From Octopus sinensis (Eukaryota): DNA of 64,000 nt. The DNA lies in the NCBI RefSeq assembly GCF_006345805.1, contig NC_043002.1, positions 31,186,001 through 31,250,000 of the forward strand, read 5' to 3'. A program made the translations under genes and the position numbers. How positions within the stretch are numbered: the first letter of the stretch is position 1; each line of letters opens with the position of its first letter. The notes under the pieces are model-generated. The model did no database searches. It was not told where the DNA came from and worked only from the letters and a program-made list of their open reading frames with translations. Positions 1-64,000 of this stretch are shown piece by piece.

Positions 1-339
1 ATCTTAGTCACAACATGAAGGGATTTTTGGTTATGTATGTTTGTCATATAATAGAAGTTAGAAATCATTGGATTCATGATTTAATGTTTAAAACCAGCTA
101 TCACCCAGCCAATCAGAGAGTTTATTACATGGCATTTTGGACCCATCCACTTTTTGTCTCGTTTTATTGAAATAATATCGATTCATTTCTATCCGCAGAA
201 ACTTCGCGCGTCAATCCTGCCTAAGTTGGTTGTGCGGTAAGTAGAGTATTGTGTGTTAATTGTAAAGGTACCTTGTGGCATCCCGAGCATTAAACTAATA
301 CATTTGTTTGTTGTCTACACCACCTGTCTTCATCACCAT

Positions 340-390
340 ATACATACATATATCACCATATACATACATATACCACACACACACACACAC

Positions 391-437
<47 letters not shown>

Positions 438-517
438 AAATAACAAATGTTATATAATGAGCTTCATTAGCTTATTACATATAATATATATATATAATAT
501 ATATATATGTATATATA

Positions 518-603
<86 letters not shown>

Positions 604-620
604 ATATTTATTGATATTTA
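340..620. repeat. Compound (CA)n/(TA)n/(TG)n microsatellite, representative of dozens across the window
   Basis: Direct reading; it produces the poly-HT/YI/CV pseudo-ORFs in the track. Confidence 0.98.
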
Positions 621-1214
621 TATTCGTATATGTATATTGTACGTATGTAATGCAAAACACCCTGCAGATTGCAATAGTCAGTAATATAAAAATAAAATTT
701 TGAAAGCTGTTCTTTTTCTGTGATCTACTATGAAATGGTTCACGGGCCAATATTGGTCCACGACCAGGGGCTGGGAAAAAGAATGATAGGCTGGTAAGTC
801 ATGCTGGCATAAACTCAATTTGAACCTTTTTCCTTCATTAGGAAGTTGGTATTTGACTTCCGTAGATAATTGTCGACATCTATCAATTCCTTTAGCGTTT
901 CCGTTACCAATAATATCTTGTTCTTCACTTCACTTTCATTTTACGTCGAATTTACGTATAAAGATGATCCTCCTTTATGGTTATCTATGACCACAGAGCT
1001 TCCGTTTAAAGTGAAGATAACTTTTACGTGTTCTGCGAGCGGTGTATCATTTTTGTAAATATTTCCTATTAACCCAGAATATTAGTTATTTCGTCACCAC
1101 AATACTAGATGCAAATCACAGGTATCTGGTAATAGAGGATGCAGTTTGTGTTACATCAAATTCCCTGTATTGTGGCATTTGTTTTACTGCTTTTTCTTAA
1201 ACACACACACACAC

Positions 1215-1665
<451 letters not shown>

Positions 1666-1929
1666 ATATATATATATGCATACATATATTAGTATTACTA
1701 TTTTATTTGTCGTGAAATTATTTATATTATGGGGTACTGTATGATGTCCGAGATGGGTAATTTGTGCCATTGCTTTGAGAGAGACAGCGGGGAAAGGTAA
1801 AGAGAGAGTGGCTCTGCGTATATGTATATGTGTGTGTGTGGGATAGAGAGAGAGAGCGGGTGAGAAGGTGGGAGATTGTCTGGATATGAGAGAAAAAGGG
1901 GATCAGAGAGTCTGCGTGTGTGTGTGTGC

Positions 1930-1962
<33 letters not shown>

Positions 1963-2534
1963 GGAGAGAGAGAGAAATAAAAGGGGAAATGTGCTGTAAA
2001 TGTTGTTTATTGAATAGTGTATCTTTTGTCCTCTTCGTATTATTATTATAATTGTAGTTGTGGTTGTGGATGTTTTTTTTTATTGCTATTGTTGTTGCTG
2101 TTTTTGTTATTGTTGTTGTTATTGTTATTGTTGTTGTTTTTGTTTTCGCTGTTTTATCGCTGCGTCTCCACTCATATTTTTTTCCCACTGATTTCATTTT
2201 AATCGCTTTACTTATACTGTTGCTTTTCAACCATAGTTTATTGTTGAGATAGCGTTTGCATTTTAGCTCCTGCTATTGTGATTATTGTCGCTATTTTCTA
2301 TATTTTTTGCACGTTTGAATTTTTTTTCTTTATCCTAATGTCTGTCATTCCTGTTATTAAGCCATTCAACCACCACCACCACCACCACATCCATCTTCTT
2401 ACACTCACAACCAACCTTGTTGCAACCAAGCCTTAACATTTATCAACGCTACAACATCTCCGATATGGCTACCATCATAATTATATCGCTACGATTGAAG
2501 CTGCACTATTGACACAAAATGCAACGAACTTTCT

Positions 2535-2935
2535 GCACATCACCATCATCATCATCATTGTTCGACCGTGGTCGAGACAATGGAATTTACCATGCTACGC
2601 CAGACTTCACGGTCCATCATGGCATTACGGAGGTCCTGTTGCTGGATGCCTGTATCCCTGGAGATTACAACAGGGTAGGAGAGTGTGCGCCCTCTGGTAT
2701 TGCGAGTAGATGGCTTCCAGAGGAGAAGAGTAGAAATTACTTCTTTTTCAGCTCTACAACAATGTCCAGCAAACTGGACTCTCCTACCTTTCACAAGAGA
2801 TGACACAGGTGGTAGTTTCCCATATATTTGCATTTTGGTTGGATGGCGCTTCCACGAGATATTTTGAGCTCTCATAAGGAGGCGTGTGTAGGTTCCATCC
2901 AACCGCCTCTCAAGCTTCTTTGATAACGTCCAGAG
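2535..2935 (-). mobile_element. 5'-truncated RTE-clade LINE 3' end with (CAT/ATG)n tail
   Basis: Translation WTLSKKLERRLDGTYTRLLMRAQNISWKRH...RRVQFAGHC...LLLWKP...AMMDREVWR matches the RTE post-RT C-terminus; a trinucleotide tail follows. Confidence 0.85.
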
Positions 2936-3079
2936 ACAAATCTACTACTGAAGCACCACCGGTATTATTAATACTGTAACACTATTTCCCTCCAAAGTTA
3001 TTACAACCATCAGTATCTTATTGATGTTACTATCAACGGCACTTACTCAGTTAGTAAAACTGTTATATAACCTTAAGTG

Positions 3080-3760
3080 ACACAACCACATGACTCCATT
3101 CATCCTTTCTGCATTCAAACATTCACCCCACCACCATCATCATCCCGCCACCACTTCACCATCACCATTTTCACTATCATCACCATCATCAACACTACCA
3201 AATTTACAGTGACTCCCCCCCCCACCGCCAGTATCACAACCAAAAACACCTCCACCACATCTACCAGTAAATCACCATCACCATGGTCCCCAAGGTCACT
3301 ATTATCAACACCAACACCACCATCACCTCCAGACCAGCACCACACCACCACCACCACCACACCACCACCACCACCACCTCCGCCGTCGCAATCACTGCCG
3401 CCATCACCACCACCACCACCGCTGCCACCTCCACATCACCATCAGCACTACAAACGTAACCGCCAACTCCAGAACAACCACCACACCACCAACACCATCA
3501 TCCCCATCATCACACTACGATCATTAGTACCAGGGTAATCATCTTCAAAACATCCCCTCACCGTCATCACGTAACCATTCCTCAACATCACTATCACACC
3601 TTCATCATTATACCGTTTTAGTTTCATCATCAACGCCATCGTTATACTCCTAGTTGTCGTCATCACCATCACGACTACCAGCATGCACCACCACCAACAA
3701 CAGCAACAATAAGCACAAACACCACCACTGCCGCCGCCATCACTACTGCCGCCCTCACCT
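3080..3760. repeat. (CAC/CAT)n low-complexity tract
   Basis: Degenerate trinucleotide repeats giving Pro/His/Thr-rich pseudo-ORFs. Confidence 0.9.
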
Positions 3761-4128
3761 AGAATTTCTTCCCGGAATTTCATTCGGAATTGTAAATGCT
3801 GAATCTGTAACCGATGTAGCACTTACTCATTTCTTTCGTTGTATCAATTAAACTGTGTAGCTTTTGAGAGTATTACAGATGGTGTAGTTGGCCAGTGTAC
3901 ATGAACTCCCAGCGTCGTGCGGTTGTGTCTGAAATAAGCATTTCTGAATGGAATCTAGCGATTGATTTAGATGATTTTCGCGTCTTTCTTTAAGGAACGA
4001 ACAAATCTCTGCTGGCCTCATTCCGGTAGAAATTGACATTGACTTCAGCGCATTCTGTAATAGTAATAGACAGTTAATCTTGAGTAAATATAATCCTTGC
4101 TTTTCCTAAGAAAAAATAAAAAACGAAA

Positions 4129-4524
4129 TCTCTCTCTATATAAAGCTGAAGTTGTCTGTGTATGGCAGGCTTGGTAGCATTCAACTAACACTATCTCCCC
4201 CGAGACCCTCTGGTGCAAGTTGACCAAAAAGGAGAGTATTATAGAAGAAGGCTTGCTCTTCCTTCCGTAGAAAATTAATTCAAATCGGACCATGTTAACA
4301 CCAAAAATTATTTACATTAAAAAGGTGCTTTTTTTTTCTATGAAAATCCCTATTCTTTTACGATTTTTTGACTGCTGTGTCGCCCTTTTTGTGGTGTATT
4401 TCGAACAGAAAAAATGTTCACTTAAAGAGAATAGCGAGCTACATAACGCAAATGTTTTACTTTTCAAAAATTCCAATTCTAAAGGTCCGAAACAAACCTG
4501 AGCAACGCCGGGCGATACTGCTAG
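4129..4524 (+). mobile_element. Non-autonomous Helitron-like element
   Basis: Starts TCTCTCTCTATATAAAG after an A; ends with the subterminal hairpin CCTGAGCAACGCCGGG followed by CTAG and then T (A|T insertion, no TSD). Confidence 0.75.
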
Positions 4525-5516
4525 TTTACTGATATATGGATGACCTACTTGCTACAGAAGAAATCATTAAACCATATTTGGTTGCCATAAGTTAATCGGT
4601 CACTGCATTCATTCAGTTACCTGTGAAAGAATAGAGCTTTTAGATTGTTGGCAATGGATCTGCTATTATTGGCACTATTATCTTGAGAAAATACGAATAA
4701 AATAGAAATTGACCAGTAAACTTTATTGTGGTCATAACAAACTCAAATCCTCTTTTAATATCACAGAATGGATTACCGTTATATCATAACGCCGTTTGAA
4801 TCACATTAATAACTATGGTAGCCAAATCAAATCCAAAAACATTTCTGCGTGGTATCATACATAGAAGAAAAGAAAAAAAATCATTTGGAGAGTTATCAAA
4901 ACTAAAATTGTACAAAATGACGTGAAACTGTACCATGCTAAACTGTAACACCTAGTTGTGATTTTAATAACAAAAACTTTCATCAAACAAATTGACATGA
5001 TTCAACTGATGCTAAATAAAAGTTCTTCCAACAGTGATTTTACATTCTCTTTTCAGATAACGAGGTGCACGCTTAAAACTGTCGGTAAACGGCTGAGATT
5101 TGAACGAATTACGAGGCATCTAAATCTATTGCTGATAATATATAAATCTTCAACAATTTAATTCTTCTCGTGAAAGTGCTTTTAATCAAATATTAATGAC
5201 TCGTCTGCGTATAGTGAAAACTTTTTAAAAACTGTCACATGATGAATTCATAGATGATTAATGCGTCATATCCGACATGTTTTTGTCACCAATCAAAACT
5301 GATTAGTTATTAGTTTTAAGTCAGTTTTGTATTAGACAGGTATGTACGTGAATGTGTATGTACATTGGTGTAATTGTGCAGGATTGTGTGTGTGTGTGTG
5401 TGTACATATGGTGATAGACAGAAATATATTTGCATATTTGTGTGTACGCCTGCTGGAAAGTGTATACATACCGTAATAGGTAGGAATGTGTGTGTCTATT
5501 TGTGTGTAAGTAAGTG

Positions 5517-5800
5517 AGTGCTCATGGCCTAGTAGTTAAGGTATTACACTCATGATCGTGAGATCGTGGTTTCAATTCTTGGACTGGATGATACGTTGTG
5601 TTCTTCAGCAAAGCACTTCATCTCACGTTGCTTTACGATCACTTCGACACCTGACGTTTGACGCACTCTGTACCTTTTGAGGCAAAGTTGATTTGATGGA
5701 AGGAGTGAGCTAATGCACTGCACAAACATTTGATCACTATAAGCAAATCATTTGTGCAAATTGTTGAGCAGGAAATTGCAGAGCCGTCGTCTTTCTCGGA
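5517..5800 (+). mobile_element. Diverged tRNA-derived SINE (family D)
   Basis: A-box-like TGGCCTAGTAGTT, B-box-like GGTTTCAATTC, then GTTGTGTTCTTCAGCAAAGCACTT, shared with the copies at 21.6 kb and 52.2 kb. Confidence 0.7.
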
Positions 5801-5880
5801 TACGAGAGATTATCATTACATCACATCGATGGGTGCTTGTATGTTATCGTTTGAGCAACGAGATTTATCCTAGATTTGTT

Positions 5881-6245
<365 letters not shown>

Positions 6246-7140
6246 TTTGTTCCTTGTTTTATATTTACTTACTGATCTGGGGAAATGTATTGGGCCCATA
6301 ATGGCTAATATTCTATTGAACTCAAAACCTACAGGAAAGTCATGAGTGGATTCTAGAGGAGATTACGGAAGGTCAGTGTTCTGGGGCAGAAGCAGAAACA
6401 TAGGAGTTACTGTGAAGAAATAGGATTAGATTACGAAGAATAACGAGAACACCAGTAATTTCGGGATTGCGTGAGAGGTGGAGGAATGAGACAAATAAGC
6501 TCCGAGGAAGTACAGCTAATGAATAAGTAAAAATGAATTATTCAAGTATTGGATAAAAGTGATTTTTTCTCCTAAATGCTTGCAGAATGAACATTATGGT
6601 CTAATTGTGTGCAGATCACTAATTAAAAGATATACCGTTGTATCTAATAGCTATTTGTATACTGTATATATATTGCCTCAATCTCGACTAAGAAGCGGTG
6701 TATTCTTAAAAATACTAAGGCTTACCCATCTTTGTGTTAATCTCATAGGATGCAGTAATAAGAAAGATACCACCCAGGTAGAAAAGCGGCTCACATCAAA
6801 AGTAGCCACCCGTATATATCTCAAAGGATAAATGAATTCTTAACATTACGAAGAATTAATTGAAGGAGTCAAAAAAACATTAATTTTCTTCTAGCTAACA
6901 ATTTTGTAGCTGTAGTAGTAGTAGCAGCAGCAATTGATGCTGTTGTTGTTGTTGTTGTCGTTATTTGCTTTCCTTTATATCAGATAAGAAATAAAAGGCA
7001 AGCTAGAAGAGACTGGAATATAATCCTGTTGTCTCTATATAACCAATGTCCATACAATCAACAAAGATATATATATATATATATATAATTATATATACAA
7101 ACGTATATACGGGTATATACATATAGTGACATAAAAATAC

Positions 7141-7175
<35 letters not shown>

Positions 7176-7366
7176 TGTGTATATTATATATATATACATA
7201 TATACAAACACAATATACAATTACATACATGCATAATATACAGACAGACACACAGACACATACATACATAGATACATACATATATATATACACACATATA
7301 TACATATATATATACACACATATATAACATATATATATACACACATATATACATATATACACACAC

Positions 7367-7450
<84 letters not shown>

Positions 7451-7779
7451 AGCCACTGGATTACTCACTAAAAAACCGTCTGTCAAACTATTCAATAGGA
7501 AAACACTAACAGAAGGCGTTAGGAAACGTAAAACTCTCTTAAAGCATTCTTGATCATTTTTGTTGGCGCCTATTATTATATTTTTCTTCGTCAAAATCGT
7601 TTATATTGTTGCTTAGATTGCTGTTTATATTTTATTGTTGCTATGAAAATCTGTGTTGTTATTGCGTTTCTCTTACTGCTCATCTTTTCTATATTATTTT
7701 CTAGCCCTCCCCGCCATTGCCTTTATCGTGGCCGTGTAAGTATGGGAGCTATTGTCACACCGTCTATATACCAGCATCA

Positions 7780-7881
7780 GCGTTGTCGGTGTTAGCGTCG
7801 TTGTCATCATCGTCGTCATCAGCATCACCATCATCATCATCGTCGTCGTCGTCGTCGTCGTCAAGGTCATAATCATCACCC

Positions 7882-7912
<31 letters not shown>

Positions 7913-8050
7913 CATCATCATCCTCATCCTCATCATCATCATTACCATTCCTATCGTCATCACCTTTATCATCTTCCTCATCTCCATCCTCATCATCAGG
8001 ATCTTATAATGATGTTCATCACCATCATCATCATAATCATCATCATCCTA
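7780..8050. repeat. (CAT/CGT)n trinucleotide tract
   Basis: Direct reading. Confidence 0.95.
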
Positions 8051-8479
8051 TCCAACTTCTTCGATAAATCATAACAATTACTTCAAAAGTTGAAACAAGA
8101 TCTCGAATTTATGAGAGAGGACCTCTCCATTACACTGACGACTGTAATTGCCCAATACTTGAATCGCTTCTGGACTTGAGATTTAAAGCCAAAGATGACT
8201 TATGTGTGATTTACACCCAAAATGTAAAAAAGATGAGAGAACTAATGCAAAGCAATTTTTTTCGATGCTCTCCTGATACTACAGATACCACCGCCATCAC
8301 CAGCAACACCATGATTTCGTTCATTTGCTACCAGGCCGAAGGATGACTGGGAGAATGCAAACACAGATATAACTGTGGATGCTAACATATAATGAAATGA
8401 TAAAAAGAAAGATTTAGTATACATTGTATACTATAAACAAAGATGGGAAGTATACATAGTATACAACAGTAATAACAAA

Positions 8480-8830
8480 AGATGATAATGATGTCCTGTG
8501 GTTACAAAAGGATCTTTCAGGGTAATGAAGAGACCCCACTGTTCAAGGTCTCTCTGAAGACAAGGGCCCACCCCAATTTCTTTTTGCGGACTCAAAAGTC
8601 TACACTTAGAGCGGAATCAACCATTCTTGTAATTTTCGAAACTTTCACCCACTTTTCAATAAATTCATTCGAGGTCAGTACCTCACTCTCCACTCTGACT
8701 TTCCTTCTCAAGTGAGACTCGAAAATCGATGAGATCATCAGCAAAGGGGAATATAACTGTCCTCATGCGTTTCAACCTCGCCCAACAGAAAATATTTTTC
8801 GCCGCATCTCTCAGGCAAAAAGGAAATACA
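8480..8830 (-). pseudogene. L1/Tx1-like ORF2 C-terminal remnant plus 3' UTR
   Basis: AAKNIFCWARLKRMRT...LIDF (frameshift) ESHLRRKVRVESEVLTSNEFIEKWVKVSKITRM resembles Tx1-clade ORF2 C-termini. Confidence 0.6.
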
Positions 8831-8966
8831 GTCTTACTTGGGTGATTAAACGAAAGGCAAGCAAGTTTAACAGAGAGATACTTCGATTACATCGATATCA
8901 GTGTCCAAATACTACTTAAGTTATCCACACATCAAGGATTAATTAACAATATCAGTAATAACAATA

Positions 8967-9441
8967 ATCTTTTCCACTTTAGGCACAAGGCTAGAAATTT
9001 GAGGGGACGGGACTAATTGAATACATCGACCGCCAGTAATTCACTGGTACTTAATTTATCCACTCTGAAAAGATGGAAGTCAAAGTCAACCTCGGAGGAA
9101 TTTGAACTCAGAATGTAGCAGCAGACGAAATACCGCTAAGCGTGCTAACGATTCTGCCAGCTTGCCGTCTTCATCAATAGTAACAATAATAACAACAACA
9201 AGTGTTACAATAATAATGTGCTGATTGTCTATAAGTCTAATTAATTATCCTTTCTATTACAGGCAAAAGGCCTGATATTTTACGGTAGGAGTAAGTCGAT
9301 TACATCGTCCGCCGTGTTCCACTGGTAATCACTATTTCGACCCCCTAAAGAATGCTAAGCAAAGAAGACCTTGACGGAATTTGCACTCAGAAATGCCGGT
9401 AAGCATTCTGCTCGGCGTGTTTACGATTCTGCCAGCTCGCC
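8967..9441 (-). mobile_element. Two tandem SINE family B copies (8967-9166, 9248-9441)
   Basis: Both read GGC(G/A)AGCTGGCAGAATCGT on the minus strand; the first has the intact CTGAGTTCAAATTCC B-box region, the second is degenerate; tails are related. Confidence 0.85.
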
Positions 9442-9851
9442 ACCTTAGGAGTCTAAACAACAATAGTCTCCGGTTTTGTTTCTTCCATCTGCTCGTAATT
9501 GTTATTGTTGTTCCTCTGTTCTTCTATGCCATGTCTGCAAGTAACAAGAATACTGATATCAGTAAATAGAACATCGTCGTAAGCATAAGCATCATCATCG
9601 TCAGTGTCATCGTCATCTTCATCATCATCTTCATTGTGAAAACCATCTACCACCGCCATCATACTTAGAGCTACCACCATCACCATTACCGCTGTCACCG
9701 TTGTCATATGCATTTTCTTAACACTCATTTTCCTTCTACACAAATGAAAACTATATATTGGACGTTTGTTTGTGTGTGAGCCTACGCGTGTGTGTTTGCG
9801 TATACATATATATGTATGTATGCTTGTATACATGAATGTGCGTGTTTATGC

Positions 9852-9922
<71 letters not shown>

Positions 9923-10005
9923 TTATGTATGTATGTATGTATGTATGTATGTATTATGTATGTATGTATGTATGTGCATGAATGTATGTATAGGGAAATA
10001 AAAAT

Positions 10006-10058
<53 letters not shown>

Positions 10059-10253
10059 TGTATACGTGTGCGTGTATTTATAATGTACCTTCTCTCTTCT
10101 ATATATATATACATATATATGCATTATAGATACAAACAGACAGACAGATAGACAGATATATAGAGAGATAGATAGATATATAGAGAGAGAGAGTGAGAGA
10201 GAAAGAAACAGAGAGAAAAAGGTGAAAGTAGATAGTTAAATACTCATGTACAG

Positions 10254-10299
<46 letters not shown>

Positions 10300-11840
10300 T
10301 ATTTGCATGCATGCTTTATGTATGTAGATATATGGACACAATACTTTTTCTATGAATGTATGCATGTGTGTACTTGTATATAAGACCACAAAATAAGAAT
10401 GGAAAGAAAGGTGAGTACGAAGGGAAAATATAAAAACAGATAAACAAGAGGTGGAAACTAGAGAGAATGAATGATGTCAACAAAATGATATTGTCATGTA
10501 AAAAGTAACGGAACCTATACGAACAACGGCAGCGATAACAATAATAACAATCACAACATCAACAACTGTAACAAGGGCCAGAAAAATAATAATAACAACA
10601 ACAGTAACGAAAAAAAGGCCATTAAAAATACCCGACAGAATATAAAAATCTATTATTGTAAGGCAGACATCATTTTAAGGAAACAAATTTATATAACATA
10701 TTCAATGGGTTGAAATTTCTAACACCACCCCCATTGCATCCAACCAATTCATACGACCCTTTCACGCTCAGTTATGCTCCCTAAATATTCTTTTATTATA
10801 TCTCATTACATTTATAACTGTTCTCTTCACGCCACTACCATCCCAAACCAGCTACGCCATGTTTTATTTCACTCCATTCAACTAACTCCCTGTCAGTTGC
10901 TCCCTCTTTCTCTATCGTTCTGTCTCTCCAAACTTTTATCCATCCGCTTCATATGTCCCTGTGTATAGACGAGAACGCCCTCTATTTCACATTAGCCGCC
11001 ACACATATCTGACACATTAATAGGTTCATTATAAGCGGCTAATGGTGTTGATTAAGGATCCTTTCACATGTCTTACGGGTCAGCAAATGGTCGGTGGCAG
11101 TAGTCATGATGGTAAAGATGGTGGTGGTGGTGGAGGTGTTGGTGGTGGTGATTGTTTTGTGAGGGAGGGGCTCTGGTGGTGGTGGTGGTGGTGCAGATAT
11201 AAGAGTCTATGTGTATTTTGTTGTGCCTTGCTGATTTTGTCGCTTGTAGGTTGGTTTATACAGATCTAAATATGCTTATATTTATATGAATACATGTGTA
11301 TGTGTATGGTCTGTGTGTTTGTGCGTGAATGAGCGTATTTGTGTGTGAGTGAGTGTGTGTTTGTGTGTGAGTAAATGTGTTTTGTGTGCGAGTGAGTATA
11401 TATATATATGCATATTGCATTTATGTAGTATACGTTTATATACATAAGTGTATATATATATATATATTATATATATATATACTATTATATATATATATAT
11501 ATAATATATAATATATATACAGTATATATATGCATGTATATATATATATATACGAATATGTACACACCACACATATGTTAGTGACTTGTAGGGGCGCAGT
11601 ATTTTGTTATGCAACCATGAGATAATAAGATACTTAAAATATATCAAACGTTTATTATAAGTCAACAGCATGTTATATTGTGCTAGCAGTGCCCATTAGA
11701 CATGTATGTATGTGTGCATCTATCTATCTATCTATTTATCTCTGTCTCGCGCTCTATATATATACATATATACATATATATATATACATATATATGTATA
11801 TATATTTCTATACATATATATATACATATATATACATATA

Positions 11841-11878
<38 letters not shown>

Positions 11879-11941
11879 TAACTAAACCTATATATATATG
11901 TATGTATATGCATGTATGTATGTATGTATATATATATATAT

Positions 11942-12078
11942 ACGACGGGCTTCTTTCAGTTTCCGTCTACAAAATCCACTCACAAGGCTTTAGTCTGCCC
12001 AAGTAGAAGACAGTTGCCCAAGGTGCCACGCAGTGGGACTGAACCCGGTACCAAGCTACTTACCAAACAGCCACTTCT
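11942..12078 (-). mobile_element. SINE family A, 5' half
   Basis: Matches the 25987-26340 copy (GTGGCACCTTGGGCAA...GTAGACGGAAACTGAAAGAAGCCCGTCGT). Confidence 0.9.
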
Positions 12079-13063
12079 ACGCCTACAAAATGTGTAATAA
12101 TAATAAAGGTATAACACATTTTGACAGAGTCGAAATGTGTAATATCTTTATTGAGTTATTGCTTATTAAGAAATTAGGGGCAAGCATCGCTGTGGACTTA
12201 AGAATTCTTCTTTGCTACAACGTGGTCCAAAAATCTTCCCCACATTGCAGGGAAATGCTCATCACAATATGAACACCTACGACGAACTCTCACATATGTA
12301 ATACAGAGATTTAAAATCCACTGATAACTGAGGTTATCCGTCCAATTTGTACAAAAATAATTCCGTTTAATGTTACTAAATATATAAAAACAAGCAGGAA
12401 GATAACTCTTACAGAATAACCTTTTCCTTATTTGGGAAAATACAAATGATGAAAAATTCAAATAGATGCAGCTTTCGTCAGCATCATTTTTACCTACTAC
12501 TACAGGTTTTGATTGACGAGTGATTGTAAATGACATTTGGTTCTCGGAACTTTTCAAGTAGTTCGCCTTATATGCTTGTCCCATATATATGTGTGTATGT
12601 CTGAGCTTATATGTCTGGGCCCAATATATATATATATTATAATAAGAGATATATGACCGAAGCAATGTCATCCCTTCTTTCATTTTTGTTGCACACTTTT
12701 CCTATGTAAATTATAGCTTACACCTCTCCTTACATAACCACTTCACATTTTTAAAGAGAAGTAGTGCTTACTTACACCGCTCCTCACACTAATGTAATAG
12801 AAAATGTAAAAGAGAGGGACATAGACAGAGAGACATACAGACAAATATATATATACAAAGACAGAAAGAGGATGTGTCAGTCATACTGCGAGCCACGTTT
12901 GGCGACCCAAATAGTGGTTATCGGATTTGATAGAGGGAAAAAAGGTCTATATGTATGTGTGTGTGTGTGCGTGTGTGTGTGTGTATGTATGTATATATAT
13001 ATACATATATACACATAGATATATTGTATAGATATATATACGTATATATTTATATATATATAT

Positions 13064-13129
<66 letters not shown>

Positions 13130-13139
13130 TATATATATA

Positions 13140-13185
<46 letters not shown>

Positions 13186-13186
13186 A

Positions 13187-13390
13187 GGGAAAGTTTACGA
13201 AAAAAACAAAAGACGAAGACAGGTGGTGTAGAAAACAAACAGATGTATTAGTATAACGCTCAGGAGTAGAAAATGTCTTTTACGTTTCGAGCCTACGCTC
13301 TTCTACAGAAAGTTACACAGAAAAAACAAGGAGAGAAATATGGAGAGAAGAAAAGGAGAGAAAAAAAGGATATATCCCAACGCGGGGTTT
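13187..13390 (-). mobile_element. Short (TA)n-flanked element carrying a hammerhead-like motif (PLE-derived?)
   Basis: Minus strand 13277-13310: CTTT-CTGTAGA-A-GAGC-GTAG-GCTC-GAAACGT-A-AAAG; homologous to 50321-50515 and related to 34770-34975. Confidence 0.65.
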
Positions 13391-13643
13391 TTTCCAACAC
13401 TACCACTTATCAACCGCTGTTGGTGAATTTATGTCCCAGTAACTTATTTGTACTGTAAAGATAAGCGAGGAAATATGTACCCAGGTTCATAATAATTTAT
13501 GTACTGGTGTTGATCCTTTGGACTAAAAGTTTTCAAAGCGGTGCTCCAGCATGGTCACAGTATGATGAACGAATCAAGCAAAAGACAAAAGATACGTACA
13601 CGCACAAATGCACACACACACTTATGATGGGGCGTGTTCAATA

Positions 13644-13818
13644 CGAGGGGATGCTGAAAAGGGGCTTTCAGTTAATTATGATCTTATTCAAAATATTCCC
13701 CTCTCACATTCACGCACTTATTGCAGCGTCTGTTCCTGTAAAAGGACCCGGAATTTTGGGCCTTCAACCAAGTCTTTCGCGATTCCCTTAAAGCCAAGAA
13801 CTATTCAGCACCCCGTCG
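13644..13818. mobile_element. Tc1/mariner-type MITE
   Basis: Imperfect TIRs CGAGGGGATGCTGAAAAG and CTATTCAGCACCCCGTCG, with TA duplicated on both sides (13642-43, 13819-20). Confidence 0.8.
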
Positions 13819-14178
13819 TAAATGCTCTCTAGAGGGTAGTGTTTTGTCTAACAGACATAAGAATCTATACATACATACATACACACATACATATATATAT
13901 ATACATACATACATACATACATACATACATACATACATACATTCATACATACATACATGTTTGCATACCAACAGACACTCACACAAACACACACACACAC
14001 ACACACACGCATATGCATATATAAACGTAGACTTACTTAAGTATGTACTTTCATCGTAACCGCTCGACTTAAATGGCGTTACATATACGAAAAGAAATAC
14101 ACACGCAAATGTGCAAATACAAGAAATATACACCAAAAATAAAATGAAAAAAAAAACCACATATATATATATATATAT

Positions 14179-14223
<45 letters not shown>

Positions 14224-14470
14224 CAGTGACAACGATATGTATGCAAGTATGCATGTATGTATGTATTTATGTTATATATATATATAGTGAGAAGGGACAA
14301 ATAATTCTGTTATGACTAAATGAATGTGGGCGTCAGTATGTAATATGCATTACATAATGGGCATGAATATCTATAACAAAACGGAATATATTTTGTGTGT
14401 CTATGTGTGTGCGCACTTCTGGTTGCGTGTAAATGTATATAGGTGTACATAGGTAAGCGTAGATAAATAA

Positions 14471-14522
<52 letters not shown>

Positions 14523-17182
14523 TATATATATAATATATATATATATCAAGAAGTTCGAGTTGATGCAGAGGGAGTTCTCGGCCCCATGCTGTTGGGACTC
14601 ATCCGACAATGAGTCCAGAAAGCAAGGGTTTGTATATAGCAGTGGGACACCAGTTCGTCGGATATCTTTTGAGCTAATATCTATCCAACTATATCATTGA
14701 TTCAGGCCGCTTACAAGGCATCACCAACTGAAACCAATTTTAACACAAAGACAGCAATGGACTTGGAGTTACTAGTGCCAAAAGGAATTTAGATTGATAC
14801 GATACTGTAAGTCCATTAGTGAAGCTGCTCAGAAAGCTACTAGGGGCTCAAGATAAATCAAGGGGAGTCGAGGTTTGTTGCTGTTACGATACAAATCATT
14901 ACTCGAATAACTCCTGCTGAACGAATTGGGCGAATTGGGTTTAATGTTAAAATAACTGAAACCAATTACTACTAAAGAAGTACAGTAATGATTCGATATA
15001 CGAGTTAATTTGTTCCCGGAGGCCGCTCGTAAAGCAAAGCAATACTTTCCCATAGTAGCAATGATATAATCGTAATTCCTTCCTAGAAAAATATCTTACT
15101 TATAAAATTTGTATTATTCGTAAATACGTGACAATAAAACAACAGTGGAATGTAAAGAGTATTGTATGTAATGCAAAAAGAATGTCAATAGATTTTATAT
15201 TAAAATGTATTTCTGTTAAAATCGCTTTCTAATTCATATTTACTTGCACAAGACTCGCGCACACTTGTAGACGCTATCGCCGATTCACAAGCACTCGTAG
15301 ACGGACTTGTAGATTTCTTTTTAAAAGTAAGTCTAGAGTTGTTTGCTTATAAGAAGTTACTTTTCACTCACTATAAGTTTCTCAGTGACACGCGGAAGCA
15401 TTTGTTATGGTAGTAGAAACTTGCAATTCGTTCAAACTTCGAATCTTGTGCTTCAAAAATAAAACTCTTAAACCCGGGGTCTCATAAAGCGGGTCCTCTC
15501 AAACAGTAAGGTGCATAAGTTCACTATTAATCTACAATGGTTATATGCAGCTGTTTCAGCTGCTGTTGTTATTGTTATTGCTCTAATTGATCACAGCTGT
15601 AGTGCAGATGTTGATGGAGGTGCTGACAGTTATGGAGATGCTAGTGGTTGTGGTAGTGAAAGTACTACTCTGTGGAGTGAACCAAGAATATCAAATATAT
15701 CACAATTGTGTTCCGCTTTATACAATTATACAATTGCATTTTAAAGCTATTTTTACTCTCTTACAAGAGATTCTTTTTGAAAGGAGACTTTATACGTGTT
15801 TATGGGTCAATCGATCCCGTAGAAAATTACCGTTCATTGCATTGTTCCTCCATTATATCACTATCTCACAGCATTCCTAGTGGCTCAATAATTCTTCCTG
15901 ACAGAAAAGATATGAAATAGAACATATTCCAAGAATACAAAAAGTGCTGAGGAATTTATTCAAATTCTAGAATATCTAATTCAAGAACATAATCCATCTA
16001 CTCGGTTATTCTGAACTCAAACATTTCAAATCTCTGAGTATTTCATATTATACTATCCTCACGATAATCTCCGGAATCCAAAGATTTTTTCCCCCATTTT
16101 TCCATTTAGCTTCAACGTTCTATTGCATGTTGGACAATATAGAAATGATTAAGAAGTACAATTATTCCGCAAATCTGAAATCTTAGAACGTATTGAAATT
16201 AAAAGATATTTCGGGATTCTATTAAAAGTCAATTATGAGACAACCCCCACAAAAAATAAAAACACATTATCTGCTTTCTATATTTTCGTACACATATTAT
16301 TACGACTTCATATATATAAGTATGTGTATGTGTGTGCATGTATATAAACATGTACATGCATACATACACACACATATATATGTATACGTATATATACGTA
16401 TATATATGCATATATCTATACATGTACATAAAAACTTATACATATATATATTATATAATATATATATATATTATATATATTATACGTATATATATATATA
16501 TGTGTGTGTGTGTGTATTATATTATGTGTGTTATATATATATATATGTGCATATATATTCATATATACATAGTACTTACACGAATGCGTATATGTTTATA
16601 TATACATATATATACTTATATATATATAAGTATATATATATATATATATGTATATATAACATATACGCATTCGTGTAAATACCTATGTATATATGAATAT
16701 ATATCCATATATATATACATATATATATACATATATATATATATACATATGTATAAGTATATATGTACATGTATAGACATATGCATATGTATATATATGC
16801 CTTCGTGCTTATATGGAATTTTATATCCCCTTAAATCACTATATTTACACACACACACTAAGATGTATATACACTCACATGCACAATCACACTCACACCT
16901 ATGTACACACACAGACACACACACACACACACATATATATTTATTTATGCATATATCTACTAAATATCGCCAAGTAAATGCAGATATACACACACGTGCA
17001 CACGCAACTATGCTTATACACAGACAGGCATATGTATGTATATATATATATTTGTGTGTGTGTGTATGTGTGTGTATGTGTGAGTGTGTATGTGTGTATG
17101 CAATCTACACATATAGATATGATATATATACACATATTTAAACATATATATATATGTGTGTGTGGTGTAAATATATACATAC

Positions 17183-17222
<40 letters not shown>

Positions 17223-18529
17223 TATATATATTATACATGCACACATACATAACCACACATATGTATGTATATGAACGTAGAAATGTGAAAATAAAATGTG
17301 AATAAAGAATTGGTAGGATTATTATATCCTTATTTATACGTCTCCAAGATTTCAGAGCCATTCTATTTAGCACTCTAATCAAATGAACGAAAACACAATA
17401 GCGGCATCAGATAATATTAAAATGCCGTGAAAGAGATTGAAGTCACTAATATTGAAAGAATATCCAAAGAATTTCCAGTCTTTCTGTTTCTTAGAGACCA
17501 GTCTGAATATCTGCTGATTCATTCTGACGTCGACACGATAAGTTTATTTAATTCCAAGTTCCTTCAAGATTCCATTCGCCATTATTTAGCTTCAATAGAA
17601 ATCGGGTAAATAAAACTGTTTGACGTAATGGAATATAAAATGAGGCTTTGTGGAGGTTGTTAGTGGAAGTTGTGTGGTTTGGACGTGTCGAAACCAATCG
17701 GTGGGTTATGGCAACAATAACAGGCAACAAAACCGTAGTTTTAGCATACCTTCACGATTGCATACATAAATGCATTGATAGATGCACACGCGCGTATATA
17801 TACATATACATATATGCATATATGTATGTGTGCACATACAACATACATATATAGACATCTGTAGGTATATTATATGTATATAATTATATACATACATATG
17901 CATACACATATACATATATATATATATATATTCATATTTATATTTGTTTATATATTATATATATATTATAATATATATATACATGCATATCTATATATAT
18001 GTTTATACACCTAGTATATATATATATATATATACATATATATATACATATATATATATATTATATATATATATATATACATGCATATCTATATATGTGT
18101 TTATACATATATTATATATATATATACATATATATATATAATATATATATATATAGTTGTGTATAATAATAATGATATGAGGGAATATATTCCAAACTAC
18201 AGGGAAAATTCAATTTCGAAATACTAAATCAAATTCACAAAATAATAATATATAAATTAGAAAAAAAAATACTTTTATCAATTCAATATGAAAAATTAAA
18301 TTATACCATCTAGAAAATTGCATATTATCGAAAGATTAAATATAAGATAAAACATATAACGATGATTAAGTAATGTGCAAAATAATAAAGAAAACGTATA
18401 TTTGGTAGAATAACGGCACGTCTTTCTTGGCTATATTAATAAATGACAATAATAAAATAGAAAATAGTAGTAGTAGTAGTAAAATCCTTCCATATAAATA
18501 TAGCCATTTGTATAATATATATATATATA

Positions 18530-18616
<87 letters not shown>

Positions 18617-18768
18617 CTAGATATATTACACATGTATATACTTATGCATACATTCTTACTAATAAACGTTTAAGAAATACATACATACATGCATACATAC
18701 ATATATATACATATATATATATACATTTATAAATGGAGTTATATGCAGGTTTTTTTCAAATTATGTTA

Positions 18769-18855
18769 CTTCCGACACACGTTTCGAAGATATCAATGGT
18801 ATTATTCCAAAGGAATAAAATGTTATAAAACAATGTAATCTTCTCTTAAGAAAAA
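18769..18855 (-). ncRNA. Hammerhead ribozyme motif (degenerate) in the putative PLE terminal repeat
   Basis: CTTAAGA (core, one substitution)-GAAGAT...ATCTTC (perfect 6-bp stem II)-GAAAC-GTGT-GTC-GGAAG. Confidence 0.6.
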
Positions 18856-19233
18856 TGAAGAAATGAAACTCGTCAATAAGACATTTTCACAGAAAATGAT
18901 GGATATGTATATTGATTAACTGAACGCTATTAAATTTGTTTCAGCAAAACGTTATAGGATATAACGTCAAAGGTAGCCTATAGAAAGAGGAGGGGTAAAA
19001 GAAAGAAAAACTAAATAAATGAGAAGTATATAACTATATGTATATTAAATAAATCCGTATAGACTCGGAAAAAGTTATTTTGAGTGAATGTAAAATGTAA
19101 GAAGAAAATTAATATTTAAATTATATATTATGATAGATGTCACTTATATGAACTAATGGTATGTTTCTGCCAATGTTTACATCGGTATGCACGCCCTATG
19201 ACCGTGTTTACAAGGTGTTTTTAGAAAAAAAGG

Positions 19234-19512
19234 AATAAAAAATAGTTCCGAATTAGAGAGAAGACAGAATTCCTTGCCTTTGTCATAAGGTATCGAGATT
19301 GAGAGAATCAACCAATCTAAATTGAATTGTTTATTGTGATATTTTAGATCCCAAATTAGTTTACTAAACCCTGTACTGTTACGTTTATTCCTATCCCTAA
19401 ATATAGAGTAATGATTAGAAATTCTTTTAGATAACTGAGAAGATGTGCTTCCTATATAAAAAAATACTTCATTGCCAGTAGTAATTTAACATTAGTATAT
19501 AGAATTTTTCAT
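19234..19512 (-). pseudogene. GIY-YIG endonuclease remnant of a Penelope-like element
   Basis: NSIY*C*...FFYIGSTSSQLSKRISNHYSIF...NSTGFSKLIWDLK...W.I....Y.KGKEFCLL..SE matches the PLE GIY-YIG pattern; contains in-frame stops. Confidence 0.8.
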
Positions 19513-21621
19513 TTTAGAGTTACTTGACATAAAATTGATTCTGTTGTAATTGACTTCAGGTACAATAATCTTGTTATTAATAGTTCTAGAGAGATGGATG
19601 GTATTAGTTACATTAATACTATTATTAGTAAATGTATCAAAAACAAGGAGTTACAACCTTTTTATTGTGTGACATTTTGATACCCTGGTAACTATTTATA
19701 TATTTTTCCGTGTTAATTGTTAACAAGGGAAAAATACACACATCAATTCATATATATATATATATGTGTGCGTGTGCGTGTGTGCGTCCGTGCAGAGAGG
19801 AGGAGAGGGACGGAGTATAGAGTGAGGGGGACAGAGAGGGGAGAAAGTGAGACAGACAGACGGATAAACACCTAGGCAGAAATAGAGTGAGAGAGGTCAA
19901 TATATATATGGATAGATAGATAGATAAATACACAGAGAGATAAACTGATATAGGACTTTGTGTAATGAACTATAACTGTGCATACATAAACACTCACACA
20001 GACATATACATATATTTACACGTGCATATTTATATATACATGATTACAAATGACCTCTGACAACGATCACTGTCCCTTGGAACTGTAATGTAATGTAGCT
20101 TCTTTGTCTTCTGGAAGCTGTTTTTACTGAGAGGAACAGGGCCAGAAGCATCTCTTGTTGCAGCGAGGACGTTATGCTTCATGATGCCACAACTACATTG
20201 TCCTAATCATAAAAGTAGTTACCAACATTTTCTTCTTCTGACAACTGTACAGTGATTACAAGTAATCTCAAATCTTATGATATTTAAAATCATGAAGTCC
20301 AGGCACAAACATTAAATGCATTTAATACCAACACCAAAAAGTACTGCAGTTTGTTAAATATTAGCGGATACACCATGTTATCTCTCGACCTCCGAGAAAT
20401 AATATCTAATCTTATTTTCACGTTATTCTATTGTTTAAGTGGGGGAACGCATTAGATAATGATTGCTTGTTATATGTACACACCATAAGTATAGTCTCTA
20501 GTGATCACTCAATATATTAAGTGATGGTCACTGTTGGAAAAATTAACAAATCAGGAAAATATTGGTTTTATAATACGACATCAAAAAACATAATAGCATA
20601 AATTGTTTTAAACGAGCGCAGGATTTTGAGGGTTTGCAACTCAGACTGTTCTCTTCTCAGTGGCTTCTACCTAGGTGATCCAGTAAGTATACAAGTAGTG
20701 CTTTACTGCTACAAGGATCCAGGTAGTGGTTAGCTGATAATCTATAATCTTTTTCATTGCATCCATAAATTTCATATCTCATTTCTACTTTGCCTTTATG
20801 GAGAAACTTGCTATGGTGGATTCTTTGTACACTCAGGGACACAATACTGATTCTGGGGTGGCCAATCAATTATTTCGATCTAATTATAGTAAAGAGTTTA
20901 TTATAACGACCTCGGAGTGATAGAGGAAAAGTGAATCCGAATGGGATTGAAACTCAGAATATACAGTGAAGAATCTAAGTAATATACGACGTTTTGACAG
21001 TCAGTCAGAATCTACCATTCCGGCCAATATACTGCTATCCAGTACATTAACGTCATAACTTGTTTATTTGGCAACTTTTAATTTTCGTGCTGTGATCATT
21101 GTTATGCCAAAAATAGGTTATGTGTGTATGGTTTATTTTATTTTAAGATGTATTTCTGAATCATTTGGACTTCTTTTTTTCTTTCGTTCATGCATGATGC
21201 TCTGTGCATGCACACATGTTCCTGTGCATGTGCATTATTGGAACATGCATGCGTGAATATGCACAGAATTGCATTTGAATTAAAGAAATGAATTTTCCTA
21301 AACTTTGTCAACAAAAAACAATACAAAAATTCTAAAATGTGTAACTTGGAACTTTGACAAAAAAAAGCATATAAAGAGAGACAGGCGGATATAAATACCT
21401 TGTTTTAGGTACTATGGATAATATAATACTAGTATGCATGCACTATGCATATAGGCATATAGGAAGAGCTGTATGCTACCATATCAGTATAAAAAGAAAA
21501 GTAGACTATTAAATGAATGTATACTATGTTGTCGACATTTCCTATTTTAAGTTACGGCCATATCCCTGATATTCAGATAAGTATGACGAAGTCTTTCCAT
21601 ATACTTTCTGAATGTGAAAAT

Positions 21622-21770
21622 ACGTGGCGTAGTGGTTAGGGCATTCGGCTTACGATCGTAACGGCGTAAGTTCGATTCCTGGAGGTAGATTGCATCCTTG
21701 AGCAAGATACTTTATTTCACGTTACTCCAGTCCACTCCGCTATCAAAAATGAGTTGTACTTGTAATTCAT
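21622..21770 (+). mobile_element. SINE family D, 5' part
   Basis: TGGCGTAGTGGTT A box, AGTTCGATTCC B box, then CCTTGAGCAAGATACTTTATTTCACGTT. Confidence 0.8.
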
Positions 21771-22071
21771 AGGAGAGAATTCACTCTCGAATTCACGCTG
21801 AATTTCTTTCATAGCTATGTTACGAGCATGCGTGTCTGTGAAGTGCTTAGTCACTTGTATGTTGATTTCACCCGTAGACTGTTCCCTTGATCGAATCAAG
21901 TTATATACTAATCCACGTGACCGACGGAGAACCAGGCGTTTCTCTGACGATCGGAGAAGGGAAATTGTACGGTGTGAAATGAGTACTGTTGGCCTAACTA
22001 AACTTAACAATATATGATGTATAATATGATATATCTATTTGTATGTGTGTGTGTGTGTGTTTGTGTGTGTG

Positions 22072-22116
<45 letters not shown>

Positions 22117-23291
22117 CATTCCTGTCACAACCTGGGACCTTGAAGACTGCTTAAATGCAAGAAAGTATACTAGTCCCTTAATATTTGATATTCAATATTT
22201 CATCTATTCATTAAGACAATCAATACTTCATTTCATTTTACTATATATATATAATATATATTCTATATTCTACATTAATATCATAAAGAATATAAATAAA
22301 ACATAAAAAACAGAGTTGGAATTCCTTTGAATAATATATATATATATATGAATATTGAATAAGGAGAAAAACACACGGGATGTAGCTAAACCATTAATTT
22401 AATTCGTCCTTAATCGAAAGACACCTGTTGTTTGTATTTGTAATTATGTACCATTTCACCGTTTCCCCACTTCTTTTCGTATACGGCGTATGCTTTCTTC
22501 TGCAGAATCTAGTGTTCTTAGCTTAGATTTTTTTTTTGGAGGGGCGACCACATTAGAGCAGTCTCGATTGTGACCGGCCGAAACTGCAACGCTGATCTGG
22601 TACTCGACTTAAGATAGAAATCACCGGATAAACCGTCCTTGTTTTCACCGTCCTTTTTTGTATCGCCTAACTTTCACCGGATGTTTTGTTGTCGCCTGTT
22701 ACGTTCTTCTTCCACTTTTTGTTTTGTTATATATATATATATATTCGTATCTATTTTTATGTTGAAAGACATTATATGAGGTGCTTCTTAGTCATATAAC
22801 TGATGACATATGCGTAAGCGCACATGTGTGTGTGTGTCTTTTCACCTATGCATATACATATCTTCAATTCCGAGTCACTCCCAGAAACAAACTTGCCTGT
22901 AATTTCGTACATGAAAGGATGGTTATAAGAGAGCAGATTTATTTTGAAGGTGTTAGTTTCATATATCATCATTACTATATTCCCCATAAAAAAGAAATTG
23001 TAACCATTTTCTTTCTATATTTTAGATGATGGGGCATAGTGTTACCTTGAAATATTTTTTGTAATATTTTTATTTCTATCTTTTTATTTTTTATCTTTCA
23101 CTTGTTTTAGTAATAACCCCGGCCATGCTGTGGCAGCAACTTCAGGAATTTTTAATCAAATGAATTAACCCCAGTATGTTTTCCTTTAAGCCTGGTATTC
23201 TATCTTTAAATTTTACCGAGGTTATGAGGACCATAAACACATCAACACTGTTTCACAAGCAGTGGCAGAAGACAAACACAGACACAAAAAC

Positions 23292-23362
<71 letters not shown>

Positions 23363-23415
23363 CTTATATATATATGTATATATATATGTGTATATATATA
23401 TATATATATATCCTT

Positions 23416-23796
23416 GAAGCACTCCGTCGGTTACGACGACGAGGGTTCCGGTTGATCCGAATCAACGGAACAGCCTGCTCGTGAAATTAACGTGTAAGTG
23501 GCTGAGCACTCCACAGACACGTGTACCCTTAACGTAGTTCTCGGGGATATTCAGCGTGACACAGAGAGTGACAAGGCCGGCCCTTTGAAATACAGGTACA
23601 ACAGAAACAGGAAGTAAGAGTGAGAGAAGGTTGTGGTGAAAGAGTACAGCAGGGATCACCACCATCCCCTGCCGGAGCCTCTTGGAGCTTTAGGTGTTTT
23701 CGCCCAATAAACACTCACAACGCCCGGTCTGGGAATCGAAACCGCGATCCTACGACCGCGAGTCCGCTGCCCTAACCACTGGGCCATTGCGCCTCC
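23416..23796 (-). mobile_element. Full-length tRNA-derived SINE (family C)
   Basis: Starts GGAGGCGCAATGGCCCAGTGGTTAGGGC (A box) with GGTTTCGATTCCC (B box); GC-rich body with many CpGs retained; embedded in (TA)n. Confidence 0.9.
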
Positions 23797-23917
23797 ATAT
23801 ATATATACCGTATACATAATACATATATGTCCCCTATATATATATATATATAATATATATATATATGTCCCCTATATATATATTATATATATATATATAC
23901 CGTATACATAATACATA

Positions 23918-23986
<69 letters not shown>

Positions 23987-23989
23987 TCT

Positions 23990-24221
23990 TATTCTTTTGT
24001 TTGTTTCAATCATTTGGTAACGACCATGCTGGAGCACTGCATTTAGTCGACCAAATCGACCCCAGGTCGTATTGTCTGTAGGCCTAGTACTTATTGTATT
24101 GGTATCTTTGCCGAACCGCTAAGTTACTAGGACGTAAACACACCAACATCGGTTGCCAAGTGATGGTAAGGGGACAAAGACAGACACACTAACACATTTA
24201 AATACACACACACATACACAG

Positions 24222-24283
<62 letters not shown>

Positions 24284-24445
24284 ACTACGGGATTCTTCCA
24301 GTTCCCGTTTAGTAAATCCACTCAGAAGACATTTTGTCGGTTTGAGGGTATAGTATGAGATACTTGCCTAAGGCACCACTCAGTGGCACTGAACCCGGAA
24401 TGATGTGGTTGGGAAACAAACTTCTCATTGCACAGCCACGCTAGC
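23990..24445 (-). mobile_element. Old full-length SINE family A copy
   Basis: Head, central (TA/CA)n and ...CAGCATGGTCG...TGAAACAA tail are all recognisable but diverged. Confidence 0.85.
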
Positions 24446-25986
24446 GCTTGTCTTACCATTATTTCAAATTAGTTTTTACACCCTTCCTTATTTTTACAAT
24501 ATTGTTTTTTTTTTTTTTGTCTCTTCATAGTTTCCAAGATTCCACCTCGCATCACTATATTTCAGTCACGAGCAAAGAAAATAAAAACAAAATTTGCATC
24601 AACTTTCAAAAGAAAAACAATAAAAGCAACAAAAACGATATTATCAAATATAGCATGTATAAAAAAAAATATAGCGACAAAAATAAACAAACAAACTAAA
24701 ACAAAAAAAAACAACAACACTAAAAAGCAGAGAAAATAACAAACATGACAATAGCTACAGCAACAACGATGAAGGAAATTTCAAATAAGAAATATATATT
24801 TACTGAATAACATTTCAGATTGTTGATAAAAAGAGAATAATTAAGTAAATTGTAATCAACATTGTTAGTTCCTCGACTGATGTAATCCACGTGCCAGGTG
24901 ACTGGCAGTGGATTGCGCGCGAGCGTGCGGTTTTCTGTGAGTGCGTGCGGATGTCTAGGGATGTGCGTGCGCATGCATATGTGAGTTTGTGTCAGTGTGA
25001 GTGTGTACAAATAATAGTGGATCGCTCGCGAGAGAGCAGGGATGGGAGTGCGCGCGCATGTGTGAGTTTGTGTCAGTAGGAGTGTGTATATATATATGTG
25101 TGTTATTTTATGTATGTGAGTGTCTTACTTCGTGTTTGTGTGTTGTGTGTGTATATGTTTTGTTTCAAATACGTATGCATGCGTTTGTGTGCTGTTTTGT
25201 TGATGCGTGAAGTTATGCATGAGTATCAATGAAAGGGGTGCGTAGGTTTAAAAGAACGTGAAGAAGAAAGAGAAAGAAAATAGCGAGAGAGAGAGTAAGA
25301 GACAGACAGAGTGATAGTGGGAGGGAAAAAGTGGGAGAGCGAGAGAGACAGAGAGAGAGTGAGAGAATGGGATAAGTGTGAGTGAGGGAGAGCAAGAAAG
25401 AGCAAAGATTTGAAAGAACAGGCATAGAGAAGGCGAGCGAGAGTATAGGATCCAAGGAGAGAAAACAGGAAAATAAGAGAAAGAGACGTAGAGACAGAAC
25501 AGACGTGGGTGTGAGATAGACTGATATTGATAGAAATCTATAGAAGGGTCATACATATTTATATACAGTTTTAGGAGTCTTTGAAGTTCTTTTCAAGATA
25601 ATTCAACTAATTACTTCTTTCACAATTTAATATGATCACACACAAAAGCAAATTTGTATAGTCATACGTACATATATGTGAGTGTGTGTGTGTGTAAACA
25701 TATATATATATATACGTATACACACACACATATATATATATAATCATATATACATACACAGACATATATGCATATATATGTGTGTGTGCGTATACACATA
25801 TTTATTTACACACGCATTGGATGATTACATGATTTCTTTAGTGCATATACACGTATAATATTGTTGATGCTCACTCAACATGCGACTTCTCGTTGCAAAG
25901 TAGAGAGATTTGTTGATGTGTGTATATATATATATATACATGTATATATATATATATATATATATGAAGAGATCCAGTTTCCACAG

Positions 25987-26340
25987 CAGTGGCTGTGTGG
26001 TAAGTAGCTTGCTAACCAACCACAGTCCCACTGCGTGGCATCTTGGGCAAGTGTCTTCTGCTATAGCCCCGGGCCGACCAATGCCTTGTGAGTGGATTTG
26101 GTAGACGGAAACTGAAAGAAGCCTGTCGTATATATGTATATATATGTATATGTGTGTGTGTTTGTGTGTCTGTGTTTGTCCCCCTAGCATTGCTTGACAA
26201 CCGATGCTGGTGTGTTTACGTCCCCGTCACTTAGCGGTTCGGCAAAAAGAGACCGATAGAATAAGTACTAAAAAAAGGTGGTGCTCCAGCATGGCCGCAG
26301 TCAGATGACTGAAACAAGTAAAAAAAAAAAAAAAAAAAAG
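25987..26340 (+). mobile_element. Full-length SINE family A (CORE-like)
   Basis: GTGGCTGTGTGGTAAG head, GGCATCTTGGGCAAGTGTCTT CORE-like block, internal microsatellite, GGTGCTCCAGCATGGCCGCAGTCAGATGACTGAAAC tail and A-rich end. Confidence 0.92.
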
Positions 26341-26523
26341 TATATATATATATTACATATGTATGCTTTCATTCTTTCGGGTTCGAAAATTGGATACTAG
26401 CTGAGCACTGAAGTTGATGGAATCGACTCACCACTACCAACCAATTGTTGGAATTGTACCAAAATTTCAAACCGCTATTGATATATACGTATGGAAATGC
26501 GTGTGTATCGGGTATATATATAA

Positions 26524-26621
<98 letters not shown>

Positions 26622-26881
26622 CATACATATATACACATATATATACATATATATACGTTAAAATATATACACAAGAAAATAATTATTGCTTACGAGCATA
26701 ATTGTAAGAAAATGAGATTGAATATGCACTTGAAGTTTTCAGAATATTTATTTAACAAATTCACCAGATTCAAATTTTCCTTATTTTGAAATCTAGTCTA
26801 ATACAGATAGTCTTGGAATTATTACATCATCTTTTGAATCTTTAGCTCCCTCCTTAATCATATATATATATATATATATAT

Positions 26882-28455
26882 ATTTTTTATTTATCTAGTT
26901 TCAGCTCACAAGCTGTGGCCATGCTGGGGCACCGCCATTTGGTGTTGCTACATGATTTTACATCACGAGTGCTGTTTAGCAATTGCCATTTGGTGCATGA
27001 GAGAGTTCGATGCCGCTGCCCTCATCTGCACCTCCTGCCGTGAAGTTGGTTCATCCGGGATACCTGACAAGAAGAGATCCAGTTTCATTTTAAAGACATC
27101 CGCGTCCACCCCATGCACGTCACTCAGGTTCTTCGGGAGGATATTGAAGAGCTGTGAGCCTCTGAACCCAGGCTATCACAGTATCTTGTCCTACATCTTG
27201 ATGGCAAATTTGGAGTCCTTGGCACTATGCAGTGGCGCCCAGTTCTGGCATTTGTGTAACTCTCGATGCCAAAGTTTGGGACAAGTCCTTCTAGGATCTT
27301 CCAGATGTATATTATTGCATATCTTTCTCGCCTACGCTGTAAGGAATAGAGTCTCAATCTCTTGAGTCTTTCCCAATAGCTTATATGCTGCACAGAGGCT
27401 ATCTTGTTCGTGTAGCTTCGTTGGATCGCCTCAAGTTCTGTGATTAACTTGACACTGGATGGTGACCATAGCTGAGAGCAATAGTCAATGTGGCTTAGGA
27501 CAAGTGTTCTCCAGAGGACCATCATGGTTTCCTGGTCTCTTGTTCTGAAGGTTCTAAGAATCCATCCGGTCAGCCGCCTACATTTCATTGCCAATTTAAC
27601 AACATGCACATGAAAGGTTGCATCATCACTCATGTAAATACCCAAGTCTCGCACTGATTGTGCCTCTGGGATTGCAGTCCCTCCAGCTCCAGTGTATTTA
27701 TTGGGTATTGCATTTAGTTTTGCGTGCTGATAGCATAGAGCTTGAAAGTTTTCAGCATTGAACTGCATGATATTCTTTTCAGCCCACTTGTATATTTTGT
27801 CCAGCTCACATTGCAGGTGCTTAGTGTCTTCAGGGTTCTGTATTGCCTGTGAAACTTTTGTATCATCTGCATAACTTGTGATTGTGGCTCTCTGCGTGGC
27901 TGAGGGCATGTCTGAGGGGACCATTATGAACAGTAGTGGTCCCAAAACAGTGCCTTGCGGAACACCGCTCACTATTTGCGTGTTAATGGAAGTGGCCCCA
28001 TTGGCTAATACCACCTGACTTCTATCCTTCAGAAAGTCATGAAGCTATTCTCCCAATTTTCCAACTATACCAAGATCACGCAGTTTGTGACATAGCATTC
28101 CATGATCGACTTTATCAAAGGCCTTTGCAAAGTCGAGATATATGACTTCCACATTTGAGTGGTTGAGCAGTCATTTTAGCACCCAGACATAGTGTTGTAG
28201 GAGCTGAGTTAAGCGGCTTCTTCCTGGTCGGAAACCATGTTGTGTGTCCAGCAGCAAGTCATTTTCTTCAAGGAAGGTGATTAGTTTCTTTCTGACTATT
28301 CGTTCTATGACCTTGCTGATGTGTGAGGTCAGAGAGATAGGTCTGTAGTTCTTGGCCTCCGCTCTGTTACCTCCGTTATGAATAGGGCATATTTTACCTT
28401 CCTTCAGTTTTCTTGGAAGTTTGCCAGTTGCAAGGAAGCTCTGAAAGAGGAACTG

Positions 28456-28457
<2 letters not shown>
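26882..28457 (-). mobile_element. 5'-truncated CR1-like LINE (RT domain to 3' end)
   Basis: NYRPISLTS, QHGFRPGRS, YLDFAKAFDKVDH, SGVPQGTVLGPLLF and YADD motifs; two in-frame stops (28171-28173, ~28046) and a frameshift near 27170; tail ends in (ATAA)n. Confidence 0.95.
27124..28014 (-). pseudogene. Reverse transcriptase C-terminal open segment of the CR1-like LINE
   Basis: 296-aa ORF with the GVPQGTVLGP, YADD and RDLGI motifs. Confidence 0.9.
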
Positions 28458-28496
<39 letters not shown>

Positions 28497-29064
28497 CTCT
28501 ACATCGATATAAATCACATGTTATTTCACCGATAAAATTCCATCCAATCACGAAGATACAAATATATATCGATATAAATCAGTCCTTTCCACTTAGTGTT
28601 TGTTATCCATGAAAAAATATTACGATATTGTTCTTGATCGGACTGGGACTCTCATCATTTGAGCTGATTTATAGATCAAAATAATCCATTCGATGATTAT
28701 CCAAGATGAAGAAGATCGATAACAGATGATTTCATGATAATACCGCTGATATAACTCAGCTCAATTAATTATCTTTTAATTTCTTACATGTAATAAGGTT
28801 TCTTTCCTTTAACTGAACAATTATTTTTATGTTTTGTTGTTAGCAGGTCTCATGTCAAATTTCTGTTCATCTTAGTTGATAGGATTTCGATCAAATGGCT
28901 GACAACCATCAACATCACATCTTTATTGTTAATAGAACATTAATTATTCATATATTTTTTAATGAAGACGGATGGATGAGATTTGAAAAACTTTTGGATA
29001 CTATTTCTTGCAGGTCTGATCGGCACGCGGCTGTTCCGCCCTTGGATTTGGCAAAATGATTTTG

Positions 29065-29780
29065 GTTTCGTAGAGTAGGTGTTATTTCATACATTTCCAG
29101 ACATTTCTTAATCCAGTCTTGTAGACTATCAAAAGCTTTTGTATAGTCTACACAGGTTATCGATAAGTTTTTGCGTGATTTGTGATAATCTTCCAAGGTA
29201 ATCTGATTGATGAGTAGCCGATCTTTACAACCATAGGATCCACGTTTAAATCTTGCTTGCTCATTAAGGAATAAGCCACTTTGTATGAAAAAGCTATAGG
29301 TATATTCAGTCAAGACAGATGTTTGTATTTTATACATTGTTGTTAAGCAGGTTATGGGTCTATAATTGTTTGGTCTTTTTGTTTCTTCATTTTTTCAAAG
29401 TAGATTTGGCTGCTTCTCACAGTTTCTATAGCCATACTGCATCTCCATTTTGATTGGCTCATCCCAAATATTACTCCTGAATTTTCTAGCTTCTTCTGCA
29501 CTAAGTTTCTCATCTTCAGTACTTCGTTTTTCACTATTTATTTGGTTATGAAATCTCCTCTGGTGTGCCTCAAATAATGTATCTTGTTGATATTGATCTA
29601 TTCTTTTCTGATATCTGGAGAGCTTGTTTGCAACTGATATGATACGATGTTTCAACTCTTCTATTACTGTCCCAACTCCTTTCTCTGTGACTGAGTATCT
29701 TTCCTCAAGGTAATATTAGTATCTTGTGTTTCCTCACTTGTTCTGTTGTCAGGCTTCTAGTCTACTCAGGTCTTATCTTA
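29065..29780 (-). pseudogene. Decayed Dong/R4-type retrotransposon fragment
   Basis: GCKDRLLINQ...VDYTKAFDSL..WIKKCLEMY and ANKLSRYQKRI...FRSNIW motifs; 5' junction at a (TTG/TTA)n tract. Confidence 0.85.
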
Positions 29781-29826
29781 TATTTGTTGTTGTTCTTGTT
29801 GTTGTTGTTATTATTGTTGTTATGTG

Positions 29827-29985
29827 CGGCATTTCGTTTGTCTTTACGCTCTGATTTCAAATCCCGCCGAGGTTGACTTTGCCTTTCATTCTTTCGGATT
29901 CGATAAATTAAGAATCAGAGAAACACTGCAATCGATGTAATCGAATGACCACCTCTAACTTTCTGGCTTTAGTAGAAAGAATTAA
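29827..29985 (+). mobile_element. SINE family B, partial
   Basis: TTCAAATCCCGCCGAGGTTGACTTTGCCTTTCAT core. Confidence 0.8.
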
Positions 29986-30684
29986 TAGTTTCATCTGTTG
30001 AAATATACTCAAAAATATTCTTCAGACTCACAACATATATGACAAACTAAACAAATTGAGTAATAGAAAACGAAGGACAGTAAGCAAAAACACAAAAACT
30101 AAAATGGAAAAACATAAGTAGGAAAAATGATGAAGGAACTATCATGGTTACACCTGAAATGGCAAGGCTGCAACGATATCAAATCAGTCATGAAAAGGCG
30201 GCATTTTCCTATTCTTCCAAATATACTTATACATATGTAAGGAGTCAATGAAAATTTCTAACCAAGAATTAAAGAAAGATTTTAGGATCTTAGATCTGAA
30301 CAGGAGCTGCACTCTTTCAGCCATACAAAGTCTATATTCGATCAATCTACATATACATACATGTATGTGTATATACATGTATGTGTATATACATGTATGT
30401 ATATATATATATATACTGTAGTGTCTGAGGAGAGTCATTTTTTTCTTGTACCTTATAATTTAATACACTCACAAGAGAAATTTTCATTTATTTCTTATTT
30501 TTATTTTCCCAAAATTTTCGCTGCGTCTTGCAAACTTTTCAATACTCTTAACCCTGTCCATTATTTACACTGCGTTCTTTTTTGTTTGTTTGTGCACGTC
30601 TGTGGGTCAGTGTGTGTGCGTGTGCCTATGCATACATGTATGTATGTATGCAAGTGTGTATGTATATGTGTGTGCATGCATATG

Positions 30685-30732
<48 letters not shown>

Positions 30733-31086
30733 GTGTGTGTGTGTGTTGTGTGTGTGTGCGTGTGTGTGTGTGTGTGCATGTTTATAAATGTATTCTGCAT
30801 ATTTATGTGCTTGCAAGTCCGTGTTTGTGTATTTTTTATGTATGTGTGTATGCGTGTGTTTGTATATGTATGCACCTCTGTCTCCTATTCTACTCTACCT
30901 GTTTATCAGGTGGAGTGGAATAGTTAGTAAGTTGTTATGTAGATAGATGTGTGTATGTGGGGGAAGGTCATATGTATATATGTGCATATGTACATCTATG
31001 TAAGCATATGGATATGAAAATAAACAGATCAACTTACAGACGGATAGGTACATAGGTTATATGGACAGAAAGTTCACATATGTGAA

Positions 31087-31132
31087 CTGCGCAAGGATGA
31101 CACGCAAATTCGTGAAGCGTTCCATATTTTTT
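31087..31132 (+). ncRNA. U6: U6 snRNA 3'-terminal fragment (5'-truncated retrocopy)
   Basis: CTGCGCAAGGATGACACGCAAATTCGTGAAGCGTTCCATATTTTTT is identical to the conserved metazoan U6 3' end as recalled; the 5' part of U6 is absent. Confidence 0.93.
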
Positions 31133-31175
31133 AATATAGGTGCAGGAGTGGCTGTGTGGTAAGTAGCTTCTTACC

Positions 31176-33124
31176 AGACAGACGTGCTGTTTTTTGCTCC
31201 GGCAAATGTCACGTGTTAACGTGAATTATTGAACATTTACGGCAACAGGTAGGACATTTTGGATATTTTTGGAAGCATAGTGAGGTTTATTGCTTGCCGT
31301 TAATACTTTTTTGGCATTAAAGTTAATTAGTGTTAACACTTTTCTGCGCGTAATAAGCTTCACTTGCTTCGGATGTATTTGTTCTGCCTGTTGGCGTATT
31401 TATTGTCTCACCTTTTAGTGAGAATTGTGTATTTTGAAGAGGCATAGCCCCTCCTCAAAAATTAATTTGTTCGCTTGTATTTACCACGGAGAACCAAGTG
31501 TGCTGCAACTAGGAGTACCCTGTTTCGTGAGGATTACCAGTTGCAGAACTGTGTTGCCATTATTTGAACTGGCTTCCTTCGTCCTTTTCTCTGTTCTGTC
31601 TTTCTGTTCTGTCATTGTGTTTTTTTCTTATTGGACTTTGAACTTTTAGTTGAACTTTTTTCAAAATCATGGCAACAAAAGAAACCACTGCTTTGGAATG
31701 GGAGGTTGTCCCACCCAAGCAGTGGATTGAAAGTCTTGAGAAGAGGACGGTGGTCCTACGAACCTATTCTAGGTCGCGTGGAGCTATCGCTCTCTTCGAC
31801 AGGAGCACCATAGAGAAAGAGTTGGGGGACCACCTACCAACGATAAAGTTTATTTCTCGGGGGAGTAAATTTGCAACGGTGTGGTTGCTGTTTGGTACCC
31901 CCGAGGAAGCTAGCAGATTTTCTAGCGAGCCACTGGAGGGAGAGGAAATTCTGTTCCTCCCCTCGTATTGTGGCAGAAAAGTAAAAAGAGCCTGGGTTTG
32001 TGGGCTGCCCCCGGGCACGGAGGCGGAATGGATCGAGAAGACCATCCGGCGAGGCCTGGGGGATAGCGGACCCAGGCTACTGAGTGTGAAAATGGCTCCC
32101 GCGGTCGCCTGGGAGGGGTCAAAGGCAACTTTGACCCTGTGGACACCGGTGGCCGTGGGAGAAATGAAATTCGCGGACTTCCTGAGAATGGCTCGGCACA
32201 GGTACTCGGTGATACTCGAGGGACGCCCCCCAAGTGTCACCTGTGCCTGAAGCCCGGACATATCAAGAGGAATTGTCCCGGGGGCCGTGGTGGTGCCCCG
32301 GAGCATGAAGGGGAAAAGGCGCCCGCCGCCCCCTCATTGGAGGGGGAGACGGTGGAAGTCGTGGAGGAGGTTGCCTCCACGAAAAGAAAGAGACAGGCGA
32401 GCAACAATGGCTGCTCGCCAAAGAACGCTCAGGTGGCGGAGGGGGATAGCGATCCCCCGTGTCTGGTGACGGAGTCCTTTGGGTCAGCAGTCTCCCCCAA
32501 AAGAAGGAGGAGAAAAAGAAAGAAAGGTCGGGCGGCTGATATCCATGAGCCGCAGACGTTGGCGGGAACTGTGCCGCCAACGAAAGAACTGAACGTATTG
32601 GTCCTCTTCTATAGAGGAGGAGAAATTGAAAAAAAAATGATGGAAGAGTACCACAAGGGAGCTCCTTTAGCCTTCACACAGGACCCCGAATGGCCTCCGC
32701 AGATAGCTGTGGAGGCTGTGGCGTTCGACGTGACGCTTGGGCTAAATGAGCTCAATGAAGATTATAGCTTGGTCCCGGGCGACGCGAACTCGGAACTTGA
32801 TTACGTTCTGAGGGAGGCGTGTATGATGGTGAAGGGCGCGGGCACAAGCTATTTCGAGGACGATATGTAATTATTGAACTGTTAGTATTAATAATGGACT
32901 GCTAAGTCCAAAAATTGGAAAAATTGTAAGAGGTTTAATACCTCGTTTTGTGTTTATCTTTAAAAAGAACAAAGTTTTAGAGAAGCGAAAGTCGGCGGGC
33001 GCTTTTTGTCTTCTCCCATCCTTATCATCTGTCTTTCATTATCATTCACTTCATTAATGTCCTCGTCCAGCCCGCAAAGCTAACTTAATCTGTGTACTGC
33101 CTTTATGGCAAATGTTTTGAAATA
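31176..33124 (+). mobile_element. ORF1-only non-LTR retroelement (Tx1/HAL1-like)
   Basis: About 490-bp 5' UTR, one gag-like ORF, about 250-bp 3' UTR ending in AATAAA, flanked by an imperfect 15-16-bp TSD; no endonuclease or RT coding sequence. Confidence 0.8.
31669..32870 (+). CDS. Gag-like ORF1 protein (~400 aa) with CCHC zinc knuckle; one-base frameshift at a C6 run (32226-32231)
   Basis: Joining the ORFs 31669-32250 and 32139-32870 gives ...VILEGRPPKCHLCLKPGHIKRNCP... (CX2CX4HX4C) followed by a basic KRRRRKRKK tract; GC-rich relative to the flanks. Confidence 0.8.
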
Positions 33125-34769
33125 AAGTAGCTTGCTAACCAACCACATGGTTCCGGGTTCAGTCCCACTGCGTGGCATCTTGGGCAAGTGTCTTCTGCTA
33201 TAGCCCCGGGCCGACCAATGCCTTGTGAGTGGATTTGGTAGACGGAAACTGAAAGAAGCCTGTCGTATATATGTATATATATATAAGTGTGTGTGTATAT
33301 GTTTGTGTGTCTGTGTTTGTCCCCCTAGCATTGCTTGACAACCGATGCTGGTGTGTTTACGTCCTCGTCACTTAGCGGTTCGGCAAAAGAGACCGATAGA
33401 ATAAGTACTGGGCTTACAAAGAATAAGTCCCGATTTGCTCGACTAAAGGCGGTGCTCCAGCCTGGCCGCAGTTAAATGACTGAAACAAGTAAAAGAGTAA
33501 AGAGTATATGTACATGGAGACTGAAACACATTACCATATATACGTACACACACTATATTTCACACTAGGACACATATGGGGACACGTGTCCACACATATG
33601 GAGATGCACAGCCATACATAAAATCACAGTATATAGTTGCAAAACACACAAACACACATACATAAAAAATACACAAACACGGACATGCACGCACATGAAT
33701 ATACAGAATACATACATACAGATGCACAGTCACATAATACATATATACACACACATATATACATACACACACATATATACATACACACACATGTTTACAT
33801 ACAACCAAATCCAAAAACGAAGGAGTGGCTGTGTGGTAAGTTGCTTGGTGTTCAGGAATGTGTGTGATTTTGTAGAAATACAGCTTAAATGAAATACGGC
33901 CTCTGTTACATAAAAGGAACCTCGTGGATTTCATGAATTCATATCGTCAACAGATATTTCCACATTTCTCCCAACTACCTTTTCTTCTTAGCGTTTTAAT
34001 TTTAAAAAATTAAAAAAAAACACAGGAGCATTATAAATACAGACCAACTTTACATATTTCGCAAACTTTGCTTCACCTGCTCTCAATTGCTTTTCTTAAT
34101 GAAGATCGTAACAGAAAAAAAATAAAAGCAAAACAACACTGACGTTAAATAAATAAATCCACAAAGCTCATATTTCCAATATAGCAGCAGCTGTTCCACT
34201 TTAATAATAATTGAATATTTTCACCAAAGAAAATATTCAATAACTTTACCTCAGAAAATTAATTATCAATTTTACGTATTTTCTTAACATAATTCTTTCA
34301 TTTTCTTTATATTTCTGTTTAGTGCTGTTTATAATTATTGCTATATTATGTTCTTATTTTTTTTTTCAATGCCGGATATGATGCGAAAATATAATGAATT
34401 GTATTTCAAAGCGAATCATTCACATGTCAGAAGCGCCGTGTTTATGTGACCTTACAATTTCTTTGTTAGACACTTAAGAAGTTTAAAAGTGTTTTAGTGA
34501 TAAAGAGGGAGGTCATTTAGTTAGAAGAAACTTTGAAGGAGATATTTTACATTGGATTCAATTAATTAATTCTTTAATTGAAGTTTCATTGACAGAGGTA
34601 TCTCCCTCTGTCTCTCACTCTTTCTCACTTCTCTCTCTCTCTCCCTTTTTCTATCGGTCTACATATTTATCTGTATATATATATAATATATAATATATAT
34701 ATATATAATATATATATATATATATTATATATTATATATATATACATACATATAAAGTTAATCCATACA

Positions 34770-34975
34770 TGAAAAACGCAAAGAGAAAACACAACAACGC
34801 GAGGACGTGGAACAAGTATAGTGTTAATGGACGCTCAGGAAAGTAAAGAAAGAAGGAGGATTTAACGTTTCGGGCGGAGCTCTTCGTCAGAAACATAGGA
34901 AAAGGAAATATCCAAGGAAAGGAAGACTGAGGGAAAAAAATCGCCAACGGTACACACGCGGTCACATTTGCTTTC
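34770..34975 (-). mobile_element. Short element with a canonical-core hammerhead motif (34860-34894)
   Basis: GTTT-CTGACGA-A-GAGC-TCC-GCCC-GAAACGT-T-AAAT; shares the ACGCTCAGGA...ACGTTTCG block with the 13.2-kb element; the 50.3-kb element has a degenerate version. Confidence 0.65.
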
Positions 34976-35040
34976 TGATTTCACCCATCGATTTATTCAA
35001 GATGGATATATACATACGTTGTGCATGCACACACACACAC

Positions 35041-35130
<90 letters not shown>

Positions 35131-35697
35131 GTACTTATATGTGTGTGCGTGTATGTGTATGAGTGTGGTAAAGTCCATGACATAATATGCTTATGCATAA
35201 CGATACTTGTAAGCTGGTGTTAAAACTCTGTGTACAAATCTTCCGCCATGGAGGAAACATTAATAAAAAATGAAATGAGTAACGAATGGATAATAAATTG
35301 TGAAGGAACTTCATTAGCTTACAGGTGTTTGCAATATAAAATGCAATGTACTTCAACTTGTACGCGGGTACATCACCCTTTGTATGATGGTGCATCATCC
35401 CATAGCTCCGGCAGAGCGTCAAAAATTAGGTGCTCTTATACTTCCGAAAGCACTTACAAACATAAAGAAATGGTACATACGGTCCATACAAAGAAATTGA
35501 AACGATTTTTGAAAATTTATTGCACTTCAAATTTAATGCTGATGAAGTACGTTGCAGGTTATTGCAGAAACGGCTGTAACATAAGAACAGGAACTACGTA
35601 ATCAGTTTCGTTAGCTTAGAGGTTTTTCTGCTATAAGAAAATGAAGTACCAATATCATATCTCATTGCAGTGATTCATCAATCTCTGTCTCGCAACC

Positions 35698-35737
<40 letters not shown>

Positions 35738-35753
35738 AACACAAACACACATA

Positions 35754-35940
35754 TCTACTACATATGTGGAAATCTGTGGGTGTGTTTGTTTGCGGCGTTG
35801 TTATCAAACTCCTCCTACAGAGTTTCATCGATTTTGATGAAACTTGACACATGAGTAGAACTCTTGTCTGGAAAACCAGTGACATACTTAGATTGTTGAA
35901 AAATAAACGATAATAGGGCACCTGGAAGGGATTCTTATAT
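35754..35940 (+). mobile_element. Possible Helitron/DINE-like 5' portion
   Basis: TCTACTACATA start, GTGTGTTTGTTTG, then ATCGATTTTGATGAAACTTG typical of such elements; no 3' hairpin-CTAG found. Confidence 0.35.
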
Positions 35941-36559
35941 CTACTACATATAACTAATATATTATTTTTAAACATACAAGTGAAATAACCCATTCGATCC
36001 TACAAGGGATCCTTATATGTATAGCCAAGGGAAATAACCCATTCATGATCGTAAATTATTTCGTATAAATTAAATTGAGTAAGCTTATTTCTTAGTATTT
36101 GAACTATTTGAATTATTTTCGCAATTTATCCAGTACAATGCTTAAACAAGTAAACAGTATTTTTCTAAACAATAGATCCACTTATTTCGTTTAGTGAATT
36201 ATTTACAAATATACTAACACTAGCGCCACTGCGGGTAATATTCTCTGCGAATGAACAAAAGCCTATTTCAAAGTTATTTAATTTGAATTATTATTATTAC
36301 CTATCTCATTAGCTTGTTATTACGTAACATGCACCACGATTTTACTGTACATACCTTATTATACAGTATACAGTTCGTTTTCTATTTTTTTGTATTTATG
36401 TTTTTGCTTTTCATTGTGTTCAACGTTTTTTGATGTCCTGTACACATATATGCATTATATATGCATGTATATGTAGGTATGTACATATATGTTTGTATAT
36501 ATGCATATATTTATATATTATATATTTTATTATATATATATGTATACATATATATATAT

Positions 36560-36618
<59 letters not shown>

Positions 36619-38252
36619 GATATCGAAGCGCAAGCAGCAATACTTCAGAATAACATACTGTATATTTTACTTACTTCGGCTATTCTGCAGGAGCCACAAC
36701 ACAGGCATTCGTCTTCAGAAAGCATCTCGTATAGAACTTTAGGTGTCTATACTAGATGCTTTACCAGGACGTGTACCGCATTGTTGTTGCTTTCTGCAGT
36801 ATAATCACTTGAAATAGGATATAGAGAATGATTCATGTGCACGCACGCATACACACCAACATTAATATTCATATCTTCTAAGCTGTTTATGCTTCTATAT
36901 TACCATAATCATTTCGCTACTACTTTGTTTGAAAACCTGTAATCCAATAACTTCATTATACGCATAAGTATTATTGAATATTAATATAATTATTTATTAT
37001 ATTATCATCGATTATATGTTATCATATGATATTATACGATTATATATGTAATTATTCTATTTTCCGGTTATCGATTTCGTTATAGATTTATCGTCATCGT
37101 AATAACATATTTAACTCTATTTTTATTGGATATAGATCAATATCTAAAAGATGCTTCAACTCATGCATTTTAGAAGAGAACATAGCGAATTATATCGACA
37201 TCAGTACTTCTCTGATAACACTGGTCTGCATTTGGGAAATTTTTACATTTTATTTTTATTCACGGTTGTGATGTTACACATCCTGATTTTAAATATCTAA
37301 ACCATTTTGCTCTGTCATATAACGATGTTGAATAAAAGACCAATTGATAATAAAAGAAAATATGAATTATTAATAAATTGTTACTGTATTAAAATGAAGC
37401 AAGTAATCAGGGAAAAGCATATTCTCTTAGTTTTAAGGAAATATATTTTCCAAATCAACATGAAATGAACCACGTTCATCATTAAATGAATCAGAATTAT
37501 CAACATCAAACTAGATGAATGTAAAAAATATACTCCTATAAAACAATCATGCAGTCCAGTGTTATCATTATCTCTGTCTCAGTAAGTTCTAAGTTCAAAT
37601 TCCGCTGAGTTTGACTTTGCCATTAATACTTTCAACGTCGATGAAATAAGCACTAATTATGTACTGGTGTCGATGTAAAGGACTGCCGCCCTCCTGCAAA
37701 GTCTTAGGCCAAGCGTCTATATCAAAAAGGATTAATCTACCTCGGAAGAACAAAGGTTAAATACAAAGGACAGAAACGATGGGTTGTAGGGGATTTACTC
37801 TCTCTCTCTTATACAAATCTGACATGCAGGCACAGTCGTTCTTGTTTTATATTTCGCCAGTTCATCAATTATAAACGTACACACAAAAGCTAATTTTCAT
37901 TACACATTTACAAATTGAATTATATACGTTATGTATATTTTCAATTACATATGTGTGCTTCCAATTAAATAATGATATATGCAAATGGGATTTTTAATTA
38001 TATTATAGAAATTAAAAGCAAATCATGCAGTGTAATTCATAGAGATAAATACTTCGATTTCCGCAAATTTCAACAGTTCTACGACCAGGTATAGTATATA
38101 CAACTAGGTATATATAAAGTTAATATCCAATTTAAGCTTATCAATTATACTATGATATTTAAATCTACTTCTATGTATCTACCTATAGAAAAATTTGTTA
38201 ATATATGTATCTACGTATATATATATAATATATATATATATATATTATATAT

Positions 38253-38301
<49 letters not shown>

Positions 38302-39319
38302 GTATGTGTGTGTGTGTATACATATATGCAGAGAAAGAGAGATTGGGACCTAGACATATATATATATATATGTACATTTGTATGTAAACATGAATAGAGA
38401 TACTAATACGCATAAACCTGCGCACAGATACATATTTATATATATATATACATACATAAGCACACATTTGCATATATAATCGTCTATCTGCGTGTGTTTG
38501 TGTTTGTATGTACGTGATTGTATGTGTATGTGTTTATGTACATGTGTGTATATATATGTGTGTGTCTGAGCGCGCGCATTTTCTCTAAGTAGAAACACAT
38601 TCTTCATGAACTGTAAGTCTATGTATCACGTTTCCGATATTTTAACCGTTTTGCGAAGTCTTACAAATTTCGACGTCCAGAAAAATGGCTCAAACCGCAT
38701 CTTGATATCAAGAGTTCGCAGTAAGTTGAGATTAGGAATGGGTTCGTCGATAGAAAAACTTTGTACGTTAGCTCCAATCGGAACTCATAATATTTTGCAT
38801 GTATGTATTTCATGAGTGCAGACTCATGACAGGATCATCTCTGTAATGCTACATGCATATAAACTCGTAATATATTTATACATGAATGTTGAGATATACA
38901 TGACATCGTAGTGATCTCGTTGTTGTCCGATTTGCCTGACAGTGAAATCATATTTTTGCTTAGGTGTCATCTCCATTTGTAAGACGCTCTTTCCCTCAGC
39001 TGATCTCTATAACGGAGCTGCAATCCTAGGTCAAGAAAAGACCAATATTAAGTGATTGACACGTGAAATATCGTTAGGCGCTTAATGTTTTCTACCAGTC
39101 CGACAATGTGGTCGGTGGAAATTGTACAGTGACAATATAAAGAAATCTAGTGTTGGATGAGAGCGATGACTTTCCCGAAGAATCTCTAGGCGTCGAACAA
39201 GATGAACCTGCTGGTCTATTTCTTAGGGCTTTTGGGCCCGGTACAACCATGGATAAACTATCCCTAAATCCCTTGCCTGACAGTGCTACCGAACATATTG
39301 TGCACGAAAGATTTATATT

Positions 39320-39627
39320 CGGAAACATTGTTTTTGATATCGAGTTATAGTCAGTTTCCTTAGTTATGAAGGACATTTCTTACAATCTTTGCTGTTCCTA
39401 ATAGAACAGATTTCTGATTAATGCTATACTTATAGTTACACCAATATCAAGAAGGACTATATTTATAGAAACCATCCATAGTCATCGAATTTCCCTAGCC
39501 AAATCCTCCTATTTTCTCCTCCTCTTTCACCGCTAAGTTCACGTCCGCAGATATAATTACATCTATAATGATGCGCTCACTTTTACCTTTTGTCCACTTG
39601 CATGAAGTTCGCGTTTACAATGTTGAC
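39320..39627 (-). pseudogene. Old Dong/R4 3' fragment (RLE domain end)
   Basis: IIIDVIISADVNLAVKEEEKI / EDLAREIR*LW / QKSVLLGTAKIVRNVL* across frameshifts. Confidence 0.75.
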
Positions 39628-39720
<93 letters not shown>

Positions 39721-39721
<1 letters not shown>

Positions 39722-39806
39722 TGTTTGACTTTTGCTTTGCATTTGTTCAAGTTGGCTCCAAGTCTCCCCATGAGACATCAAGAGACAAGTTAGATGTTCA
39801 TGTTGG
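39721..39806 (-). mobile_element. About 85-bp 3' terminus of the 54-kb Dong family
   Basis: Homologous to 53874-53965 and 52680-52764; ends GTCAAACAA-(ATA)n; (TAA)n on both sides. Confidence 0.8.
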
Positions 39807-39829
39807 TTATTATTATTATTATTATTATT

Positions 39830-42800
39830 CAGTAGTTTTATTTTTATAGCGTGCTTTCACTTCACTACCGAGCGCAGCTCTGTGTGCCTTGGGTATGTGC
39901 TGTGATTTGTTGTGATGCTCTGATGGTTAGTGTATGGAAAGTGTTCTGCGTAGTATGTGTGCAGTGCCTAGTAGTGCAATTTTTTGTATGTTATATGTGT
40001 TTGTAAGTCCTGGTGTTTTTGTTATGTATTTGTCTGAATATTTTTTTATCATGCCTAATGCACCTACTATGATAGGAATTGTTTCTGTTTTCAGGTTCTA
40101 CATTCTAGTTATCTCTATTTCCAGGTCTTTGTATTTTGAGAGTTTCTCCATTTCTTTTAGTGACACGTTGTCATCTGCCGGTATTGATACATCAATTAGA
40201 AAGCATTTTTTTTCTTCATGATCTCTGACAACTATATCTGGTCTGTTGGACTTAATTTCTCTATCTATGTGTATCGGCATATCCCAGAGTATGGTTGCTT
40301 TCTCGTTTTTGTGACCTTTTCTGGTGTGTGCCTATACCATCTTTTTCTGTTGTTATTCCATAATGTTGGCATAGCTTCCAATGTATGTAGGTTCCAACTC
40401 TGTCATGTCTGTGAATATATTCCTTCTTAGCCAGGACTGGGCAGCTAGAGATAATATGATTTATTGTTTCTTGTCCATCTCCACATATTCTGCAGTTACT
40501 TTAATATATTTCTTTTCATTACATGGTTTTGGTAATTTCTGGTGGGGAGGCTTTGGTCTTGTGCTGCAATTAAAATCCCTCTGTTTCTGCTTTGAGTCCT
40601 GAGCTTCTCAACCATTGCTGGGATTTTTCTTTGTCTATTTCTTTTGCGTTTAGTTTAGTCCAGTATTTACCATGAAGGGGCTTTTCTTGCCATCGTTTTA
40701 TCATGGCTCGTTGCTGTTCTATTTTTAGTTTGGATTTCATTTGTTTTATAGCTTTTGTTGTTTCTTCATCATCTTCTTCTTCTTCTGTTGTTTTATTAGG
40801 TGGTATGATTTCTTGTTTGTATTTGTCAGCTTCCTTAAATACTGAGAGCAGTTTTTGTTTTGCTCGTGTTTTGCTGCTATCTGGATCAGTTTTCTTCCTT
40901 CTGAAGTAGGTATTTTTGCAGTCCTATGGTGGTTATTTTATAGTAGTTTCCCAGCTGTATAATAAGGCTTCTACCACCTTCTATACGTTGTATATATAGT
41001 CTTTCTATGTCAGATTTTGGTGATGCATCCTAGATCCTGTCAGTATTTTTCTTGTTTTCCTATCTATTTTGGACAGTTCATTTGTGTCCAGTTAAGGATA
41101 TTGTAGCTGTAACTTATAACTGGGACAGCTAAAGTGTTGATACCTATTATCTTGTTTTTAGCATTGAGCTCTGTTTTTAGTATTGATCTAACTCGTCTAT
41201 AATATTCTTTTTTTTATTTTCTCTTTCATTTGTGTGTATTGTGTCTTATCTAGTTCATGGATTCCTAAGTATTTGTAAGTTTGGCTTTGGTCTAATTCTT
41301 TTATTTCATTGGTTTTATCTAGTGTGATGTTGTTACTCTTACTAGTTTTCCTCCTCTTTTCATGGTTACTTTGGCGCATTTTTCTAATCCAAATTTCATA
41401 TCTATTTCTTTGGTAAATCCATGAACTGTCTTTAATAGTGTTTCCAGCTGTTTGTCATTTGCAGCGTATAGTTTTAGGTCATCCATATATAAAAGGTGGC
41501 TGATCGTTTTGCCGTAACATTTATATCCGCATCCAGTTCTATTTAGCATATCAGATAGAGGTGACAGTGCCAAGCAGAAAAGGAGTGAGAGAGCGTGTCT
41601 CCCTGGAATATTCCTCTTCTAATGGGGATGTCTTTGGTTTTCATGAGTCCCTCTTTTGTTTGGAGGTGTAGGACTGTTTGCCATTATTCATAGAGTGCTC
41701 TATGAATTTTATGATTGTTGGTGCTACTTTGTTAATGGCTAGTGTTTCGAGGATCCATGTGTGGGGGATGCTATCAAACGCCTTTTTGTAGTCAATCCAG
41801 GCCATACTGAGACCTTTCTTCTTTCTGTGGCTGTCTTCAGTTACGGCTTTATTAATCATTAGTTGATCTTTACAGCCATATGAGCCCTTGCGTCATCCTT
41901 TCTGCTCTTCTGGGAACAGTTTGTTTTCGTCCAGGTGCTTGTTCAGCCTTTGCGATATCACTGCAGTAAATGCCTTGAACATAGTAGGGAGGCAGGTTAT
42001 TGGTCTGTAGTTTTCTGGTTTTTGTTTGTTTCATTTGATTTGGGAATTAAGATGGTTTTCCCCTTCGTGAGCCATTCAGGCATTGTCTCTGGCTCTGCTA
42101 GTATGCTGTTAAGTTTTCAGCCAGCTTTTTGTGCATTCCTGTTAGATATTTCAACCAGAAGTTGGGGATCTTGTCATGCCCAGGTGCCTTCCAGTTGCTT
42201 AGTTTTTGCAGTGCCTGGGTGACCTCTTCAGTTGTTATGGGGGTCCAAAGTTGTTCAGATGCCGAGTTTGTTATTTTCATACTCCTTTTTTTTGGCTGTT
42301 CGTTCGCCGACCATATTTCTCTCTAGAATTCTTCCAATTCTTCTGCCGTTGGTGCTGCAGTGACTTCTATTTTATTTTTGCCCAGTTCTTGATAGAACTT
42401 TTTGGGGTCGGAGTTGAACTTTTTGTTCTGTTCAAAGAAGCGTTGGCGTTTCTCGTACCGGCGGATTCTTTGAGCTTTGGCAAGGATATCTTGCTTCAGC
42501 TTTTCTTTTATCTCCGGCAAATCTTTTTCTGTGATGTTATATTTGCGGAGCATTTTTGTTCTCTTTTTGTTGCTTAGTAGCGTTGCTTGTTTGCTGATTT
42601 CATTAAGAATCGACAGGTCTTTTCTAATTTTTTTTTATTTTGTTTTGGATGTTATTTATCCACAGGGTTTTTTTGGATGGTGGTACTCCTGTTTGGGCGG
42701 GTTTGGGTGAGTATCCAGCTTCTTTTGTGGCTGCAGTGGCTGCTGCGTATATCAAGTCATTTAGTTCAGTGATATCACTTTTTTTTGTTTCAGTGGCTAG

Positions 42801-43822
42801 TTCAGTGACGGCTAGGTTTATGTTGTTTATAATTGGTGTTGTCATTGCGTTTATTTTTATTCTTGGGAGGTATGGTCAGTGGTCCATTTTGGGCTCTGTG
42901 GTTTTCAGTTCTTTGATTATTTTATTTTTTATATTATCATAATCATTAGGCTCCCCTTCGTTGTTTTTACATCGTGTTTGTTGGAATGTTGCGTTTGTCT
43001 TCGTGTTTTACAGTTTCAGTGTTTATATTATTGGGCATTGTTGTGTGGCTTCTATCTACATTTTCCTGGTGTATTTTTTCTTTTAAATGTTCTATTTCTA
43101 TTTCTGATATTTTTTTGGCTTTGAGAATGTATCTTCGTACGTTAGCTAATTTATTAGGGTTCATTGCTGTATCCAAGTCTATATCTCTATTATTTTCCTT
43201 CCATATTTTATATGTATGTGTTGTTGTATTTTCATTTTGTGGGTAGAGCATTGCTGTGAAGTATGCGTGTAAGATAGAAATGTATTCCTCACGTGTCCAT
43301 TTACGTCTTTTGGGTTTTAATTGCGGGACATGAGGTACAACGTCCGGCCCATTATTTTGACGGTCGTCGTTTTCGTAGGTTACCGGTCCGTTTATTTCTG
43401 TTGTCACATTATTTCGCACGTGTAGTTTTTCGTACATTTTTTGTTGTAGGTTAATGTACGTACCGCTCGATTGTTATTCTTGGTTGAATAGTATCGGTGG
43501 CATTTAATTTCTTCGTAGTTCCTTTGTACATGGTGTTTGAGGTCGGGGATGATCGTGTTGTTCCACGCATGTTTACATGTGTTGTGTTAGAGGTGGAGAT
43601 AATATCGAGTCAAAATACATCATTTCGTTTCGAAAATAGTAATAAATTTCAATTAGTATTACTTACTGCGGATATAGTCCAATTCATTGTTAGTAAATCT
43701 TTGGCTCCATAGGGTGTCCTTGTTTTCGATGTTTGTGTATAGATTTCGGAGCTCTGTATTTTCCTTCTTACATCTTAAACGTCCCCGGTGTCTCCTCTTA
43801 CAACTTAAACGTCCCTGGTGTC

Positions 43823-43823
<1 letters not shown>
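39830..43823 (-). mobile_element. Near-full-length, decayed Dong/R4-type RLE retrotransposon
   Basis: N-terminal RRKWTREE...LANVRR block; KAPGHDKI, AWIDYKKAFDS and HLLYMDDLKL RT motifs; NRPDIVV...IDVSIP...KLSKYKDL RLE; LLGTAHILRRTLS* end; many stops and frameshifts; (TAA)n at both ends. Confidence 0.93.
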
Positions 43824-43882
<59 letters not shown>

Positions 43883-44880
43883 TATTATTATTATTATTAT
43901 TATTATTATCATTATTATATTAGCAATTGTTCAAAGCAATCCACTGGGGTTTATAGTATTTATTTAATGAGAGCAATCCAGAGCAAGGATTAGCATGAGA
44001 ACCCTGGACCAAAGCACTTCCTAATACTAAGTGAGTACATGCACTGTGTCAACACAGAGTTTGGCCCTGAATGTGTTGATTCTTTACAGCGTTTACACCT
44101 GCAAGGTTACTTTCTGGAAAAAGTATCAAAATATGCCCGACAAGAATGCGATTTGACACGTGACTGCCATACAGTCAACGAAAATACGATGAGGGAATGA
44201 TCTTCAAGGGATAACTAATCCATTATGCATGAAATATAAAAAATGCTAACCAGTTGGTAGTTAAAATACTTACTTAAATATCAATAGAAGTTTCTACAAG
44301 CATTCAAAAATTCTTGAAATTTGCAAACAACTTTAAAATTTTATATTTGTACCCTTTCATGAGGTAACGGAGGTTTATCTCCCGCTAGCGATATGAACGA
44401 GTTATTTTGCACCAAAAAGCCAATATGTGAGTTCCTTTCATGATAACTACTGCAGTATAGTTCATTCAAACAGAACATCCACATTTAAGTGTGGGTAAAC
44501 ATTACCTCTCGCTAACATAGACTTCTTTAAAAGGTTAAGCAAACGTATGTACCATAGTGGATAAGTGAGCTAATAATTCTGAATATTATTCCTTTATTTC
44601 TCGGTTTGACATAGAACTTCTATGATGACATCCCTTGTATCTTATTATATAAATGCGTAGCGGGGATACTTTGTCTTATAATTTTCAGCGGGTCCTTTAC
44701 AGCTTTTCGTTTCACTATGTTCTGCAAGATTGACCTTATGTCGATAGATTAATGGTTTCGAAAGAGATGTGTCATGGAGAGAAGAGTCAGTAGAATTGGT
44801 AGAATTAATTGGAGGGAAGAATATTGTGTATCCGTTGTAGAAGTGTAACTTGATACTGGTATTGGAATCGGTGTCAAGTA

Positions 44881-45000
44881 GGTTTTATTGAATATTTTAT
44901 ATCTTCAGTATACTGGGAAATTTATATTTATAAACTTTCAAAGAGTATTGGCAATATTAAAATAATTTGTTAAACCATAGAGAGGAATGTTCCATATAAT
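44881..45000 (-). pseudogene. Penelope-like post-RT remnant
   Basis: IIWNIPLY....NI...L*KFI..NFP...YKIFNK resembles the PLE IIWFNPP...FP...KIFN motif. Confidence 0.45.
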
Positions 45001-45227
45001 ATACTACAACCATTCGTTAAGTTTAGTGTGACAGCAATATTAACCGATACCTAATATAAAGATGTTAATTAAACCATACTTAAATTCGTATCGAGTGTTA
45101 TTTTCTTTAAATATAATTCGTTGAATGTGTCGCTAAAATTCCCTTCAATTGAATCAATTTGCCTAGCCATTCATAATTTGCCCCGCTATCCGTAACAGGA
45201 CATCTTCCAAATTAAGCGTAAAGTGTA

Positions 45228-45627
45228 TACTCTTTACTCTTTTACTTGTTTCAGTCATTTGACTGCGGCTATGCTGGAGCACCGCCTTTAGTCGAGCAAA
45301 TCGACCCCGGGACTTATTCTTTATAAGCCCAGTACTTATTCTATCGGTATGTTTTGCCGAACCGCTAAGTTATGGGGACGTAAACACACCAGCATCGGTT
45401 GTCAAGCAATGCTAAGGGGACAAACACACACAAAATCATACATATATATATATACATATATACGACAGGCTTCTTTCAGTTTCCGTCTACCAAATCCACT
45501 CACAAGGCATTGGTCGGCCCTAGGCTATAGTAGAAGACACTTGCCCAAGATGTCACGCAGTGGGACTGAACCCGGAACCATGTGGTTGGTTAGCAAGCTA
45601 CTTTACCACACAGCCACTCCTGCGTAT
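45228..45627 (-). mobile_element. Full-length SINE family A
   Basis: Highly similar to 33125-33505 along its length; (GAGTAAA)n-type tail. Confidence 0.93.
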
Positions 45628-47734
45628 AGTCGTTTTCATTTACAAATTGCAGGCGCAGTTTAAGCTTACACTATATTAAACAATACTTGCCCATTAGATT
45701 TAACCAAAGAATGCTTATTGCATGACAGTAAATGTATTTTCGCTTACATAAGAATATTAAGCGAGAACTACAATTTAAAATAAAGGCGCTACTGTCTTCT
45801 AAGTTTGAAGGAAGAGGAATTTAGTTATGATCTCTTATAAAATGTACATGTCTAATTACATCCTATAACAAACATACATATGATTGGACCACTTGATAGC
45901 CGATGCACCATTATTACTTAACAGAAGAGAAGAATAATGAGAAATGCTAAAAATATCAGAATCTACAATATATTTAGTCACTCAACTGAACTGGGTTTCA
46001 GTGGATTTATTAAGACTGAGTTTGTGTAATGAGTTTTATATGTAATATCAGGTGCACGTACGGCTGAGCATTTTACCTCATTGTCCTTATTTTGGTTGCT
46101 TGCTATTTCTTGTGTTTCTAAATTAAATTTATGGTGATATGTACAGGAGTTAAATTTATCATAGCTGTTGGTGATAACATTTGAAAATAGGTTATATTAT
46201 TATGCAGTTATTATTTTCGTATTTTTAATTCTGTCCAAAGAAACATGTCTGCGTTTATACTTTATGGAATTTAATTATACCTTCTATAAATTGCCTTGAT
46301 AAGTATTGGATGTTACAAGACTTACGCTTTGATTCCGTCAAGACGGTCACACTCAAAATGAATTCCGTGTTATTTTCTTTGTGTGAGGAGGAAGGCATTT
46401 ATGTTATCCGAAGCCGAACTAACTTTTCATGAAAGTATCTCTATTTTCTAATATGTCTTCCATTTTATCTTCTTAATTACATCTTCGCTCTTTTCACTGA
46501 TTCACTTCATGAAATGTTTTCTGGATAGTGTCAGGAATTCTTTGCAGACACTTTCAACAGTATGTGTCTTTTTAAAGCATTTATTCATCCAATTATGGTG
46601 TCTCTCTTGCATAGAACATCAATACAGAGTTTGCAAAAACTCATTTCAATAACTTAGCTATGTATTTACATCGTAATTAGTAACCCGTATTGACGATAAT
46701 GCATAGGTCGTGGATTTTTCATAAAACTACGGTGCATAATTTGTTTCGGATTCCGTACATTACATATAAATGTTTTTATATCAATATATAACTAAAATAT
46801 TGCTTTCTAACTTTAACTACATAGTTTAATTTCAGATATATGAGACGACGCACTTTAAATATTCTTTTTGATAATTTAAATGTATTGCTCTTAAATAGTA
46901 CATATTCAGGTTGGCCTGTGACTGTGAATAAGTATACGCAGTCGAAATAGACAAGCGATGATTAATTTTATACTGTTCCTGAGGTTTATATTTTGCGATG
47001 TCTCAATTTTCGAAGCACAACTGCTATCTCATAACTGATACAGTTGTAGTGAAACAGTTCTAATGGCTCATCGCAGATACGCGACAAAAATTTGAAACCT
47101 AATAAAATAAAAATGTAGATTTAAAATGTATTTAACATTTTTGTGGGCTTTTAAAATCTCTCTTCTATTATGTAGCTTTAAATGTAATCTAAAACTGGGA
47201 AAAGAAAATCAGAGGTAAAGAATGTGGTCTTGTACAATTTTGTAAGACTCTTGTCTAATTTTACACACATTGCTCTGCTTCAACACACAGATTGGAGAGC
47301 TTAGTCCAAACCATTAATGTAATGTATACGTACAAATTCTCGCATATGCACACAATAACACTCCATTCATTCCATTCACAAAGTTTATATTCATTCTCAT
47401 TTTAAAGAAATGGTTCAAACTATTTGAGTTTGATTGGGTGAATTTCTAAACTGACAATTTAAATGTCGAACATTGCAACAACAGCCATTAAGATTTCACT
47501 GTGAGCAGGCCACGTGGGAATTGTTCTCAATTTTCCTTCATTAAACCTTTTGAATACTTTAATATTTTAAATGACTTAATCCGAAACATTACTGTTTCTG
47601 CCAATCACCGGAGTTCATATTATAATTTATTAAGGATCACAACAGACACCTTTTTTTGTCAGCTGTCAGGAAGCACATAGAGGAAGTTGACCTAGATGAT
47701 GATGACGATGATGATGATGATGATAATGGTGTCA

Positions 47735-48405
47735 AAATTTAGAACAAGATCAGCAATTTTGGTGTGCGTGGTAAGTCGATTATAACGACCCCCAGTACTC
47801 CACTGGTACTTATTTAATCAACCCCTAAAGGATGAAATTCAAAGTCGATCTCGACGGAAATTGAATTTAGAACGTACAGACGGACAAAATGCTGCTGAGC
47901 ATTTTGCCCGGCACGCTAATGATTCTGCCACCTTACCAACTGGCATGTTTTAATGAATTAAGAGCAAACATTTTTAACCCCGTCATATATGCTATGAATA
48001 TTTTTAACGCATCATAAAGATATTCTTTTCTACTTTAGACACAAGGCCCGAAATTTTGGGCGAGGCGGCCAGTCGATTAGATCGACTCCAATACGCAACT
48101 GGTACTTAATTTGTCGACCCCGAAAGAATGAAAAGCAAAGCCAACCTCAGCGGAATTTGAACTCAGAACGTAGCGGCATATGAAATATCTATTTCTTTAC
48201 TACCTACAATGGGCTAAACATAGAGGAGACAAACGGATTAAGTCGATTATATCGACCTCAGTGCGTAACTAGTACATAATTTATCGACCCCGAAAGGATG
48301 AAAGGCAAAGTCGACCTCGGCGGAATTGAACTCAGAATATGAATACAGACGAAGTACCACTCAGCATTTCGCCCAGCGTGCCAACGTTTCTGCCTGCTCG
48401 CAGCC
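47735..48405 (-). mobile_element. Cluster of three same-orientation SINE family B copies
   Basis: Repeated CGACCCCGAAAG(G/A)ATGAAA...GGAATT(T)GAACTCAGAA cores at about 47.8, 48.1 and 48.3 kb; the 47.8-kb copy is more diverged. Confidence 0.85.
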
Positions 48406-49026
48406 TTCGAATCATAATTGACACATAATATTTTACTTTCGGCGTTTTTGCCCTCTGATTATAGTGTGACCATCAATTTGTTTGCTAAAAGTGATGGAAA
48501 TAGAAGCGCTGCCTCTATCGAAATAAAAATCAGCCTACATAAATATCAGTCGACACCTGAACATTGAATAAAGATATCTTTGACAAAAAATAACGAAACA
48601 GTTACGGATAGTATTCTGAAATAAAGTAGTTCCGAATAAAGATGGTACAAGTTACGACTAGAATGCATTTTATCAAAGTTTGCTGGCTAGGGGGATATAG
48701 AAATAAACAGTAAGCATATTATTTTGTATAGTGAATTCTCAACGCTTGTGGTTAGCAGTAAGAGATGATCTATCTCTATAATGACAAAAAATGCAAACTT
48801 ATTTGAAGATACACGTTTGATGAATTCCCCACCTCGCTGCCCAGGAAAATCCACTAATATATTACACCTGCTTAGTTTCATCAGAGAAATTAAACATGTA
48901 CACCTACATATATATATGCGTGCGTATACACACACCACACAGACACAGACACACGCATATATATACATATCTATATATACATGTATACACGCACCTATAT
49001 ATGCATGTCTATGTATATATATAAAA

Positions 49027-49059
<33 letters not shown>

Positions 49060-49141
49060 AATATGATTATGTGTAACTATAAATACGTATATATACACAC
49101 ACACGCGTACATACATTACCTATATAAGTGTGTGAGTGAGA

Positions 49142-49210
<69 letters not shown>

Positions 49211-49815
49211 TGTGTGTGTGAATGAGTGAGTGTTTGTGCTATAACATCTTAATTAATATCAACCCATTGTTACACATCATGCTGAAATTTCTCTGATAAT
49301 CCAAATCTTAGCGTCTTTCTAAACGTCGCTTCAGTTTTTCCTTTAATTCTTCCTCTTTAATTATTTACATGTTAGGAAAGACACTGACGACGGCAAATGT
49401 CGAAGAATGAAGAAAAAAATAAAGTTTAAACAAAAACTGAAGGGACGATACGAAATTGTAATGAAAATCAATAGATAAGAACACAATGAAGACATGAAAT
49501 AAACTTCCCCTACACTCACACACACACACAAACACAACACGAAAACACTGCCGCCTTCATCACCAGAATCATCTATGCAGATTACAGCTGATCTGTTAAT
49601 AACAATATATGCCAAAGTTTCACCGTTATCTGATGGAGTTTAGGTGGATTCTGCTTTAAGTAGCTCAAGAAATTTCATTTAAAATTAGCAATAGACAAAT
49701 ACATGCATGCAAGTTCACATGCGCACATAAATGCCCGCTCAAACGCGTACTGATACATGTCCACACGCATATACCTAAATTCGCACATTGATGTGTCAAT
49801 GTTTGGATCTATCCT

Positions 49816-49856
<41 letters not shown>

Positions 49857-49923
49857 TTAACTCTATATATATACACACACATATAAAAACAAAACAAACA
49901 ATGGAACAAGAACGTTACAAGCG

Positions 49924-49968
<45 letters not shown>

Positions 49969-50320
49969 TATATATATAAATACACTGTAAGTTTAAACAC
50001 ATAAGAGGCATCCATCATAGGACTCCTTGCACGCTAGAGAGAACAGTTAAATTCTAAACCACTATCAGGGATAAAATTTCGATGGGGATGAAAAATAAAA
50101 ACATTTACCATCGGACACCTGGACCAATGGTTTCAGGCTTTTTTTTAGCAAATAAAATAATTTGCTAGGCGAAAACTTCTTCAGCAGGTACGTTTTAGAA
50201 TAGATATATATACACGAGACAATCCAGTATATGCCCCGTGCTTGTACATTCTAACTTTTCAAATCTACTGCGCAAGCGGTAGGTTTCTGATTACCCTTTG
50301 ATATTATTAATTATATATAT

Positions 50321-50515
50321 ACGGGGAGAATTCACAAAAAAACAACAACAGACGAAGACAGGTCGTATAGACAACAAGCAAATGCATTAGTTTAACACTC
50401 GAGGAGTGAAAAAGTCTTTAACATTTCGAGCCAAGTTCTTCCACAGAAAAGAACCCAGACAGAAAGAAGGTAAGAAAATAAAAGAATGTGTAGTGGCTAA
50501 CGATCTATCATGAGG
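50321..50515 (-). mobile_element. Second copy of the 13.2-kb hammerhead-like short element
   Basis: GACGAAGACAGG...ACTCGAGGAG...; minus strand CTGTGGA-A-GAAC-TTG-GCTC-GAAATGT-T-AAAG. Confidence 0.65.
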
Positions 50516-50516
50516 A

Positions 50517-50579
<63 letters not shown>

Positions 50580-50611
50580 ATGTATGTGTGTGTGTGTGTG
50601 TGGTGTGTGTT

Positions 50612-50774
50612 TGCAGGTGTGGCTGCGTGGTAAGTAGTTTGCTTCCAATCCAGCCCACATCATTCTGTGTTCGTTCCTTACTACGTGATACTTATGCCAA
50701 GTGCCTTTTACGGGCCTCGACCCCCAAAAAGTTTTTGTGAGTGGATTTGTTAGATGGAAAGTGAAAGAACTCCG

Positions 50775-50845
<71 letters not shown>

Positions 50846-50953
50846 TTAATTAAGTATGTAATATTATTACTAATCTTCGGATTTTAAATATGCTAAGCCA
50901 CTGGTTTTAATTTATTAATATCAAATTCTACCCTCTTTATTTAATTTATATAG

Positions 50954-51006
<53 letters not shown>

Positions 51007-51056
51007 GTGTGTGTGTGTGTGTGTGTGTATGTATGAATATATACACATATATATAT

Positions 51057-51118
<62 letters not shown>

Positions 51119-51232
51119 TTTACCACACGCACATATATATGTTTATGTTTGAGTTTGTCCCCCACAAACGATTGCTAATCGGTGTTGTATAGTTTATACC
51201 CCTATGACTTAGCGGCTCCGCAAAAGTGACCG
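50612..51232 (+). mobile_element. Diverged SINE family A with an expanded internal microsatellite
   Basis: Head at 50612-50780 and second half (TTTGTCCCC...TTAGCGGCTCCGCAAAAG) at 51140-51232. Confidence 0.7.
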
Positions 51233-51477
51233 ACACACACACACAAATATACACACATGTGTGTATATTTGTGTGTAAATGGAGACCATAAATGCCTGCT
51301 TGTGTTTATATGTAAGAATGTGTGCATGAATGTATGTGTGGTCGTGTATGTAGTATCTTTAATGCAATGTAATTTTTTTTCCTTTTAAGTGAATGATATA
51401 GTTTCGATGACCTCCCCAAAATGCATTACCGAGCTACGTTTAACCACAACGAAATTGTACCACATAAACTGCTTTCG

Positions 51478-51680
51478 AGTTTTGGCACAAGGCTAGCAAT
51501 TTCGTGGGAGTAATATGTCGATTAGATTAATCCCAGTGATGAACTGGCGCATATTTTATCGACCCCGAAAATATGAAATCAAAGTCGACCTGAGCAGAAT
51601 TTAACCTCTGATTGTATACACGGACGAAATATCGCTAAGCCTTTTATCCAGTGTCGGAACGATTCTGCCAGCTCGCAAAC
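51478..51680 (-). mobile_element. SINE family B
   Basis: GCGAGCTGGCAGAATCGTT head plus the family B core. Confidence 0.85.
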
Positions 51681-51980
51681 TTTTCGTATCATATAAATTA
51701 CAGCCATCGTTATTCCAACTCTAAATAAAAACTGGCTTTTATAACAACCATGAATCTCAGTGTCGTAAGATTAGATGAATTCAGAGAAGCAAAGGTTGTA
51801 GTAGTGGTGTAGAAGGAGAAGAAAATCAGATATATAAACTAGTGGCTGTAAAACATTCACAAGTGAGGAAATCGGAGGGGGTCTGTTTGGAGACGTTGTC
51901 ATTGAAATAAATACAACTACCAAATATGCACATGGGTAGAGTATACTCAACTACAAATACGGAATAATAATAATAATAAT

Positions 51981-52185
51981 CACTACCTAACTCAGATACC
52001 AGGAAACCCCAAAATGGCAGAAATTCAAAAGATAGTGCTCATGGGAACTGCTTATATCCTAAGCAAAATCCTTTCTATGTAATCTCAAGTTTTAAAACAA
52101 ACATAATTTTCGTTTTTTTTGTTTGTTTGTTTTTCGACATTCACTACTACAACACTAAATACAAAACCAAATATATGGCACACTA
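51981..52185 (+). mobile_element. Dong 3' fragment A
   Basis: YLTQIPGNPKMAEIQKIVLMGTAYILSKILSM* plus partial 3' UTR; preceded by (AAT)n. Confidence 0.9.
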
Positions 52186-52427
52186 AAGGGTAAAGACCCC
52201 CTTCGGTCATGAATGACCATGGGATTGCACCTAGAAAGTTACCCTCCTAGACACAAGTCCGGGCAAGGTTGTTTATGGAAGACCAGCAGTCGCCCATGCA
52301 TACCAGCCTCCCCTCTCCACGGCACCAGTGTTATCCAAGGGAAAGACAAAGGTCGATACAGCTTGGCACCAGTGACGTCGCAACTCATTTCTACAGCAGA
52401 GTGAACTGGAGCAACGTGAAATAAAGT
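52186..52427 (-). mobile_element. SINE family D lacking its tRNA head
   Basis: ACTTTATTTCACGTTGCTCCAGTTCAC body as at 21.7 kb, ending ...GACCGAAGGGGGTCTTTACCC. Confidence 0.75.
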
Positions 52428-52454
52428 ACTTATAATAATAATAATAATAATAAT

Positions 52455-52512
<58 letters not shown>

Positions 52513-52515
<3 letters not shown>

Positions 52516-52764
52516 GTGCTCATGGGAACAGCTCATATCCTACGCAAAATACTTTCTATGTAATCTCAAGTTTTAAACAAACATAATTTTCGTTTTTTTT
52601 GTTTGTTTGTTTTTCGACATTCACTACTACAACACTAAATACAAAACCAAATATATGGCACACTAGGCATAACAACAACGTGAACTTCCAACCTGTTGTG
52701 TCTTGAGGTCTCTGGTGAGACTTGGAGCCAACTTGTACAAATATAAAGCAAATGTCAAACATAG
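52513..52764 (+). mobile_element. Dong 3' fragment B with complete 3' UTR
   Basis: IVLMGTAHILRKILSM*...GTCAAACATAGA-(ATA)n; (AAT/AAC)n upstream. Confidence 0.9.
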
Positions 52765-52778
52765 AATAATAATAATAA

Positions 52779-53308
52779 ATGACCTGGTAGGTTCTCATCT
52801 TAACTGATTTAAAGTGTCATGATGTACACGTTTTCTCTTGGTATAAAAGATGGGCTACAGCAAATATTCTGCTCAGATTTGCTTATCAGTTGCTTGACCA
52901 TAACCAGTTGAGCATGTCCCTTGATGGCTGATGCTATATGCATCATTGATCAGGAGCAGAAGTAGTCGGGGAGCATCATAGCCATGTGTTGATAGGTATT
53001 AATTGGGGTATGAATAAGTCACCTCTGGAAACATGGGTATTTCATCCCACATACTCAAACGGCCCTTATTCAAGGAACAGTTGAGTGGGGTGGGTTTCTT
53101 AACCAGTAAAAAAAAATTGTAATTGGATCCCACGTGCAAGGTCATGCGCTCTTCATCTTGATATGAAATCACCATATCGCGCATATATAGTCGTGATACA
53201 TGTGCCTGCTAAACCCTTATCAGAATGGTAGTCATGATGAGTATAACTGAGCTTTGTATATTGTACCCCCATGGTCACATTCTCATGACATGCACTGCTC
53301 TCTCACTC
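52779..53308 (+). mobile_element. Unclassified non-coding interspersed element X, copy 1
   Basis: Reverse-complement homolog of 55982-56557; ends CTCTCTCACTC-(AAT)n and starts after (AAT)n. Confidence 0.8.
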
Positions 53309-53334
53309 AATAATAATAATAATGGCTTCATCTT

Positions 53335-53515
53335 TTGGCACAACACAAGCAATTTGGTGGAGGGTCTAATTCGATTGCATCGACCCCAGTGTTCAACTTG
53401 TATTTATTTCATCGACCCCAAAGTATTAAAAGCAATTTCGACCCCAGCGAAATTTGGACTCAGAACATTAGGAAAGAAGAAATGTGGCTAAGCATTTTCC
53501 CGATAGGTTAACGGT
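53335..53515 (-). mobile_element. SINE family B, diverged
   Basis: ATCGACCCC...AAATTTGGACTCAGAAC core. Confidence 0.7.
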
Positions 53516-53654
53516 TCTTAAATATATATAATTATTCTAGTTTGATATACAGTCAAACAATCAAATAATTAAATGTTGTTATATCACGTAAATATGTTTA
53601 TTCTTCACTATAGGTGACTCTTTTAATTGTTTATTTAAGAGACGAGAAATTATG

Positions 53655-53795
53655 TACGTTATTTACATTTGATGGATATTTCTCCTAATCTTGTTTGTTG
53701 TTAACACAACATTTCGGATGATATACTCTCCAGCCTTCATCATGTGTCTTGGGGAAATTTCAAAGCTGAGTTCTTATTCCTAAGGTATTTTTGAT
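53655..53795 (-). mobile_element. Tail of the second SINE-E copy with hammerhead motif (53704-53748)
   Basis: GACAC-ATGATGA-A-GGCTG-loop-CATCC-GAAATGT-T-GTGTT; homologous to 6091-6245. Confidence 0.85.
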
Positions 53796-53815
53796 ATTAT
53801 TATTATTATTATTAA

Positions 53816-53848
<33 letters not shown>

Positions 53849-53873
53849 CATTATTATTATTATTATTATTATT

Positions 53874-55916
53874 CTATGTTTGACTTTTGCTTTATATTTG
53901 TACAAGTTGACACCAAGTCTCACCCAGAGACCTCAAGAGACAACAGGGTTGGAAGTTCATGTTGTTGCTATGCCTAGTGTGCCATATATTTGGGGGGTGG
54001 GGGTGTTGTACTAATGAATGTCTAAAAAAAGTTTTTTTTTTCTTTTTTTTTTTTAACCGAAAATTATGTTTGTTTTAAACCCTGAGATTACATAGAAAGT
54101 ATTTTGCGTAGGATATGAGCAGTTCCCATGAGCACTATCTTTTGAATTTCTGCCATTTTTGGGTTTCCTGGTATCTGAATTAGATAGCAATCAGCTCCTT
54201 TTGCTATCATTCCCAGGGCACCTATGACAACAGGTATTGTTTTAGTCTTCAGGTTCCACATTTTGCTGATTTCTATTTCAAGATCTTTATATTTGCTCAG
54301 TTTTTGGTAGGTCTTGACAGATACGTTTATATCGATTGGGACAGTCATATCAATGAGGAGGCATGTTCTTTGTTTGAAGATTTTCAATATGATGTCTGGC
54401 CTATTTGCATCTATCTTTCTGGCAGTTTGAATGGTGAAGTTCCAGAGGAGTGAGATGTGGTCATTTTCAAGCACTGGGGGTGGTTTGTGTTCCCACCAGT
54501 TTTTTTCATGGGGCAAATCCAGGTTTTTACAGATTACCCAGTGAATATATTGTGCAGCTCTATCGTGCCTGTTGAGATACTCTGTAGGCGCTAGAAGACT
54601 GCACTTGGAGACCACATGGTCAATGGTTTCATTTTGTTGCTTGCATACACGACACGTTGGACTGCTTCTGATCTTTAATATGTTGGCCTGGTAGTTTCTT
54701 GTTGGTAGGCATTGATCTTGAGCTGCTATGATAAACCCCTCTGTTTCAGATTTTAAGCCATAGGCCATTAGCCATTGATGGGTCAGGGCTTTGTCAACAT
54801 CTGCATTATTTGCTCTCTTTGGGTATTTGCCATAGAGAGGTTTTTCTTGCCATTTATCATTCAGAATATCTAAGGTCGCAGATTTAGCACGGGTTTTCAT
54901 ACGCTTAGCTTTTTCTGTGCCTGTTTCTTGTATGTCTATCTCTAATTCCGAAATTTGTTGTATTCGGAATTCACTTAGATATTCCTCTGCCTGTTTTGTT
55001 ACTGAGTATGATGCTTTCTTGCTTTCATGTTTTGAGACAAGTTTTAACATCCAGTCCTCAGAGTCTTTCAGGTAGGTGTCTAGGCCAATTGTAGCAATCT
55101 TCATTGTTATTGCCAGTTGCAAAAGACCACGGCCTCCCTCTTTTCTTGGCAGATAGAGTCGTTCTGTATCTGCCTTAGGGTGGTGCATTCTATGCATTGT
55201 CAACAGTTTTCGTATTTTTCTGTCAAGATTACATATTTCAGTAATTGACCAGTTAACGATATTGAAACTGTAAGTCACGACTGGTATGGCTAATGCATTG
55301 ATCGCTTCGATCCTGTTTCTCGCATTCAGCTCTGTCTTGAGTATTGCTCTTACTCTGCGATAGCATTCTCTCCTGATCCTTTCCTTCATCTCTGAATACC
55401 TTATTCCTTCTCCTTCAATTACCCCTAGATACTTGTAGTTCTCTGCTGGGTCTAATTCGTTTATGACATACTGCTGGTCAAGGTTAACGTTAGATGTTTC
55501 TGTCATTTTTCCTTTGATAAAGGTAGCTTTTGCGCACTTATCGAGGCCAAATTGCATTCTGATGTCATCACTGAATTGTTTGACAATCGCTAGTAAGCCC
55601 TTGAGTTGTTGATCATTTTTTGCAAAGAGCTTTAAATCATCCATGTAAATGAGATGATTTATATTTTTATCAAACATTTTATATCCGTACTGCGCGTCAT
55701 TGAGCAGTTTTGAGAGAGGTATTAAGGCTAAACAGAAGAGGAGCGGTGATAGTGAGTCACCCTGGAAAATGCCACATGAAATTTTTACATCACCAGCATT
55801 TAGAGATTCATTGTCACTGTTCAAAGTTAGTGTGGTTCTCCATGATCTCATACTTACAGACAAAAAGTTTCGCAGAGCAGGTGCTATTTTATACATTTCT
55901 AGGCATTTATTAATCC
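53874..55916 (-). mobile_element. Young 5'-truncated Dong/R4 RLE retrotransposon
   Basis: Uninterrupted ORF from within the RT to the stop codon, plus 3' UTR; (TAA)n on both sides. Confidence 0.95.
54088..55916 (-). CDS. RT (partial)-CCHC-restriction-like endonuclease polyprotein fragment
   Basis: GIFQGDSLSPLLF, HLIYMDDLKL, CRVC...HVVSKC, RHD, NRPDI...LIDMTVP and KLSKYKDL motifs, with no internal stops over about 609 codons. Confidence 0.9.
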
Positions 55917-55981
<65 letters not shown>

Positions 55982-56557
55982 GAGTGAGAGAGCAGTGCAT
56001 GCAATCAAATTAACACAGGGGTAAAATATACGAAGCCCAGTATACCCATAATGACTACCCGTCTGATAAGGGTACACCAGGCACATGCATCACAACCATA
56101 TGTGCGCGACATGGTGATCTCATATCAAGATAAACAGTACATGACCTTGCAGGTGGGGACCAGTTGAAGTTTTCCTCTGGTATGGTAATCGCTCCCGCTC
56201 AAAAGGTCCCTGAATTAGCGTTGTTTAAGGATGTTGAACGAAACACCTGTGTTTCCAGAGGTGATTTATTCAAACCCCAAAGAATCTCTATCAACACATG
56301 GCTATGATGCTCCCCCACTGCTTGTGATCACAGATGCACATATCGTCGGCCACTAAGGGACATGCTCAACTGATTATGGTCAAACAACTGACAAGCAAAT
56401 CTGTGGTATTGAGCAGAATATTTGCTGTAGCCCATCTTTTATACCAAGGCAAAACACCCATCTTTTATACCAAGACAAAACAATGTATATGATAACACTT
56501 CCAATCAGTTAAGATCAGAAGCCACGAGAACCACTGCATGGTACTGGATCAGGGCAT
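55982..56557 (-). mobile_element. Unclassified element X, copy 2
   Basis: Starts ATGCCCTGATCC after (AAT)n and ends CTCTCTCACTC-(AAT)n; has an internal 26-bp tandem duplication near 56430-56482. Confidence 0.8.
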
Positions 56558-56558
56558 A

Positions 56559-56589
<31 letters not shown>

Positions 56590-56610
56590 TATTATTATTT
56601 CATTATTATT

Positions 56611-56690
56611 CAGGCCACTGCTTGGAATCGAACTCGGAATTTTGAGGTGGGTGGGCTGGGCTCTTAACCACTATGCTATATGCCCGTGGG
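56611..56690 (-). mobile_element. tRNA-like head of the second SINE-E copy
   Basis: CCCACGGGCATATAGCATAGTGGTTAAGAG...TTCCGAGTTCGATTCCAAGCAGTGGCCTGAATAAT matches 5881-5965. Confidence 0.85.
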
Positions 56691-56917
56691 CATATGACTC
56701 TTTTCATATAAATGTATATTTTTATACGGTTATGAAAAATGTATAAATATATAGCATGGTCATCACGCACGTACACACGCATACACACACACACAAACAC
56801 ATGATTGCAACAGTTACAAGATCTAAGAAATCGGCAGATATAACTCTGTAACTTTTAGATTTCGGAATGTCTTTTGTAATATAAACGAAAAATTATCTGC
56901 AAGTCTATGTTTGTATG

Positions 56918-56951
<34 letters not shown>

Positions 56952-57114
56952 TGTATGTATGTATGTATGTATGCATGTATGTATGCATGCACATACATAC
57001 ACACATATATATTTATGTTCTTATATCCTCTTACTTGGCTCAGTGATTTGACTGCGGCCATGCTAGAGCACCAACTTATATACGTATATGTGTGTGTATG
57101 ATATACATATGTAA

Positions 57115-57198
<84 letters not shown>

Positions 57199-58656
57199 AT
57201 AAATATTTATATATATGTATAACGTTTGAATATCTACATATATATTCATATAGATGTATAAAATCTATGTATATGTGCGTGTATGTATACATGCATATAT
57301 ACATATACGCACAAACACACACACATATATTTGTCTGTGTGTATGTGTATTTATGAATGTCTGTATGTATGTATTTACACATGTATGTATATCCCGAGCA
57401 GAAATATAGATAAACAGCGATGAAGGAAAATTAAACACTGGAGTATTTGTTAAACTTTATATTTTTATATCTTAGTGTTAATTTTTTTTTTATTAGCACA
57501 AAATGAACGGAAAGTGAAATCAAATTGCTGGAATGAGAGTGAAGAGAACATTCTGTGTCAGCACGGAATATGAAGCGTTTTGCGAGACGGTTGAGGTAAT
57601 ATGGAAGCTTGGGGAGGTGAGGTGTAACAATAATTAGCAAAAAAAAAAAAAAAAGACTATGCGAGCGATAGAGGAAATAAACAAGACACCTATTTAACAA
57701 TAAAAAATGTAAACCGAAATAAAAAGAAACGTACGAGAATTTTAACGATACCGGCGACAATAGAAATAAAGAAAAGTTCGTTTAGAAAACAATAATATTG
57801 AAGAAAAAAATAATGAAAAAAAAAACCGTAAATATCAATAAAAGTAATGTTATACAACTACTAAAAAAAACCCATAGGCATAAATATAAATGGAATCGAT
57901 GGCTATCTGATTAATTCGAAACATGGACGGCGGATTCAATAGAAACGACGGGTGTGTGGGTGAGGTAGGGATAGATTTTAGAAGAATAAAAGATCTGTTT
58001 GTATGTGGAATAGATAAATTATATGAGCTCTTCGTTTCTTTGCTGCTGCTGATGATGCTGCTGATGATGATGTTGTTGTAGTTTGTTGCTATAGATGTTT
58101 CATTCGTCTTTTTTCTTTTGTTTTTTTTCGTGTCTATTTTGTTGTTGTTGTTTTTGATATTATTGTCGGAGAAGCTTCAGACGAAGATGTTCCCGTTGAT
58201 GTTGTTGTTGTTACTGTTGTTCTCGATAAGATGCTTGTCGATAATATTGTTGTTTACATTCAGTCTTTCTCATTGATAATTTGTTTGTTTTTTGTTTTGT
58301 TTTATTATTGTTGATATCGATGATAATGATGATCTTGTTGTTGTTGTTGTTGAATGCTGTTGCTGTTTTTCTTGCTTGTGTTGGTGGAAAAGTCGATGTT
58401 GTTGTTGTACATAATGAAGACATTGATCGTTTCGTCTTCGTTGATCACGTCTTACTTATTAGCAATAATGGAAAGTGGTGTGGGAATGAGGGCAGTGGAA
58501 GTAGTGATGTGATGATTGTATTAATGGCGGCTGAGAAGATTAACGAATCGCTAAGGAGACATTCCACATTGTTATTTGTGATAGATAAATGAGCATGTAT
58601 ATGTATATAAATGCGGGATATATATTGTATATATATATATATGTATATAAATGAGG

Positions 58657-58723
<67 letters not shown>

Positions 58724-58789
58724 CTAATATATATATATATATATATGCACACATACCTTCTTACATACACACGTACGTACATACATGAA

Positions 58790-58824
<35 letters not shown>

Positions 58825-60146
58825 GAACAAATTTTAAATGAGGGCTGAATTTCTTAGGAAAGATATATATTCTTTCATCTCGTAAATCGTTACAGTAATA
58901 ATAGAAAGAAAATACTTTGAATATATCTATGTTTGAGTGAGTTTATAGAAAAAGCAAGGAATATTCTACGGAATGGAAAACCAGAGTTATAATATATATT
59001 CTTTATGAAAAAATATTATGAAAAGAAGCTATTAATGATTTTAAATACTATTAAAAGTTATAATAGCTTATACACATACTGACTTGCTTACCTACACTTG
59101 TACTTGAGCCGGTGAACAATGAGTTCACCAAGTTTGTTACGAATGGTAACCACCACCCAATGTTGGGCTGTAGAGTTCATCTTTGGAGTTTCAGTGGGAT
59201 ACAAGTTCACATAATGACCCCGGTCATTGGCATACATACTATTGTATAATGCGATCCGTAGAGGCTCATCTTAACGTCGAGTGTCGACCGTGGCGGAGGA
59301 GTCGCTGTCGAAGTCACCCAGACTTTAACAAGAGCTAAGAGTTGTCTCACTTTCCTTGGTCTTCCAGCACGCCAGACACCAACCCGAAATTCCTGACAGT
59401 TTGTGCCACTGCTAGATTGCACCTGCACTAGATACATCCGTCCTTTTCACAGGTCTTGTTCACAGTCCTTCCATAGTTTTAGCAACCGTCCTCACCAGGC
59501 AAGCTTAGTGGGGCTGTCCGTTTAGTTGCCTATGCCAAGACAAAGCAGCAACTTGTGCTGAATTCCAAATTACATATAGCACTTATGAAAGACATCACAA
59601 GTGACATGATGTGGGAAACTAATAATGTAAAAAAAAGTTATAAATAATATAAGTACTATTTTATCACACACCAATATTGGTATGTTTCATTGTTTCAGTC
59701 ATTAGACTGCGTACATAATGGAACATGGTTAGATATTTTGAAGACTAAATTATATGATATTTCATAATTCCAGCACGCAATCAAATACCGTATTTTCTAC
59801 CTTAATTTCTTCATTATATCACTTCAGCTTGTGTCACTCAGCTAAAAATTTCTTGTTATTAGAAATTTTCTAGAGATGAGATTTGTTCCAGAGGAATGGT
59901 GCAAAGTTCAATGCATGAAGGCTTAATATTTGTATTTCTAGTAATTGATAAAATGCATGTGAATAATTTGTTTGTAATATTTTTCAAAGGATATTCAAGA
60001 CACTTGAATAGTTGTTGACTATATATAAAATAGTCCTATTACAAATGGTATATAATTCATAATGTATAATAAATGCTATTTGATTTTGTATCTTGTTTGC
60101 AAGATTCTTTGTGTGAATTCGTGTATTAAAGCAAATTGTGTTAACG

Positions 60147-60297
60147 AACGGATTCTTTCAGTTTCCGTCTACCAAATCCATTCACAAAACATCGGTCGAG
60201 GCCGGTGCTAAAACAGAAGATATTTGACATGGTGTGAGACTGAACTCAAAACATGCAGTTGGGAAGCATGCTTCTTACCGCACAGGTATGCCTGCGC
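60147..60297 (-). mobile_element. SINE family A, 5' half, diverged
   Basis: GGATTCTTTCAGTTTCCGTCTACCAAATCCA block. Confidence 0.75.
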
Positions 60298-60877
60298 ATA
60301 TATATATATATATATATAATAAATTAATACATAAATAAAATATAAGCATATATACATACATATATGTACGTACCTACCTCTACATGTATATATACATGCA
60401 TATATGGGTACAGGACACCAAAAAAACGTCGAACACAATGAGAAACGAAAACATAAACACAAAACCAAGGAAATTGACATTTTTTTAAAACAAAGAAAAA
60501 ATAGAGTACAGGACATACAAAACAAGGAAAATTCCCCTTCTTCAGTCGCCTTAATTTCATCTACACCACGTTCGAAGGTCATGTACATATATATAAGGAT
60601 AATATCGATATGTAAATATCGATCTTATCAAGCATAGGAATAAATATCATACAAAGGTAATAATTATTTAAAACTATAAATTAGGTTATCTGAGATATAC
60701 CACTATGCTGAAATAGCAGTCAAAACCCTGACCCAAAAACCACCTTAAATGTTCATATCGTGCCAGGAGAGAAGACAGAGAGACAAAATAAACTAACGAA
60801 AAAGATTTTTCTCTGGTATATTCGACTGAAGAAGCCACAAATCCCTGATTTTGAATTATTCAGTATTAGTAGTAGTA

Positions 60878-60913
<36 letters not shown>

Positions 60914-60967
60914 AGGGAATAGGGTGATGGTGGTAAAGGAAAAGTTGGAAGAGGAAAGAAGAGAAGA

Positions 60968-61028
60968 AATAGATAGATAGATAGATAGATAGATAGGTAG
61001 ATAGATAGATAGATAGATAGATAGATAT

Positions 61029-61108
<80 letters not shown>
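60968..61108. repeat. (TAGA)n tetranucleotide array (another at 63384-63628)
   Basis: Direct reading. Confidence 0.97.
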
Positions 61109-61109
<1 letters not shown>

Positions 61110-61410
61110 GAAAGAGAGTGAGAAAGGGAGAAGATTATGAAATAAATGGTTATAATATGGTTGATACAAGAGACGAAATCAATAACGCTAACATAGTTAC
61201 CGTACTATTTGGGCAAAAATGATTTTTTGTAAATCTAGGCCAATGACTACTAGTAGTAGTAGTTTTAGAAACCTCTTGAATATCAGGAAAAACCGTATTA
61301 GCCAAGTAAAATGAAATCGATCTAAATTGAAGTATGTATATATACAGAGAGAGAGAGAGAGAGAGAAAGACAGACATACGTATATGTGTATGTATATATA
61401 TGCATGTATG

Positions 61411-61458
<48 letters not shown>

Positions 61459-61649
61459 TCTATATGCATGAGCGTACTCAAATAAGCGAAAGCATTCACC
61501 GTGTGAGAAGCCTATTGTAGTTCAGGCTTTCGTGACTAGATGTCACTTGGTACAACCCTCAGATATTAGTCTTCCAACCGGTATTGTCGGTGGTTTGTAC
61601 TGCCACGTTTTGCGCGTTTGTTTAGCAGTGGATCTGCTCTGTCCGTCCA

Positions 61650-62110
61650 TTTTTGCGTTGGCTGAAACGAAGGAAATGCGTGCTTCTGTGAAATTTGTGG
61701 GGAAAACGGCGGCGGAAACAATTGCCATACGTCAAACAGCTTACAAGGCCGCTACCATGAGTAAAGCACAAGTTTACGAGAGATTTCCATGCTTTAGAAA
61801 TGGTCATTGGTTGCTTGAGGCCCTACGTCGTTCAGATCGACCGTCGATCTCTCGAATGAATGAATGCATCTTGAAAATTCATGAACTGATCTTGGAAGAA
61901 CGTCACCGAAACTTTGACGAACTTGATATGAATACTGGATCTCCTACCAATAAATTTTGAGCGAGGGATTGCGAATAAAAATTGGTACAGCAATATTTGT
62001 GTCTCGCTTGCTCACAAAATATCAATAGCAGAAACGACTACAGGCGTGTCGTGAACGGAAAGAAGTTGGAAGTTGATCCAGTCCCTGTTTTGAAGGTCAT
62101 GACTGTTGAT
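61650..62110 (+). pseudogene. Mariner transposase remnant (N-terminal HTH to first catalytic Asp region)
   Basis: EMRASVKF..GKTAAET....AY....MSKAQVYE.F..FRNG...LE...RSDRPS, followed by a degenerate FVSRLLT...KVMTVDD. Confidence 0.8.
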
Positions 62111-62877
62111 GATCACACGCTACACACCTTCTTTGAAGCACTGCTGTAAACAGTGGAAGTGACCTAGAACGTTTTAAAGTTAGTGGCCATGCACTTTAGA
62201 GTTCGAGGTCACTCTGTGCCAAGCGGTTTTATTCTGCGTGCTTTAGCTTCGTTACTATAGCAGCAGGTCGGATTCTTATTGATCAGCATCGTTGATGCTC
62301 TTGTCGTACTTAGTAAAATCAATAAAAATAGTACTACCAGCACTGTGAGGAATGGAAAATGCAACGTTTAGGACTTGCTCCTTCTTCAATGAAAAATTTA
62401 CAGGATGGAAATTAATGAGAAACATCAGAGAGTTACATATTTTAAGTTAAAAACACGCTGACATCACGTATTTACCAGCAAAATCTACATTTGAGGCTGC
62501 ACACTATAATACAATCTATAATCAGCTATTTTACGAACATTTATGCTACTCCCTATGAAATAGGGGAACAATGTGGTATACTGATAGTAGTTAGTTGTTT
62601 GCTGTCGTGTACCTATTATTATATAACTTTAAATGATGAAACTGCAGCTAAACAATTCTAATATGAGACAACTGGTGGTAGTATTGGCGTTGGCAGCAGT
62701 AATATTTATATGGAAATCGGTATGTCAATTATGTGATATGTGTAAGTGTATGTATATTTGTATGGAGATGTCTCTAAATATGTATATATGCAATACACAC
62801 ACGCGCGCACGCAATAACACACATACAGACACAATCACACCTTTTGTTTCATTTATTAGTAATCTATTTATCTATCT

Positions 62878-62913
<36 letters not shown>

Positions 62914-63383
62914 TATATATATTGTATATATATATATATATATTATATATATTATATATATATAATATATATAATGAATCCATAACACATATAAAACATC
63001 AAAGCGTATATTGTTTGCCTCTCTGAAGATATTATGCACAGGTCATATGAATATAAATTTAATATTTACTTAATATTTACTGCGCATTAATTGAAACAGC
63101 TGTAAGTGAAGATGATTAATTTGCTGTTTATAATAAGCAATTACTGACTTCCCAAACTCCATTTACTTTTTTTCTTATATATATGTATAACATGTGATCG
63201 TCCATACTATTGGATGTTATTATGTATCTCTGGTAACGATGCACTTGACATTGTTTTAGCTTTCGAAAGATGCCACCCCCGTAGGTTCGGCGAGTAGGCC
63301 AGCATTTCTTCTAATAGGGAGATTAGTCCGTCACAGGATTGCCTATTTGTAACTGAGTGGATTGGAGTAACATCAAATAAAGC

Positions 63384-63433
<50 letters not shown>

Positions 63434-63544
63434 AAGATAGATAGATAGACAGGTAGATAGATAGATAAATAGATAGATAGACAGACGGACAGACAAACGG
63501 ACAGATAGACAAACAGATAGATAGACAGACAGAGTGAGATATAA

Positions 63545-63629
<85 letters not shown>

Positions 63630-63954
63630 AAATTGATGCGTAGATATTGTAGTTTCATGGAATTCAGTAACTGCTTTGTCGAGTGTTTGTGCTGTAGAAT
63701 GGGTGGCTGAAATAATGTCTCTTACTTCGCATGGATGACTGATTGGATGTTCGCTGAGAAGATTCGTCGGTATCTAATTTCGGCCGTTTTGAAGAATATG
63801 GTTTAGAACAGCTGTAGATTGTTCTATGACTATTAACGTGAAATATCATGTTTACATAAATGTGATCAAACTGTTTGAAATGGCGTATGGAATCAGTATG
63901 GACATCTGACAATTGTCCAGACAAGGGTAAAATTAAATTCCCTTTACACACACG

Positions 63955-64000
<46 letters not shown>

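What the first reader, a model, noticed from the sequence alone, without database searches (positions are those of the whole stretch)
53655..56690. Nested structure: SINE-E split at its internal (AAT)n by a Dong element and element X
On the minus strand the order is SINE-E head (56690-56611), (AAT)n, X, (AAT)n, Dong, (AAT)n, SINE-E hammerhead tail (53795-53655). The intact copy at 5881-6245 shows the pre-insertion state. The SINE therefore disperses the Dong target site through the genome and acts as a mobile landing pad. It also places a Pol III promoter upstream and a self-cleaving motif downstream of the cargo.
Basis: partly seen in the sequence, partly recalled or inferred. Interest (0 to 1): 0.75.

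Follow-up and report, generated by a model that had tools for sequence, protein, structure and literature searches.

The report
Dong retrotransposon nested inside a SINE
One copy of a short tRNA-like repeat has been split at its internal (AAT)n by two later retroelement insertions; this is the ordinary behaviour of (TAA)n-specific Dong elements, and the claimed hammerhead ribozyme is not there.

Summary
On the minus strand the order is SINE-E head, (AAT)n, repeat X, (AAT)n, a 5'-truncated Dong-type LINE, (AAT)n, SINE-E tail. A 10-bp direct repeat (AAAAGAGTCA) brackets the whole structure, so head and tail most likely come from one original insertion. A paralogous uninterrupted copy (5881-6241) shows the family layout: head, (AAT)n, tail. 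The LINE has a reverse transcriptase, a CCHC knuckle and a C-terminal restriction-like endonuclease. All four Dong-A copies in the window, and relatives in two other genomes, sit in (TAA)n in one fixed orientation. That is the known behaviour of Dong.

Three parts of the interpretation fail.
- There is no hammerhead. Rfam gives no ribozyme match even at E≤10, and the CUGANGA core is absent from both tails.
- Pol III read-through would stop at a T4 run 210 nt from the head, and the Dong copy is truncated and dead.
- Only 1 of 6 Dong-type pieces in the window lies in SINE-E. The others lie in other elements' (TAA)n arrays or tails.

The "mobile landing pad" idea is therefore a plausible passive side effect, shown here once. 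It is not a demonstrated relationship, and a genome-wide test was not possible with these tools. Low interest.

The parts
56695..56704 (-). 5' copy of the putative target-site duplication AAAAGAGTCA of the split SINE-E. It lies 4 nt upstream of the head.
   Evidence: longest shared word between the 30-nt 5' flank and the 3' region. A shared word of 10 or more occurs in about 2% of random segment pairs from the window.
56611..56690 (-). SINE-E head. It is tRNA-like, with an A box (TAGCATAGTGG) and a B-box-like motif (GTTCGATTC).
   Evidence: 79% identity to 5881-5960; box motifs; weak tRNA match on the paralogue, 18.5 bits.
56558..56610 (-). (AAT)n, the proximal remnant of the SINE-E internal array.
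55982..56557 (-). Element X: a 576-bp non-coding repeat with a fixed 3' end, CTCTCTCACTCA, abutting (ATA)n. It carries an internal 26-bp tandem duplication at 56431-56482.
   Evidence: second copy at 52781-53308, 78% identity, also flanked by (AAT)n on both sides, 5' end 23 nt shorter; no open frame; no similarity to Dong or SINE-E.
55917..55981 (-). (AAT)n between X and Dong.
53874..55916 (-). Dong-A1, a 5'-truncated Dong-type (restriction-like-endonuclease) non-LTR retrotransposon. The ORF is open from the truncation point to the stop at 54088-54090 and is followed by a 3' UTR of about 215 nt ending ...AAAGTCAAACATAG. The 3' UTR carries a hairpin at 53933-53915.
   Evidence: ORF; RVT_1, zf-RVT; aligns through RT, CCHC and the PD..D..K endonuclease region of R2 proteins, E about 1e-16; best relative 64% identity; starts at residue 382 of the 989-aa relative P0001; 3' end conserved in 3 copies.
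53796..53873 (-). (AAT)n, serving as the Dong tail and/or the distal remnant of the SINE-E array.
53625..53795 (-). SINE-E tail. No ribozyme was detected in it.
   Evidence: 85% identity to 6097-6240; no hammerhead.
53615..53624 (-). 3' copy of the putative target-site duplication AAAAGAGTCA.
5881..6241 (+). Uninterrupted paralogous SINE-E: head 5881-5962, (AAT)n 5964-6085, tail 6086-6241. It is flanked by the TSD TAGATTTGTT (5871-5880 and 6242-6251). It contains no internal T4 run; the first is at 6257.

Best explanation
This is an ordinary nested transposon structure. A short composite tRNA-like SINE (head, internal (AAT)n, tail) inserted once and created a 10-bp target duplication. Its internal (AAT)n later served as an integration site for two retroelements. 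One is a Dong-type LINE, which uses a restriction-like endonuclease and target-primed reverse transcription on (TAA)n. It arrived 5'-truncated and therefore dead. The other is X, a non-coding element that also behaves as specific for (TAA)n.

Shown: the anatomy, the target duplication, the RT, CCHC and endonuclease domains, and the (TAA)n association of every Dong-A and X copy.

Inferred: the mechanism (cleavage and priming within the repeat), the order of events, and that X is mobilised in trans by a Dong-type enzyme.

SINE-E carries a usable target wherever it lands, but it is only one of several sources of (TAA)n. Dong's own tails and the tails of other elements are used just as readily.
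For: - Head and tail match the paralogous intact copy and break exactly at the edges of its (AAT)n.
- A 10-bp direct repeat flanks the whole 3.1-kb structure, and a 10-bp TSD flanks the intact copy.
- The ORF has RVT_1 and zf-RVT. It aligns through RT, CCHC and the endonuclease region of R2 proteins, 9nl3/9dou, at about 1e-16.
- Four of four Dong-A copies are truncated at different 5' points, share one 3' end, and are flanked by (AAT)n on both sides in the same orientation.
- Two of two X copies show the same pattern.
- Ten of the eleven (AAT)n arrays of 14 bp or more in the window abut a Dong or X end.
- Relatives at 58-64% amino-acid identity in two unrelated assemblies are also embedded in (TAA)n, one with a second truncated copy in its tail.
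- The literature reports that Dong elements target TAA microsatellites (PMC3812793) and that most endonuclease-type LINE clades, including R4, are target-specific (PMC4640811).
Against: - The 5' copy of the direct repeat lies 4 nt from the head rather than abutting it, and the chance probability is only about 0.02.
- Only two SINE-E copies were available, so the family consensus and the ancestral state of the array rest on n = 2.
- No orthologous empty site could be examined.
- The RT phylogeny against named Dong/R4 references could not be run.
- X shares no sequence with Dong, so its dependence on Dong is conjecture.
Confidence: 0.85

Rival explanations
1. SINE-E is a dedicated mobile landing pad for Dong, so Dong insertions are enriched in SINE-E arrays. 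The SINE supplies a Pol III promoter and a self-cleaving ribozyme that act on the inserted cargo.
For: - One of two SINE-E copies in the window is occupied, by two insertions.
- The intact SINE-E array is the only (AAT)n in the window that is not already next to a Dong or X end. It is therefore the only array here whose origin is clearly independent of Dong.
- A-box and B-box motifs are present in the head.
Against: - No ribozyme is present.
- The first Pol III terminator lies 210 nt from the head, inside X, and nine T≥4 runs precede the tail.
- The Dong copy lacks the N-terminal part of its ORF (about 380 codons) and its 5' UTR.
- Five of six Dong-type pieces in the window are not in SINE-E.
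- Co-orientation is forced by Dong's strand-specific use of (TAA)n.
Confidence: 0.07
2. Head and tail are two unrelated partial SINE-E insertions, or products of recombination between two copies, that happen to bracket a (TAA)n cluster.
For: - The direct repeat is offset by 4 nt at the 5' side.
- Head and tail differ somewhat in identity to the paralogue, 79% against 85%.
- The region is a dense transposon nest.
Against: - Both pieces break exactly at the array edges, lie in the same orientation and in the correct order, and share a 10-bp flanking repeat.
- A head-only SINE fragment (3'-truncated) is not what target-primed reverse transcription produces.
- There are only two SINE-E copies in 64 kb, so a chance juxtaposition is unlikely.
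Confidence: 0.05
3. X and Dong did not insert into a pre-existing SINE array. Instead the arrays are the elements' own (TAA)n tails, and the SINE originally had little or no internal repeat.
For: Dong-type elements end in (TAA)n, and every array in the split copy abuts an X or Dong end.
Against: - The paralogous intact copy carries a 122-bp (AAT)n at exactly the same position with no insert.
- An array lies between the head and the 5' end of X, where no element's tail is expected.
Confidence: 0.03

Closest known systems
Dong (Bombyx mori) and DongAg / DongBg, the (TAA)n-specific non-LTR retrotransposons of the R4 clade; 'Dong-R4' LINEs annotated in octopus genomes
   Same: - A single ORF with RT, then a CCHC knuckle, then a C-terminal PD-(D/E)xK endonuclease.
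- Insertion in (TAA)n in a fixed orientation, with variable 5' truncation and nesting of one copy in another's tail.
- TAA targeting is stated in PMC3812793. Dong-R4 is abundant in Octopus vulgaris (PMC13282606), and a Dong is present in the O. bimaculoides repeat library (PMC9115989).
   Different: - Placement in the clade by RT phylogeny was not tested.
- The nearest protein in the databases is only 64% identical.
- The source species is unknown.
Tx1L inserting into the Tx1D DNA transposon of Xenopus, and other site-specific LINEs whose targets are transposons
   Same: A site-specific LINE whose target sequence is carried around the genome by another mobile element. 'Transposons' are listed among LINE targets in PMC4640811 and PMC5035012. 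The Tx1L/Tx1D example itself is from my own knowledge.
   Different: There the target is a sequence unique to the host transposon. Here the target is a generic microsatellite that also occurs outside SINE-E, and most Dong copies in the window are not in SINE-E.
Retroelement-borne microsatellites (Alu and L1 tails and internal proto-microsatellites; RTE-associated microsatellite families in Lepidoptera)
   Same: A retroposon seeds the same microsatellite at many loci (PMC3812793, PMC2887409).
   Different: Those reports concern the birth of microsatellites. They do not concern later capture of the repeat by a microsatellite-specific LINE.
Hammerhead-bearing retroelements (retrozymes, Penelope-like elements, the Schistosoma Sm-alpha SINE)
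   Same: Only a superficial GATGA...CGAAA resemblance in the tail.
   Different: The core CUGANGA is absent, there are no helices I to III, and no Rfam hammerhead model matches at E≤10.

Membership tests
Dong / R4-clade non-LTR retrotransposon with restriction-like endonuclease | ORF with a reverse transcriptase followed by a CCHC zinc knuckle and a C-terminal PD-(D/E)xK restriction-like endonuclease | tested here: met
   - RVT_1 at 1.2e-13 and zf-RVT.
- The ORF aligns to R2 proteins 9nl3 and 9dou across RT, CRVC..H..C and RPDIIL..LLIDMTV..K.SKYK.
Dong / R4-clade non-LTR retrotransposon with restriction-like endonuclease | Insertion specifically in (TAA)n, in a fixed orientation, with the 3' end abutting the repeat | tested here: met
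   - Four of four Dong-A copies and Dong-B are flanked by (AAT)n.
- Relatives L009 and L010 are flanked in the same way.
Dong / R4-clade non-LTR retrotransposon with restriction-like endonuclease | RT phylogeny groups the element with named Dong/R4 references rather than R2, NeSL, CRE or HERO | not testable with these tools
   No named Dong or R4 reference sequences are in any accessible collection. R2 structures match only at about 1e-16, so the element is not R2 itself.
tRNA-derived SINE | A 5' head derived from a tRNA, with internal Pol III A and B boxes | tested here: inconclusive
   - Rfam tRNA scores 18.5 bits (E 0.32), below the gathering score of 29.
- ARAGORN finds nothing.
- An A box (TAGCATAGTGG) and a B-box-like motif (GTTCGATTC) are present at positions 13 and 58.
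tRNA-derived SINE | A short non-coding unit flanked by target-site duplications, dispersed in several copies, with no internal Pol III terminator | tested here: met
   - 361 bp with a 10-bp TSD.
- Two copies in 64 kb.
- No T4 run inside the intact copy; the first lies 16 nt past its end.
- Copy number in the genome is unknown.
Hammerhead ribozyme | Conserved core CUGANGA ... GAAA with helices I to III and a UH cleavage site | tested here: not met
   - No Rfam hammerhead family at gathering score or at E≤10.
- CUGANGA is absent from both tails.
- Fold z-scores are -0.29 and -0.20.
Transposon-targeting site-specific LINE (Tx1L/Tx1D type) | The target sequence is confined to the host transposon, so insertions are found essentially only inside it | tested here: not met
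   Five of six Dong-type pieces in the window lie in (TAA)n outside SINE-E.

The most novel reading that the evidence does not exclude
Genome-wide, SINE-E could be the principal primary source of new (TAA)n arrays. Its amplification would then set the number of safe integration sites for Dong-type LINEs and for the non-autonomous element X. That would be a three-way dependency between a Pol III SINE, a microsatellite-specific LINE and that LINE's parasite. In this window the SINE-E array is the only (AAT)n whose origin is clearly independent of Dong.
Probability: 0.15. Interest if true: 0.45.

Novelty: new member of a known kind. Interest (0 to 1): 0.18.

Why it matters
It matters little beyond repeat annotation. 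The locus is a clean worked example of how (TAA)n-specific LINEs build nested clusters. It also warns that a SINE with an internal microsatellite will often be annotated as two fragments around a LINE. If the landing-pad idea held genome-wide, it would show that one transposon family can expand the niche of another. Nothing here shows that.

Tried and rejected
- **Ribozyme search.** I ran Rfam at gathering score on the whole window and at E≤10 on both SINE-E copies and the nested region. No ribozyme matched. The only relevant hit was a weak tRNA match.
- **tRNA search.** ARAGORN found no tRNA.
- **More SINE-E copies.** The 18-mer in viral contigs gave one chance hit in a phage-like contig. The 25-base pattern in metagenomes gave nothing. 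The 18-mer in metagenomes gave 7 hits, all limited to the seed. A genome-wide census was therefore impossible.
- **Source genome by protein search.** The best hit was 64% identical, so the genome is not in the database. An octopus is plausible (PMC9115989, PMC13282606) but not shown.
- **X as part of Dong.** I looked for similarity between X and Dong-A, Dong-B or SINE-E and found none. X has no open frame.
- **A further Dong fragment.** I suspected one just 3' of the array at 39629 by eye, but tblastn did not support it, so I dropped it.
- **Original Dong paper.** The 1993 paper (PMC309301) is not held.

Full report
**Observation**

Read on the minus strand, 56704-53615 contains the following features in order:
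- a 10-bp word, AAAAGAGTCA (56704-56695), then 4 nt;
- an 80-bp tRNA-like head (56690-56611);
- (AAT)n (56610-56558);
- a 576-bp non-coding repeat, X (56557-55982);
- (AAT)n (55981-55917);
- a 2043-bp LINE fragment (55916-53874);
- (AAT)n (53873-53796);
- a tail of about 170 bp (53795-53625);
- the same 10-bp word (53624-53615).

Head and tail match the two ends of an uninterrupted 361-bp element at 5881-6241. The head matches at 79% and the tail at 85%. In that element the two ends are separated only by a 122-bp (AAT)n, and a perfect 10-bp TSD, TAGATTTGTT, flanks it.

Both homologies break exactly at the array edges. A shared word of 10 nt or more occurs in about 2% of random 30-nt and 101-nt segment pairs from this repeat-rich window. 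That null is inflated by microsatellites.

The tail extends about 30 nt further than stated. The 'intact copy' is a paralogue, not the empty site.

**What the inserts are**

The LINE fragment carries a 609-codon frame, open from the truncation point to a stop at 54088.
- Pfam finds RVT_1 and zf-RVT.
- Against solved structures it aligns with R2 proteins through the RT, the CCHC motif (CRVC...H...C) and the PD..D..K restriction-like endonuclease region (RPDIIL...LLIDMTV...KLSKYK) at E about 1e-16.
- It is therefore an endonuclease-type early-branching LINE, but not R2.
- It begins at residue 382 of its closest full-length relative (989 aa, 64% identity). It lacks the N-terminal part of the ORF and the 5' UTR.

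Three more copies of the same family (Dong-A) lie at 52513-52764 (+), 51981-52185 (+) and 39805-39722 (-).
- All four copies are truncated at different 5' points.
- The three copies that retain the 3' end (all but 51981-52185, which is cut short by repeat Y) share the ending ...AAAGTCAAACATAG.
- All are flanked by (AAT)n on both sides, in the same orientation relative to the repeat.

A second, degenerate, near-full-length family (Dong-B, 43822-39848, minus strand) is flanked by (AAT)n in the same way. Relatives fetched from two unrelated public assemblies are also embedded in (TAA)n, and one has another truncated copy in its tail.

The literature states that Dong elements target TAA microsatellites (PMC3812793). 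It also states that endonuclease-type LINE clades, including R4, are mostly target-specific (PMC4640811). On architecture and target this is a Dong-type element. Clade placement by phylogeny could not be tested.

X has no open frame and no similarity to Dong or SINE-E. Its second copy (52781-53308, 78% identity) is again flanked on both sides by (AAT)n in the Dong orientation. It has the same 3' end and a 5' end 23 nt shorter. This is the behaviour expected of a non-autonomous element retrotransposed into (TAA)n. That it depends on Dong is my inference.

**What fails**

The hammerhead.
- Rfam gives no hit at gathering score in the whole window.
- It gives no ribozyme family at E≤10, with lax filters, on either SINE-E copy.
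- Neither tail contains CUGANGA. The intact copy reads CCGAUGA, and the split copy reads AUGAUGA at the same place.
- Neither tail folds better than shuffled sequence.

The Pol III promoter.
- The head has a good A box and a B-box-like motif, but it scores only 18.5 bits as tRNA.
- The intact copy has no T4 run inside it and one just past its end. This fits a Pol III unit.
- In the split copy the first T4 lies 210 nt from the head, inside X, and nine such runs precede the tail. A Pol III transcript could not reach Dong or the tail.
- The Dong copy is dead on arrival in any case.
- Co-orientation of Dong with the SINE follows from Dong's strand-specific use of the repeat and adds no further evidence.

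**The landing-pad idea**

It is true that a SINE carrying (AAT)n delivers a usable Dong target wherever it lands, and one of the two copies here is occupied. However:
- Of six Dong-type pieces in the window, only one is in SINE-E. The others are in the tail of repeat Y, in Dong-B's own tail, in an array at 51963, in the array that holds Dong-B, and next to a degenerate (AAC/AAT)n at 29.8 kb.
- Ten of the eleven (AAT)n arrays of 14 bp or more abut a Dong or X end.

The simpler rule is that any (TAA)n gets filled, and each insertion leaves a new (TAA)n tail for the next.

A genome-wide test was not possible. Scans of viral and metagenome collections returned only chance seed matches, and the source genome is not in the protein database.

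**Comparison and verdict**

The closest known systems are:
- Dong/R4 elements, which share the architecture and the target;
- conceptually, LINEs that target other transposons (PMC4640811, PMC5035012). That membership fails here because the target is not confined to SINE-E.

Retroelement-borne microsatellites are well known (PMC3812793, PMC2887409).

The structure is real and neatly resolved. It is an ordinary nested insertion explained by known Dong biology. The ribozyme and promoter embellishments are not supported, and the landing-pad generalisation rests on a single case.

Noticed in passing
window 51963-53530: A second nested (TAA)n cluster lies directly beside the finding. In order it contains (AAT)5, Dong-A 3' fragment (51981-52185), unclassified repeat Y (52186-52423) ending in (AAT/AAC)n, a Dong-A 3' fragment (52513-52764), (AAT)5, X copy 2 (52781-53308), (AAT)5 and repeat Z. 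The order Dong then X is the reverse of that in the finding, so X and Dong move independently.
   Followed up: partly
window 39722-43922 (minus strand): A near-full-length but frameshifted second Dong-like family (Dong-B, 43822-39848) covers residues 7-989 of relative P0001. It is flanked by (AAT)n at 43823-43922 and 39807-39847. It has a 30-bp tandem duplication at its 5' end (43766-43823). An 85-bp Dong-A stub (39805-39722) is nested in its tail and is followed by (AAT)31.
   Followed up: partly
window 29065-29821 (minus strand): This is the 5' half of a Dong-like ORF (P0001 residues 109-397) with no 3' half. A degenerate (AAC/AAT)n lies upstream at 29784-29821. It overlaps the first 50 nt of Dong-A1 at 86% identity. 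3' truncation is unusual for a LINE, so a later deletion or rearrangement is likely.
   Followed up: no
window 53915-53933 (minus strand); L010 about 3100-3125: A conserved hairpin lies in the Dong-A 3' UTR (AGGTCTC-TGGGT-GAGACTT). A compensatory change occurs in the 64%-identical relative L010 (GGTCCC...GGGACT). It is a candidate RT-recognition structure.
   Followed up: partly
window 53325-53530, 48073-48369, 51480-51645, 37586-37678: Repeat Z is an abundant SINE-like repeat of about 200 bp containing repeated 'CGACCCC' motifs. At least five diverged copies (69-77% identity) are in the window.
   Followed up: no
window 55905-55916: The 5' truncation point of Dong-A1 falls at an internal GGATTAATAAATG. 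The TAATAA gives microhomology with the (TAA)n target, which suggests microhomology-mediated joining of the 5' end.
   Followed up: no
window 56431-56482: X copy 1 carries a 26-bp tandem duplication (CTTGGTATAAAAGATGGG...) that is absent from X copy 2.
   Followed up: no
whole window; e.g. 27124-28014 (-), 31669-32870 (+), 61532-61960 (+): The window is 34.7% GC and extremely rich in microsatellites, giving 134 Tandem Repeats Finder rows, mostly (AT)n, (TATG)n, (GATA)n and (AC)n. Other transposon remnants are present: a different LINE RT, a gag-like CCHC ORF and a mariner-like N-terminus. No host gene was recognised. The source species was not determined; an octopus is a guess.
   Followed up: no
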